A DNA stretch of 31,559 bases from a virus. Taxonomy: Duplodnaviria; Caudoviricetes. This document shows, piece after piece, positions 1-31,559 of this stretch (within the stretch, counting starts at the first letter, position 1; every line of letters starts with the position of its first letter). Location of the stretch: IMG/VR virus record IMGVR_UViG_3300033109_000098, positions 1 to 31,559 of that record; one strand, given 5' to 3'. A program made the translations under genes and the position numbers. The notes below the pieces were generated by a model, which saw nothing but the letters and a program-made list of their open reading frames with translations, did not search any database and was not told the origin of the DNA.

Positions 1-1650
1 TCACATATAGCAGACGGGCTGCAGGCTGTTGCGGGTGAGGTGGCCCGTTTTTGGCTGGAATGTGGTGTATTTCGGGACGACCGGATCCATGCCCGTGATG
101 GCGCGCGAGGCGGCGAAGCTCGAGGCCTGCGTCAGGCCATAGGTGCCGGTCCCCCCGCTGCCGGTCAGGAACTGATTGACGATCGAGTGGGCTCCCACGC
201 CCTCACCCACCACGATCATCCCGATGTAGACGGTGCCCGAGCTGATCGAGTTTACCGTGAGCGTGGCCCCAGAAATGCTGCCATTCATCTGGGTGAGGCT
301 GATCGGATGTGCCACGACGCCGGCATTGAATCCGCCGGCATAGAGCACGTTGCCGTAGTACTGGTTTGTTTGCACGCCGACATAATTGGGCGAATAGGGC
401 GACTCGCCCGAGCTGTCGAGCGTCAGCTGCCAGCATTTGAAAACCAGCCCGACCGACTTGTTCGAATAGATGATCGGCAGGATCTCGACATAGGCATTCT
501 GGCCTGCTCCGTAATAATTCACCGCCGACGCCAGGAAATAGCTCGACAGATACTGGGTCTGATTATCGCTGACCGTTCCGGGCTGGGGCTCGTTGTTGAT
601 GGCACGCGAAAAGCTTCCGCCCACGGCCAGACCGCCCTGGACCAGCAGATTGTTCATCTTGCCGGTATCGTTGTAGCCGTCGAAATCGGTCGTTCCCGTC
701 GTGCTGTTGAGTGGCCAGGTGCTGCTGATCGTCGAATGCGCCACCCCGTCGACAGAGAGTGAAATCACCCAGGTTTCCGGCCCGCCCGTGGCGTTCTGGT
801 TGTCATGGTCATAGTTCATCTGCACGGCCTTTACCGTGTCGGTCGAATCAAACCAGTACCAGATCGGCCAGCTTCCCCAGCGGTGATAGCCGCTGACGTT
901 GTAAAGCGCCGGCTGCACCGTCGCGTAATCCGCCAGCACCGTCACGGCGCCCAGGTAATTCCCAGCATTGTCGACACTCAGATCCACCCTCACGAAGCCG
1001 GCGACGCCGCTGCGATAGTCCATATTCAGCCGCTCGATGGCCAGGATCACCTGGTGCCCGTCCGAGCTGATGTCGACGACCTTGATCTGGGTCTGGTAAG
1101 GATAGGTATACGTTCCGGCAGCCGGAAGCCATGAACCGGGCAGATCCTGGTTGATCGTGATCGTATGGGTGATCGGCGTCGCCGTTGCCGAAATGAAGCC
1201 GACCTGCGTCAGGTCGAGCTGCAGATGGAAGGTCAGCACGCCGCTGGACTGGTGGCTGGCGTAGCTGGTCGCGCCGCTGAATTCGACTTTGTATTTCTCG
1301 GCCACCGACAGCGCCCACACCCAGGCCTGGTAGGCGGTCAGATCCTGCCCGTAGAACTGCCGCGTCAGGCCGCTGAAAATCGCGTAATCGAGCCAGGTGC
1401 GGCCCAGCGTGGCATCGTTGGCCAGCTCGGCCGTGGTACGGCTCAGCGGCGGATTGCCGGGCACGTCAAGGCACCATACGTCACCATTGCCGGGCTGCGT
1501 CACGGTCAGGGTGGTGCTGTTCGGCAGGGCCAGCGAGCCGGCCGTGGCCAGCCCGTGATAGGGCGCGCCGAAGGCGTTCAATTCGAGATCGAACGGTACG
1601 CCGATATCGCCCTGCAGCCCGACCTGGAAGGTCTCAGGGCTTGTCGGCAA
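1..1650 (-). CDS. Putative tail tip / receptor-binding structural protein (549 aa; TTG start uncertain)
   Basis: Last gene of the tail module, with Thr/Ser/Gly/Tyr-rich beta-type composition. Contains a GSISGATLTV...GTGTY module typical of phage fibre proteins. Overlaps the upstream gene; stop TGA at 1-3. Confidence 0.6.
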   Translation of the reverse strand: MPTSPETFQVGLQGDIGVPFDLELNAFGAPYHGLATAGSLALPNSTTLTVTQPGNGDVWCLDVPGNPPLSRTTAELANDATLGRTWLDYAIFSGLTRQFYGQDLTAYQAWVWALSVAEKYKVEFSGATSYASHQSSGVLTFHLQLDLTQVGFISATATPITHTITINQDLPGSWLPAAGTYTYPYQTQIKVVDISSDGHQVILAIERLNMDYRSGVAGFVRVDLSVDNAGNYLGAVTVLADYATVQPALYNVSGYHRWGSWPIWYWFDSTDTVKAVQMNYDHDNQNATGGPETWVISLSVDGVAHSTISSTWPLNSTTGTTDFDGYNDTGKMNNLLVQGGLAVGGSFSRAINNEPQPGTVSDNQTQYLSSYFLASAVNYYGAGQNAYVEILPIIYSNKSVGLVFKCWQLTLDSSGESPYSPNYVGVQTNQYYGNVLYAGGFNAGVVAHPISLTQMNGSISGATLTVNSISSGTVYIGMIVVGEGVGAHSIVNQFLTGSGGTGTYGLTQASSFAASRAITGMDPVVPKYTTFQPKTGHLTRNSLQPVCYM

Positions 1651-1936
1651 AGTCGATCTCCAGGAAACGGTTGTCGGCGTCGTTGAACTTCATTTTCTTG
1701 ATGCGCTTCAGCTCCATGACGAAGAGTCCGTCGGTCGAGGTCAGTGTAAAGGTCGCGTAGTACTCACGATCAGCGTATTTGGTCTCGGTCAGCGGGCTGC
1801 TGATGCCGGTGCCCTTGGCGCTCTTGCCGAGCCCGACCTGGGACAGCACCGGATCGGGGATCGCCGACGGATTGAGTGGATCCCGGGACGCCGGCGCCTT
1901 GGCCAGCCGCTGAATGTTGTCGCGCGTGTCGGTCAT
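1634..1936 (-). CDS. Small tail-associated protein (100 aa)
   Basis: ATGA-coupled to the upstream 1045-aa gene. GISSPLTE...REYY...STDGLF motif resembles small tail genes in proteobacterial siphophage tail modules. Confidence 0.65.
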   Translation of the reverse strand: MTDTRDNIQRLAKAPASRDPLNPSAIPDPVLSQVGLGKSAKGTGISSPLTETKYADREYYATFTLTSTDGLFVMELKRIKKMKFNDADNRFLEIDFADKP

Positions 1937-4900
1937 GTCTCGATCACCGTGTTCGTCACCAGCGACAGATCGGTATAGACGCCCGCAACGGCCGCCGCGT
2001 CATCGATGCGCGCCCAGAAGGTCACCGCATTGGCCACCCCGCTCAGGATCGTCGTCGCCAGCGCCAAACTGGCGCCCGCGGTGGCGGCAGTCAATCCCGC
2101 CTGACTGGTGGCCAGTTTGATCGCCGTCGCCGGCTCGCCGCTGGCCGGCGCCGAGTCGGACGGCGATACCGCGATCTCATCCACCCCCGGGTTGCTCGAG
2201 GCCTGGATCTTGGTTCGCGTGTCGGTCGGCAGGTCGAGCTGGTAGGCCTGCGCATGATTCACCGTCGCCGGGTTGCGGAAATTCTCGGCCACGCCCGGCA
2301 TCTGGACGCGGAAGCCGTTTACCTTCTGCGCATAGCCAGCGGCCGCGTTGTAGGCAGGGTTGGCCACCGACGTGCTGTCGGTGCCATTGGTGACCGAATA
2401 GGAGGCCGTCGCGCCGACCAGGAAGCCCATCTGCGTGTAGTCGTAGACGTAGTTCGTCACGTTGCCGATATGGGTCAGCAGGTTCGGCAGATCGGTCGAC
2501 CAGGAATCGGTTCCGACATCGAGTGCGGGCTGCGCCGGCGGCGTCAGCGCATCGGGCGTAAGGATCCCGCCGGCGGCAATGCCGGACAGCGCCAATGTGA
2601 TGGTGCTGATCGCCGAACCGGCATCGATGTCGAGCTTGCCCTGGACGCGCGAGATCTTTCCAGACGCCTGCAACGCCGCGGTATTGAGCGTAGCCGCCAT
2701 CGTGAGGTCGGCCTCTGGCAGGCAGGGTACCGAGAACGTCACGGCGGCCTTGCGGTGGCTGGCGTAAATCATCGACTTGGCCATGTCGAGCAGGTTCTGG
2801 ATCGCCGCATCCGACACGGCGCGCGTCATCGTGCCGGCATAGTCGATCTCGCCCGGCGCGTTGAGCGGCACGGTCACGGTGAAATCGGCCTCCCACTGAT
2901 TGGGCGTCCAGTCCGATTGCAACGCTCCGCGCAGGGGCTTTGCCAGAGCACCGTTGGCTGCGATGCTGGTGGGCGCGGTCACAGTCAGGGCATAGCTTTC
3001 GGTCACCGCCTGCGCGTGGCGCTGCGCCAGAGAGGCGGTGAAGTTGGCCACTCCGCTGGTCACCACGTAATAGCCCGATGGGCTGGCCACCGCAATGTGT
3101 GCCGGCGGGCTGCCGAACGATTGATACAGCACTTTCCAGCCGCTTCCGGCCAGCGCCGACTCGATCTCATCCTGACTCGGATACTGGTAGCTCGACTGCC
3201 ATGCCTCGGCCGTGTAGGCCGACTTGCTCCAGCCGATCGATGCCTGGCGCTGCCGGCAGCGGTAGTATCGGTATTCGAAGGCGATGTCGACCTGGTTCAC
3301 GATCTGGTTGCGCTTGGGCAGGTCGATCGAGGGGCTGGCGTCGAGCACGTCTGCCTCGGTGAAGGTGCGCCACACCGCCAGGCCATTCCATTCCGTGACG
3401 CGTGGACCCGACATCGGACCGCTGTCGAGCGAGGCCGTGCGCGAGGACATGCGGGCCTGTGCATAGGCCCAGCGCTCGCCGATCGCGCCCGACACCGCCT
3501 CCGAATAGGTGCCACCGCACAAGGCATCGATGCTGGCCACCGGCAGGGCCGCCACGCGGTTCTGAAGATCCGAGGTGCAGGTAAATCCGACCGTGCGCTT
3601 GACCGGGTCGAAGGTGGCCACGTCGACCACGCCGGTGAACACCCGGGTATGCATCGACAAGGCGCCCACCAGGCGCACCACGTCGATCGACACCTCTTGC
3701 CCGGTCCAGGTGGTCGGGCTCACCGATCCGGCCGCCGGCCGCAGCGTGAAATCGGCGACGCGTGAGGCGCCCTCCTCCGCATCCCAGCTGATGGTGCCGG
3801 TCAGATTCGCCGACACGTCGACACCGCCCAGCATGACCTGCGCCGTCCAGGTGGTCGTCTCGAGCGTGTTGAGCACATTGATCGACACCGGCGCGCTGAT
3901 GCTGCCCGTATCGGCCACGCTGACGGCGATCGGCGCGCTAATGCTGCCGCTCGGGTTGGATACAGTGACGGTGATCGGCGCGGATACCGCCTCGGCGATG
4001 ACGCTGTAGACCAGCTGCGCGGTATCGTTTGATACCTCCAGTGTCTTGATGCCCGCCGGAAGCGTGATACTCCAGGTCGTCTCGAGGTTCTGCACCGTGA
4101 GCGACGAAATATTGCCATTGCCGAACGAAACCGGCGTGTTTCCGCAGACATAGATCGAGCCGTTGATCTTTTGCAGGATGACGGCCGTTTCAGGCGCATG
4201 CACGGCGGACCAGTCGGTATCCGTGCCGATCTGGATCAAGGTTGCGGATGATGCCGTATTGCCCTGCCCCAGCTGGTATGATCCGCCGTCGCCAGCGGCC
4301 CATACCGTTCCGGTCGTCTTGAGCGCATAGCTATTGAAAGAACTCGCCGCAACTTTCGACCAGTTCGTGTCCGTCCCGACCTGTCGCGGCGAAGTCGAGG
4401 TCGTCGAGGATCCATCACCCTGCTGGCCATAGGTATTGCCACCCCAGCCATAGAGCGTACCATTGGCCAGCACCGCCATCGTGTGCGACAGCGATAGCGA
4501 CAGATCGGAGACGACCGCTGGCAGCGTGATCGCCTGCGGCGTCAGATAATGGGTGGTCGTCGTCCCGAGACCGAGCAGGCCATTCGTGCCGTTGAATCCC
4601 CAGCCATACAGCACATTCGAGGTATCGAGCGCGAACGCGCGCACCGCGCTGTCGTCGCAATACAGCTTGGAAAAGCTGTGGACAAAGGCGATCTGCGTCA
4701 GCGTCGTGATCGGGCTGGTCGTGTTGTTCTGCGCGCACTGCCCATGATTGTTGAGGCCGCACGCATAGATATTGCCATTGGTCTTGAGCGCGATCGTGAA
4801 ACCGTTGCCGACCGCTACGTCGGCCCAATCGGTATCGATTCCAATCTGCGTCCAGGCCGAATAGCTCGCATTCGGAAGGCCCAGCTGTTTGGAGCTGTTG

Positions 4901-5070
4901 TCGCCCACGCCCCAAAGTGTACCGTCCGCCATGATACCTACCGCGAACCCCTGCCCAATCTTGATTTTCAGCCAGGTTCCCGGGATCTGCGCATAGGTGT
5001 AATGCGCGACGGAATCCCCCAGCCCGAATTCCCCGTTGGTGTTCGCCCCGGTTGCGTAGATCGTCGCCAT
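1933..5070 (-). CDS. Tail tip/hub protein with N-terminal RCC1/BLIP-II-like beta-propeller (1045 aa)
   Basis: First ~350 aa are ~50-aa repeats (W..I..G..F...I..DGTLW..G.N..GQLG). The central region (LGGVDVSANLTG...RVFTGVVD) resembles siphophage hub proteins. Lies downstream of the tape measure and distal tail genes. Confidence 0.75.
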   Translation of the reverse strand: MATIYATGANTNGEFGLGDSVAHYTYAQIPGTWLKIKIGQGFAVGIMADGTLWGVGDNSSKQLGLPNASYSAWTQIGIDTDWADVAVGNGFTIALKTNGNIYACGLNNHGQCAQNNTTSPITTLTQIAFVHSFSKLYCDDSAVRAFALDTSNVLYGWGFNGTNGLLGLGTTTTHYLTPQAITLPAVVSDLSLSLSHTMAVLANGTLYGWGGNTYGQQGDGSSTTSTSPRQVGTDTNWSKVAASSFNSYALKTTGTVWAAGDGGSYQLGQGNTASSATLIQIGTDTDWSAVHAPETAVILQKINGSIYVCGNTPVSFGNGNISSLTVQNLETTWSITLPAGIKTLEVSNDTAQLVYSVIAEAVSAPITVTVSNPSGSISAPIAVSVADTGSISAPVSINVLNTLETTTWTAQVMLGGVDVSANLTGTISWDAEEGASRVADFTLRPAAGSVSPTTWTGQEVSIDVVRLVGALSMHTRVFTGVVDVATFDPVKRTVGFTCTSDLQNRVAALPVASIDALCGGTYSEAVSGAIGERWAYAQARMSSRTASLDSGPMSGPRVTEWNGLAVWRTFTEADVLDASPSIDLPKRNQIVNQVDIAFEYRYYRCRQRQASIGWSKSAYTAEAWQSSYQYPSQDEIESALAGSGWKVLYQSFGSPPAHIAVASPSGYYVVTSGVANFTASLAQRHAQAVTESYALTVTAPTSIAANGALAKPLRGALQSDWTPNQWEADFTVTVPLNAPGEIDYAGTMTRAVSDAAIQNLLDMAKSMIYASHRKAAVTFSVPCLPEADLTMAATLNTAALQASGKISRVQGKLDIDAGSAISTITLALSGIAAGGILTPDALTPPAQPALDVGTDSWSTDLPNLLTHIGNVTNYVYDYTQMGFLVGATASYSVTNGTDSTSVANPAYNAAAGYAQKVNGFRVQMPGVAENFRNPATVNHAQAYQLDLPTDTRTKIQASSNPGVDEIAVSPSDSAPASGEPATAIKLATSQAGLTAATAGASLALATTILSGVANAVTFWARIDDAAAVAGVYTDLSLVTNTVIET

Positions 5071-5588
5071 CAGACCTCCTGGGCGTCGAGTGACCAGCCA
5101 TAACTGCCAGTCTCGAGGTCGAGATCTTCAACCGGCCCGCGGCTGATGCAGGACAGTTTCGGGTAATAGTGGAACTGATAGCCCGTCGCGCCCGTGACGG
5201 CCGTTGCCGTTGCCACGTCGCCGGCCAGGCTGACCGGCGTCTCGACCAGCCGGCTGGCCACGATCGCGCGCGCGAAGACGTTGTCAGTCAGATCGCTGCG
5301 GCGTGCCGTCGGAAGCGTGGCGCTATTGGTCGCCGAGGCGATCGCGCGCGGCTGCACACAGTCGATCTGGACGGCCGCGCTCCAGTCGACCCCGGCCAGC
5401 GCCACCGGCGCCCAGCCTTTGCCGCTGATCTTCGTGGCCAGTCTGCTCCAGTTCGTCTGCTCCAGTCCCGCGCCGTTCATTTTCCGCAGCAACGATGAAC
5501 CGCCGTCGACGCGGCTGTAACCCTGGCTAACTGGGTAGACCTCGAGCGGGATCTCGATGCCGGCGATCTTGAGGGTGGGCAGACTCAT
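5070..5588 (-). CDS. Distal tail (Dit-like) protein (172 aa)
   Basis: Immediately follows the tape measure gene with TGATG coupling. Size and SISGKGW...YGWSLDAQEV ending fit minor tail proteins in this position. Confidence 0.6.
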   Translation of the reverse strand: MSLPTLKIAGIEIPLEVYPVSQGYSRVDGGSSLLRKMNGAGLEQTNWSRLATKISGKGWAPVALAGVDWSAAVQIDCVQPRAIASATNSATLPTARRSDLTDNVFARAIVASRLVETPVSLAGDVATATAVTGATGYQFHYYPKLSCISRGPVEDLDLETGSYGWSLDAQEV

Positions 5589-7258
5589 CAGCGGCTCCCG
5601 AACTTGAGCGCGGCCTTGTTCAGGGCATCAGGGGTGCCTTCCGCGTTGGATACATTCACGCTGACCGGCGTGTTTTGCAGGAATTCGATCAGGCTTTTGA
5701 TTTCGCGCATTTTCGCGAGGGTTGCATCGAGCTGCGCGCCGGGCTTGATGTCGACCGAAACCTCCTTGCCGAGCCCTTCCAGCGCGGCTTTCATATGATC
5801 GATGCCGGCCGCGGTGTCCGCCTGGATCTTCGACAGATCCTGATAGCGCAGTTTTTCCTCTGCGGCGGCCTTTTCCAGTGCAGCCGCCTCGGCGAGTTTG
5901 GCCTGCTTGATCAGATCATTCTTGAGTGCCTGGTCATCGAGCTGCCCAGCCAGTTGCTGCAGCGCGGCGGATTGGTCCTGCACGCTCTGCAGGCTTGCAG
6001 TTCCCGCCTCGCGCTGCAGCTGCATCGCCTTGGTGATGGCATCGAAGTTCGCGGAAGCCTGACTCTGCACGTCACCGGGCACTGGCGTGGTGCCATTGGC
6101 TTCATCGCGCAGTTTTTTAGCCTGGCGCAGGTAATCCTCCTCGGCCCGAATCGATCCTTCGAAGGCGCTCTGCAGTGCGGAATTCAGGCGCTGCGCATCG
6201 GCGATCTGCTCATTGGTGGATTTCCTGAAGGCATCTTGCTCCGCCTTGCGATTCTTGCCAATTTCATCGGAGGTATCCTTGCTGTCCTTTCGGCGATCGG
6301 CATTGACCTGTTTTTCCCGCGCGGCCTGCTCCTCGAGGGCGGCGATCTCGGTCCGCAGCCGAGCGGCGGCATTCGAGTCGGTGAAAAATCCGGTCGTGGC
6401 ACGGGCGAGCTGGGCCTTTTTCTCCGCGATCTGCTGATCTAGCGCCTTGAACTGGTCAGTGAACAATGCCGCGCCAAAGCCGCCCAGGCCGACCCAGGCC
6501 GCCTTCAGAATCCCGCCATCCTTGGCGGCCGTCGTCATTGCTTCGGTGATCTGTGTCAGGCCCGGCAGGATATCCTGCGCGAGCGAGACGCCGAGCCCTT
6601 TGCCCGCTGTTTTCAGCTTGTCGAGATTGTCGTTGAAGGTCTCGGCAGCCTTGGCGGCCTCGGTGCTGAACACGACGCCGAGCTTGGCCGCCTCGTCGGT
6701 CAGTTCGCGGATCCCGGCGCTGCCTCCGTTCAGCATCGGGATCATCTCGGCGCCTGACTTGCCGAATAGTTGCTGTGCGAGTGCGGCCTTGTTGATGCCG
6801 TCCGGCATGGCGGCGAAGCGGTCGGCGATGACCACCAGGAGGTCGGCCGGATCCTTGAACTGCTTGGGGTCGATCTTGAGCCGCTGGAATGGATCGAGTG
6901 CGGTCTGCAGTCCTGATTTTGCATCGTCTGCCGTGCGGGCCAGCTTGAGCAGGCTCTTTTCCAGCGTCTCGACCGGAATGTCGGACTGACTGGCCGCATA
7001 GGTCAGCGCGCTGAAATTCTCGACGCTGGTGCCGATCTTCTGCGCCGACTTGCTGGCCGAGTCCATCGCGTCGACCGCCGACTTGATCGTGGCGATGAAT
7101 CCTGCCGCGCTCAACCCCACCCCAAACAGCAGGCCGAAATTGTCCCGTAGCTCGACGCCCTTGCTCTTCAGCTTGTCGAAGCCGGTCAATACCGAGGCGA
7201 ATGCCGCCTTGGTCTTATCGACCGCAGTCAGGATGATGGAGGCAATGGGATTGGCCAT
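5588..7258 (-). CDS. Tail tape measure protein (556 aa)
   Basis: N-terminal IILTAVDKT motif, AQQLFGKSGAEMIPML motif, Ala/Gln/Lys-rich helical composition, and position before the tail tip genes. Confidence 0.9.
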   Translation of the reverse strand: MANPIASIILTAVDKTKAAFASVLTGFDKLKSKGVELRDNFGLLFGVGLSAAGFIATIKSAVDAMDSASKSAQKIGTSVENFSALTYAASQSDIPVETLEKSLLKLARTADDAKSGLQTALDPFQRLKIDPKQFKDPADLLVVIADRFAAMPDGINKAALAQQLFGKSGAEMIPMLNGGSAGIRELTDEAAKLGVVFSTEAAKAAETFNDNLDKLKTAGKGLGVSLAQDILPGLTQITEAMTTAAKDGGILKAAWVGLGGFGAALFTDQFKALDQQIAEKKAQLARATTGFFTDSNAAARLRTEIAALEEQAAREKQVNADRRKDSKDTSDEIGKNRKAEQDAFRKSTNEQIADAQRLNSALQSAFEGSIRAEEDYLRQAKKLRDEANGTTPVPGDVQSQASANFDAITKAMQLQREAGTASLQSVQDQSAALQQLAGQLDDQALKNDLIKQAKLAEAAALEKAAAEEKLRYQDLSKIQADTAAGIDHMKAALEGLGKEVSVDIKPGAQLDATLAKMREIKSLIEFLQNTPVSVNVSNAEGTPDALNKAALKFGSR

Positions 7259-7261
7259 GGC

Positions 7262-7672
7262 TCAGTCCGAGTTGAATGCCTTCACGGCCGCGAAGTAGTT
7301 CTCGACCAGGTCGCTCGGGTAGCCGGCATCGGCGAGCGCTTCGCGGAACACGGCATGCGCGGTCTCGGCCGGAACGGGCGTGGTGCCGTCCGGCCGCTTG
7401 CGACGCAGGTAGTCATGCAGCACGCCCTGCTTGAACCCGTGAAACACGCCATGGCCGAAGTAGCGCATCAGCAGCTCGGGGCCGACGACCGGGATCGCGG
7501 CGATCGCCACCGGTACCGATGCACCATCGGTGCGGAAGTACTTCGGCACGGTGTAGGTCTGGCCGGTGAGCGGGCTGAAATACTCGAGCGGCTGCAGTGT
7601 CAGGAAGGGGAACTCGCTGCGGTCGTCGAAGAAGCGCAGGTCGAGCTCATTGGCATCGTCGGTGAAGGGCAT
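7262..7672 (-). CDS. DUF1353-like phage protein (136 aa)
   Basis: VPKYFRTDGASVP ... VLHDYL motifs characteristic of DUF1353. Confidence 0.8.
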   Translation of the reverse strand: MPFTDDANELDLRFFDDRSEFPFLTLQPLEYFSPLTGQTYTVPKYFRTDGASVPVAIAAIPVVGPELLMRYFGHGVFHGFKQGVLHDYLRRKRPDGTTPVPAETAHAVFREALADAGYPSDLVENYFAAVKAFNSD

Positions 7673-8235
7673 TATTTGCGCCCTAGGATCGCGTCGGTCT
7701 TGCGTGCGCTACCGTCGCTCGACCCCATCCAGTAATCGCGCACGCCTCCCCAGGCCGGCAGCATCATCAGCGTGACGATCGCGCCCTTGAGCTCGGCATT
7801 GAGGTCCGACCAATGGATCGATACGAACACGCCGACGAAGGCCACGAAGACGATCGACAGGAAATGCACGAAGCGCATCCGCATCCAGCCGAATTCGAGG
7901 AACATCGGTTCGCCCGTGTTGTAGACGCGCGCGGCGGCGATGTTTTTCTGCTCCTGGTCGTTGACGCGGTCGAGAATGTCCATGATGTCGGCACGGCTCA
8001 TGCGGATGGCGTCATTGGCGGCCTGCGCCGCAGCCGGGTCGGTCTGCACCTTGGTGATGGCGTCCTGGGCATTGGCAGCCGAAGTGGAGTCGATCAGGAT
8101 CTGGCCGACCTTCTGCACGGCCTCGACGTTGCGGGCGGCGACGTCGGGCTTCTTGAAGATGCTGGCGATCTCGGGGATGGCGTTCCACAGCGCCGGGATG
8201 GCGGTGGTGAGAATCGAGGTGGAGAGCGAATCCAT
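7672..8235 (-). CDS. Nested in-frame holin-like membrane protein (187 aa) from an internal start
   Basis: Strong SD AAGGAGG 8 nt before ATG 8235 (MDSLSTSIL...). Hydrophobic segments and a C-terminal YWMGSS motif resemble GTA-type 3TM holins. Confidence 0.6.
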   Translation of the reverse strand: MDSLSTSILTTAIPALWNAIPEIASIFKKPDVAARNVEAVQKVGQILIDSTSAANAQDAITKVQTDPAAAQAANDAIRMSRADIMDILDRVNDQEQKNIAAARVYNTGEPMFLEFGWMRMRFVHFLSIVFVAFVGVFVSIHWSDLNAELKGAIVTLMMLPAWGGVRDYWMGSSDGSARKTDAILGRK

Positions 8236-8805
8236 GGGTGGTTCCTCCTTGGGTTGGGCCGGCGATGCCTGGCCGGGGGCAGGCCGCGCGACTTCGGCGG
8301 CGTTTTCTGGGCGGGAACCGTTTTCCAGCGCGACCTGCACGCGGTGGGCGGCTTCGGCCTTGGTGATACGGCCGTCGCTGTCGGCATCGAGCGCGGCGTT
8401 CTGGCGGTAGGCCGCGCCATTGCTGAACAGCGCGGCGTCGTCCGGCTTGCCGATGGCGCTGGGCAGCAGGATGGCCATGTACATGTCGGGCAGGCTGGCG
8501 ATGCGATGGGCATAGGGGCGGAAGTAGCGCTCGACCCAATCCAACTGCTCGACGGCGCTCATTTGCGCCAGCGCGCGCGACGAGGTGCCGAGGCCTGCAG
8601 CGGTGGCGGGCATGAACTGGATCAGCCCGATGGCGCCCGATCCGGCCGCATTTACGGTGGTGGGCGAGAAGGTGCCGCCGCTCTCGAAATGCATGCAGGC
8701 CATGAGCCCGGACGCCAGATCGTCCGACCAGCCGAAGCCGTCAGCGATCGCCAGCACGCGCTGGCGGAAGGATTCGGATACGCGGGCACCCCAGGCGAGC
8801 TTCAT
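7672..8805 (-). CDS. Lytic transglycosylase-type endolysin continuous in frame with a C-terminal membrane (holin-like) domain
   Basis: Catalytic ES motif (MHFESG) plus GLIQFMP of lysozyme-like/SLT enzymes. ATG at 8805 follows the upstream stop at 8807-8809. C-terminal hydrophobic helices. Confidence 0.8.
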   Translation of the reverse strand: MKLAWGARVSESFRQRVLAIADGFGWSDDLASGLMACMHFESGGTFSPTTVNAAGSGAIGLIQFMPATAAGLGTSSRALAQMSAVEQLDWVERYFRPYAHRIASLPDMYMAILLPSAIGKPDDAALFSNGAAYRQNAALDADSDGRITKAEAAHRVQVALENGSRPENAAEVARPAPGQASPAQPKEEPPMDSLSTSILTTAIPALWNAIPEIASIFKKPDVAARNVEAVQKVGQILIDSTSAANAQDAITKVQTDPAAAQAANDAIRMSRADIMDILDRVNDQEQKNIAAARVYNTGEPMFLEFGWMRMRFVHFLSIVFVAFVGVFVSIHWSDLNAELKGAIVTLMMLPAWGGVRDYWMGSSDGSARKTDAILGRK

Positions 8806-8806
8806 G

Positions 8807-9016
8807 TCAGTAAATGACCTGCGTTGCTTCAATTTCCACGATAAATCCCTCTTTCTCGCCGGCCGCCCGGATCAGTTCCACGGCTTCCTTGATGAGTCCA
8901 CGACCGATCTCGCAGGCTGCATCGGTGTGACCGAGGCGGCCATCCTGAGGCGGCGTCATTCGCACGGAGATCTGTTGCGAAATGATCCTGCCCTCGGCGG
9001 CCTCGGCCAGGTTCAT
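8807..9016 (-). CDS. Hypothetical protein (69 aa)
   Basis: ATGA overlap with the upstream gene and abuts the lysin start. Confidence 0.6.
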   Translation of the reverse strand: MNLAEAAEGRIISQQISVRMTPPQDGRLGHTDAACEIGRGLIKEAVELIRAAGEKEGFIVEIEATQVIY

Positions 9017-9342
9017 TTCAACTGCCTGGCCCTCAGTTCCATGATCTGGGCCGTGAGCCTCGCCTCGCTGCGTTCGAGCTGGTGCTGCAGCGCCTCGTTG
9101 CTGGCCGAAACCTGAATCTGCAGCGCCTGGATCTCGGCTTCGTGCTTGGCATCGATGGCGGTATTGACGCCGTATGCCGAGCCGCCTCCGGCAATGACGG
9201 CGACGAAGGCCTGCTCGATCAGGCGCGTGGTCATGGGCCGGTTTTCGGGCACGGCCTGGCGCGCGAACAGCGCGGCGAACGGCACCCAGTGGTGGAAGTT
9301 TTCGAGAAAGTCCCGGGTGTTGCCGTAGTCGTCGCCCGTCAT
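9013..9342 (-). CDS. Small membrane/coiled-coil protein, possible holin/antiholin (109 aa)
   Basis: SD AAGGGGG before ATG. One hydrophobic stretch (AFVAVIAGGG) then a coiled-coil. Upstream of the lysin. Confidence 0.5.
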   Translation of the reverse strand: MTGDDYGNTRDFLENFHHWVPFAALFARQAVPENRPMTTRLIEQAFVAVIAGGGSAYGVNTAIDAKHEAEIQALQIQVSASNEALQHQLERSEARLTAQIMELRARQLK

Positions 9343-9372
9343 GTCTGCCCCCTTTCGCGCGGATCAGACCGA

Positions 9373-10131
9373 TCAGGCCAGTTGCACCTTGTAGAACTTC
9401 GACAGGCCGGCGCCGACGATCGCCGAATCGGACAGCGCCTCGCCCGGCAGGTCGAGCGCGGCATAATCGTCACCGATCAGGGGCACGTTCTGTGCGGCAC
9501 CCGGCTTGAAGCGGTGGATCGTAACGACGACCTGCTTGCCTGACTGCGCTTCGTTGAGGCCGACGAACATCAGCTTGTATTCGAGGCCGGTGTTGACCAT
9601 GGCCTCGAGCACGTCGACGGCCTTTTTCGTGTAGTCGACGTGGATCGTGGCAGCGCCGGCGACCGAGTCGGGAATGCTGCTGCCGGGCAGGATGTAGATG
9701 CCGGCGCCGTTGACGATGTAATCGGTGCCCGCGACATAGGTCGTGGTGCCAGGTACATCCTTGACCGTGATCGCAGCACCGGTGTCGGGCACGTAGGTGA
9801 ACGGCACCAGGCCGTTCTTGTAGGTGGGGTGCGCTTCGGCGGTGACCGCACCAGCCGTGACGGCGCTGGTCGAGCCCAGCGCGCCCAGCGCCAGGTTGGC
9901 CGCGTTCACGTCGTGCGCCTTGATGTTGGTCGTCACCTCGGTAATGCGCTCGAGCGTATTGGCGTTGCCGCCGCCGGCGCTGGTGTAGTCGGGCTGCTTT
10001 TTCTTTTCGGTGCCGTGGGTGAAGGTCAGCTCGGAACAGTTGCCGACCGAAATCATGGCGGCGCCGCCGGCGTAGGGGCCGATGAAGATCTCGCCTTTGC
10101 CGATGTAGGATGCGTCTGCGATCTGGGACAT
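9373..10131 (-). CDS. Major tail tube protein (252 aa)
   Basis: SYIGKGEIF..., VGNCSEL, FVGLNEAQSGK and LIGDDYAAL motifs typical of siphophage tail tubes. SD CAGGAG. Confidence 0.85.
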   Translation of the reverse strand: MSQIADASYIGKGEIFIGPYAGGAAMISVGNCSELTFTHGTEKKKQPDYTSAGGGNANTLERITEVTTNIKAHDVNAANLALGALGSTSAVTAGAVTAEAHPTYKNGLVPFTYVPDTGAAITVKDVPGTTTYVAGTDYIVNGAGIYILPGSSIPDSVAGAATIHVDYTKKAVDVLEAMVNTGLEYKLMFVGLNEAQSGKQVVVTIHRFKPGAAQNVPLIGDDYAALDLPGEALSDSAIVGAGLSKFYKVQLA

Positions 10132-10149
10132 GGTTTTCTCCTGTGTGCG

Positions 10150-10608
10150 CTAGGGCGCGTTGAAGTGGTCGACAAAACTGAACGAGCCGCGCACCTGGGC
10201 GACGACGAGGTCGCTGCCGGATTCGGGCGGGAGGATGCTGTAGCCCTCGAGGCGGGCATCGATGGCCTGGCCGTTGAGGTCTCGCTGCACGTCGCCGAAC
10301 AGCGCCTTTTTCAGGTCGGCGAGCAGGTTGTGGCCGGTGGCGATCACGTTGGCGGCGGTCGGCTCCTCGGCGTAGGCCTCGGCGGTGAACTGGACGCGGA
10401 TCTTGGAATGCGGCGCGAAAGGGGCGGCGCTTTCGGTGGCGGCGTCGGTCTCGTTCAGACGGATGAACGGCACCGCCTCGCCGTCCATGTGCGGAACCGG
10501 CCCCAGCTTGACCGACGCGCCGGCATTGGTGAGATAGCCATTGGCGATGTTGATCGCCTGCAGGCGCGGCTGCAGGCTGGAAATGAGGGCGTAGGCCTTG
10601 GTCGTCAC
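10150..10608 (-). CDS. Tail terminator / tail completion protein
   Basis: RLQAINIANGYLTNAG motif. Position between the head-tail adaptor and the tail tube. GTG start at 10608 overlaps the upstream stop (alternative start 10617). Confidence 0.7.
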   Translation of the reverse strand: MTTKAYALISSLQPRLQAINIANGYLTNAGASVKLGPVPHMDGEAVPFIRLNETDAATESAAPFAPHSKIRVQFTAEAYAEEPTAANVIATGHNLLADLKKALFGDVQRDLNGQAIDARLEGYSILPPESGSDLVVAQVRGSFSFVDHFNAP

Positions 10609-10940
10609 TTGAGCCACCAGCTGACGACGAGGCCGTCATCCTTGTCGACGCGGTCGAGCTTCCAGCTGCTCTTGCCCATCGCCGCGATCTCGGCCGAGGT
10701 GTAGCGCGCCGGATCGGCCGTGATCGCCTGGCCATTGGCGAACGTGGCCGCCGCCGAGCGCATCACCGTGATGCGATCGCGCCGCTCTTCGGTGAGATTG
10801 AACTCGCCCAGCGTGGCCACGCTGCGATCGAGCACGGCATCGAACGGCGTCGAGCCGTTCAGCAGCCAGGCGTTGACGTGCGCCGCCAGCCCGATCGATG
10901 CCGTGCGCGCCTCGAGCGCCGCGGCCCTCGACAGGCTCAT
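10605..10940 (-). CDS. Head-tail joining (gpFII-like) protein (111 aa)
   Basis: Size, position, FDAVLDR...DDGLVVSWWL pattern and SD CAGGAG. Confidence 0.6.
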   Translation of the reverse strand: MSLSRAAALEARTASIGLAAHVNAWLLNGSTPFDAVLDRSVATLGEFNLTEERRDRITVMRSAAATFANGQAITADPARYTSAEIAAMGKSSWKLDRVDKDDGLVVSWWLK

Positions 10941-10990
10941 GCGCGGCGCTCCTGGTCAGCGGTTTGGATGGGTTGCGAGAAGATCTTCAT
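10937..10990 (-). CDS. Putative 17-aa leaderless uORF MKIFSQPIQTADQERRA
   Basis: ATG at the edge of the duplicated promoter element. Its TGA overlaps the ATG of the head-tail gene (ATGA). Confidence 0.35.
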   Translation of the reverse strand: MKIFSQPIQTADQERRA

Positions 10991-11041
10991 GCCTGCCAGC
11001 GTGGCAGGCATCGTGTGCAATTTTTAGGAAAAAAATTGCAG
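10988..11041 (-). promoter_or_regulatory. Late promoter element copy 1 (activator dyad plus -10 inside a hairpin)
   Basis: 50/54 identical to 16554-16607. Dyad TGCAATTTTT-N5-AAAAATTGCA (11016-11040) and inverted repeat ATGCCTGCCA-GCG-TGGCAGGCAT. Confidence 0.75.
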
Positions 11042-11050
11042 GGATGGATG

Positions 11051-11075
11051 AAAAAGCCGCCCCTGTTAGGCGGCT
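11051..11075 (-). terminator. Rho-independent terminator after the head operon
   Basis: AGCCGCC-taacagg-GGCGGCT followed by TTTT on the minus strand, just after the stop at 11083. Confidence 0.8.
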
Positions 11076-11082
11076 GGCTGGG

Positions 11083-11790
11083 TTATTTAAATTCTGCGTT
11101 CAAATAACAGGCCAGGCCGCCCGCGAAAACGATGGCCGCGTTTGCCTCGTGTTTGAGTACGAGGTTGTATTTATTTCCGGGGGCTGTCGGTATCCACGGA
11201 GACGCGATCCCAAGATGGCCGGTGGTGTCATAGGTCGGCGGAATGAACATGATATGCAGGGCTGGCGTAACAACTGGGATCGTCACGTAGTTTTCTTGCA
11301 CGGTAAGACGAATCGATGCGGCCAAGTCGGGCGCCGTTGGGACGAAGGTCGTAGGAATGCCAAGGTTCGCGGTGAATTTCACATGCGATACGCCAGGGGG
11401 AATGATGAGCGCGTCGGTGTCCGTCGTACCGTTCCATATGTCCGCATTCTGGAAAGGGGTCCCGTTGTCATAGAACGTGTCGAACGTGATTCCGGTGGAC
11501 ACGTTGTAGTTAATTGGCGCGGTCGCCGCTGCGCGCACCAGAGTAACGTGCCCTTTATTGATGGGATAAAGTATTCCAGTAGAAGGGTCAATGAGCGATT
11601 TGTTGCCGGAGGCGTCGGTGGATAGCATTGCCTGGATCAGATTTTCTCCTGGCGCCAGCGTCCTACTGACATACGTCGCCACCCCCCGATTGACCAGCTC
11701 CGCCTCCTTGTCCGCGGCCAGGGTGAGCTGCGTGCCGGTAGCTTGGTACACTCCGGCTACGAAGATGGGGGCGGTAAGCTTGATGGTCAT
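11083..11790 (-). CDS. Putative head decoration/fibre protein (235 aa)
   Basis: Short N-terminal MTIKLT...AELVNRGVATY segment plus a beta-rich C-terminal domain with more AT-rich codons. End of the head operon. SD GAGG. Confidence 0.5.
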   Translation of the reverse strand: MTIKLTAPIFVAGVYQATGTQLTLAADKEAELVNRGVATYVSRTLAPGENLIQAMLSTDASGNKSLIDPSTGILYPINKGHVTLVRAAATAPINYNVSTGITFDTFYDNGTPFQNADIWNGTTDTDALIIPPGVSHVKFTANLGIPTTFVPTAPDLAASIRLTVQENYVTIPVVTPALHIMFIPPTYDTTGHLGIASPWIPTAPGNKYNLVLKHEANAAIVFAGGLACYLNAEFK

Positions 11791-11831
11791 GGCTGGCCTC
11801 TATCGTGTGGGGGTGATCCGGTGGGGTGCGC

Positions 11832-12092
11832 TCAGGCCTGGGCGGACTTGTCGCCGTCCTTCGGCTTTTTCTTCATGGCTTCGGCGGCGGCGACCATCTT
11901 GTCGCTGGCGGTGTGGATGCCGCCTTTGGTGGGGTCGTCGTCGCGGTTGACGAACAGGGTGCGGCCCGCGCGGGCCAGGTCGAGGGCGACGTCTTTCGGG
12001 ACTTCGACAAAGTCGCCGGCGTCGTGGTGGACGCCGCCGCGGTCGTCCTGGTAGTTGATAAGGCAGGGTTCGACGATGAGTTGCTTGGGCAT
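11832..12092 (-). CDS. Small capsid-associated protein (86 aa)
   Basis: Directly after the major capsid gene. SD GGAG. AGDFVEVPKDVALDLARAGR motif common in post-capsid genes. Confidence 0.65.
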   Translation of the reverse strand: MPKQLIVEPCLINYQDDRGGVHHDAGDFVEVPKDVALDLARAGRTLFVNRDDDPTKGGIHTASDKMVAAAEAMKKKPKDGDKSAQA

Positions 12093-12112
12093 GGTGATTC
12101 TCCAGATAAGGG

Positions 12113-12143
12113 TTTAAAGCGTCCGCCCGTGACAGGCGGACGC
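12113..12143 (-). terminator. Stem-loop/terminator after the major capsid gene
   Basis: GCGTCCGCC-N7-GGCGGACGC followed by TTTAAA on the minus strand. Confidence 0.65.
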
Positions 12144-12157
12144 GGTCAGGGTTGCGA

Positions 12158-13615
12158 TCAGGCGGTCAGCGCATCCTTCATCGCGGCGAAGCTGGCGACA
12201 TGGCGGGCGTTGACGTCGCAATCCTGCAGGGCGACGAGGCGGCGGGTGCCGGCGCTCGACCCGGTGTAGGGGTCGAGCAGCAGGTCGAGGCCGCCCCACA
12301 TGCCGATGACCAGGTCGGCCCAGTTGCCGAACATGATCGCGGAGCAGACGCCGGTGCTGGTGCCCTTGGTGAGGTTGCTCGGCACGGCATTGGTCGTGTA
12401 GGCCGTGTAGCCGAGCACGTCGCCGACACCACGCGAGCCGGGCTGGCTGGTCCACACCGGGCGGCCGTTGGCGCTGGTGGGGAATTCCTGCGTCTTGCGC
12501 AGGGTGCCGCGCACCTTGGTGTTGGTGAGGAAAGCCAGGTTGCCGCTGTCGGCATTGGCGTTGGCCACCGCCGATTCGAGATCGACCATGTTGGCGTAGG
12601 TGGGCGCCAGGCCATTGGTGCCGCCGGCGACGGAGCCGATGCCGCTCATGTTGAGCAGGCCGGTGGGCTCGTTGCTGGCGCCGGCGCCGTTGATCGCGCC
12701 GGTCTGGATCGTCTGGCCCAGGACGGCGGCGAGGTCGGCGCGGATGAACATTTCGACGTCGATCGACGACTGCAGCAGCAGGCGGCGGCTGTAGTCGGTG
12801 AAGGCGCCGACGGTGTGCGGCGTCAGCGTCATCTGGCCGACGGTCTGCTGGCTCTCGGTCGGCGCGCCGGATTCAGCGAGCCAGTATCCGGTGGCACCGC
12901 CGGTCTGCGACGGAATGGCGACGTTGCCGTTGAGGTCGCGCAGCCAGGTGATGCCAAGCTGGTCGAGCACCATGGCGTTGCGCAGAAGGTCGATGAAGCT
13001 CGAGCCCAGCAGCTCGGTGGCAACCAGGTTGCCGCCGGCGGTGGGGGTGCCGACGACGAGGTCGCGATAGGCGTGCATGATGTCGACGCCGCCGGCCTTG
13101 GCACGCGCCATGGCGCGCTGGATCAGCTGCGAGGCGACGATGCCGGCCATGCGCTCGTTCACCGACATGCCGCTGGCCAGCACGTCGACGGGGATGGTGA
13201 TGGCGGATTCGCGGTCCTTGCTGCGGCTGTCGCCGCGCTTGTCCTGGGCGGCGCGCGAGACTTCGCACTCGAACGGGGCCAGCTTGACGGCGTGCGCCGG
13301 GTCCATCGCGGCCAGCAGCGCGCGACGGAAGCTGAACTGCTCGACCTCTTTTTGCGACATGCCGATCTCGGGCGATTCGGCCGGGCGCAGGGCGCCGCTC
13401 TGGCGCAGGTGATCGAGCACCTGGGCGCGGAAGTTGTCGACGGCCATGCCGGAGTCGATCGCCTTATCGGCCAGGTCGCGCATGTTGTGCATGCGGCCCA
13501 GCGCGGTGATCTCCTTGGCGCGCTCGCGCTCGAGCTCGAGCGGATCGGGGCCGGACTGGTGGGAACGGGTGGCGTCAGTGGGAGCCGGCGCCGGGTCTTT
13601 GACTTTGTCAGTCAT
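12158..13615 (-). CDS. Major capsid/scaffold product from an internal in-frame start (MTDKVKD...)
   Basis: SD CAGGAG-AAAACC-ATG at 13615, at the protease/capsid boundary. Confidence 0.6.
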   Translation of the reverse strand: MTDKVKDPAPAPTDATRSHQSGPDPLELERERAKEITALGRMHNMRDLADKAIDSGMAVDNFRAQVLDHLRQSGALRPAESPEIGMSQKEVEQFSFRRALLAAMDPAHAVKLAPFECEVSRAAQDKRGDSRSKDRESAITIPVDVLASGMSVNERMAGIVASQLIQRAMARAKAGGVDIMHAYRDLVVGTPTAGGNLVATELLGSSFIDLLRNAMVLDQLGITWLRDLNGNVAIPSQTGGATGYWLAESGAPTESQQTVGQMTLTPHTVGAFTDYSRRLLLQSSIDVEMFIRADLAAVLGQTIQTGAINGAGASNEPTGLLNMSGIGSVAGGTNGLAPTYANMVDLESAVANANADSGNLAFLTNTKVRGTLRKTQEFPTSANGRPVWTSQPGSRGVGDVLGYTAYTTNAVPSNLTKGTSTGVCSAIMFGNWADLVIGMWGGLDLLLDPYTGSSAGTRRLVALQDCDVNARHVASFAAMKDALTA

Positions 13616-14302
13616 GGTTTTCTCCTGAGTGGAACCGGCGCGGCCGGCGGGGGGAAGATCAACCACGCGGTAACGCGGTTGGGTGGAATCGTCGGCCTTG
13701 CGGCCGATGCCGACAGTGGCGTCGGCGGGAATGTCGACCAGGCTGATCTCGAACGGCGTCCAGCTGGTGACGCGATACTCGTCGGGCTGGCCTTCGGCGG
13801 CCTGCTTGGTGAGCACGCGCTCGTTGATCTGATAGCCGATCGAAACATTGCGCACCAGGCCGTCGGCGATGTCCTGCCGCAGGTCTGACAGGGCATCGCG
13901 CCGGCTGATCGTGATGTCGGCCATGAGGCGTCCGCCTTCGATCCAAGCGCGGTCGACGACGCCGATGCCGGACAGCGGCGTATCGCCGACGGCGGTATAG
14001 CGGTCATGGTTGGCCAGCATGGGCGCGCCGCCATTCAGGCGGGTGAGATCGATCTCGCCGCTCTTGTGGCCGAGCACTTCGACCCACGGCGCATCCCACC
14101 AGCTGGCGCGCAGGTAGGGCTCCTCGCTGGAGACCGACAGGCGCAGCTGCAGCAGGGGATCGTCGGGCGTGCCGTCTTCGTCGCCATCCGGGTCGGCGGG
14201 CGGATCCATGGCGCGGATGGTGAGCGTGGCGGGCATCCAGCGATGCAGGTCGCCGTCGATGCGCTGGCGCTTGGCAGGGGCTTCGAGCGTGTCGGTGGGC
14301 AT
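12158..14302 (-). CDS. HK97-type prohead protease fused to major capsid protein (714 aa)
   Basis: Protease motifs LANHD, RNVSIGY, FEISLVDIPAD. Capsid motifs GGNLVAT, FIDLLRN, FGNWADL. Confidence 0.93.
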   Translation of the reverse strand: MPTDTLEAPAKRQRIDGDLHRWMPATLTIRAMDPPADPDGDEDGTPDDPLLQLRLSVSSEEPYLRASWWDAPWVEVLGHKSGEIDLTRLNGGAPMLANHDRYTAVGDTPLSGIGVVDRAWIEGGRLMADITISRRDALSDLRQDIADGLVRNVSIGYQINERVLTKQAAEGQPDEYRVTSWTPFEISLVDIPADATVGIGRKADDSTQPRYRVVDLPPAGRAGSTQEKTMTDKVKDPAPAPTDATRSHQSGPDPLELERERAKEITALGRMHNMRDLADKAIDSGMAVDNFRAQVLDHLRQSGALRPAESPEIGMSQKEVEQFSFRRALLAAMDPAHAVKLAPFECEVSRAAQDKRGDSRSKDRESAITIPVDVLASGMSVNERMAGIVASQLIQRAMARAKAGGVDIMHAYRDLVVGTPTAGGNLVATELLGSSFIDLLRNAMVLDQLGITWLRDLNGNVAIPSQTGGATGYWLAESGAPTESQQTVGQMTLTPHTVGAFTDYSRRLLLQSSIDVEMFIRADLAAVLGQTIQTGAINGAGASNEPTGLLNMSGIGSVAGGTNGLAPTYANMVDLESAVANANADSGNLAFLTNTKVRGTLRKTQEFPTSANGRPVWTSQPGSRGVGDVLGYTAYTTNAVPSNLTKGTSTGVCSAIMFGNWADLVIGMWGGLDLLLDPYTGSSAGTRRLVALQDCDVNARHVASFAAMKDALTA

Positions 14303-14305
14303 GGG

Positions 14306-15991
14306 TCAGTCTCCGTAGGGATGGCGGCTGCGCGAGGCGGCCAGGTGCAGATGGGCTTTGGCGGCCGCCGCGTCGGCGGCATCGGCCCCGCCGCCGGTGT
14401 CGGTGCCGTCGGATTGGGAAGCGGCGGCCGTGGCCTGAGGCGGCCCGGGGATGGGGCCGAAGGTCTTCTCCTCCTCCTGGATCTCGGCGAGAATTTCGTC
14501 GGGATCCTCGCCGCGCTCGAGGATGAGGCGGCGGCGGCTGGTGAGCTTGAGGCCGAGATTGGTCTCGTTTGCCTTGGCGGCGTACATGGGGTTGACCGGC
14601 GTCCAGCGGCGGCCTTGCCAGGTGGCGGCGTCGAGGTAGTCGTCGAGGCGCGAGGCCTTGAGGCCGGGGGTGGCCGTCACGATGTAGGGCAGCGCCGCTT
14701 CGAACACGGTGGCATAGAGCCAGTCGCGCAGGCGGTTCTGCGTTTTCTTGTGGTGCTCGCGCTCGGCGACGATGCCGACCTGCGCGCTGGAATAGTTGAC
14801 GGCCTCGAGGTCGTTGCCGCCGCTGACGTAGCTCATGCCGCGCGCGGCGAAGAACCCGCGCAGCTGGCCCTTGATGTAGCCGTCGGCGTTGATGTTGGGC
14901 CAGTCGGACTGGAATGGCCGGAAGTCGTAGCCCTGCGGCAGGGTGTCGAACTGGCCCGGCACGGTGCTGGCGTACTTTTCCGCCGCGGCGGTGATCTGCT
15001 GGATCTCGTCGGGCGAGAGCACCTTGCCGGCGGCCTTGGCGGCGTCGAGCACCGACGACACGATGGTGTCGGCAAACCCGGGCGGGGCCTCGCCGGACGG
15101 GCTGACGAAAAAGCCCTGCCGCTTGGCGGCGTTGCTGCTGGCGACGGCGGCCGACTCTTCGAAATCGTGCGTGAGCCACAGGCGGCGCGCGCCGACGGTC
15201 AGCCAGGGAATGCCGCGCAGCTGGGTGGGCTCCTCGACCAGGAAGCGATGGATGATTTCATTGGCCGGGATCCGCACGTGGCGGCCGACGCTGACGTAGG
15301 CGGTGATGGTGTCGCCGACTTTCTGCATCTGCAGCCAGTAGGCCAGCGGCTTGCCGACGTCGTCGATCTCGATCCCCATGCGGATGCGGTTGCCGCCGAA
15401 GGTGCGGTTGAGCGTGACATCGAGCAGCATGGGGTCCAGCATGTGGATCTGGAAGCCCATCGGCCCTTTTCCGGGCCGCTTGTGGATCAGGATCGCGCCC
15501 TTTCGGATCAGCGTCTGCAGCGCCAGCGCCTCGACATCGGACCAGCTCAGGCCGGACAGCTCGCATTCCTTGCCCCAGGCTTTCCAGGCGCGCTCCATCA
15601 GCGCGTTTTGCACGGTGTCGTGTACCGTCTTGCCGGCCTGCAGCATGGTGAGCCGCATCTGCATGACGATGCCATTGGGGCCGAGCACGTTATCGTCCAT
15701 TTCGACGATGTAGCGCTGCGCCCATTCGTTATTGCGCGCGAGGCCGGTGGCGCGGGCCCACAGCGTGGGCAGCTGGCGCGCCAGGTCTTCGTTGATATGC
15801 ACCGAGGCGGTCGACCAGCTTTCGGTATAGGACGGCGTCTCGGCGGTTTCGAACGAGCGCTGCGCCGCGCGCATGTCGGACATGATGCGGTTTTGCGTCT
15901 GCACGGCGACGGCGCGCACGGTCGTGTCGAGCCATTCGCGGCGCTGGGCGGCGGTTTCACGTGAACCAAACAGGCGCGAGATCAGGCCCAT
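14306..15991 (-). CDS. Portal protein, lambda family (561 aa)
   Basis: RATGLARNN, QLRGIPW, DLEAVNYSSA and RGEDPDE motifs of lambda gpB-type portals. Confidence 0.93.
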   Translation of the reverse strand: MGLISRLFGSRETAAQRREWLDTTVRAVAVQTQNRIMSDMRAAQRSFETAETPSYTESWSTASVHINEDLARQLPTLWARATGLARNNEWAQRYIVEMDDNVLGPNGIVMQMRLTMLQAGKTVHDTVQNALMERAWKAWGKECELSGLSWSDVEALALQTLIRKGAILIHKRPGKGPMGFQIHMLDPMLLDVTLNRTFGGNRIRMGIEIDDVGKPLAYWLQMQKVGDTITAYVSVGRHVRIPANEIIHRFLVEEPTQLRGIPWLTVGARRLWLTHDFEESAAVASSNAAKRQGFFVSPSGEAPPGFADTIVSSVLDAAKAAGKVLSPDEIQQITAAAEKYASTVPGQFDTLPQGYDFRPFQSDWPNINADGYIKGQLRGFFAARGMSYVSGGNDLEAVNYSSAQVGIVAEREHHKKTQNRLRDWLYATVFEAALPYIVTATPGLKASRLDDYLDAATWQGRRWTPVNPMYAAKANETNLGLKLTSRRRLILERGEDPDEILAEIQEEEKTFGPIPGPPQATAAASQSDGTDTGGGADAADAAAAKAHLHLAASRSRHPYGD

Positions 15992-15992
15992 G

Positions 15993-16556
15993 TCAGAACC
16001 TCACCACGACGCGGCCGGGGGAGACGCCATTCAGCAAGGCCTGGGCGACGTTCTCTTTCTGTACCTCACGCTCGTAATGCGTGATCGCGTCTTTCAGTTC
16101 CTGCATGCTGCGGAATGTGGTGCTGCGGCCGTCGACCGAGGTCGACAGCACGGTGATCGTCGAGTCGGCCACCATGCTGGCCAGCGCAGTGCGCAGGTTG
16201 GCCAGCGAGATCATGTTGGCGCTGCGGCCGTCGAAGTTGGCGGCCTGGGTGAGATCCGGCAGGATCTTGATCGGGTTCGATTCGAGCGTGGCGCGATCGC
16301 CGGTGCTGGTGTTTTCGACGTAGCCGACCAGCGTGGCATCGCCGGCCACATAGGCGGCGGTGTCGGTGGACTTGAGGTCGACGGTATGCAGCGTGCCGAC
16401 GCCGGTCGAGGTGATGGCGACGGCGGCGCCCGAGGCGTACAACAGCCGATACTTCAGCGCCCAGCCATCGGCGGCGGAAAACTCGGGCAGCTCGCGCTGC
16501 CAAGTGACGCTGTCACCCGCGCGGATCGCACTCGGCTCGGTTGTCTGGATTCCCAT
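15993..16556 (-). CDS. gpW-like head completion protein with N-terminal extension (187 aa)
   Basis: C-terminal SVDGRSTTFRSMQELKDAI motif. EPSAIRAGDSVTW N-terminus. Directly precedes the portal. ATG 16556 sits at the edge of promoter copy 2. Confidence 0.75.
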   Translation of the reverse strand: MGIQTTEPSAIRAGDSVTWQRELPEFSAADGWALKYRLLYASGAAVAITSTGVGTLHTVDLKSTDTAAYVAGDATLVGYVENTSTGDRATLESNPIKILPDLTQAANFDGRSANMISLANLRTALASMVADSTITVLSTSVDGRSTTFRSMQELKDAITHYEREVQKENVAQALLNGVSPGRVVVRF

Positions 16557-16607
16557 GCCTGCCAGCGTGGCAGGATGGGTGTGCAATTTTTAGGAAAAAA
16601 ATTGCAG
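16554..16607 (-). promoter_or_regulatory. Late promoter element copy 2
   Basis: 50/54 identical to 10988-11041. Dyad at 16582-16606. -10-like CACGCT 7 nt before ATG. Confidence 0.75.
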
Positions 16608-16630
16608 CGGGGTGGGATGGTGTAAAAACC

Positions 16631-16679
16631 CGTCAATATCCGATAGCACACCTGCGCAGGTGTCTATTGCTTGTTGGGC
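16631..16679 (+). other. Short attC-like hairpin (cassette insertion site)
   Basis: CGTCAAT-N5-ATAG[C]ACACCTGC/GCAGGTGTCTAT-N5-GTTGGGC: a stem with one extrahelical C, ending in a GTTRRRY box. The R'' box is degenerate. Confidence 0.55.
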
Positions 16680-16897
16680 GTCATGTCTTGCCGCAACCGA
16701 AACACCTCAATCGGGTAAGCGTTGTCACGCTCCGCCGCCATGAAGTGCGCCCCGATGTTGCAGATTCTCCCGCGCTGGTCAACGCAGATCGTGTGTTCTG
16801 CCCGTACTTCGTGGAAGCGCCAGATTCGCTGGGCCTTGTTAATCCAGTCCTGTTTTGAGCGAAACTCAAACAGCTTCTCTCCGTGCTCAATCTGCAT
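16664..16897 (-). CDS. Hypothetical cassette protein (77 aa)
   Basis: SD GGAGAG before ATG. Stop TAG lies just outside the cassette, in the left hairpin. Confidence 0.75.
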   Translation of the reverse strand: MQIEHGEKLFEFRSKQDWINKAQRIWRFHEVRAEHTICVDQRGRICNIGAHFMAAERDNAYPIEVFRLRQDMTPNKQ

Positions 16898-16984
16898 GCC
16901 GTTCTCTCCAGGGCGTCACGCCCAACAAGTCCATCGAGAGGGAAGCTCAACAGCTACGCTGTTTCGCTCCCCTCATGTCGTTCG
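16674..16984 (+). mobile_element. Integron-type gene cassette (311 bp) with inverted ORF
   Basis: Bounded by G|TTGGGCGT (16673) and G|TTACAT (16984). The left end is a 9-bp perfect complement of ACGCCCAAC at the attC R'' box. Confidence 0.8.
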
Positions 16985-16990
16985 TTACAT
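16920..16990 (+). other. attC: Canonical integron attC site (71 bp)
   Basis: R'' GCCCAAC, 5-nt spacer, CAT[C]GAG[A]GGGA pairing with TCCCCTCATG, AACAGC-TAC-GCTGTT tip, 6-nt spacer, R'-like GTTACAT (one mismatch to GTTRRRY). Confidence 0.85.
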
Positions 16991-17305
16991 CCACATGGCA
17001 TCGTCGATCGCGCGGTGCCCACACTTCACGCAGACCGCCGATCCCCCGCCGCAGCCGGTCGCAGCATCGACGATCTCGACCCATTTCGAATAGTCGTGAT
17101 CGGTTCCGTCCGGGCAGGTCGGCCGGGGCCCGCACTGGAAGATGGCCAGCGCCTCGGCAGGCTCCTCGTCTTCCGGCGCTTCATCCTCGAGGTCGAAAAC
17201 GGCACCGCATGCGGCGCAGCGTTGCAGGCGCTCGTCGCCACCAGGCAGATCGTCGCCCTCGTCATAGAGATAGGTCGTTTTGCATCCGCATTTTGGGCAG
17301 GCCAT
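16985..17305 (-). CDS. Cys-rich Zn-finger-like hypothetical protein (106 aa)
   Basis: CPKCGC, CAAC and CVKC motifs. SD GAGGA. Stop TAA lies within the attC R' box. Confidence 0.75.
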   Translation of the reverse strand: MACPKCGCKTTYLYDEGDDLPGGDERLQRCAACGAVFDLEDEAPEDEEPAEALAIFQCGPRPTCPDGTDHDYSKWVEIVDAATGCGGGSAVCVKCGHRAIDDAMWM

Positions 17306-17313
17306 TTCGTTCC

Positions 17314-17529
17314 TCAGTTTCCGCCTAGCATTGCGCCGCAGGCGTTGCAGCCGTATGCCAGGTTATCGTCCCAAAGATTGTTGCTCCCGCAGTGCGGGCA
17401 GCGCCCCGTGAATGCACCGGTCGGCTCATTGTTCGGGTTATTCTGTCGTCTCAACCGTGCCAGCGCTTGCGGATCATCGCGGGGGATATTTGTCTTGAAA
17501 GGGCTACGGTTTTGCTCTGTGTAGGCCAT
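17314..17529 (-). CDS. Zn-ribbon hypothetical protein (71 aa)
   Basis: CPHC...CNAC motifs. SD AAGGAG. Confidence 0.75.
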   Translation of the reverse strand: MAYTEQNRSPFKTNIPRDDPQALARLRRQNNPNNEPTGAFTGRCPHCGSNNLWDDNLAYGCNACGAMLGGN

Positions 17530-17583
17530 CGTTTTCTCCTTGGCTTGGGATCGGGCCGGAAAAATCCGCCCTTCGATGAGGGA

Positions 17584-17823
17584 TTAGCAGGAACGGCTCA
17601 TCGGTCCGCCAGTGTTCTTCGGTACGGCGCGCACGCCATCACCGATAACATCAAGGTCATCCTCATCAACCCACCAGCCATCCGGCACTTTCTTATCATC
17701 ACCCACGGGCGGCTGGATGTAATAGCGATTGCAGCCATAGAGGTTTTCACTTCTTGCCGTCACCACACCGCGCAATTTGGTCACTTTCGCCTGTACTTCT
17801 TTCCCAAGCTCACACTTAAACAT
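17584..17823 (-). CDS. Small phage hypothetical protein (79 aa)
   Basis: SD AGGAGA before ATG 17823. GVVTARSENLYGCNRYYIQP...WWVDE motif, a recurrent phage ORF type. Confidence 0.75.
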   Translation of the reverse strand: MFKCELGKEVQAKVTKLRGVVTARSENLYGCNRYYIQPPVGDDKKVPDGWWVDEDDLDVIGDGVRAVPKNTGGPMSRSC

Positions 17824-17907
17824 CCTGTTTCTCCTATAAGTAAAAAATCCTGCAAACATTTCCAGCATGTCGCGGCTGGACATAATTCCACGTTACTTTT
17901 TCATCGT

Positions 17908-18171
17908 TCACCCTTTCCGTAGTCGCTTAAGTTGATAGGCCCGGCTGACGCTGATCCCGAGGACCTTGGAGATCTTTTGCGCGTCGGCCTCGTCGCCGAG
18001 CTCGGCCAGGGCCTCGAGGTGGCTGCGCTTTTTCATGACGGGCACATAGGGCCGCGTGCCGCCGAAGGTGCCGCACAGCACGCGCTTGAACTTTTCCCAC
18101 TGGTCGTCGGGGATCTCGCGCAGCTCGGCGCGGATGGCGGCGAGCATGGCGAGCAGGTTATCTTCGGCCAT
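17908..18171 (-). CDS. Mor/C-family transcription activator (87 aa)
   Basis: FGGTRPYVP motif followed by a C-terminal HTH (ISKVLGISVSRAYQL), as in Mu Mor/C. Overlaps the terL end. Confidence 0.75.
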   Translation of the reverse strand: MAEDNLLAMLAAIRAELREIPDDQWEKFKRVLCGTFGGTRPYVPVMKKRSHLEALAELGDEADAQKISKVLGISVSRAYQLKRLRKG

Positions 18172-20341
18172 GGCGAGCCTCGCGTCGGGTGCGCAGCAGC
18201 GCATTGAATTGGGCCGCGGCCGCGGTGGCGCGGATATCGGCCTCGCTCGCGTCGGCCGGCGCCGGCGCGCTGGGTGCAGACGTCTGCACGGGCGGCTCGC
18301 TGTCCGGCTTTCCACCAGGTGGAAGGGTGGACGGTTCGGGATCGGCGGCGGCGCCGGCGAGCAGGTCGCCCTGGCGCAGGCGCAGGTCGTCGATGTCCCA
18401 CTGGACGGCGCGGCGTAGGTGCAGGCGAAGGTGGCGGCTCAGGTAGAGCGCGTAGTTGGTGCAGTCCAGCGCTTCGTTGCGGCGGTCGGTGCGGGCTTTC
18501 CAGCGGCGCTTGCGTGGGTTGTCGCGGCGCGGGATCTTCATTTCGGAGAGCATCTGCTCATAGAAGTCGGCGCGCACGCCTTCATACCAATGCATGCGGC
18601 CGGGCCCGTTGCCGGCCAGGCGGATGCGCCCGCCCTCCTGGGCCCAGCCGAGGATCAGATCCTTGGCCTTGGCGGTGCCGACGATATGCACCTGGACGCC
18701 GTAGCGGCTGGCCTTGGTGCTGCGGTGGTTGGGGTCGACGGGCTTGGGCGGGGTCCAGATCTCGACGCGGCCTTCGTCATCCGGCGCGCCCTTGAGCGCG
18801 AGCACTTGGCGATCGGCACGATGGTGGCGCCGGACAAACGAGTAGGCGGCATCGGAGGTCTGGCCGTCCGAGCTGTCGATGCCGACGGCGGCGATCTTGA
18901 GCTTGCTGCCGCCGGCATGGGTGACGGTGCGGCCGAGGAGCTGCTCGAGCTCGATCCAGGCGCCCTGGTGGGCGACGATCGTGGTGCCGTAGAGCTCGCC
19001 CCAGTAGGCGAGCCACATTTCCTCTCCGCGGCCGATGACCCAGCAGGTGACGGCCAGGCGATCGTGCTGGACGTCGACGGCGACAACGGGAAACACGCCG
19101 CCGGCCGGGCACGTCCATTCGAGGTATTTCTCGGCGCGTGCGGCGAGCTCCTCCTCTTCGGGCAGCTCGCCCTTGTATTCCCACGGCAGGCCGCGGCTGG
19201 CATTCCAGAAGGCCACCATTTTCTGAGGCTCGCCGCGATCGAATTCATGCAGGGCGGTGAGGTACTTTTCCGCCAGCACGGGGACGAAGCTGCCCTGGAA
19301 CACGCTCTGCAGCTCGTTGAAGTAGAAGCCGCGGTCGGGGTTATCAACCGTAGGCTCCCAGCCGTAGTTCGGCGGCACTGACGCGGCCGCGCGGATGTTG
19401 TCGACGCGCTGCTCGTCGGTCCACACGCTTCCGCAGTGCGGGCAGGCATAGTAGGCATCCTCCCAGCGAGCGCGGCCGTACACTTCGCGCTCGGGCCAGG
19501 TGGCGGCGAGGTCGGGCGCACGCAGCTCCTCGTCGGAGAGGTTGAGACCCGGGATCACGACATGCGACCAGTCGAGATCGTGCCGCTCGCCACAGTCATG
19601 GCAGGCGACCAGGAACCGCCGCTGGTCGGTGGTGCGCATTTCCTTCTCGATCTCGGACGCACCCTTGGCGGTTGGCGTGCCGCCGATGATCTCGAGGGTG
19701 TTGCGGATAGTCTTGCCGCGCTCGCGGAGCAGCGCGATCGAGTTGCCCTGCCCCTTCACATCCTTGTTCGTGTCGTCGGGTTCCTCGACATAGCGCACCT
19801 TGGCCGAGGTCGACTTCACGTCGGCCGGCGAATTCGACGCAACCAGCTTGAGCAGCCCGCCGGCGTAGTGTTTGCGCGTGGTGCTGTTGCCGTCGCTGCG
19901 CGACTTGAGCTTGATCCGCTTGGCCAGCGCAGGCGTGGCGCGCACCATCGGCGCGAACTTCTCGGCGTCGAAATCCTTCGCCGACTGGATCCGCGGAAAC
20001 ATCGCAACCTGCACGCACGGCCGCCAGTGCACGTGGAAGCCCATCACCGTGCAGACGACGCCGGCCGTCCAGGCAATCTGCGCCGACTTTTGCGCCACGA
20101 TCCGGCGCACGCCAGGCTCGCCGGCGGCAGCCAGCACGCCGCGCAGCGCCGGGATGTTCTCGGTGCTGAACGGCCCGGCATAGTCTGGGTTTTCTTCGGA
20201 CGACAGATAGCGATATTTCTCCGCCCAGTCCAACGGCGTGATATGCGGACGCGGGCGCAGCTCGGCAAACGCGCGAGCGAGCAGCTGGTCGAGCGCTTGC
20301 TCGGCCCAGGCATCCATCTCGATCGCGCCGCCGTCTGGCAT
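18158..20341 (-). CDS. terL: Terminase large subunit, lambda gpA family
   Basis: KSAQIAWT Walker A variant, YVEEPD Walker B, GTPT, CHDC/CPHC, VDVQHDRL, NEALDC. Start 20341 by TGATG coupling. Confidence 0.95.
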   Translation of the reverse strand: MPDGGAIEMDAWAEQALDQLLARAFAELRPRPHITPLDWAEKYRYLSSEENPDYAGPFSTENIPALRGVLAAAGEPGVRRIVAQKSAQIAWTAGVVCTVMGFHVHWRPCVQVAMFPRIQSAKDFDAEKFAPMVRATPALAKRIKLKSRSDGNSTTRKHYAGGLLKLVASNSPADVKSTSAKVRYVEEPDDTNKDVKGQGNSIALLRERGKTIRNTLEIIGGTPTAKGASEIEKEMRTTDQRRFLVACHDCGERHDLDWSHVVIPGLNLSDEELRAPDLAATWPEREVYGRARWEDAYYACPHCGSVWTDEQRVDNIRAAASVPPNYGWEPTVDNPDRGFYFNELQSVFQGSFVPVLAEKYLTALHEFDRGEPQKMVAFWNASRGLPWEYKGELPEEEELAARAEKYLEWTCPAGGVFPVVAVDVQHDRLAVTCWVIGRGEEMWLAYWGELYGTTIVAHQGAWIELEQLLGRTVTHAGGSKLKIAAVGIDSSDGQTSDAAYSFVRRHHRADRQVLALKGAPDDEGRVEIWTPPKPVDPNHRSTKASRYGVQVHIVGTAKAKDLILGWAQEGGRIRLAGNGPGRMHWYEGVRADFYEQMLSEMKIPRRDNPRKRRWKARTDRRNEALDCTNYALYLSRHLRLHLRRAVQWDIDDLRLRQGDLLAGAAADPEPSTLPPGGKPDSEPPVQTSAPSAPAPADASEADIRATAAAAQFNALLRTRREARHGRR

Positions 20342-20670
20342 CAGTCCACCTTCACCGGACGGCGTTCGAAGTCGCCACACCACTCTGCTGCTCTCATTAT
20401 CGGGAAGCGGGGCACCCATTGCCGCAGATCGCGTGCTGGATCTACTTTCTCCGAGACTGGAGCATGGCGCTGGCACGGAATTTCGTCATAGCCCTGTATG
20501 GGCCCTGAAAACCTGCACTCGGCGCAGCACTCTGGCAGGACGATTGGGATGAATTTCCAGCCCGTGGGAAATTCGGTGATGAAACCTCCGCTTTCATCTA
20601 CCCCGGGCCGATGATCGGTTTGCGCTTCGGGCGTCTTCATCAGGGTCTTTAGCAATTTCAGGATTTTCAT
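20341..20670 (-). CDS. Cys-rich hypothetical protein between terS and terL
   Basis: CAECRF...CQRHAP...FP...WCGDF pattern. Coupled to both neighbours. Confidence 0.7.
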   Translation of the reverse strand: MKILKLLKTLMKTPEAQTDHRPGVDESGGFITEFPTGWKFIPIVLPECCAECRFSGPIQGYDEIPCQRHAPVSEKVDPARDLRQWVPRFPIMRAAEWCGDFERRPVKVD

Positions 20671-21311
20671 CACTCCCCCTCCTCTTCAATGACATCTGCC
20701 GTAGACCAGGTAGCGAGCCGATGCAGAAAGCCTTCGAACTCGTGCTGCAGCATCGCTTCCCGCGCGTCGACCTCGGCAGGCAGCTCGCGCGCAAGGCGCC
20801 CGACCGCGTCAAGCCATTTTTCGCGCGCAGCGACGAAGGCGGCCTTGAGCTTGGGCTCGATCGCCTCCGCAAGAATGAGCTGGCCACGCCGCTCGGCGTT
20901 GTCCATTTCTGCCTTATCAGCCTGGGCTCGAGCCAGCCTGGCGCGCTCTGTAACGAGGTCGCTCTCGCCATTGGATGACCGACCGGCCGCGATCTCGCGC
21001 AGGCGCCTGATGTATTTGACGCGGATCTCGGAAAGCGACGCCAGCTTGTGGTCGATCGATGCTGCGTCCAGAAATTCCCGCACAGCGCGCTCTGACATAT
21101 CCAGGTGCGTCGCGATTTCGACCTGCTTGGGTGAGATCTCGATACGATCACGATCGGCCTTCACATGGCCGATGAAGTCCTGTACCAGGACAGGCAGCGC
21201 ATACGCATTTCGGTCAACGCGCCGTACCGCTCCGGACTTGACCAATGCCTCAAGCTCGCCAGGTGTGATCCCTAGCAGGCGCGCGGCGGTGTCGTGATTA
21301 AGGTTGCTCAT
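20670..21311 (-). CDS. terS: Terminase small subunit (Nu1-like, 213 aa)
   Basis: N-terminal HTH segments and ERARLARAQADKAEMDNAERRGQLI coiled-coil. Upstream of terL. Confidence 0.85.
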   Translation of the reverse strand: MSNLNHDTAARLLGITPGELEALVKSGAVRRVDRNAYALPVLVQDFIGHVKADRDRIEISPKQVEIATHLDMSERAVREFLDAASIDHKLASLSEIRVKYIRRLREIAAGRSSNGESDLVTERARLARAQADKAEMDNAERRGQLILAEAIEPKLKAAFVAAREKWLDAVGRLARELPAEVDAREAMLQHEFEGFLHRLATWSTADVIEEEGE

Positions 21312-21322
21312 TCAGGAGGCTT

Positions 21323-22627
21323 TCACGCACGTCCATCGGCTTTTATATCGTTGAATGTGCGACCGTCACCGTCGAGGCTGCCACTGCATCCGGTGAAGTC
21401 CTGCCAGCGCCTGACAATCACGTCGACATATGTTGGCTCGAGCTCGATAAGGCGGGCACAACGTCCCGTCATCGTCGCCGCGATCAAGGTCGATCCTGAA
21501 CCGCCGAAGAAATCTAATACCGTCGCGCCAGGCGCGCTGCTGTTCTGGATCGAACGGTTTATTAGATCGACTGGCTTCATGGTCGGATGGAGATCGTTCT
21601 TCTTCGTCCTATCGATCTCCCACAGCGACGGCAGATCAACCTCCCATACATCGACCTCGCCCTTCTTGCCATACCATGGATGCTCCGTAGTCCAGCCATA
21701 AAAGATCGGCTGGTAGTCATCCGCCCATCCCATGAACATCGGCTCGTAGAAAGACTTGTAGTCGCTGTTCGATAGTGTGAGGTGATTCTTTTTCCAGATA
21801 ATCAGGTTGCGCGTCTTAAGCCCATTGGCGCGCAGTGCGTCAAACATCCAGTCGATCCCCAACCGATAGAACGTTATGTACCAGGCCCCACCGCACCAGG
21901 CGCGCAGCTGAGCAGTGAAGTCCAATAGGAATTTCTCGCCAGCACTTTTCGACAGCTTGTCGTTTGCGATCGGCTTGTGCTTCGACTTCGTGCTCCCGTC
22001 GCTACCGATGGCGCCGGTGAAGTCCATGAGGTACGGAGGGTCTGTCCAAACGAGATCCGCCCGCTTTCCTTCCATGAGGCGGGAAACGTCTTCCAGCGAG
22101 AGGCTGTTCCCACACATTACACGGTGATCTCCCAGTAGCCAGACGTCACCAGGTTTGCTCACTGGGTCTGGATGCGGATCCGGAACCGCGTTGGGATCCG
22201 TGTTCCCGAGCATTCCGGCGGCAGCCTGAAGCGCTTTGGCGTCTGCCTCGCTGAACCCGGTCAAGCCAACGTCGAACCCAGCGTCAAGCAGCTCGCGCAG
22301 CTCGACCCGGAGCATCTCGTCATCCCACCCACCCTGCTCGCCGAGCTTGTTATCTGCGATCACGTAGGCACGCATCTGCGCGTCGCTTAGATGACTGACA
22401 TCGATGGTCGGTACCATATCGAGGCCGAGCTTGCGTGCGGCCATCACTCTTCCATGGCCCGCCACGATGGTCCGATCCCCACGAACTAGTACCGGATTCG
22501 TGAATCCGAACTCGCGCATCGAGGCTGCTATCGCAGCCACCTGATCCTCTGAGTGCGTACGCGAGTTGCGTGCGTATGGCAGCAACTCTTCCGTAGCGAC
22601 CAATCTCACGTCATTAGCCAAAAACAT
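21323..22627 (-). CDS. ParB-like N-domain fused to amino (N6A/N4C) DNA methyltransferase (434 aa)
   Basis: PYARNSRTH...FGFTNP...AGHGR...ADNK ParB/Srx fold, plus DPPY, HPTMKP and DFFGGSGST methyltransferase motifs. Confidence 0.92.
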   Translation of the reverse strand: MFLANDVRLVATEELLPYARNSRTHSEDQVAAIAASMREFGFTNPVLVRGDRTIVAGHGRVMAARKLGLDMVPTIDVSHLSDAQMRAYVIADNKLGEQGGWDDEMLRVELRELLDAGFDVGLTGFSEADAKALQAAAGMLGNTDPNAVPDPHPDPVSKPGDVWLLGDHRVMCGNSLSLEDVSRLMEGKRADLVWTDPPYLMDFTGAIGSDGSTKSKHKPIANDKLSKSAGEKFLLDFTAQLRAWCGGAWYITFYRLGIDWMFDALRANGLKTRNLIIWKKNHLTLSNSDYKSFYEPMFMGWADDYQPIFYGWTTEHPWYGKKGEVDVWEVDLPSLWEIDRTKKNDLHPTMKPVDLINRSIQNSSAPGATVLDFFGGSGSTLIAATMTGRCARLIELEPTYVDVIVRRWQDFTGCSGSLDGDGRTFNDIKADGRA

Positions 22628-22659
22628 AAAACCGGAACCCCCTTAGCAGTTGAAATAAC

Positions 22660-22713
22660 TAGCGAAAATCTGCGGTCGTTTCGCGCCGCATGGGGGGTGG
22701 CCAGGAAGGACCC
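22660..22713 (-). promoter_or_regulatory. Putative lambda-like cos site (cosQ plus cosN)
   Basis: Minus strand GGGTCCT (identical to lambda cosQ), then TGCGG-N10-CCGCA dyad, then TTTTCGCTA. Upstream of the terminase genes. Confidence 0.65.
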
Positions 22714-22752
22714 GCGGGCCATTGACCACCCCCGCGATCATCACGACGCGGC

Positions 22753-23352
22753 TCACTTCACGTACCCCAGCAGCACGGCGCGCGCTTCGCGTTCGAAGTT
22801 CGCTTCGAACTTGTCGAGCATGACCTGGCGCACGATCACGTTGATGCGCTTGGCGTTGAACATCTGCGGCACGTCGATCGTGTTCAGTGCCTTGATCGGC
22901 AGCCGAGACTTGCCCTCACGGATGAACACGGTGCGACCGTTGTTGCCGATGAATGCACCCTTGATCATCTTCTTGCCGCCCTGGCGCTTGATCTGGAACT
23001 GCAGCTGCTCGAGCGTGCCTTTCTTCAGCCGGCGCTTGGCTTCGGCTAGGCTGACCTTCTTCTCGACGAAGGCGATCAGGTTCATCGAGCGGCCCTTGCC
23101 CTTGCTGGTTGCTGCCAGCACGACCGACAGGCCGAGCGTGTTGGGCTTGGCGCGCGTCACCTGCAGCCGCTGCTTGACCTGTGCAGACGTCAGCATGTAT
23201 TCGCGGCTGATCTGGCGCGCCATGGCCGTGCGGCCCTGGTCGATGGTCTTGTTCAGCGCGCGCGATACGGCCTTGTTCGCCAGGTCGTCACGCATGGTCG
23301 CCAGCTGGCGCTTGACCTCGGGGAAGTTGTCGCGGATGTCGAGCTGGATCAT
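22753..23352 (-). CDS. gpZ-like (minor tail/neck) protein (199 aa)
   Basis: AVSRALNKT, IKGAFI...VFIREGKSRLPI motifs. ATGA coupling with the upstream gene. Confidence 0.75.
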   Translation of the reverse strand: MIQLDIRDNFPEVKRQLATMRDDLANKAVSRALNKTIDQGRTAMARQISREYMLTSAQVKQRLQVTRAKPNTLGLSVVLAATSKGKGRSMNLIAFVEKKVSLAEAKRRLKKGTLEQLQFQIKRQGGKKMIKGAFIGNNGRTVFIREGKSRLPIKALNTIDVPQMFNAKRINVIVRQVMLDKFEANFEREARAVLLGYVK

Positions 23353-23612
23353 GCCGCCCGCCTTTCCGCTTCGGCCTGCTCGCGCATCCTGCCCTCGGCG
23401 TCGCGCACCGTCGACTCGAAGCGGCGGATCTCCTCGGCCAGGCCTGCGATCCAGTTCGCCCAGCACGCCAGCTGCTCGACATCATTGCCCTCGACCGCCG
23501 CCTTGATGCCGCAATCGGCCTCGGCCAGCTCCTCGGCGCTCCAGCCGTCGACGTCGGCCCACTGTTTGCGCACCAGGGCATAGTCGATGCGCAGGATTTC
23601 GATATTCACCAC
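23349..23612 (-). CDS. Hypothetical protein (~87 aa)
   Basis: SD GGAGG then GTG at 23612/23609. Coupled to the gpZ-like gene. Confidence 0.65.
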   Translation of the reverse strand: MVNIEILRIDYALVRKQWADVDGWSAEELAEADCGIKAAVEGNDVEQLACWANWIAGLAEEIRRFESTVRDAEGRMREQAEAERRAA

Positions 23613-23626
23613 AGATTTTCCTCCCA

Positions 23627-23883
23627 AGGTTGGACGGTAGGACGGCAGGTTGGACGGCTGAAACCCGCGCAAATACTGGATTTGTCCAACCTTCTAACCT
23701 CGTCCAACCTAAAAACGTGATGGCACATGCGCGCGTGTGCGTGCGTGCGCATGCGTGCCTGCGCGCCTACGTGTGTGCGTGCGGGAAAAGGTTGGACGAG
23801 GTTGGACGGTTGGACGGATGCCCTATCCATGCGGGTTTGCGCCGTCCAACCTTTTCCGGGCCGTCCAACCTCAGGTTGGACGG
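23627..23883. repeat. Iteron-like repeat array / putative replication origin
   Basis: About 12 copies of (A)GGTTGGACG(G) in both orientations around an alternating purine-pyrimidine tract, directly downstream of the primase-helicase. Confidence 0.8.
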
Positions 23884-23913
23884 ATTGCCCCGATCTCTGG
23901 ATGTGACGGCAGG

Positions 23914-26349
23914 TCAGCCCCATGGATTGGACTCCTGCTCGGTTGCGGCCCAATTCTCCGGGCGCTGGTAATACCATTCGCGACTGCCGCCGCTCTGGCG
24001 TTTCTTGATCCAGCCGAGGCGCTTCATGGCGATGCCGACGCGCGTACTCATCTGGCGCGCGGAATCGATCTTGCCGGGCTCGATTTTGAGGCAGTCCGTA
24101 ATGACTTCCGTGACAGTCACACGCTCATCAAGCGAGCCACGCAGCCACTTGGAAATCATCGACTGCCACGGATCCGCGATCTCGCGGTCGGCCTGCTCGG
24201 GCTCGAACAGGTCGCGCTGCTCCTCGCGTGTCGGGTGCCAGCGGTCTCCGGCGTGGAAACACTTGACCGCTTCAGCGAAAAGCTGATCGCGCGTCCTCAC
24301 CAGGCCATCGAGGTCTATGTGGTCGACCTCTTCAGCCCGAAGCGGCCAATAGCGAGAGTTTCCAGTCTGATCCTTGAAGTATTCATCCTGGTTGGTCGTG
24401 CCGAAAAATAGCGTGTTGCGGGGCCAGTCCTTCGGCGCACGGTCATAGGGCGCGCGGAAGCGATCTTCCCGACTCGATATGAATGCCTTGATACGCGTCG
24501 ACTCGGCGCGGTTGAAGGCATCGAGCTCAGCGATCTCGTACAGCCACTTTCCCTGGATCAACTGGTAGGCATCTTTGCTGTTGAGATCGATCGGCGTGTC
24601 GCCGTACCACTGGCCGCCCAGAATGCTCACCGCAGTGGATTTGCCACGGAACTGCGCACCCTCGAAAATCGGCATCGCTCGCATATGGCAGCCTGGTCGA
24701 TAAATCCGCGCCACCATGCCGATCAGGAACATGCGGGCCACCAGCATGGTGTATTGCGTTTTCTTCACGCCGACGAAGTCCGTCAGCCAGTCATCCAGGC
24801 GCGGCTGGCCATCCCACACGAGACCGTCCAGATACTCGCGCACCGGGTGGCAGCGCGACTCGCGCGCCGCCCAGCCGACCGACGCCGCGATGTTGCCCGC
24901 GCTCTGCACGATCAGCCGTTCCTGCTGCGCGAGCCACAGGCCCAGGCGCAGATCGTCGTCCTCGCCCCACTCGCTGCCGTGCACGAAATCCGACTCCGAC
25001 TCCCAGGGCGCGGCACGCCGCTTGATGATCTTGCGGGCGAATTCATCGGCCCACAGCACCCCCCGCCATTCCGGGTGATGGCGCAGGATCAGGTAGACGT
25101 TTTCCCGGCAGTCGACGAGCCGGCCATCCTTGCGCAGCAGCTCGCGGCGCCACCAGTGCGATCCGCCGTCCGACCCGTCGCCCGCGCCAGCCGGCGGGGC
25201 GTCAAAGTGCCCGCCGTCGTCGGCCGGCAAGCCATCCTCCCCCTGCCAGGGCTGCGCCAGGCGCACGGCGTTCGCGCGAATGTGGTTGGCCAGCTCGGTC
25301 CCGATCAGCCCCTCGTCGACGGCGTCGGCGATGTCCCAGCCGTCCGGTTTGTCGCCCGGTTCCGGAATGCGCACGTTCCATACGTCGCAGCCCGCCTCGA
25401 GCAGCTGGCGCCCGATCTCGGCCATCGTCTTGACGCCGGGCTGATCATCTTCGGGCAGCAGCGGCTTGGCAGCCTGCGCCTCGATGATCGATGCCGCGAT
25501 CGCGCCCGCCTCGAGGCCGGCCGCCTTGCCCTGTTCCGCGAGCGCGTCCTTTTCAGCCTTGCTGAGCGGCTCGCGCTTCGCATCGCAATCGGCCCACAGG
25601 ATCACCTTGCGGCCGTAGAGCGGGCTGAAATCGGCTTTCTTGACCGCCTTGCCGCCCCCCGGCCAGCTCGCCACCGCCAGCTCGGGCAGCTGCGCATGGC
25701 CGGCGTCGGCGCATTTCTCGCCCTCGACCAGCAGCACCGTCGCGGTCGGCTTTTCGGCCAGGCGATCGAGGCCATACAGCGGCCGCGGCTGCGGAAACGA
25801 GATCCACTGCCACGACTCCAGGCCGGAATCCTTGTGGTGACACCACGACAGCGGCAGCGTTTCCTTGCCGCCCGTGCTGGTGCGGAACCGGTACACATAG
25901 CCCAGCACCGCGCCGGCGGCATCGCGATAAGCCCACACGGTTTCAGGCAGCCCGCGCTTGAAGTGCGCATTGGGCGGCGCCTCGGCATGCGCGGGCGCCG
26001 GCTGAACGGGTATCCACGGCGAGACCTTTTTCTCGCGCTCGACCTCGCGCCGCACCGGCGAGCCGGCCGCACCCGGGATCTCGTTACCGCCCAGCGCCTT
26101 GCAGGCGTCAACAAACGAAAGCTGCTGGTATTCCTGCAGGAAATCGATCGCATCGCCATGTGCGCCGCAGCCGAAGCATTGATAGAACCGCTTGGCCGGG
26201 CTCACCTTGAACGACGGCGTATCCTCGGTGTGGAACGGGCAGCAGGCCTCGTATTCCGCGCCGCTCTTCTTGAGCGGCACGAAACGGTCGATCACCGCGA
26301 CGATGTCGACGCGGCTCAGGAGTTCTTTGGCGTCGATCCGGTCCTGCAC
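23914..26349 (-). CDS. CHC2 Zn-finger primase (Toprim-like) fused to VapE/VirE-type helicase (811 aa)
   Basis: CCPFHTEDTPSF...CFGC, LVEGEKCADA, WADCD, GAQFRGKST Walker A, EIAELD, GTTN, TGNSRYWP. Confidence 0.92.
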   Translation of the reverse strand: MQDRIDAKELLSRVDIVAVIDRFVPLKKSGAEYEACCPFHTEDTPSFKVSPAKRFYQCFGCGAHGDAIDFLQEYQQLSFVDACKALGGNEIPGAAGSPVRREVEREKKVSPWIPVQPAPAHAEAPPNAHFKRGLPETVWAYRDAAGAVLGYVYRFRTSTGGKETLPLSWCHHKDSGLESWQWISFPQPRPLYGLDRLAEKPTATVLLVEGEKCADAGHAQLPELAVASWPGGGKAVKKADFSPLYGRKVILWADCDAKREPLSKAEKDALAEQGKAAGLEAGAIAASIIEAQAAKPLLPEDDQPGVKTMAEIGRQLLEAGCDVWNVRIPEPGDKPDGWDIADAVDEGLIGTELANHIRANAVRLAQPWQGEDGLPADDGGHFDAPPAGAGDGSDGGSHWWRRELLRKDGRLVDCRENVYLILRHHPEWRGVLWADEFARKIIKRRAAPWESESDFVHGSEWGEDDDLRLGLWLAQQERLIVQSAGNIAASVGWAARESRCHPVREYLDGLVWDGQPRLDDWLTDFVGVKKTQYTMLVARMFLIGMVARIYRPGCHMRAMPIFEGAQFRGKSTAVSILGGQWYGDTPIDLNSKDAYQLIQGKWLYEIAELDAFNRAESTRIKAFISSREDRFRAPYDRAPKDWPRNTLFFGTTNQDEYFKDQTGNSRYWPLRAEEVDHIDLDGLVRTRDQLFAEAVKCFHAGDRWHPTREEQRDLFEPEQADREIADPWQSMISKWLRGSLDERVTVTEVITDCLKIEPGKIDSARQMSTRVGIAMKRLGWIKKRQSGGSREWYYQRPENWAATEQESNPWG

Positions 26350-26525
26350 ATCGTCCCCTCTGCCGTCACCGGCCCGATCGCGTTGTCGTTATCTGCCGCC
26401 GGATCTGCGTCCAGCATGCGCCTGAGTGTGTCGAAATAGCGCGTCGCCAGCTGCGGCGTCGGCCGCGCCTGCATCGCGTGGGCCAGGGCATACGCCTGGC
26501 GGAGTGGTTGGGATGGCTGCGGCAT
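26316..26525 (-). CDS. Hypothetical protein (69 aa)
   Basis: TGATG coupling to the upstream gene. Overlaps the primase start. Confidence 0.5.
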   Translation of the reverse strand: MPQPSQPLRQAYALAHAMQARPTPQLATRYFDTLRRMLDADPAADNDNAIGPVTAEGTMCRTGSTPKNS

Positions 26526-26926
26526 CAGCCGACGCTCCTGATGCTCGCCCTGGCTTCCATCGATTCGATCCGCTTGGCCAGCTCGCTCAAGCGCTTCGTC
26601 GAGTCGATGAATTCACGCCGAAGCGCATCGGCTGCATCGGTAGGATCCAATGGCTCAGGCTTGCGATATCCGCACTCGTCGGCGATGAAGGCCATGCCCG
26701 CATGCACCCCGGCATCGCGTGCCAGACGCAACAGCTGCAGAAGTTGATCGGGGCTGAAATTTTCGCGGCGATCGCTGTTCAGGCAATCCATCACCCATCG
26801 CGCCGCATGGTCCGGTTTCATGTCAGGCCGCATACGCGCCCCGACGACCTTTGCCCCACCGAGCACCGAAATCACGTGGCGCATCGCATCGCGCCAGTCA
26901 TCAAAAAAAAGCGGTTCCTGGTTCAT
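26525..26926 (-). CDS. CII-like regulator (133 aa)
   Basis: LGGAKVVGARMRP...DCLNSDRRENFSPDQ pattern. Located between cro and the replication gene. SD AAGGGG before ATG 26926. Confidence 0.65.
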   Translation of the reverse strand: MNQEPLFFDDWRDAMRHVISVLGGAKVVGARMRPDMKPDHAARWVMDCLNSDRRENFSPDQLLQLLRLARDAGVHAGMAFIADECGYRKPEPLDPTDAADALRREFIDSTKRLSELAKRIESMEARASIRSVG

Positions 26927-26927
26927 G

Positions 26928-26991
26928 TCCGACCCCTTCCGATTTTTTCGGACACCGTCGGACAGACTTCCGACGGCGAAAAAAATAAGCT
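26928..26991 (+). promoter_or_regulatory. Putative PRE-like activator-dependent promoter
   Basis: TCCGA/TCGGA repeats at ~10-bp spacing. TCGGA-N6-TCCGA brackets the -35 position, 17 bp from TAAGCT. Confidence 0.45.
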
Positions 26992-27139
26992 GCAAGCCAT
27001 GGAACACATCGCGCGATCCCTCACAAAGAGCCCCGGGCACGAAGCCCGGGGAGGCCATAACGCCTTGACAACAGAGGAGGACTGCATGGGCAGACAGTTG
27101 AAGCACTCCACGCCTGCCAGGTGGATCCTGAAGCCGCGC

Positions 27140-27565
27140 TCACGCCGACTGCTCCGGCTGATCGTCCAGCTCGCGCCGACGATCGCCCTCTCGCCGATCG
27201 CCGTCACGCGGCTCGCCAAATGCCCCGAAGGTCGATTCCTGCAGCGCTCGGCGATTGCACTCGCGGCGGTCGAGGCCCGTGCGGGGTTCGCCAAACTCGC
27301 CAAAATCGGCCGGCATGCCGCCAGCAGGCGAAACCGTCTCGCGGGTCAACAGCGTGGGCATGCGTGATTCGATGAGGGGAGTGGAGAATTCGACCGTCGG
27401 AGCGGTCTCGAACCATTCGGGATGTGCCGCCTTGACGTGCAGCAGTCGCGCGTTCGGCAGCTTGTTCATACGCTTCCATTGCGAAACAGCGGCCGGACTG
27501 CACTCCCAAAACACCGCAGCGGCCGACGGGCCGCCCAGTTTTTGAATAATCGTTCGCGCATCCAT
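27140..27565 (-). CDS. cro: Cro-like HTH regulator with repetitive C-terminal extension (141 aa)
   Basis: IIQKLGGPSAAA...SPAAVSQWK HTH. Divergent from the repressor. Confidence 0.8.
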   Translation of the reverse strand: MDARTIIQKLGGPSAAAVFWECSPAAVSQWKRMNKLPNARLLHVKAAHPEWFETAPTVEFSTPLIESRMPTLLTRETVSPAGGMPADFGEFGEPRTGLDRRECNRRALQESTFGAFGEPRDGDRREGDRRRELDDQPEQSA

Positions 27566-27570
27566 GATTG

Positions 27571-27610
27571 ATTATAAGCATACTTATTCAGGAGTAGCAA
27601 GCATACTTAC
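27571..27610. promoter_or_regulatory. OR-like operators overlapping the PR-like promoter
   Basis: ATAAGCATACTTAT (27574-27587) and CAAGCATACTTAC (27598-27610). Minus-strand TTGCTA-N18-TATAAT. Confidence 0.85.
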
Positions 27611-27635
27611 ACGCGCCACAAATACCATGGGCGCC

Positions 27636-27989
27636 ATGGATGATGAATTCGACCTGACCACCAAATCCGGACGGATCGGATACGTCATCGAGAGCAGCGG
27701 GCACAGCCCGGCTTCGATCGCTCCCCTTCTCGGCTGCAAACCCTCAGCCGTGTATCAGTGGATCGATGGCAGCACCAAGAACCTGAAAGAGCATCTGTTG
27801 TGGAAGCTGGCCGATATCACCGGGTACGAGGCCAGATGGATCAGCCAGGGCGAGGGACCGAGAAAGATCGACAAGGCCATCCGGCACGCCAATGACGTGC
27901 TGCTGGCCATGGAACCCGAAGCCCGCTACACCGCGGTCCGTCTTCTTGATACGCTCGCTGAACCGCAAAAAACCAACGGCTACCAATAG
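27636..27989 (+). CDS. cI: CI-like repressor, HTH without S24 peptidase (117 aa; alternative start 27627)
   Basis: SPASIAPLLGCKPSAVYQWIDG HTH, ARWISQGEG motif. Divergent from cro and flanked by operators. Confidence 0.85.
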   Translation: MDDEFDLTTKSGRIGYVIESSGHSPASIAPLLGCKPSAVYQWIDGSTKNLKEHLLWKLADITGYEARWISQGEGPRKIDKAIRHANDVLLAMEPEARYTAVRLLDTLAEPQKTNGYQ

Positions 27990-28049
27990 GGCGAAAGTGA
28001 TCCGCATCGGTATCCAGCTTGAATTCAAATTCGAATACAAGGAACGGCA

Positions 28050-28463
28050 ATGAGATCGCGCGCCCTGCTGGTTTTCACGCTCCTGGCCTGCTCCTCACCG
28101 GCACTGGCCGGCGTCTACAAATGCGAGAAGGATGGCCGCCCGGTTTATTCCGACCTGCCCTGCCCGAAGGCCAAACCCGTCGACCTCACCAACGGCCGCG
28201 CACCCGATCGTGCAGACATGTATTCCGCCCAGGCGCGCGCCCTTCGCGACCAGGCCGCGATCGCCGACAAAGCCGCGCAGGAAGCGCGCGACCGCAAACA
28301 GAGTAAGGAATGCGACAAGATCCTGCGCGACCATAATTGGACCGTCGCCACCGCCGCCAAATACCCGGATGATCAGTGGTGGAAAAACCAGGTCACCGAC
28401 AGCACCGACAACCTCAACAAGCGTTGCGGCAAGTTCCTTATACCTGGTGGCATAGGCTACTGA
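28050..28463 (+). CDS. Secreted DUF4124-like protein (moron, 137 aa)
   Basis: Signal peptide ending ALA, then VYKCEKDGRPVYSDLPC. SD AAGGA. Confidence 0.8.
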   Translation: MRSRALLVFTLLACSSPALAGVYKCEKDGRPVYSDLPCPKAKPVDLTNGRAPDRADMYSAQARALRDQAAIADKAAQEARDRKQSKECDKILRDHNWTVATAAKYPDDQWWKNQVTDSTDNLNKRCGKFLIPGGIGY

Positions 28464-28542
28464 TCGGCCGCCATCCCGCTTCACCCATCCCGCCCGATTA
28501 GGTCGCGGACGCTCCGTCCGCCTCCCGTCTTTCGCGAAAAAT

Positions 28543-28582
28543 GTAAGTATGCTTGCATTTCTGCTGTTAGCATGCTTATACT
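28543..28582 (+). promoter_or_regulatory. OL-like operators and PL-like promoter
   Basis: GTAAGTATGCTTG (28543-28555, exact reverse complement of 27598-27610) and TTAGCATGCTTAT (28567-28579). TTGCAT-N18-TATACT. Confidence 0.85.
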
Positions 28583-28631
28583 GTGCACAATGCAGCCATG
28601 CCCAGAGTGGGCGATTCAAAAGGAGCTAGGG

Positions 28632-29042
28632 ATGGATCAGAAATTGAAAAATGCGACTACAGGGCAGCACGCGCATCTGGCGAGCGTTGTCGGCGGGTTG
28701 AAGAAGCGGATTGATGCTGCCCTGGGTGTGGGCGTATGCGAGACGTGCAGTGGCGCGCGTGAGATTCGCCGCCCTTATTCGGCTGTCGAGCGCGTTCCCT
28801 GTCCGATCTGCACCTCGGCGATCAACAAGCGGCCCCATCCGCTTGATCGATCAACGCAGAACAGACAGGAGACGACCATGAACGGCCTACGCACCCGCCT
28901 CGAGCTCGACCGCGCCGCCCAGCGCGCCCACAACGACATGGTGAAGCCGATCGACCGCGCGATCGCATGGATCGCCGGCATCATCGCCGCATTCATCTTC
29001 ATCTGGCAGATTTTCGAAGCCGTCGGGAAGGTGGTGCACTGA
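28632..29042 (+). CDS. Early protein: Zn-finger N-part (CETC...CPIC) in frame with a small membrane protein starting at 28878
   Basis: SD AGGAG before both 28632 and 28878. C-terminal TM helix. Confidence 0.6.
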   Translation: MDQKLKNATTGQHAHLASVVGGLKKRIDAALGVGVCETCSGAREIRRPYSAVERVPCPICTSAINKRPHPLDRSTQNRQETTMNGLRTRLELDRAAQRAHNDMVKPIDRAIAWIAGIIAAFIFIWQIFEAVGKVVH

Positions 29043-29539
29043 TGGCCAAGGCAATCGACCAAGTCGCAGCCATGCAGCGACGCCAGTCCGTGCTGGACTA
29101 CCTCAACGCGCATCCAAAAAGCGGCTTCGACGACCTGCTGCGCGCGCTCGGGCATCAGATCGACGAGCCGCAGCTGTGCGGCGCGCTGATCGCCATGGTC
29201 AAGCGCAGAGAACTCGCCAGCTCAGGCCCGGCCAAGGAGCGGATTTTCATCGCCCTGAAAACCGTCACCATGAGCGTCGACGAAGTGCTCGAGGCGCAGC
29301 GCCAGCGCAAGCGCGCCAACTACCGGCGCCATGCCGAACGCATCTCGATCAGCAACAAGAACCGGAAAAAGGAACGCCGGGCGACCCGCGAAGCCGCTCC
29401 AAAACCCGAACAGGCCACGGCCAACGACGCGCCGGGCCACTACCGGCACTACCCCGGCAAGGGCGGCCCGCTCGGCTACCAGGGCGGACAGGGCGCCTGC
29501 CGGCCCGCCGTCTACGTCAACTGCGAACAGCACTACTGA
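29042..29539 (+). CDS. Putative winged-helix DNA-binding protein (165 aa)
   Basis: TGATG coupling. VLDYLNAHP...ALIAMVKRREL pattern and basic tail. Confidence 0.6.
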   Translation: MAKAIDQVAAMQRRQSVLDYLNAHPKSGFDDLLRALGHQIDEPQLCGALIAMVKRRELASSGPAKERIFIALKTVTMSVDEVLEAQRQRKRANYRRHAERISISNKNRKKERRATREAAPKPEQATANDAPGHYRHYPGKGGPLGYQGGQGACRPAVYVNCEQHY

Positions 29540-29551
29540 GGAGCGATCACC

Positions 29552-29821
29552 ATGTGCGACTTGATTCACAACGACCAGGGCGGCATCACCTACGCCCCCC
29601 AGCAACGCATCGGCGAGGCCGAGCGCCGCCACGCCACCCTCGGCGAGGTGCGCATGGTCATCGAAGGCCTGACCGAACTCTGCGCCGAGGTGCGCCGCAG
29701 CTGGCCCGAACGCTACCCCATGCCACCCGAGCTCGACGCCCTGCTCAGGTATCAGGATTACGCCCTGCTGCGCGCGCGCTCGGGCGAGCTGAAGCGGTTT
29801 GCCGAGGTGTGCGAATCGTGA
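29552..29821 (+). CDS. Hypothetical protein (89 aa)
   Basis: SD GAGGAG and operon context. Confidence 0.7.
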   Translation: MCDLIHNDQGGITYAPQQRIGEAERRHATLGEVRMVIEGLTELCAEVRRSWPERYPMPPELDALLRYQDYALLRARSGELKRFAEVCES

Positions 29822-30030
29822 ACGACGACCAGCTCAGCGCGCGGCGTATCGCCATCATCCAGGCCATCGACGCCGCCTGGGAAAAGCACGCCCAGCGCAT
29901 CGTGCTGCAGGTGCCGACCGGGTGCGACTCGCTGCGCCAGGTGCAGGGCGGCGAGGTTATCGGCCGGCTCGGGTTCACCCTGGCCGTGATGGGCGTCATG
30001 GAAACCGTCATGGGGGGACAAGTCGCATGA
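29818..30030 (+). CDS. Hypothetical protein (70 aa)
   Basis: GTGA and ATGA overlaps with neighbours. Confidence 0.6.
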   Translation: MNDDQLSARRIAIIQAIDAAWEKHAQRIVLQVPTGCDSLRQVQGGEVIGRLGFTLAVMGVMETVMGGQVA

Positions 30031-30314
30031 ACATCAAGATCGGATTCGCCGACGCGGTTCGCGAGGCAGTGAGCCGCGGAAATGACGACTGGCTGCATTC
30101 TGGCTGGGTCGTCATTCGCAGAACAGAACCGTACAAGCCACGTGGGGACAGGGCTACGGCGATGATCCATGCGCAAGATCATGTGACGCCAGACATCAAG
30201 GAATACTGGAATCTCGCCAGGATGATGAAGCGCGTCGACGAGCAGGCGCGCATCGAGGCCGAGCGCTTCGCGAAGGAACTTCGCATCAAGCAATTTTCAG
30301 GAATCTGCGCATAG
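30027..30314 (+). CDS. Hypothetical protein (95 aa)
   Basis: ATGA coupling. SD GGGGGA. Confidence 0.65.
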   Translation: MNIKIGFADAVREAVSRGNDDWLHSGWVVIRRTEPYKPRGDRATAMIHAQDHVTPDIKEYWNLARMMKRVDEQARIEAERFAKELRIKQFSGICA

Positions 30315-30347
30315 ACACGGCACCGCCAAATTGAAAGGAACCCAGGC

Positions 30348-31559
30348 ATGAACGCCCCCACCCAACCCGAACACACGCAACCCGCCCAGGCCTTCGAACA
30401 CCTGCGGCTATTCGAGCTCTGCCGCTCGCCGACCAATCCGCGCCGCACCTTCGACGAGGCCAAGCTGCAGGAAATGGCCGACAGCATCGCCAAACATGGC
30501 GTGATCCAGCCGATCCTCGTGCGGCCGTGGCCAGCCGAGCAGGCCTTGCCCACCCCGCTCGACGACGTCTCCAGCCCGTTGCCGAAATTCGAAGTCATCG
30601 CCGGCGAGCGCCGTTTCCGCGCCGCACGTCTCGCAGGCCTCGACGCGATCCCGGCGAACATCCGCCAGCTCACCGACAACGAAGTGCTCGAGATCCAGAT
30701 CGTCGAAAACCTGCAGCGCGAGGAGGTGCACCCGATCGAGGAGGCCGAAGGCTATCAGACCCTCATGCAGCGCACCGGCTGCAGCGCCGAGGAGCTGGCC
30801 GACAAGGTCGGGCGCAGCAAGGCCTACATCTACGCCAGGCTCAAGCTCACCGCGCTCTGCGAGGCCGGCCGCGAGGCTTTCCGCGAGGGCAAGCTCACCG
30901 CCAGCACCGCGCTGTTGATCGCGCGCATCCCGGGCGAGCAGCTGCAGACGGAAGCGATCGACGCGATCATCGACGACTGGCACGGTCCGCTCTCATTCCG
31001 CCGCGCCGCCCAGGTCATCCAGAATCACTATACCCTGCGCCTGGGCGATGCCCCCTTCGACATCTTCGACGCCGACCTGGTGCCGGACGCCGGATCCTGC
31101 GCCGGCTGCCCCAGCCGCAGCGGCAACCATCCCGAACTCTTCGCTGATATCGAGGGCACCGACGTCTGCACGAATCCGGATTGCTTCCAGCACAAGCGCG
31201 AGGCCTGGGCCGAGATCAAACGCGCTGCCGCCGTTGCCGAAGGCAAGCAGGTCATCACCGGCAAGGATGCAGAAAAGATCGTCCCCAGCTATTCGAGCAA
31301 CCTCGATTACATCCAGGGCGGCTACATCGCCCTCGACGCCCGCTGCTATGACGTCGATCCTGTGCGCGAGATCCCGCCCGAGCCCACGGAACCGGAAACC
31401 GACGACGACGACTCGCCCGAATGGGAGGCCTACAACAAGGCGATCGACGAGTGGGAGGAGCAAAAGGACGCCGCCCAGCCAACCTATCGCGAGCTGCTGG
31501 ACGACGATCACGGGGATGGATTCGCCGTCCAGCACCCGCGCACCGGTGACATGATCGAG
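30348..31559 (+). CDS. parB: ParB/Spo0J-family protein with Cys-rich C-terminal region (runs off the window; not in the ORF track)
   Basis: Translated by hand from ATG 30348: SPTNPRRTF...GVIQPILVR...IAGERRFRAA...ENLQRE..HPIEEA, HTH, then CAGC...CTNPDC. SD AAAGGA. Confidence 0.88.
   Translation, partial: MNAPTQPEHTQPAQAFEHLRLFELCRSPTNPRRTFDEAKLQEMADSIAKHGVIQPILVRPWPAEQALPTPLDDVSSPLPKFEVIAGERRFRAARLAGLDAIPANIRQLTDNEVLEIQIVENLQREEVHPIEEAEGYQTLMQRTGCSAEELADKVGRSKAYIYARLKLTALCEAGREAFREGKLTASTALLIARIPGEQLQTEAIDAIIDDWHGPLSFRRAAQVIQNHYTLRLGDAPFDIFDADLVPDAGSCAGCPSRSGNHPELFADIEGTDVCTNPDCFQHKREAWAEIKRAAAVAEGKQVITGKDAEKIVPSYSSNLDYIQGGYIALDARCYDVDPVREIPPEPTEPETDDDDSPEWEAYNKAIDEWEEQKDAAQPTYRELLDDDHGDGFAVQHPRTGDMIE

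Follow-up and report, generated by a model that had tools for sequence, protein, structure and literature searches.

Bottom-strand selection at integron attC sites is described in the available text of Nivina 2016 (PMC5027507), where the strand choice is presented as what orients cassette genes so that they face away from attI and can be read from the Pc promoter. Phage CALINs and integrons are also known: the accessible part of Qi 2023 (PMC9892861) reports attC sites in phage genomes without intI, and IntI1 recombined five of the six sites tested. Phage attC arrays are thus already published (Qi 2023), and the reversed layout described below appears, at the sequence level, to be a variant of the integron system.

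The window analysed here (the whole stretch of 31,559 nucleotides) is an entire record, a temperate lambda-like provirus that is about 80% complete, and its named homologues (Azonexus, an Azospira plasmid) suggest Rhodocyclales. With a probability of roughly 85%, it contains a one-cassette integron-type array consisting of an attI-like site, a 311-bp cassette and an attC, which would most likely have been built by IntI and carries its gene reversed (Table 1). The observed basis of this reading is the presence of two sites, their spacing, the complementary cassette ends, the swaps among relatives and the same layout beside intact intI genes elsewhere.

The attC has the same R''-5 nt-L''-stem-L'-6 nt-R' layout as the class 1 aac(6')-Ib attC (L042, plasmid NZ_CP151544), with two unpaired bases on one arm. 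In contrast to the aac(6')-Ib cassette, the gene in the window lies on the bottom strand, starts behind the hairpin and takes its stop from the neighbouring site, and its expression would run towards attI and not from the Pc promoter. The phage arrays in the accessible part of Qi 2023 (PMC9892861) likewise contain attC sites in phages without intI. However, the TJE1 array used there is canonical on re-scanning, unlike the window, and two attC sites were demanded in that work, whereas the window has one. Neither uniformly inverted genes nor a stop-supplying attI is described in its main text and part of its supplement, and no attC sites were called in MW202573 or MN013086. Neither a uniformly reversed layout nor a stop-supplying attI was found in the openly accessible papers searched. 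The attI sites of Vibrio chromosomal integrons (L039, L034) share their core with the window site and stand between intI and the first cassette. In contrast, the window site is followed not by intI but by a short inverted repeat, with the head operon about 90 bp further on. In attG insertion, as described in the available portion of Loot et al. (10.1101/2022.09.11.507474), a cassette likewise sits outside the bacterial integron platform, but the target in the window is a recurring array-end site and not a random GWT.

Table 1. Positions of the cassette locus and its neighbours in the window
Feature	Position	Strand	Remark
attC	16920..16990	+ (top strand); bottom strand is the coding strand of phage genes	predicted crossover between G16984 and T16985
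attI-like core AAC-N6-TAGAC (coding strand)	16662..16675	-	predicted crossover between G16673 and T16674; TAG is the stop of the 77-aa ORF
Short inverted repeat behind the attI-like core	16643..16667	.	fold not significant alone, z -0.36
Cassette unit, 311 bp	16674..16984	+	GC 56.9% versus 63.7% for the window
77-aa cassette ORF	16664..16897	-	no named family
Small HTH-like gene after terL	17908..18162	-	upstream slot border; weak PHROG match
Two further accessory ORFs (71 aa, 99 aa), same variable slot	17314..17883	-	no attC called
106-aa zinc-ribbon ORF, upstream of cassette	16985..17305	-	TAA inside right R box
Head-tail joining gene	15993..16556	-	downstream slot border

The attC site

The left arm of the attC consists of R'' GCCCAAC (16920-16926), a 5-nt spacer, CAT (16932-34), C16935, GAG, A16939 and GGGA (16940-43). 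It is followed by the inner AACAGC/GCTGTT stem, TCCCCTCATG, a 6-nt spacer and R' GTTACAT (16984-16990). The conserved AAC and GTT are present in the R boxes, and the L boxes lie at 5 and 5-8 nt. When the letters were read again, every position given for these parts in an earlier note on this DNA was correct. The two bulges drawn in that note were upheld in part. By complementarity, C16935 and A16939 (G and T on the bottom strand) stay unpaired as extrahelical bases, but the minimum-energy fold retains the inner stems and omits the textbook two-bulge drawing.

A rule scanner found one site in the window, whereas 40 dinucleotide shuffles averaged 0.05 sites and none of the 40 had a site once the bulge rules were included. 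The bottom strand folds at -13.9 kcal/mol (z -3.45), a value equalled by none of 200 shuffles, and the top strand at -11.5. The covariance-model check proposed in the earlier note was carried out with a model of our own (not IntegronFinder's), for which 15 ordinary attC sites were taken from TJE1, Shewanella phage M16-3 and class 1 integrons and the aac(6')-Ib site was held out. With filters off, the sole match in the window was 16920-16990 on the plus strand, with 36.1 bits and a rough E of about 3e-6. The held-out aac(6')-Ib attC scored lower with the same model (28.3 bits), and the two sites are identical in 49 of 72 columns. This match and this identity indicate an attC of known bacterial type with the phage genes on its bottom strand. 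A chance hairpin, to which the modest folding energy could point, has a negligible probability and is refuted by the shuffle controls, the identity to the aac(6')-Ib attC, the covariance-model match and the AAC/GTT found in all 41 viral loci described below. The Qi 2023 rule for a CALIN is at least two attC within 3 kb and no intI, and the window has one attC.

The left boundary and the reversed gene

In the earlier note the left end of the cassette was given as a 9-bp perfect complement of the right end. The 9 bp are correct, with GTTGGGCGT being the perfect complement of ACGCCCAAC, so that the cassette ends are complementary, but there is more than these 9 bp: the left end belongs to a second, different site (16643-16675) with an attI-like AAC-N6-TAGAC sequence. 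The spacing was also confirmed from the letters, with the left GTT at 16673-75 and a G-to-G distance of 311. Like an attI, the site that ends the array has an R box, an L box at a distance of 6-7 nt and no attC fold. A decayed second attC was also considered for the left site and rejected, since there is no second R box in register and no model match, and the site folds like shuffles.

The AAC-N6-TAGAC core together with the inverted repeat was found at 21 viral loci, six of which (five distinct) end reversed arrays with attC upstream only. In these six loci the frame that stops at the TAG is open over 95-202 codons, versus 0-62 codons in the other 15, which have no array and were treated as chance. 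The site in L170 has nearly the sequence of the window's left site. Compared with it, the inverted repeat of the window has one extra base, given which the left site may be decayed, and the window's own form of the repeat had no match in viral contigs. The identical eight bases lie between intI and the first cassette in a Vibrio integron (L039), and a second Vibrio site (L034, V. anguillarum) has AAC-N6-TATAC with one mismatch, both being called attI from their position; attI1 differs from the window site in the L box. Where a phage has its own intI, a related AAC-N6 site closes the array and adjoins intI directly. From its position and the 8-base core of the two Vibrio sites, the left boundary appears to be an attI-like docking site, and the locus would thus be an attI with one cassette. 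No promoter-like site was seen for a Pc promoter from attI into the array, which would read the gene antisense.

The 77-aa ORF is reversed, lies on the strand of the phage operon and borrows its stop from the flank, all as claimed before. Its SD-like GGAG and ATG lie 23 nt behind the attC. The C-terminus reads M-T-P-N up to the crossover and K-Q-stop after it, with the Asn codon being the AAC crossover triplet and the TAG (16664-66) lying outside the cassette, within the attI-like core. The locus is a discrete unit with complementary ends that map to the point between G and TT, as in a gene cassette. However, the ORF is on the bottom strand, whereas in a canonical cassette it is on the top strand, upstream of its own attC. 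The stop codon of the 106-aa ORF (16985-87) lies within the right R box of the attC. The insertion would break no gene, since the stop of this upstream ORF is retained within the R box and attI provides the cassette ORF with Lys-Gln-stop.

In the proposed mechanism, the cassette circle would have folded its attC bottom strand, and IntI would have joined the folded strand to the attI-like site between G and TT. In a model of the excised circle, the junction folds at -22.7 kcal/mol versus -13.9 for the attC. The order of intI, attI and attC is ordinary and only the ORF is flipped. Therefore the hairpin and the ribosome site would travel in front of the gene. Reading of the array would start from the phage operon and proceed in the direction of attI, with the newest cassette last and its stop taken from attI (Asn-x-x-stop). 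Judging from the gene order, the cassette is probably transcribed by the packaging operon.

No match to the 77-aa ORF was found in Pfam, NCBIfam, PHROGs, PADLOC or among INPHARED phages, and there was no usable Atlas match and no convincing PDB sequence match. Its predicted structure (pLDDT 82) is a small alpha/beta fold, for which Foldseek gave nothing at E 0.001 or better. It is probably a non-essential accessory gene. Homologues carry a DM..PN-type junction in 26 of 49 cases, followed by 25 different tails. All 13 near-identical relatives, which form one 90% cluster, end in MTPN (the Pro-Asn junction) with 10 different tails, and this ending was found in 5 of 15 members of another 90% cluster and in none of five in a third. 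An attC was called upstream in 9 of the 28 homologue loci, and wherever an attC is adjacent the gene is reversed. In eight of these nine, the complementary ends span 8-11 bp, with three different sequences; L016 has only three complementary end bases, which counts against the main reading. In 83 cassettes, each delimited by two consecutive attC calls, the ends remain complementary beyond GTT for an average of 4.0 nt versus 1.0 nt in 2000 shuffles, and six or more complementary bases were found in 28 of them versus 1.3 in shuffles. Junction tails, flank pairs and complementary ends all place the variable boundaries of relatives at the GTT/AAC points, as the earlier note had expected. Because the same gene is swapped at these points in relatives, the phages likely run their own mirror-image gene-capture system.

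The family of the 77-aa ORF is also found outside cassettes. Eight of the 28 loci have no AAC junction, five more have AAC but no attC called adjacent, and one member without attC is on an Azospira plasmid. The family is therefore known in two forms, as an ordinary gene of an operon and in cassettes.

Polarity, the variable slot and the integrase among relatives

Viral contigs were searched with a pattern for the inner stem of the window attC type only, in which AAC and GTT were not demanded. The search returned 41 viral loci, and AAC and GTT were at the right distances in all of them. A locus was called reversed when a ribosome site and a start codon were on the bottom strand just behind the hairpin; on this basis, 36 loci are reversed, one is canonical and four are uncalled, and canonical cases may be under-called, since the script missed the canonical control L042. 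Consistently, 54 of 55 model matches in homologue and terL loci are opposite to the strand of the query gene, and the remaining one is a weaker duplicate. These counts bear on the possibility that an ordinary bacterial cassette entered a random GTT (attG-type) site with its gene inverted by chance. IntI does insert at many genomic 5'-GWT-3' sites, according to the available portion of Loot et al. (10.1101/2022.09.11.507474), and the attC type is shared with bacterial cassettes. However, unrelated arrays also end in this left site, the gene is reversed in all homologue loci with an adjacent attC, and 36 of the 37 called viral loci are reversed, so that this explanation is largely refuted and very improbable.

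Seven locus pairs, three of them from one triple, share the R''-side flank, and six of the seven differ right after GTT, while no pair shares the R' side alone. This pattern indicates that the hairpin travels with the gene behind it, which matches the prediction from the bulges. Alternatively, the hairpins could be shared linkers or terminators through whose short homologies genes are exchanged, with no site-specific recombinase involved. The hairpin middles differ even among close ORF copies (L008, L009, L011), and exchange inside hairpins may therefore occur. As an account of the whole pattern this is improbable, because divergence starts one or two bases past GTT, end complementarity co-varies, and intact intI genes adjoin such arrays.

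Long reversed arrays were seen in the metagenome contigs L009 (14 model matches in 7 kb), L016 (nine) and L015. In L101 (4124-4230), L008, L009 and L011, a nearly identical R box and ribosome-site leader stands before unrelated ORFs, and this attC-leader module looks as if it had been recruited to new genes. On an Acinetobacter plasmid (L044 3003-3074, NZ_CP032285), an attC of the same type is in canonical position behind a DM13-domain gene and is adjoined by a short, divergent integrase-like ORF.

The terminase, portal and capsid genes of the window are all on the minus strand (Pfam), and four small minus-strand ORFs lie between the HTH-like gene after terL and the head-tail joining gene. In 27 terL relatives with both border genes, this slot is empty (90 bp or less) in 10 and contains an insert in 17. 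An attC was found in only two of the 17 inserts, L030 (same contig as L048) and L066, which are reversed cassettes carrying other genes; L066 has four attC and is closed by the same attI-like site as the window. In the truncated L101, the upstream border gene is directly followed by an attC. Overall, the slot is a general insertion hot spot, which counts against the main reading, and integron-type capture is one of several routes into it, as most inserts have no attC. The N-terminal family of the 106-aa ORF is frequent in reversed arrays. In the covariance-model scan no attC precedes this ORF, which leaves the outer end of the array unaccounted for and also counts against the main reading. The exact empty allele was not found among relatives; a search with the 106-aa ORF as query gave only the N-terminal family of this ORF. 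One DNA run, possibly the source, yielded a single contig and no excision joint; contigs lose rare variants, so the missing joint is no evidence of absence. Rfam gave no match across the window.

The locus could also be a fossil, a block of attI and cassette acquired whole from the array of a different phage through homologous or illegitimate recombination, on which no integrase would act in this phage at present. The bulk of slot variation without attC, the lack of intI and of an excision joint, the extra base in the left repeat and the 106-aa ORF without an attC before it are all consistent with a fossil, and off-target routes for CALIN uptake are proposed in the accessible part of Qi 2023 (PMC9892861). 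In contrast, the attC is intact and outscores a clinical attC, the ends are complementary over 9 bp, and both flanking stop codons are in place. A fossil is therefore considered unlikely; it would bear on present activity and on the origin of the block here, not on the identity of the element, and is compatible with the cassette origin in the main reading.

Other features were observed in the slot and the window. The head-tail joining gene is preceded by a conserved motif of about 55 bp that occurs again near 11000 (10988-11008 and 16554-16574). This motif is kept in relatives even where the slot is empty, and is a candidate late promoter for the HTH-like regulator. By eye, the slot of L046 contains an apparent tRNA-like sequence and repeat-rich ORFs, and that of L054 an apparent toxin-antitoxin pair. 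Elsewhere in the window there are a long inverted repeat (23684-23815) that contains tandem TCCAACC-type units, closely follows a primase/VapE-like gene and is possibly the replication origin; a ParB-N plus N6/N4 DNA methylase gene (21323-22627) that precedes terS and lies where the GC content is lower; and a 1045-aa tail-region protein with RCC1-like repeats (1933-5070).

The absence of intI from the window, noted earlier, was borne out by a TIGR02249 profile search, which was empty for the contig. Unlike in a complete integron, the head-tail joining gene and not intI follows the attI-like site. When 50 records were tested (49 with reversed sites and one canonical control), three carried IntI above the TIGR02249 cut-off, and IntI was found in one of the eight records that are at least 90% complete. 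One of 30 terL relatives tested (the longer ones of 70 fetched), G056, has IntI. In four phage records, a full IntI lies directly behind an attI-like site of this kind. Three phage IntI were aligned; they are 52-56% identical to IntI1 and keep all six catalytic residues. G056 contains a complete reversed integron (L226 1576-3360) with intI, attI-like site and two reversed attC. G056 and the window are colinear, with 70-80% identity. The integron of G056 is in the early operon beside the prophage integrase, and the equivalent place in the phage of the window lies past the point where the contig ends. The contig being 80% complete, an intI of its own may therefore exist elsewhere in the phage. 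The proposal of a host or trans integrase in the earlier note holds in that trans is the commonest situation (seven of eight near-complete records lack intI), but G056 shows that a phage can have its own. The integrase was probably supplied in trans, by the host or a co-resident phage; that it is encoded in the missing fifth of the genome is less likely.

In L192 (7647-8007), a phage intI ends prematurely, about 100 codons in, where an attC-like site begins to look like a cassette junction that had cut it. Another phage, Virus Rctr41k (L038, KX853513, 4680-10101), encodes a full integron integrase (TIGR02249, 383 bits), behind which stand at least five long attC-like sites. Their polarity is canonical, and ORFs read through some of them; the phage is not listed in the accessible part of Qi 2023.

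A possible mirror-image cassette pool in phages

A wider reading is put forward tentatively, with slightly less than even odds for all its parts jointly. Temperate phages of Betaproteobacteria-like hosts may maintain a separate, mirror-image cassette pool, in which an attC and a ribosome site placed before ordinary accessory genes would turn them into cassettes, with the crossover locked into an Asn codon. Stand-alone attI sites with a built-in stop would lie at several points of the genome, here in the packaging operon, and a phage IntI clade would serve them in cis or in trans. The attC families would be shared with clinical class 1 cassettes.

Single-attC cases like that of the window fall below the two-site rule of the phage survey in Qi 2023, as given in its accessible part. 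The same attC chemistry appears to serve the opposite layout in many phages, which would give them a site-specific route for swapping accessory genes. An ORF family with members in operons and in cassettes, and an attC family shared with a clinical cassette, together offer a handle on the origin of cassettes, which is still an open question. If the mirror-image pool exists, it would be a place where new cassettes are made.

What the first reader, a model, noticed from the sequence alone, without database searches (positions are those of the whole stretch)
16631..16679. Minimal ~49-bp attC-like hairpin that appears to be the cassette landing site
Seen: CGTCAAT-ATCCG-ATAG[C]ACACCTGC-GCAGGTGTCTAT-TGCTT-GTT. 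This is a 12-bp palindromic stem with one extrahelical C on the same strand and arm as in the neighbouring attC, with symmetric 5-nt spacers, ending exactly at the crossover. It is shorter than classical attCs and sits just upstream of the head-operon promoter. Inference: a phage-resident recombination site (reduced attC or dedicated acceptor). It could also act as a transcription stop for the island.
Basis: partly seen in the sequence, partly recalled or inferred. Interest (0 to 1): 0.7.

Follow-up and report, generated by a model that had tools for sequence, protein, structure and literature searches.

The report
Phage-borne integron landing site (attI)
This short DNA palindrome in a phage matches a family of sites that sit beside gene-capturing integron enzymes in bacterial chromosomes, and it recurs in many other phages in front of different backwards-facing gene cassettes, so it is likely a docking site through which phages collect accessory genes, not a shrunken cassette hairpin.

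Summary
The sequence is as described, and 'landing site' holds, but it is not a reduced attC. It belongs to a conserved family, TA(G/T)RCACCT-N4-AGGTGT(C/A)TAT-N5-G|TTRRRY with an upstream box near -51. With GTT left out of the search pattern, 11 of 26 viral contexts had GTT at exactly this distance. The same site lies beside integron integrase genes or remnants at 8 of 16 and 7 of 11 further chromosomal sites, with forward cassettes: the position and layout of attI. At 21 of 24 viral sites an inverted gene ends on the site; at 0 of 16 chromosomal ones. The bulged C, the R'' triplet and arm pairing are not conserved, and no relative carries it at this head-operon slot. The window has no intI but ends inside the early region; a related Thiobacillus prophage carries intI, another attI type and inverted cassettes. 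Recombination is untested. Phage CALINs are published (PMC9892861); this scan noted inverted, integrase-less phage cassettes on other DNA before.

The parts
16619..16679 (+). attI-family site (top strand +), crossover predicted between G16673 and T16674; longer than the 49 bp of the finding
   Evidence: Only strong hit in the window of a matrix built from 22 viral sites including this one (39.7 bits); 45 of 56 bases identical to L304 and 41 of 56 to L294; family beside intI in chromosomes
16619..16629 (+). Distal box (GGTGT at -54, GTAAAAAC at -51); DR2-like by position, degenerate here
   Evidence: GTTATACAC-type box at -51 or -53 in 14 of 16 chromosomal sites; GTAAAAC-type at -51 in L271, L294, L300, L302; the window copy missed the one-mismatch test and is assigned by position
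16642..16653 (+). Left arm, DR1-like direct copy of the core (GATAGCACACCT); holds the extra C16647
   Evidence: Arm present in all family members; extra base only in WIN, L304, L294, L306
16658..16667 (-). Right arm, inverted L box of the simple site; also supplies the TAG stop (16664-16666) of the 77-aa gene
   Evidence: 5 nt from GTT in all members; related GTCTAC/GGCTAC-N5-GTT upstream of 14 further intI genes among 28 evaluable (counted by eye)
16673..16679 (+). R box GTTGGGC; bases after G come from the cassette
   Evidence: 9-bp inverted repeat with the cassette's own R'' at 16920-16926
16674..16984 (+). 311-bp gene cassette, gene inverted relative to the attC top strand
   Evidence: Bounded by GTTGGGC and GCCCAAC plus attC
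16664..16897 (-). 77-aa cassette gene of unknown function
   Evidence: No PHROG or Pfam hit; 50 homologs, 30 of 50 keep the DM..N motif encoded by the cassette end and then diverge; homolog L361 ends on a full attC instead of attI
16920..16990 (+). Canonical attC (R'' GCCCAAC, 5-nt spacer, extra C, 6-nt spacer, R' GTTACAT)
   Evidence: Pattern scan; fold z -3.0 / -3.4
16985..17883 (-). Three small genes (106, 71, 99 aa) of the inserted island; the first ends with TAA on the attC's R'; no attC closes this unit
   Evidence: ORFs, PHROG unknown-function hits, no attC on either strand in 16984-18000
17908..18171 (-). Small conserved gene after the terminase; HTH/Mor-like by eye and recall only; right border of the variable slot
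   Evidence: Conserved in relatives; no Pfam hit
16554..16607 (-). 54-nt repeat before the head-tail gene, likely late promoter; left border of the slot
   Evidence: 93% copy at 10988-11041; conserved in relatives
15993..16556 (-). Head-tail joining protein, first gene of the head operon
   Evidence: phrog_5774, E 1.4e-25

Best explanation
The site is likely an attI-type integron acceptor, of a family found beside integron integrase genes in betaproteobacterial (Thiobacillus-family-rich) chromosomes, carried by a lambda-like phage, and the adjoining 311-bp cassette was likely inserted at its G|TT by an integron integrase. Shown: sequence family, position next to intI in chromosomes, a four-box layout (distal box, direct box, inverted L box, R box), different cassettes behind it, inverted genes in phages. 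Inferred: IntI binds the site as double-stranded DNA; the palindrome arises because a direct and an inverted binding box face each other; a circular cassette recombines through the folded bottom strand of its attC; because the gene is inverted it is read by phage transcription running toward the site and stops on it. The integrase would come from the host chromosome or from an intI in the part of this phage that the window lacks. The site probably reached this slot as part of a block from another phage locus, since relatives lack it here.
For: GTT at +5 in 11 of 26 contexts when not in the pattern, P about 1e-13 at 1/64. 16 sites in 12 of 401 genomes and 13 sites in 9 of 61 genomes of G001's family, 0 control hits. 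intI or remnants upstream and divergent at 8 of 16 and 7 of 11 new sites; three score 491-499 bits on TIGR02249, cut-off 265. Integrase-first: 3 of 28 evaluable intI loci carry the full form, 14 more a related simple site, null maximum 3.4 bits. First cassette closed by an attC with matching R'' at 15 of 24 viral sites, 13 exact. L275 and L301 are identical for all 1350 bases left of the G and carry different complete first cassettes. Inverted gene ending at -9 to +1 at 21 of 24 viral, 0 of 16 and 0 of 12 chromosomal loci. Arm pair -26/-9 is Watson-Crick in only 12 of 24 viral sites, no covariation. Related prophage with intI and inverted cassettes.
Against: No recombination was measured. No intI in the window or near any viral site (flanks up to 3 kb). 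The window copy is closer to phage copies than to chromosomal ones (best chromosomal 32 of 56 bases) and its distal box is degenerate. 8 of 16 chromosomal sites have no intI similarity within 1.5 kb. The L275/L301 difference ends on the right inside a gene start, not at an attC, so that swap could be homologous recombination. The intI in the related prophage sits at a different attI type. Chromosomal copies are near-perfect palindromes and 11 of 16 have AAC 4-5 nt left of the arm, so a folded form is not excluded; the 12 loci mostly lack it (by eye). 9 of 24 viral sites had no closing attC by my simple scanner. Viral members were picked by eye from pattern hits.
Confidence: 0.75

Rival explanations
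1. An attI by descent but passive here: the attI-cassette block was moved into this slot by homologous or illegitimate recombination from another phage's early region, and attI/attC now act only as short homology linkers or as relics.
For: Relatives lack the site at this slot and fill it with unrelated genes; relative L062 has an empty slot and the same 26-nt core elsewhere, next to its integrase; L275/L301 right junction is not an attC; no intI in the window.
Against: Cassette ends are exactly complementary here and at 13 of 24 viral sites, as expected of circular IntI intermediates; L001 has an inverted cassette in the same slot at a different end site; boxes keep their spacing in unrelated phages.
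Confidence: 0.3
2. A minimal attC recombined as a single-stranded hairpin with C16647 as the extrahelical base.
For: Extra C on the same strand and arm as in the neighbour attC, and 9 nt from the bulge-opposite position to GTT in both; all members keep a 4-nt loop that could fold; AAC near the R'' position in 11 of 16 chromosomal copies.
Against: AAT not AAC and one base out of register; extra base in 4 of 24 viral and 0 of 16 chromosomal sites, and it is C only here; AAC near R'' in 1 of 24 viral sites; no covariation; fold not better than shuffles; no cassette lies to its left; the family sits where attI sits.
Confidence: 0.07
3. The palindrome is mainly an operator for a regulator (of intI in chromosomes, of downstream genes in phages) and cassettes land beside it at a chance GWT (attG-type) site.
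For: Sequence-conserved inverted repeat with a 4-bp centre and an upstream half-site at -54 or -44, ten bases apart; an AT-rich phage family has the palindrome without GTT (14 loci); attG needs only GWT (10.1101/2022.09.11.507474, passages).
Against: GTT sits at one fixed distance in phages and chromosomes; the right arm coincides with the L box seen upstream of many other intI genes that lack the palindrome.
Confidence: 0.1
4. An intrinsic terminator that ends the island's transcript before the late promoter.
For: Other fills of this slot end in hairpins (L059, L063, L066); the minus-strand RNA can fold, -16.7 kcal/mol for 75 nt, no shuffle control.
Against: No terminator-like hit on the minus strand; the one hit is on the + strand and 3 hits were found against 2.0 +/- 1.4 expected; the U run begins 14 nt after the stem; elsewhere the site sits in the middle of co-oriented operons.
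Confidence: 0.05

Closest known systems
attI sites of integrons (attI1 of class 1; PMC12901181, PMC8946536, PMC3146285, passages read)
   Same: R box GTTRRRY with crossover after G, an inverted L box 5 nt upstream, two further boxes within about 55 bp; lies between a divergent intI and the first cassette in the chromosomal copies; sequence conserved within a class
   Different: Own sequence (TATACACC/GGTGTATA type); the direct box lies so close to L that they form a 4-nt-loop palindrome; in phages no intI beside it and cassette genes are inverted; binding and double-stranded use not tested
Phage CALINs and integrons (Qi et al. 2023, PMC9892861; main text read, supplement not)
   Same: attC-bounded cassettes in phage genomes without intI; an attI at the start of a CALIN was noted in Shewanella prophage M16-3; DNA methyltransferase cargo also seen here
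   Different: That paper's main text names no recurrent attI family across phages and does not describe genes inverted against attC; here one attI family recurs in about 20 phage contexts at different loci
attC sites
   Same: Imperfect palindrome ending in GTTRRRY, extra C on the top strand in this copy
   Different: No conserved RYYYAAC, wrong left spacing, extra base not conserved, sequence rather than structure conserved
attG sites and SALINs (Loot et al., 10.1101/2022.09.11.507474; passages and sections 32-33 read)
   Same: Single cassette with one attC far from intI; GWT at the crossover
   Different: attG are opportunistic genome sites with a GWT core; this is a 55-bp conserved four-box site also found next to intI
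Phage morons (recalled, no call)
   Same: Accessory genes in a variable slot between conserved late genes
   Different: Part of this insert has integron cassette anatomy

Membership tests
attI (integron primary site) | R box GTTRRRY whose bases after G change with the first cassette | tested here: met
   Different RRRY and cassettes behind the same site; 9-bp match to the cassette's own R'' in the window
attI (integron primary site) | Inverted L box a few bases upstream (simple site) | tested here: met
   GTGT(C/A)TAT 5 nt before GTT in all 40 sites (partly fixed by the patterns); related box upstream of 17 of 28 intI loci chosen by integrase
attI (integron primary site) | Sequence conserved within a class and located between divergent intI and first cassette | tested here: met
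   For the family: 8 of 16 and 7 of 11 chromosomal sites. For the window copy itself no intI is adjacent
attI (integron primary site) | Accessory direct repeats (optional outside class 1, PMC3146285) | tested here: inconclusive
   Box at -51/-53 in 14 of 16 chromosomal sites; degenerate in the window; binding untested
attI (integron primary site) | Recombined as double-stranded DNA by the cognate IntI | not testable with these tools
   Only indirect: no covariation between arms
complete integron | intI next to attI | tested here: not met
   No IntI hit in the window or in the viral loci with this site; the window ends inside the early region, so the phage as a whole is untested
complete integron | Cassette genes oriented with the attC top strand, read from Pc | tested here: not met
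   Gene inverted here and at 21 of 24 viral sites
attC | R'' RYYYAAC complementary to R', 5 nt before L'' | tested here: not met
   CGTCAAT, 9 nt to the extra C against 8 in the neighbour; AAC near that place in 1 of 24 viral sites
attC | Conserved extrahelical base in L'' | tested here: not met
   Extra base in 4 of 24 viral and 0 of 16 chromosomal sites
attC | Structure conserved over sequence; stable bottom-strand fold | tested here: not met
   z -0.28; variable pair Watson-Crick in 12 of 24 (inner pairs were fixed by the pattern and say nothing)
attC | Bottom-strand-selective recombination | not testable with these tools
   Needs a conjugation assay
CALIN / SALIN | attC site(s) without a neighbouring intI | tested here: met
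   One attC, no intI: SALIN by definition, but with a recognisable attI-family site
attG | Opportunistic GWT site unlike attI and attC | tested here: not met
   Site is a conserved family found next to intI
intrinsic terminator | Stem directly followed by a U run on the transcribed strand | tested here: not met
   No minus-strand hit; U run 14 nt away

The most novel reading that the evidence does not exclude
Temperate phages of Betaproteobacteria run their own mirror-image integrons: a host-type attI has spread as a portable 55-bp platform to many phage loci, phage accessory genes (methyltransferases, Mom-like proteins, small unknowns) circulate as inverted cassettes that are read from phage promoters and stop on the site, and the integrase comes from the host or, as in the Thiobacillus prophage, from an intI inside the phage early region. 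This would be an active, site-specific route to phage mosaicism and morons.
Probability: 0.45. Interest if true: 0.82.

Novelty: new variant of a known kind. Interest (0 to 1): 0.64.

Why it matters
Where the small accessory genes of phages come from, and how they are swapped, is usually put down to homologous or illegitimate recombination. A defined attI family shared by host integrons and about 20 phage contexts names a substrate and candidate enzymes (chromosomal IntI of the L326 type, prophage IntI of L378), so the question can be tested with a standard attC x attI assay. It also offers an origin for some integrase-less cassette arrays and a search motif for landing sites that attC-based scans do not look for.

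Tried and rejected
Rfam: no relevant family, four weak unrelated hits below threshold. blastn of the 61-bp site against annotated phages and plasmids: no match. Exact 16-bp palindrome in viral contigs: 9 loci, only L146 related. Pattern (right half only): 73 loci, most unrelated. Conservation at the head-operon slot: rejected. The terminase query was translated in a wrong frame, so its terminase columns were not used. Idea that the C in the L box is a phage invention to make a stop codon: C in 18 of 24 viral against 1 of 16 chromosomal palindromic sites and used as TAG stop at 11 of 18, but GTCTA/GGCTA is common in other chromosomal attI, so not phage-specific. The automatic orientation call mislabelled the window and L266 as forward (19 inverted, 4 forward, 1 none); the count by stop position is used instead. 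Search for excised or empty forms: the only holder was X1, possibly the source of this DNA, with one contig across the stretch and no joint at the site; contigs drop rare variants. No RNA holder listed; RNA runs X2 and X3 laid nothing; no evidence either way. Cassette-gene relatives in viral contigs: 4 loci, only L361 next to an attC. IntI of L378 against annotated phages: 9 records, all under 60% identity. Earlier notes by place and by sequence: none. Paper searches showed no description of this attI sequence or of inverted phage cassettes at attI; subscription papers and figures are not covered and Qi et al.'s supplement was not read, so the chromosomal attI may already be in print.

Full report
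Setting. The window is a lambda-like phage fragment with all late genes on the minus strand: terminase, portal, capsid-protease, head-tail joining protein, primase-helicase and Cro-like gene. The held genome is the window alone, and it ends inside the early region. Between a small conserved gene after the terminase (17908-18171; HTH/Mor-like by eye and recall, no family hit) and a 54-nt repeat before the head-tail gene (16554-16607) lies a lower-GC island with four small minus-strand genes.

Observation. The finding's letters are exactly in place. The neighbour at 16920-16990 is a canonical attC with + as top strand and folds far better than shuffles; the finding does not, although a 12-bp stem is uncommon in this window (2 found, 0-1 in each of 10 controls). 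The DNA between the two is a 311-bp cassette whose ends are complementary for 9 bp. Its 77-aa gene runs against the attC top strand and stops on a TAG inside the finding's right arm. In attC register the finding fails on the left: AAT instead of AAC, 9 instead of 8 bases to the extra C.

Not conserved at this slot. Relatives found through the head-tail protein have 59 to 2000 bp in the slot. Seven distinct ones (L009, L010, L011, L056, L060, L062, L067) are empty and have no hairpin; I read 19 relatives in full there. A matrix of the site found nothing above 12 bits in L001-L137. L001 (78% identical protein) has an inverted cassette in the same slot, docked at a different sequence.

A conserved family elsewhere. 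The exact palindrome led to L146, on the same contig as the empty-slot relative L062, with the same 26-nt core, GTT and an array of inverted cassettes next to the phage integrase. A pattern without GTT gave 45 loci in 26 contexts (25 if truncated L147 is merged); 11 had GTT exactly 5 nt after the arm, P about 1e-13 at 1/64; one of them (L185) looks like chance. A looser pattern gave 49 loci in 42 contexts; 22 had the unselected left flank, and 21 of these 22 also had the unselected T and A, against 8 and 3 of the other 20. My working set of 24 viral sites is the window, 21 of those 22 (L281 dropped, 216 bp downstream) plus L301 and L306, picked by eye. Their flanks are mostly unrelated and include integrases, terminases, recombination and replication genes (87 of 185 predicted ORFs scanned). 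L274 and L287 are chromosomal in type, and L287 matches chromosomal L316.

It is the attI position of chromosomal integrons. The motif occurs at 16 sites in 12 of 401 genomes of G001's order and 13 sites in 9 of 61 genomes of its family, with no control hits; G001 is the Thiobacillus sp. 65-1402 MAG. Eight of the 16 have intI or a remnant upstream and divergent: three intact (491-499 bits, cut-off 265), one frameshifted, four remnants; 7 of 11 new family-level sites do too. Cassettes follow in the forward direction. Starting from the integrase instead, 3 of 28 evaluable intI loci have the full palindromic form (the same three) and 14 more, by eye, a related L box 5 nt before GTT. So the palindromic type is a minority attI class within the order. 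Layout: a box at -51 or -53 (14 of 16 chromosomal sites), a direct box near -30, an inverted L box, and R. attI1 has L, R, DR1 and DR2 within 56 bp of the crossover and is bound as double-stranded DNA (PMC12901181, PMC8946536; passages); direct repeats are optional in other classes (PMC3146285; passages).

Against a mini attC. The extra base occurs in 4 of 24 viral and 0 of 16 chromosomal sites; the loop is self-complementary in 2 of 40; the one freely varying arm pair is Watson-Crick in 12 of 24 viral sites without covariation. Against my reading, chromosomal copies are near-perfect palindromes and 11 of 16 have AAC 4-5 nt left of the arm, so folding is not excluded; most loci lack that AAC.

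Phage use. An inverted ORF of 45 aa or more ends between -9 and +1 at 21 of 24 viral sites and at 0 of 16 chromosomal sites (two too short to judge) and 0 of 12 loci. Several are recognisable genes (three DNA methyltransferases, a Mom-like protein, an RNase H-like protein). A closing attC with matching R'' was found at 15 of 24 viral sites, 13 exact. L275 and L301 are identical for 1350 of 1350 bases left of the G and again for 970 bases further right, and carry different first cassettes; the right junction is not an attC, so this shows variability at the site, not the enzyme. A homolog of the 77-aa gene in L361 ends on an attC rather than attI, and 30 of 50 homologs keep the motif encoded by the cassette end.

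Which enzyme. No IntI hit in the window or beside viral sites. G001 holds a prophage syntenic with this phage whose early region carries, by my reading, three inverted cassettes, a different attI type, an intact intI (465.6 bits) and then the phage integrase next to tRNA-Val; intI points the same way as the cassette genes. G001 also has an orphan copy of our site and a second intI 81% identical to the L326 enzyme. Both a host enzyme in trans and a phage enzyme outside the window are therefore open. Non-cognate attI/IntI pairs are reported to be inefficient (PMC8946536, passage), which favours the L326 type.

Mechanism, steps marked. Shown: family, position beside intI, variable cassettes, inversion in phages. 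Inferred: IntI binds the boxes on double-stranded DNA, takes the folded attC bottom strand of a circular cassette and exchanges at G|TT; inversion lets phage transcription read the gene toward the site; the block reached this slot from another locus. Untested: activity, strand use, expression.

What is known. Phage CALINs, complete integrons in prophages and an attI at the head of one phage CALIN are published (PMC9892861; main text read, supplement not). attG and SALINs explain single cassettes at chance GWT sites (10.1101/2022.09.11.507474; passages, sections 32-33). PMC3108266 (passages) gave nothing on this site. Nine searches found no account of this attI sequence or of inverted phage cassettes at attI, within the limits of the library. 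Earlier notes of this scan describe inverted, integrase-less phage cassettes and spare attI copies on other DNA; I had reached my reading before seeing them and did not check them. Verdict: real, a new variant of a known kind; landing site yes, reduced attC no.

Noticed in passing
L378:10200-14520 (G001:C171): Prophage related to the window's phage carries an intact intI inside its early region, after a different attI type and about three inverted cassettes, before the phage integrase and tRNA-Val: a complete mirror-image integron in a prophage.
   Followed up: partly
L001:3238-3305 and L310: An identical 68-bp attC body sits on two different cassettes in two phages, each with its own matching ends; bears on how cassettes are made.
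   Followed up: no
L270 and L275 right flanks: 251 identical bases (most of a small gene plus its attC) at different array positions in otherwise unrelated phages.
   Followed up: partly
G307, G040, G157, G415, G425, G448, G449: Two or three copies of the site per chromosome assembly, some far from any intI yet followed by cassettes.
   Followed up: partly
L148-L188 group: An AT-rich phage family (14 loci) has the same palindrome without GTT, between a leftward ribosome-binding site and a TATAAC-like box; perhaps an unrelated operator.
   Followed up: no
window 16554-16607 and 10988-11041: 54-nt repeat, 93% identical, with an inverted repeat around TTCCT and a second hairpin at the start codon; conserved in relatives; likely late promoter.
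   Followed up: partly
window 23647-23852: 64-bp inverted arms with several GTCCAAC repeats around a purine-pyrimidine tract, just after the primase-helicase gene; origin candidate; trips attC pattern scans on both strands.
   Followed up: no
window 27573-27611 and 28542-28580: 39-bp inverted repeats with AAGCATACTTA motifs flanking the immunity region and a DUF4124 gene; operator candidates.
   Followed up: no
window 1933-5070: 1045-aa tail-region protein with RCC1 repeats.
   Followed up: no
L059, L061, L063, L065, L066, L007, L077 (slot before the head-tail gene): The slot is a moron hotspot with unrelated fills; several end in hairpins, L066 in a long palindrome.
   Followed up: partly
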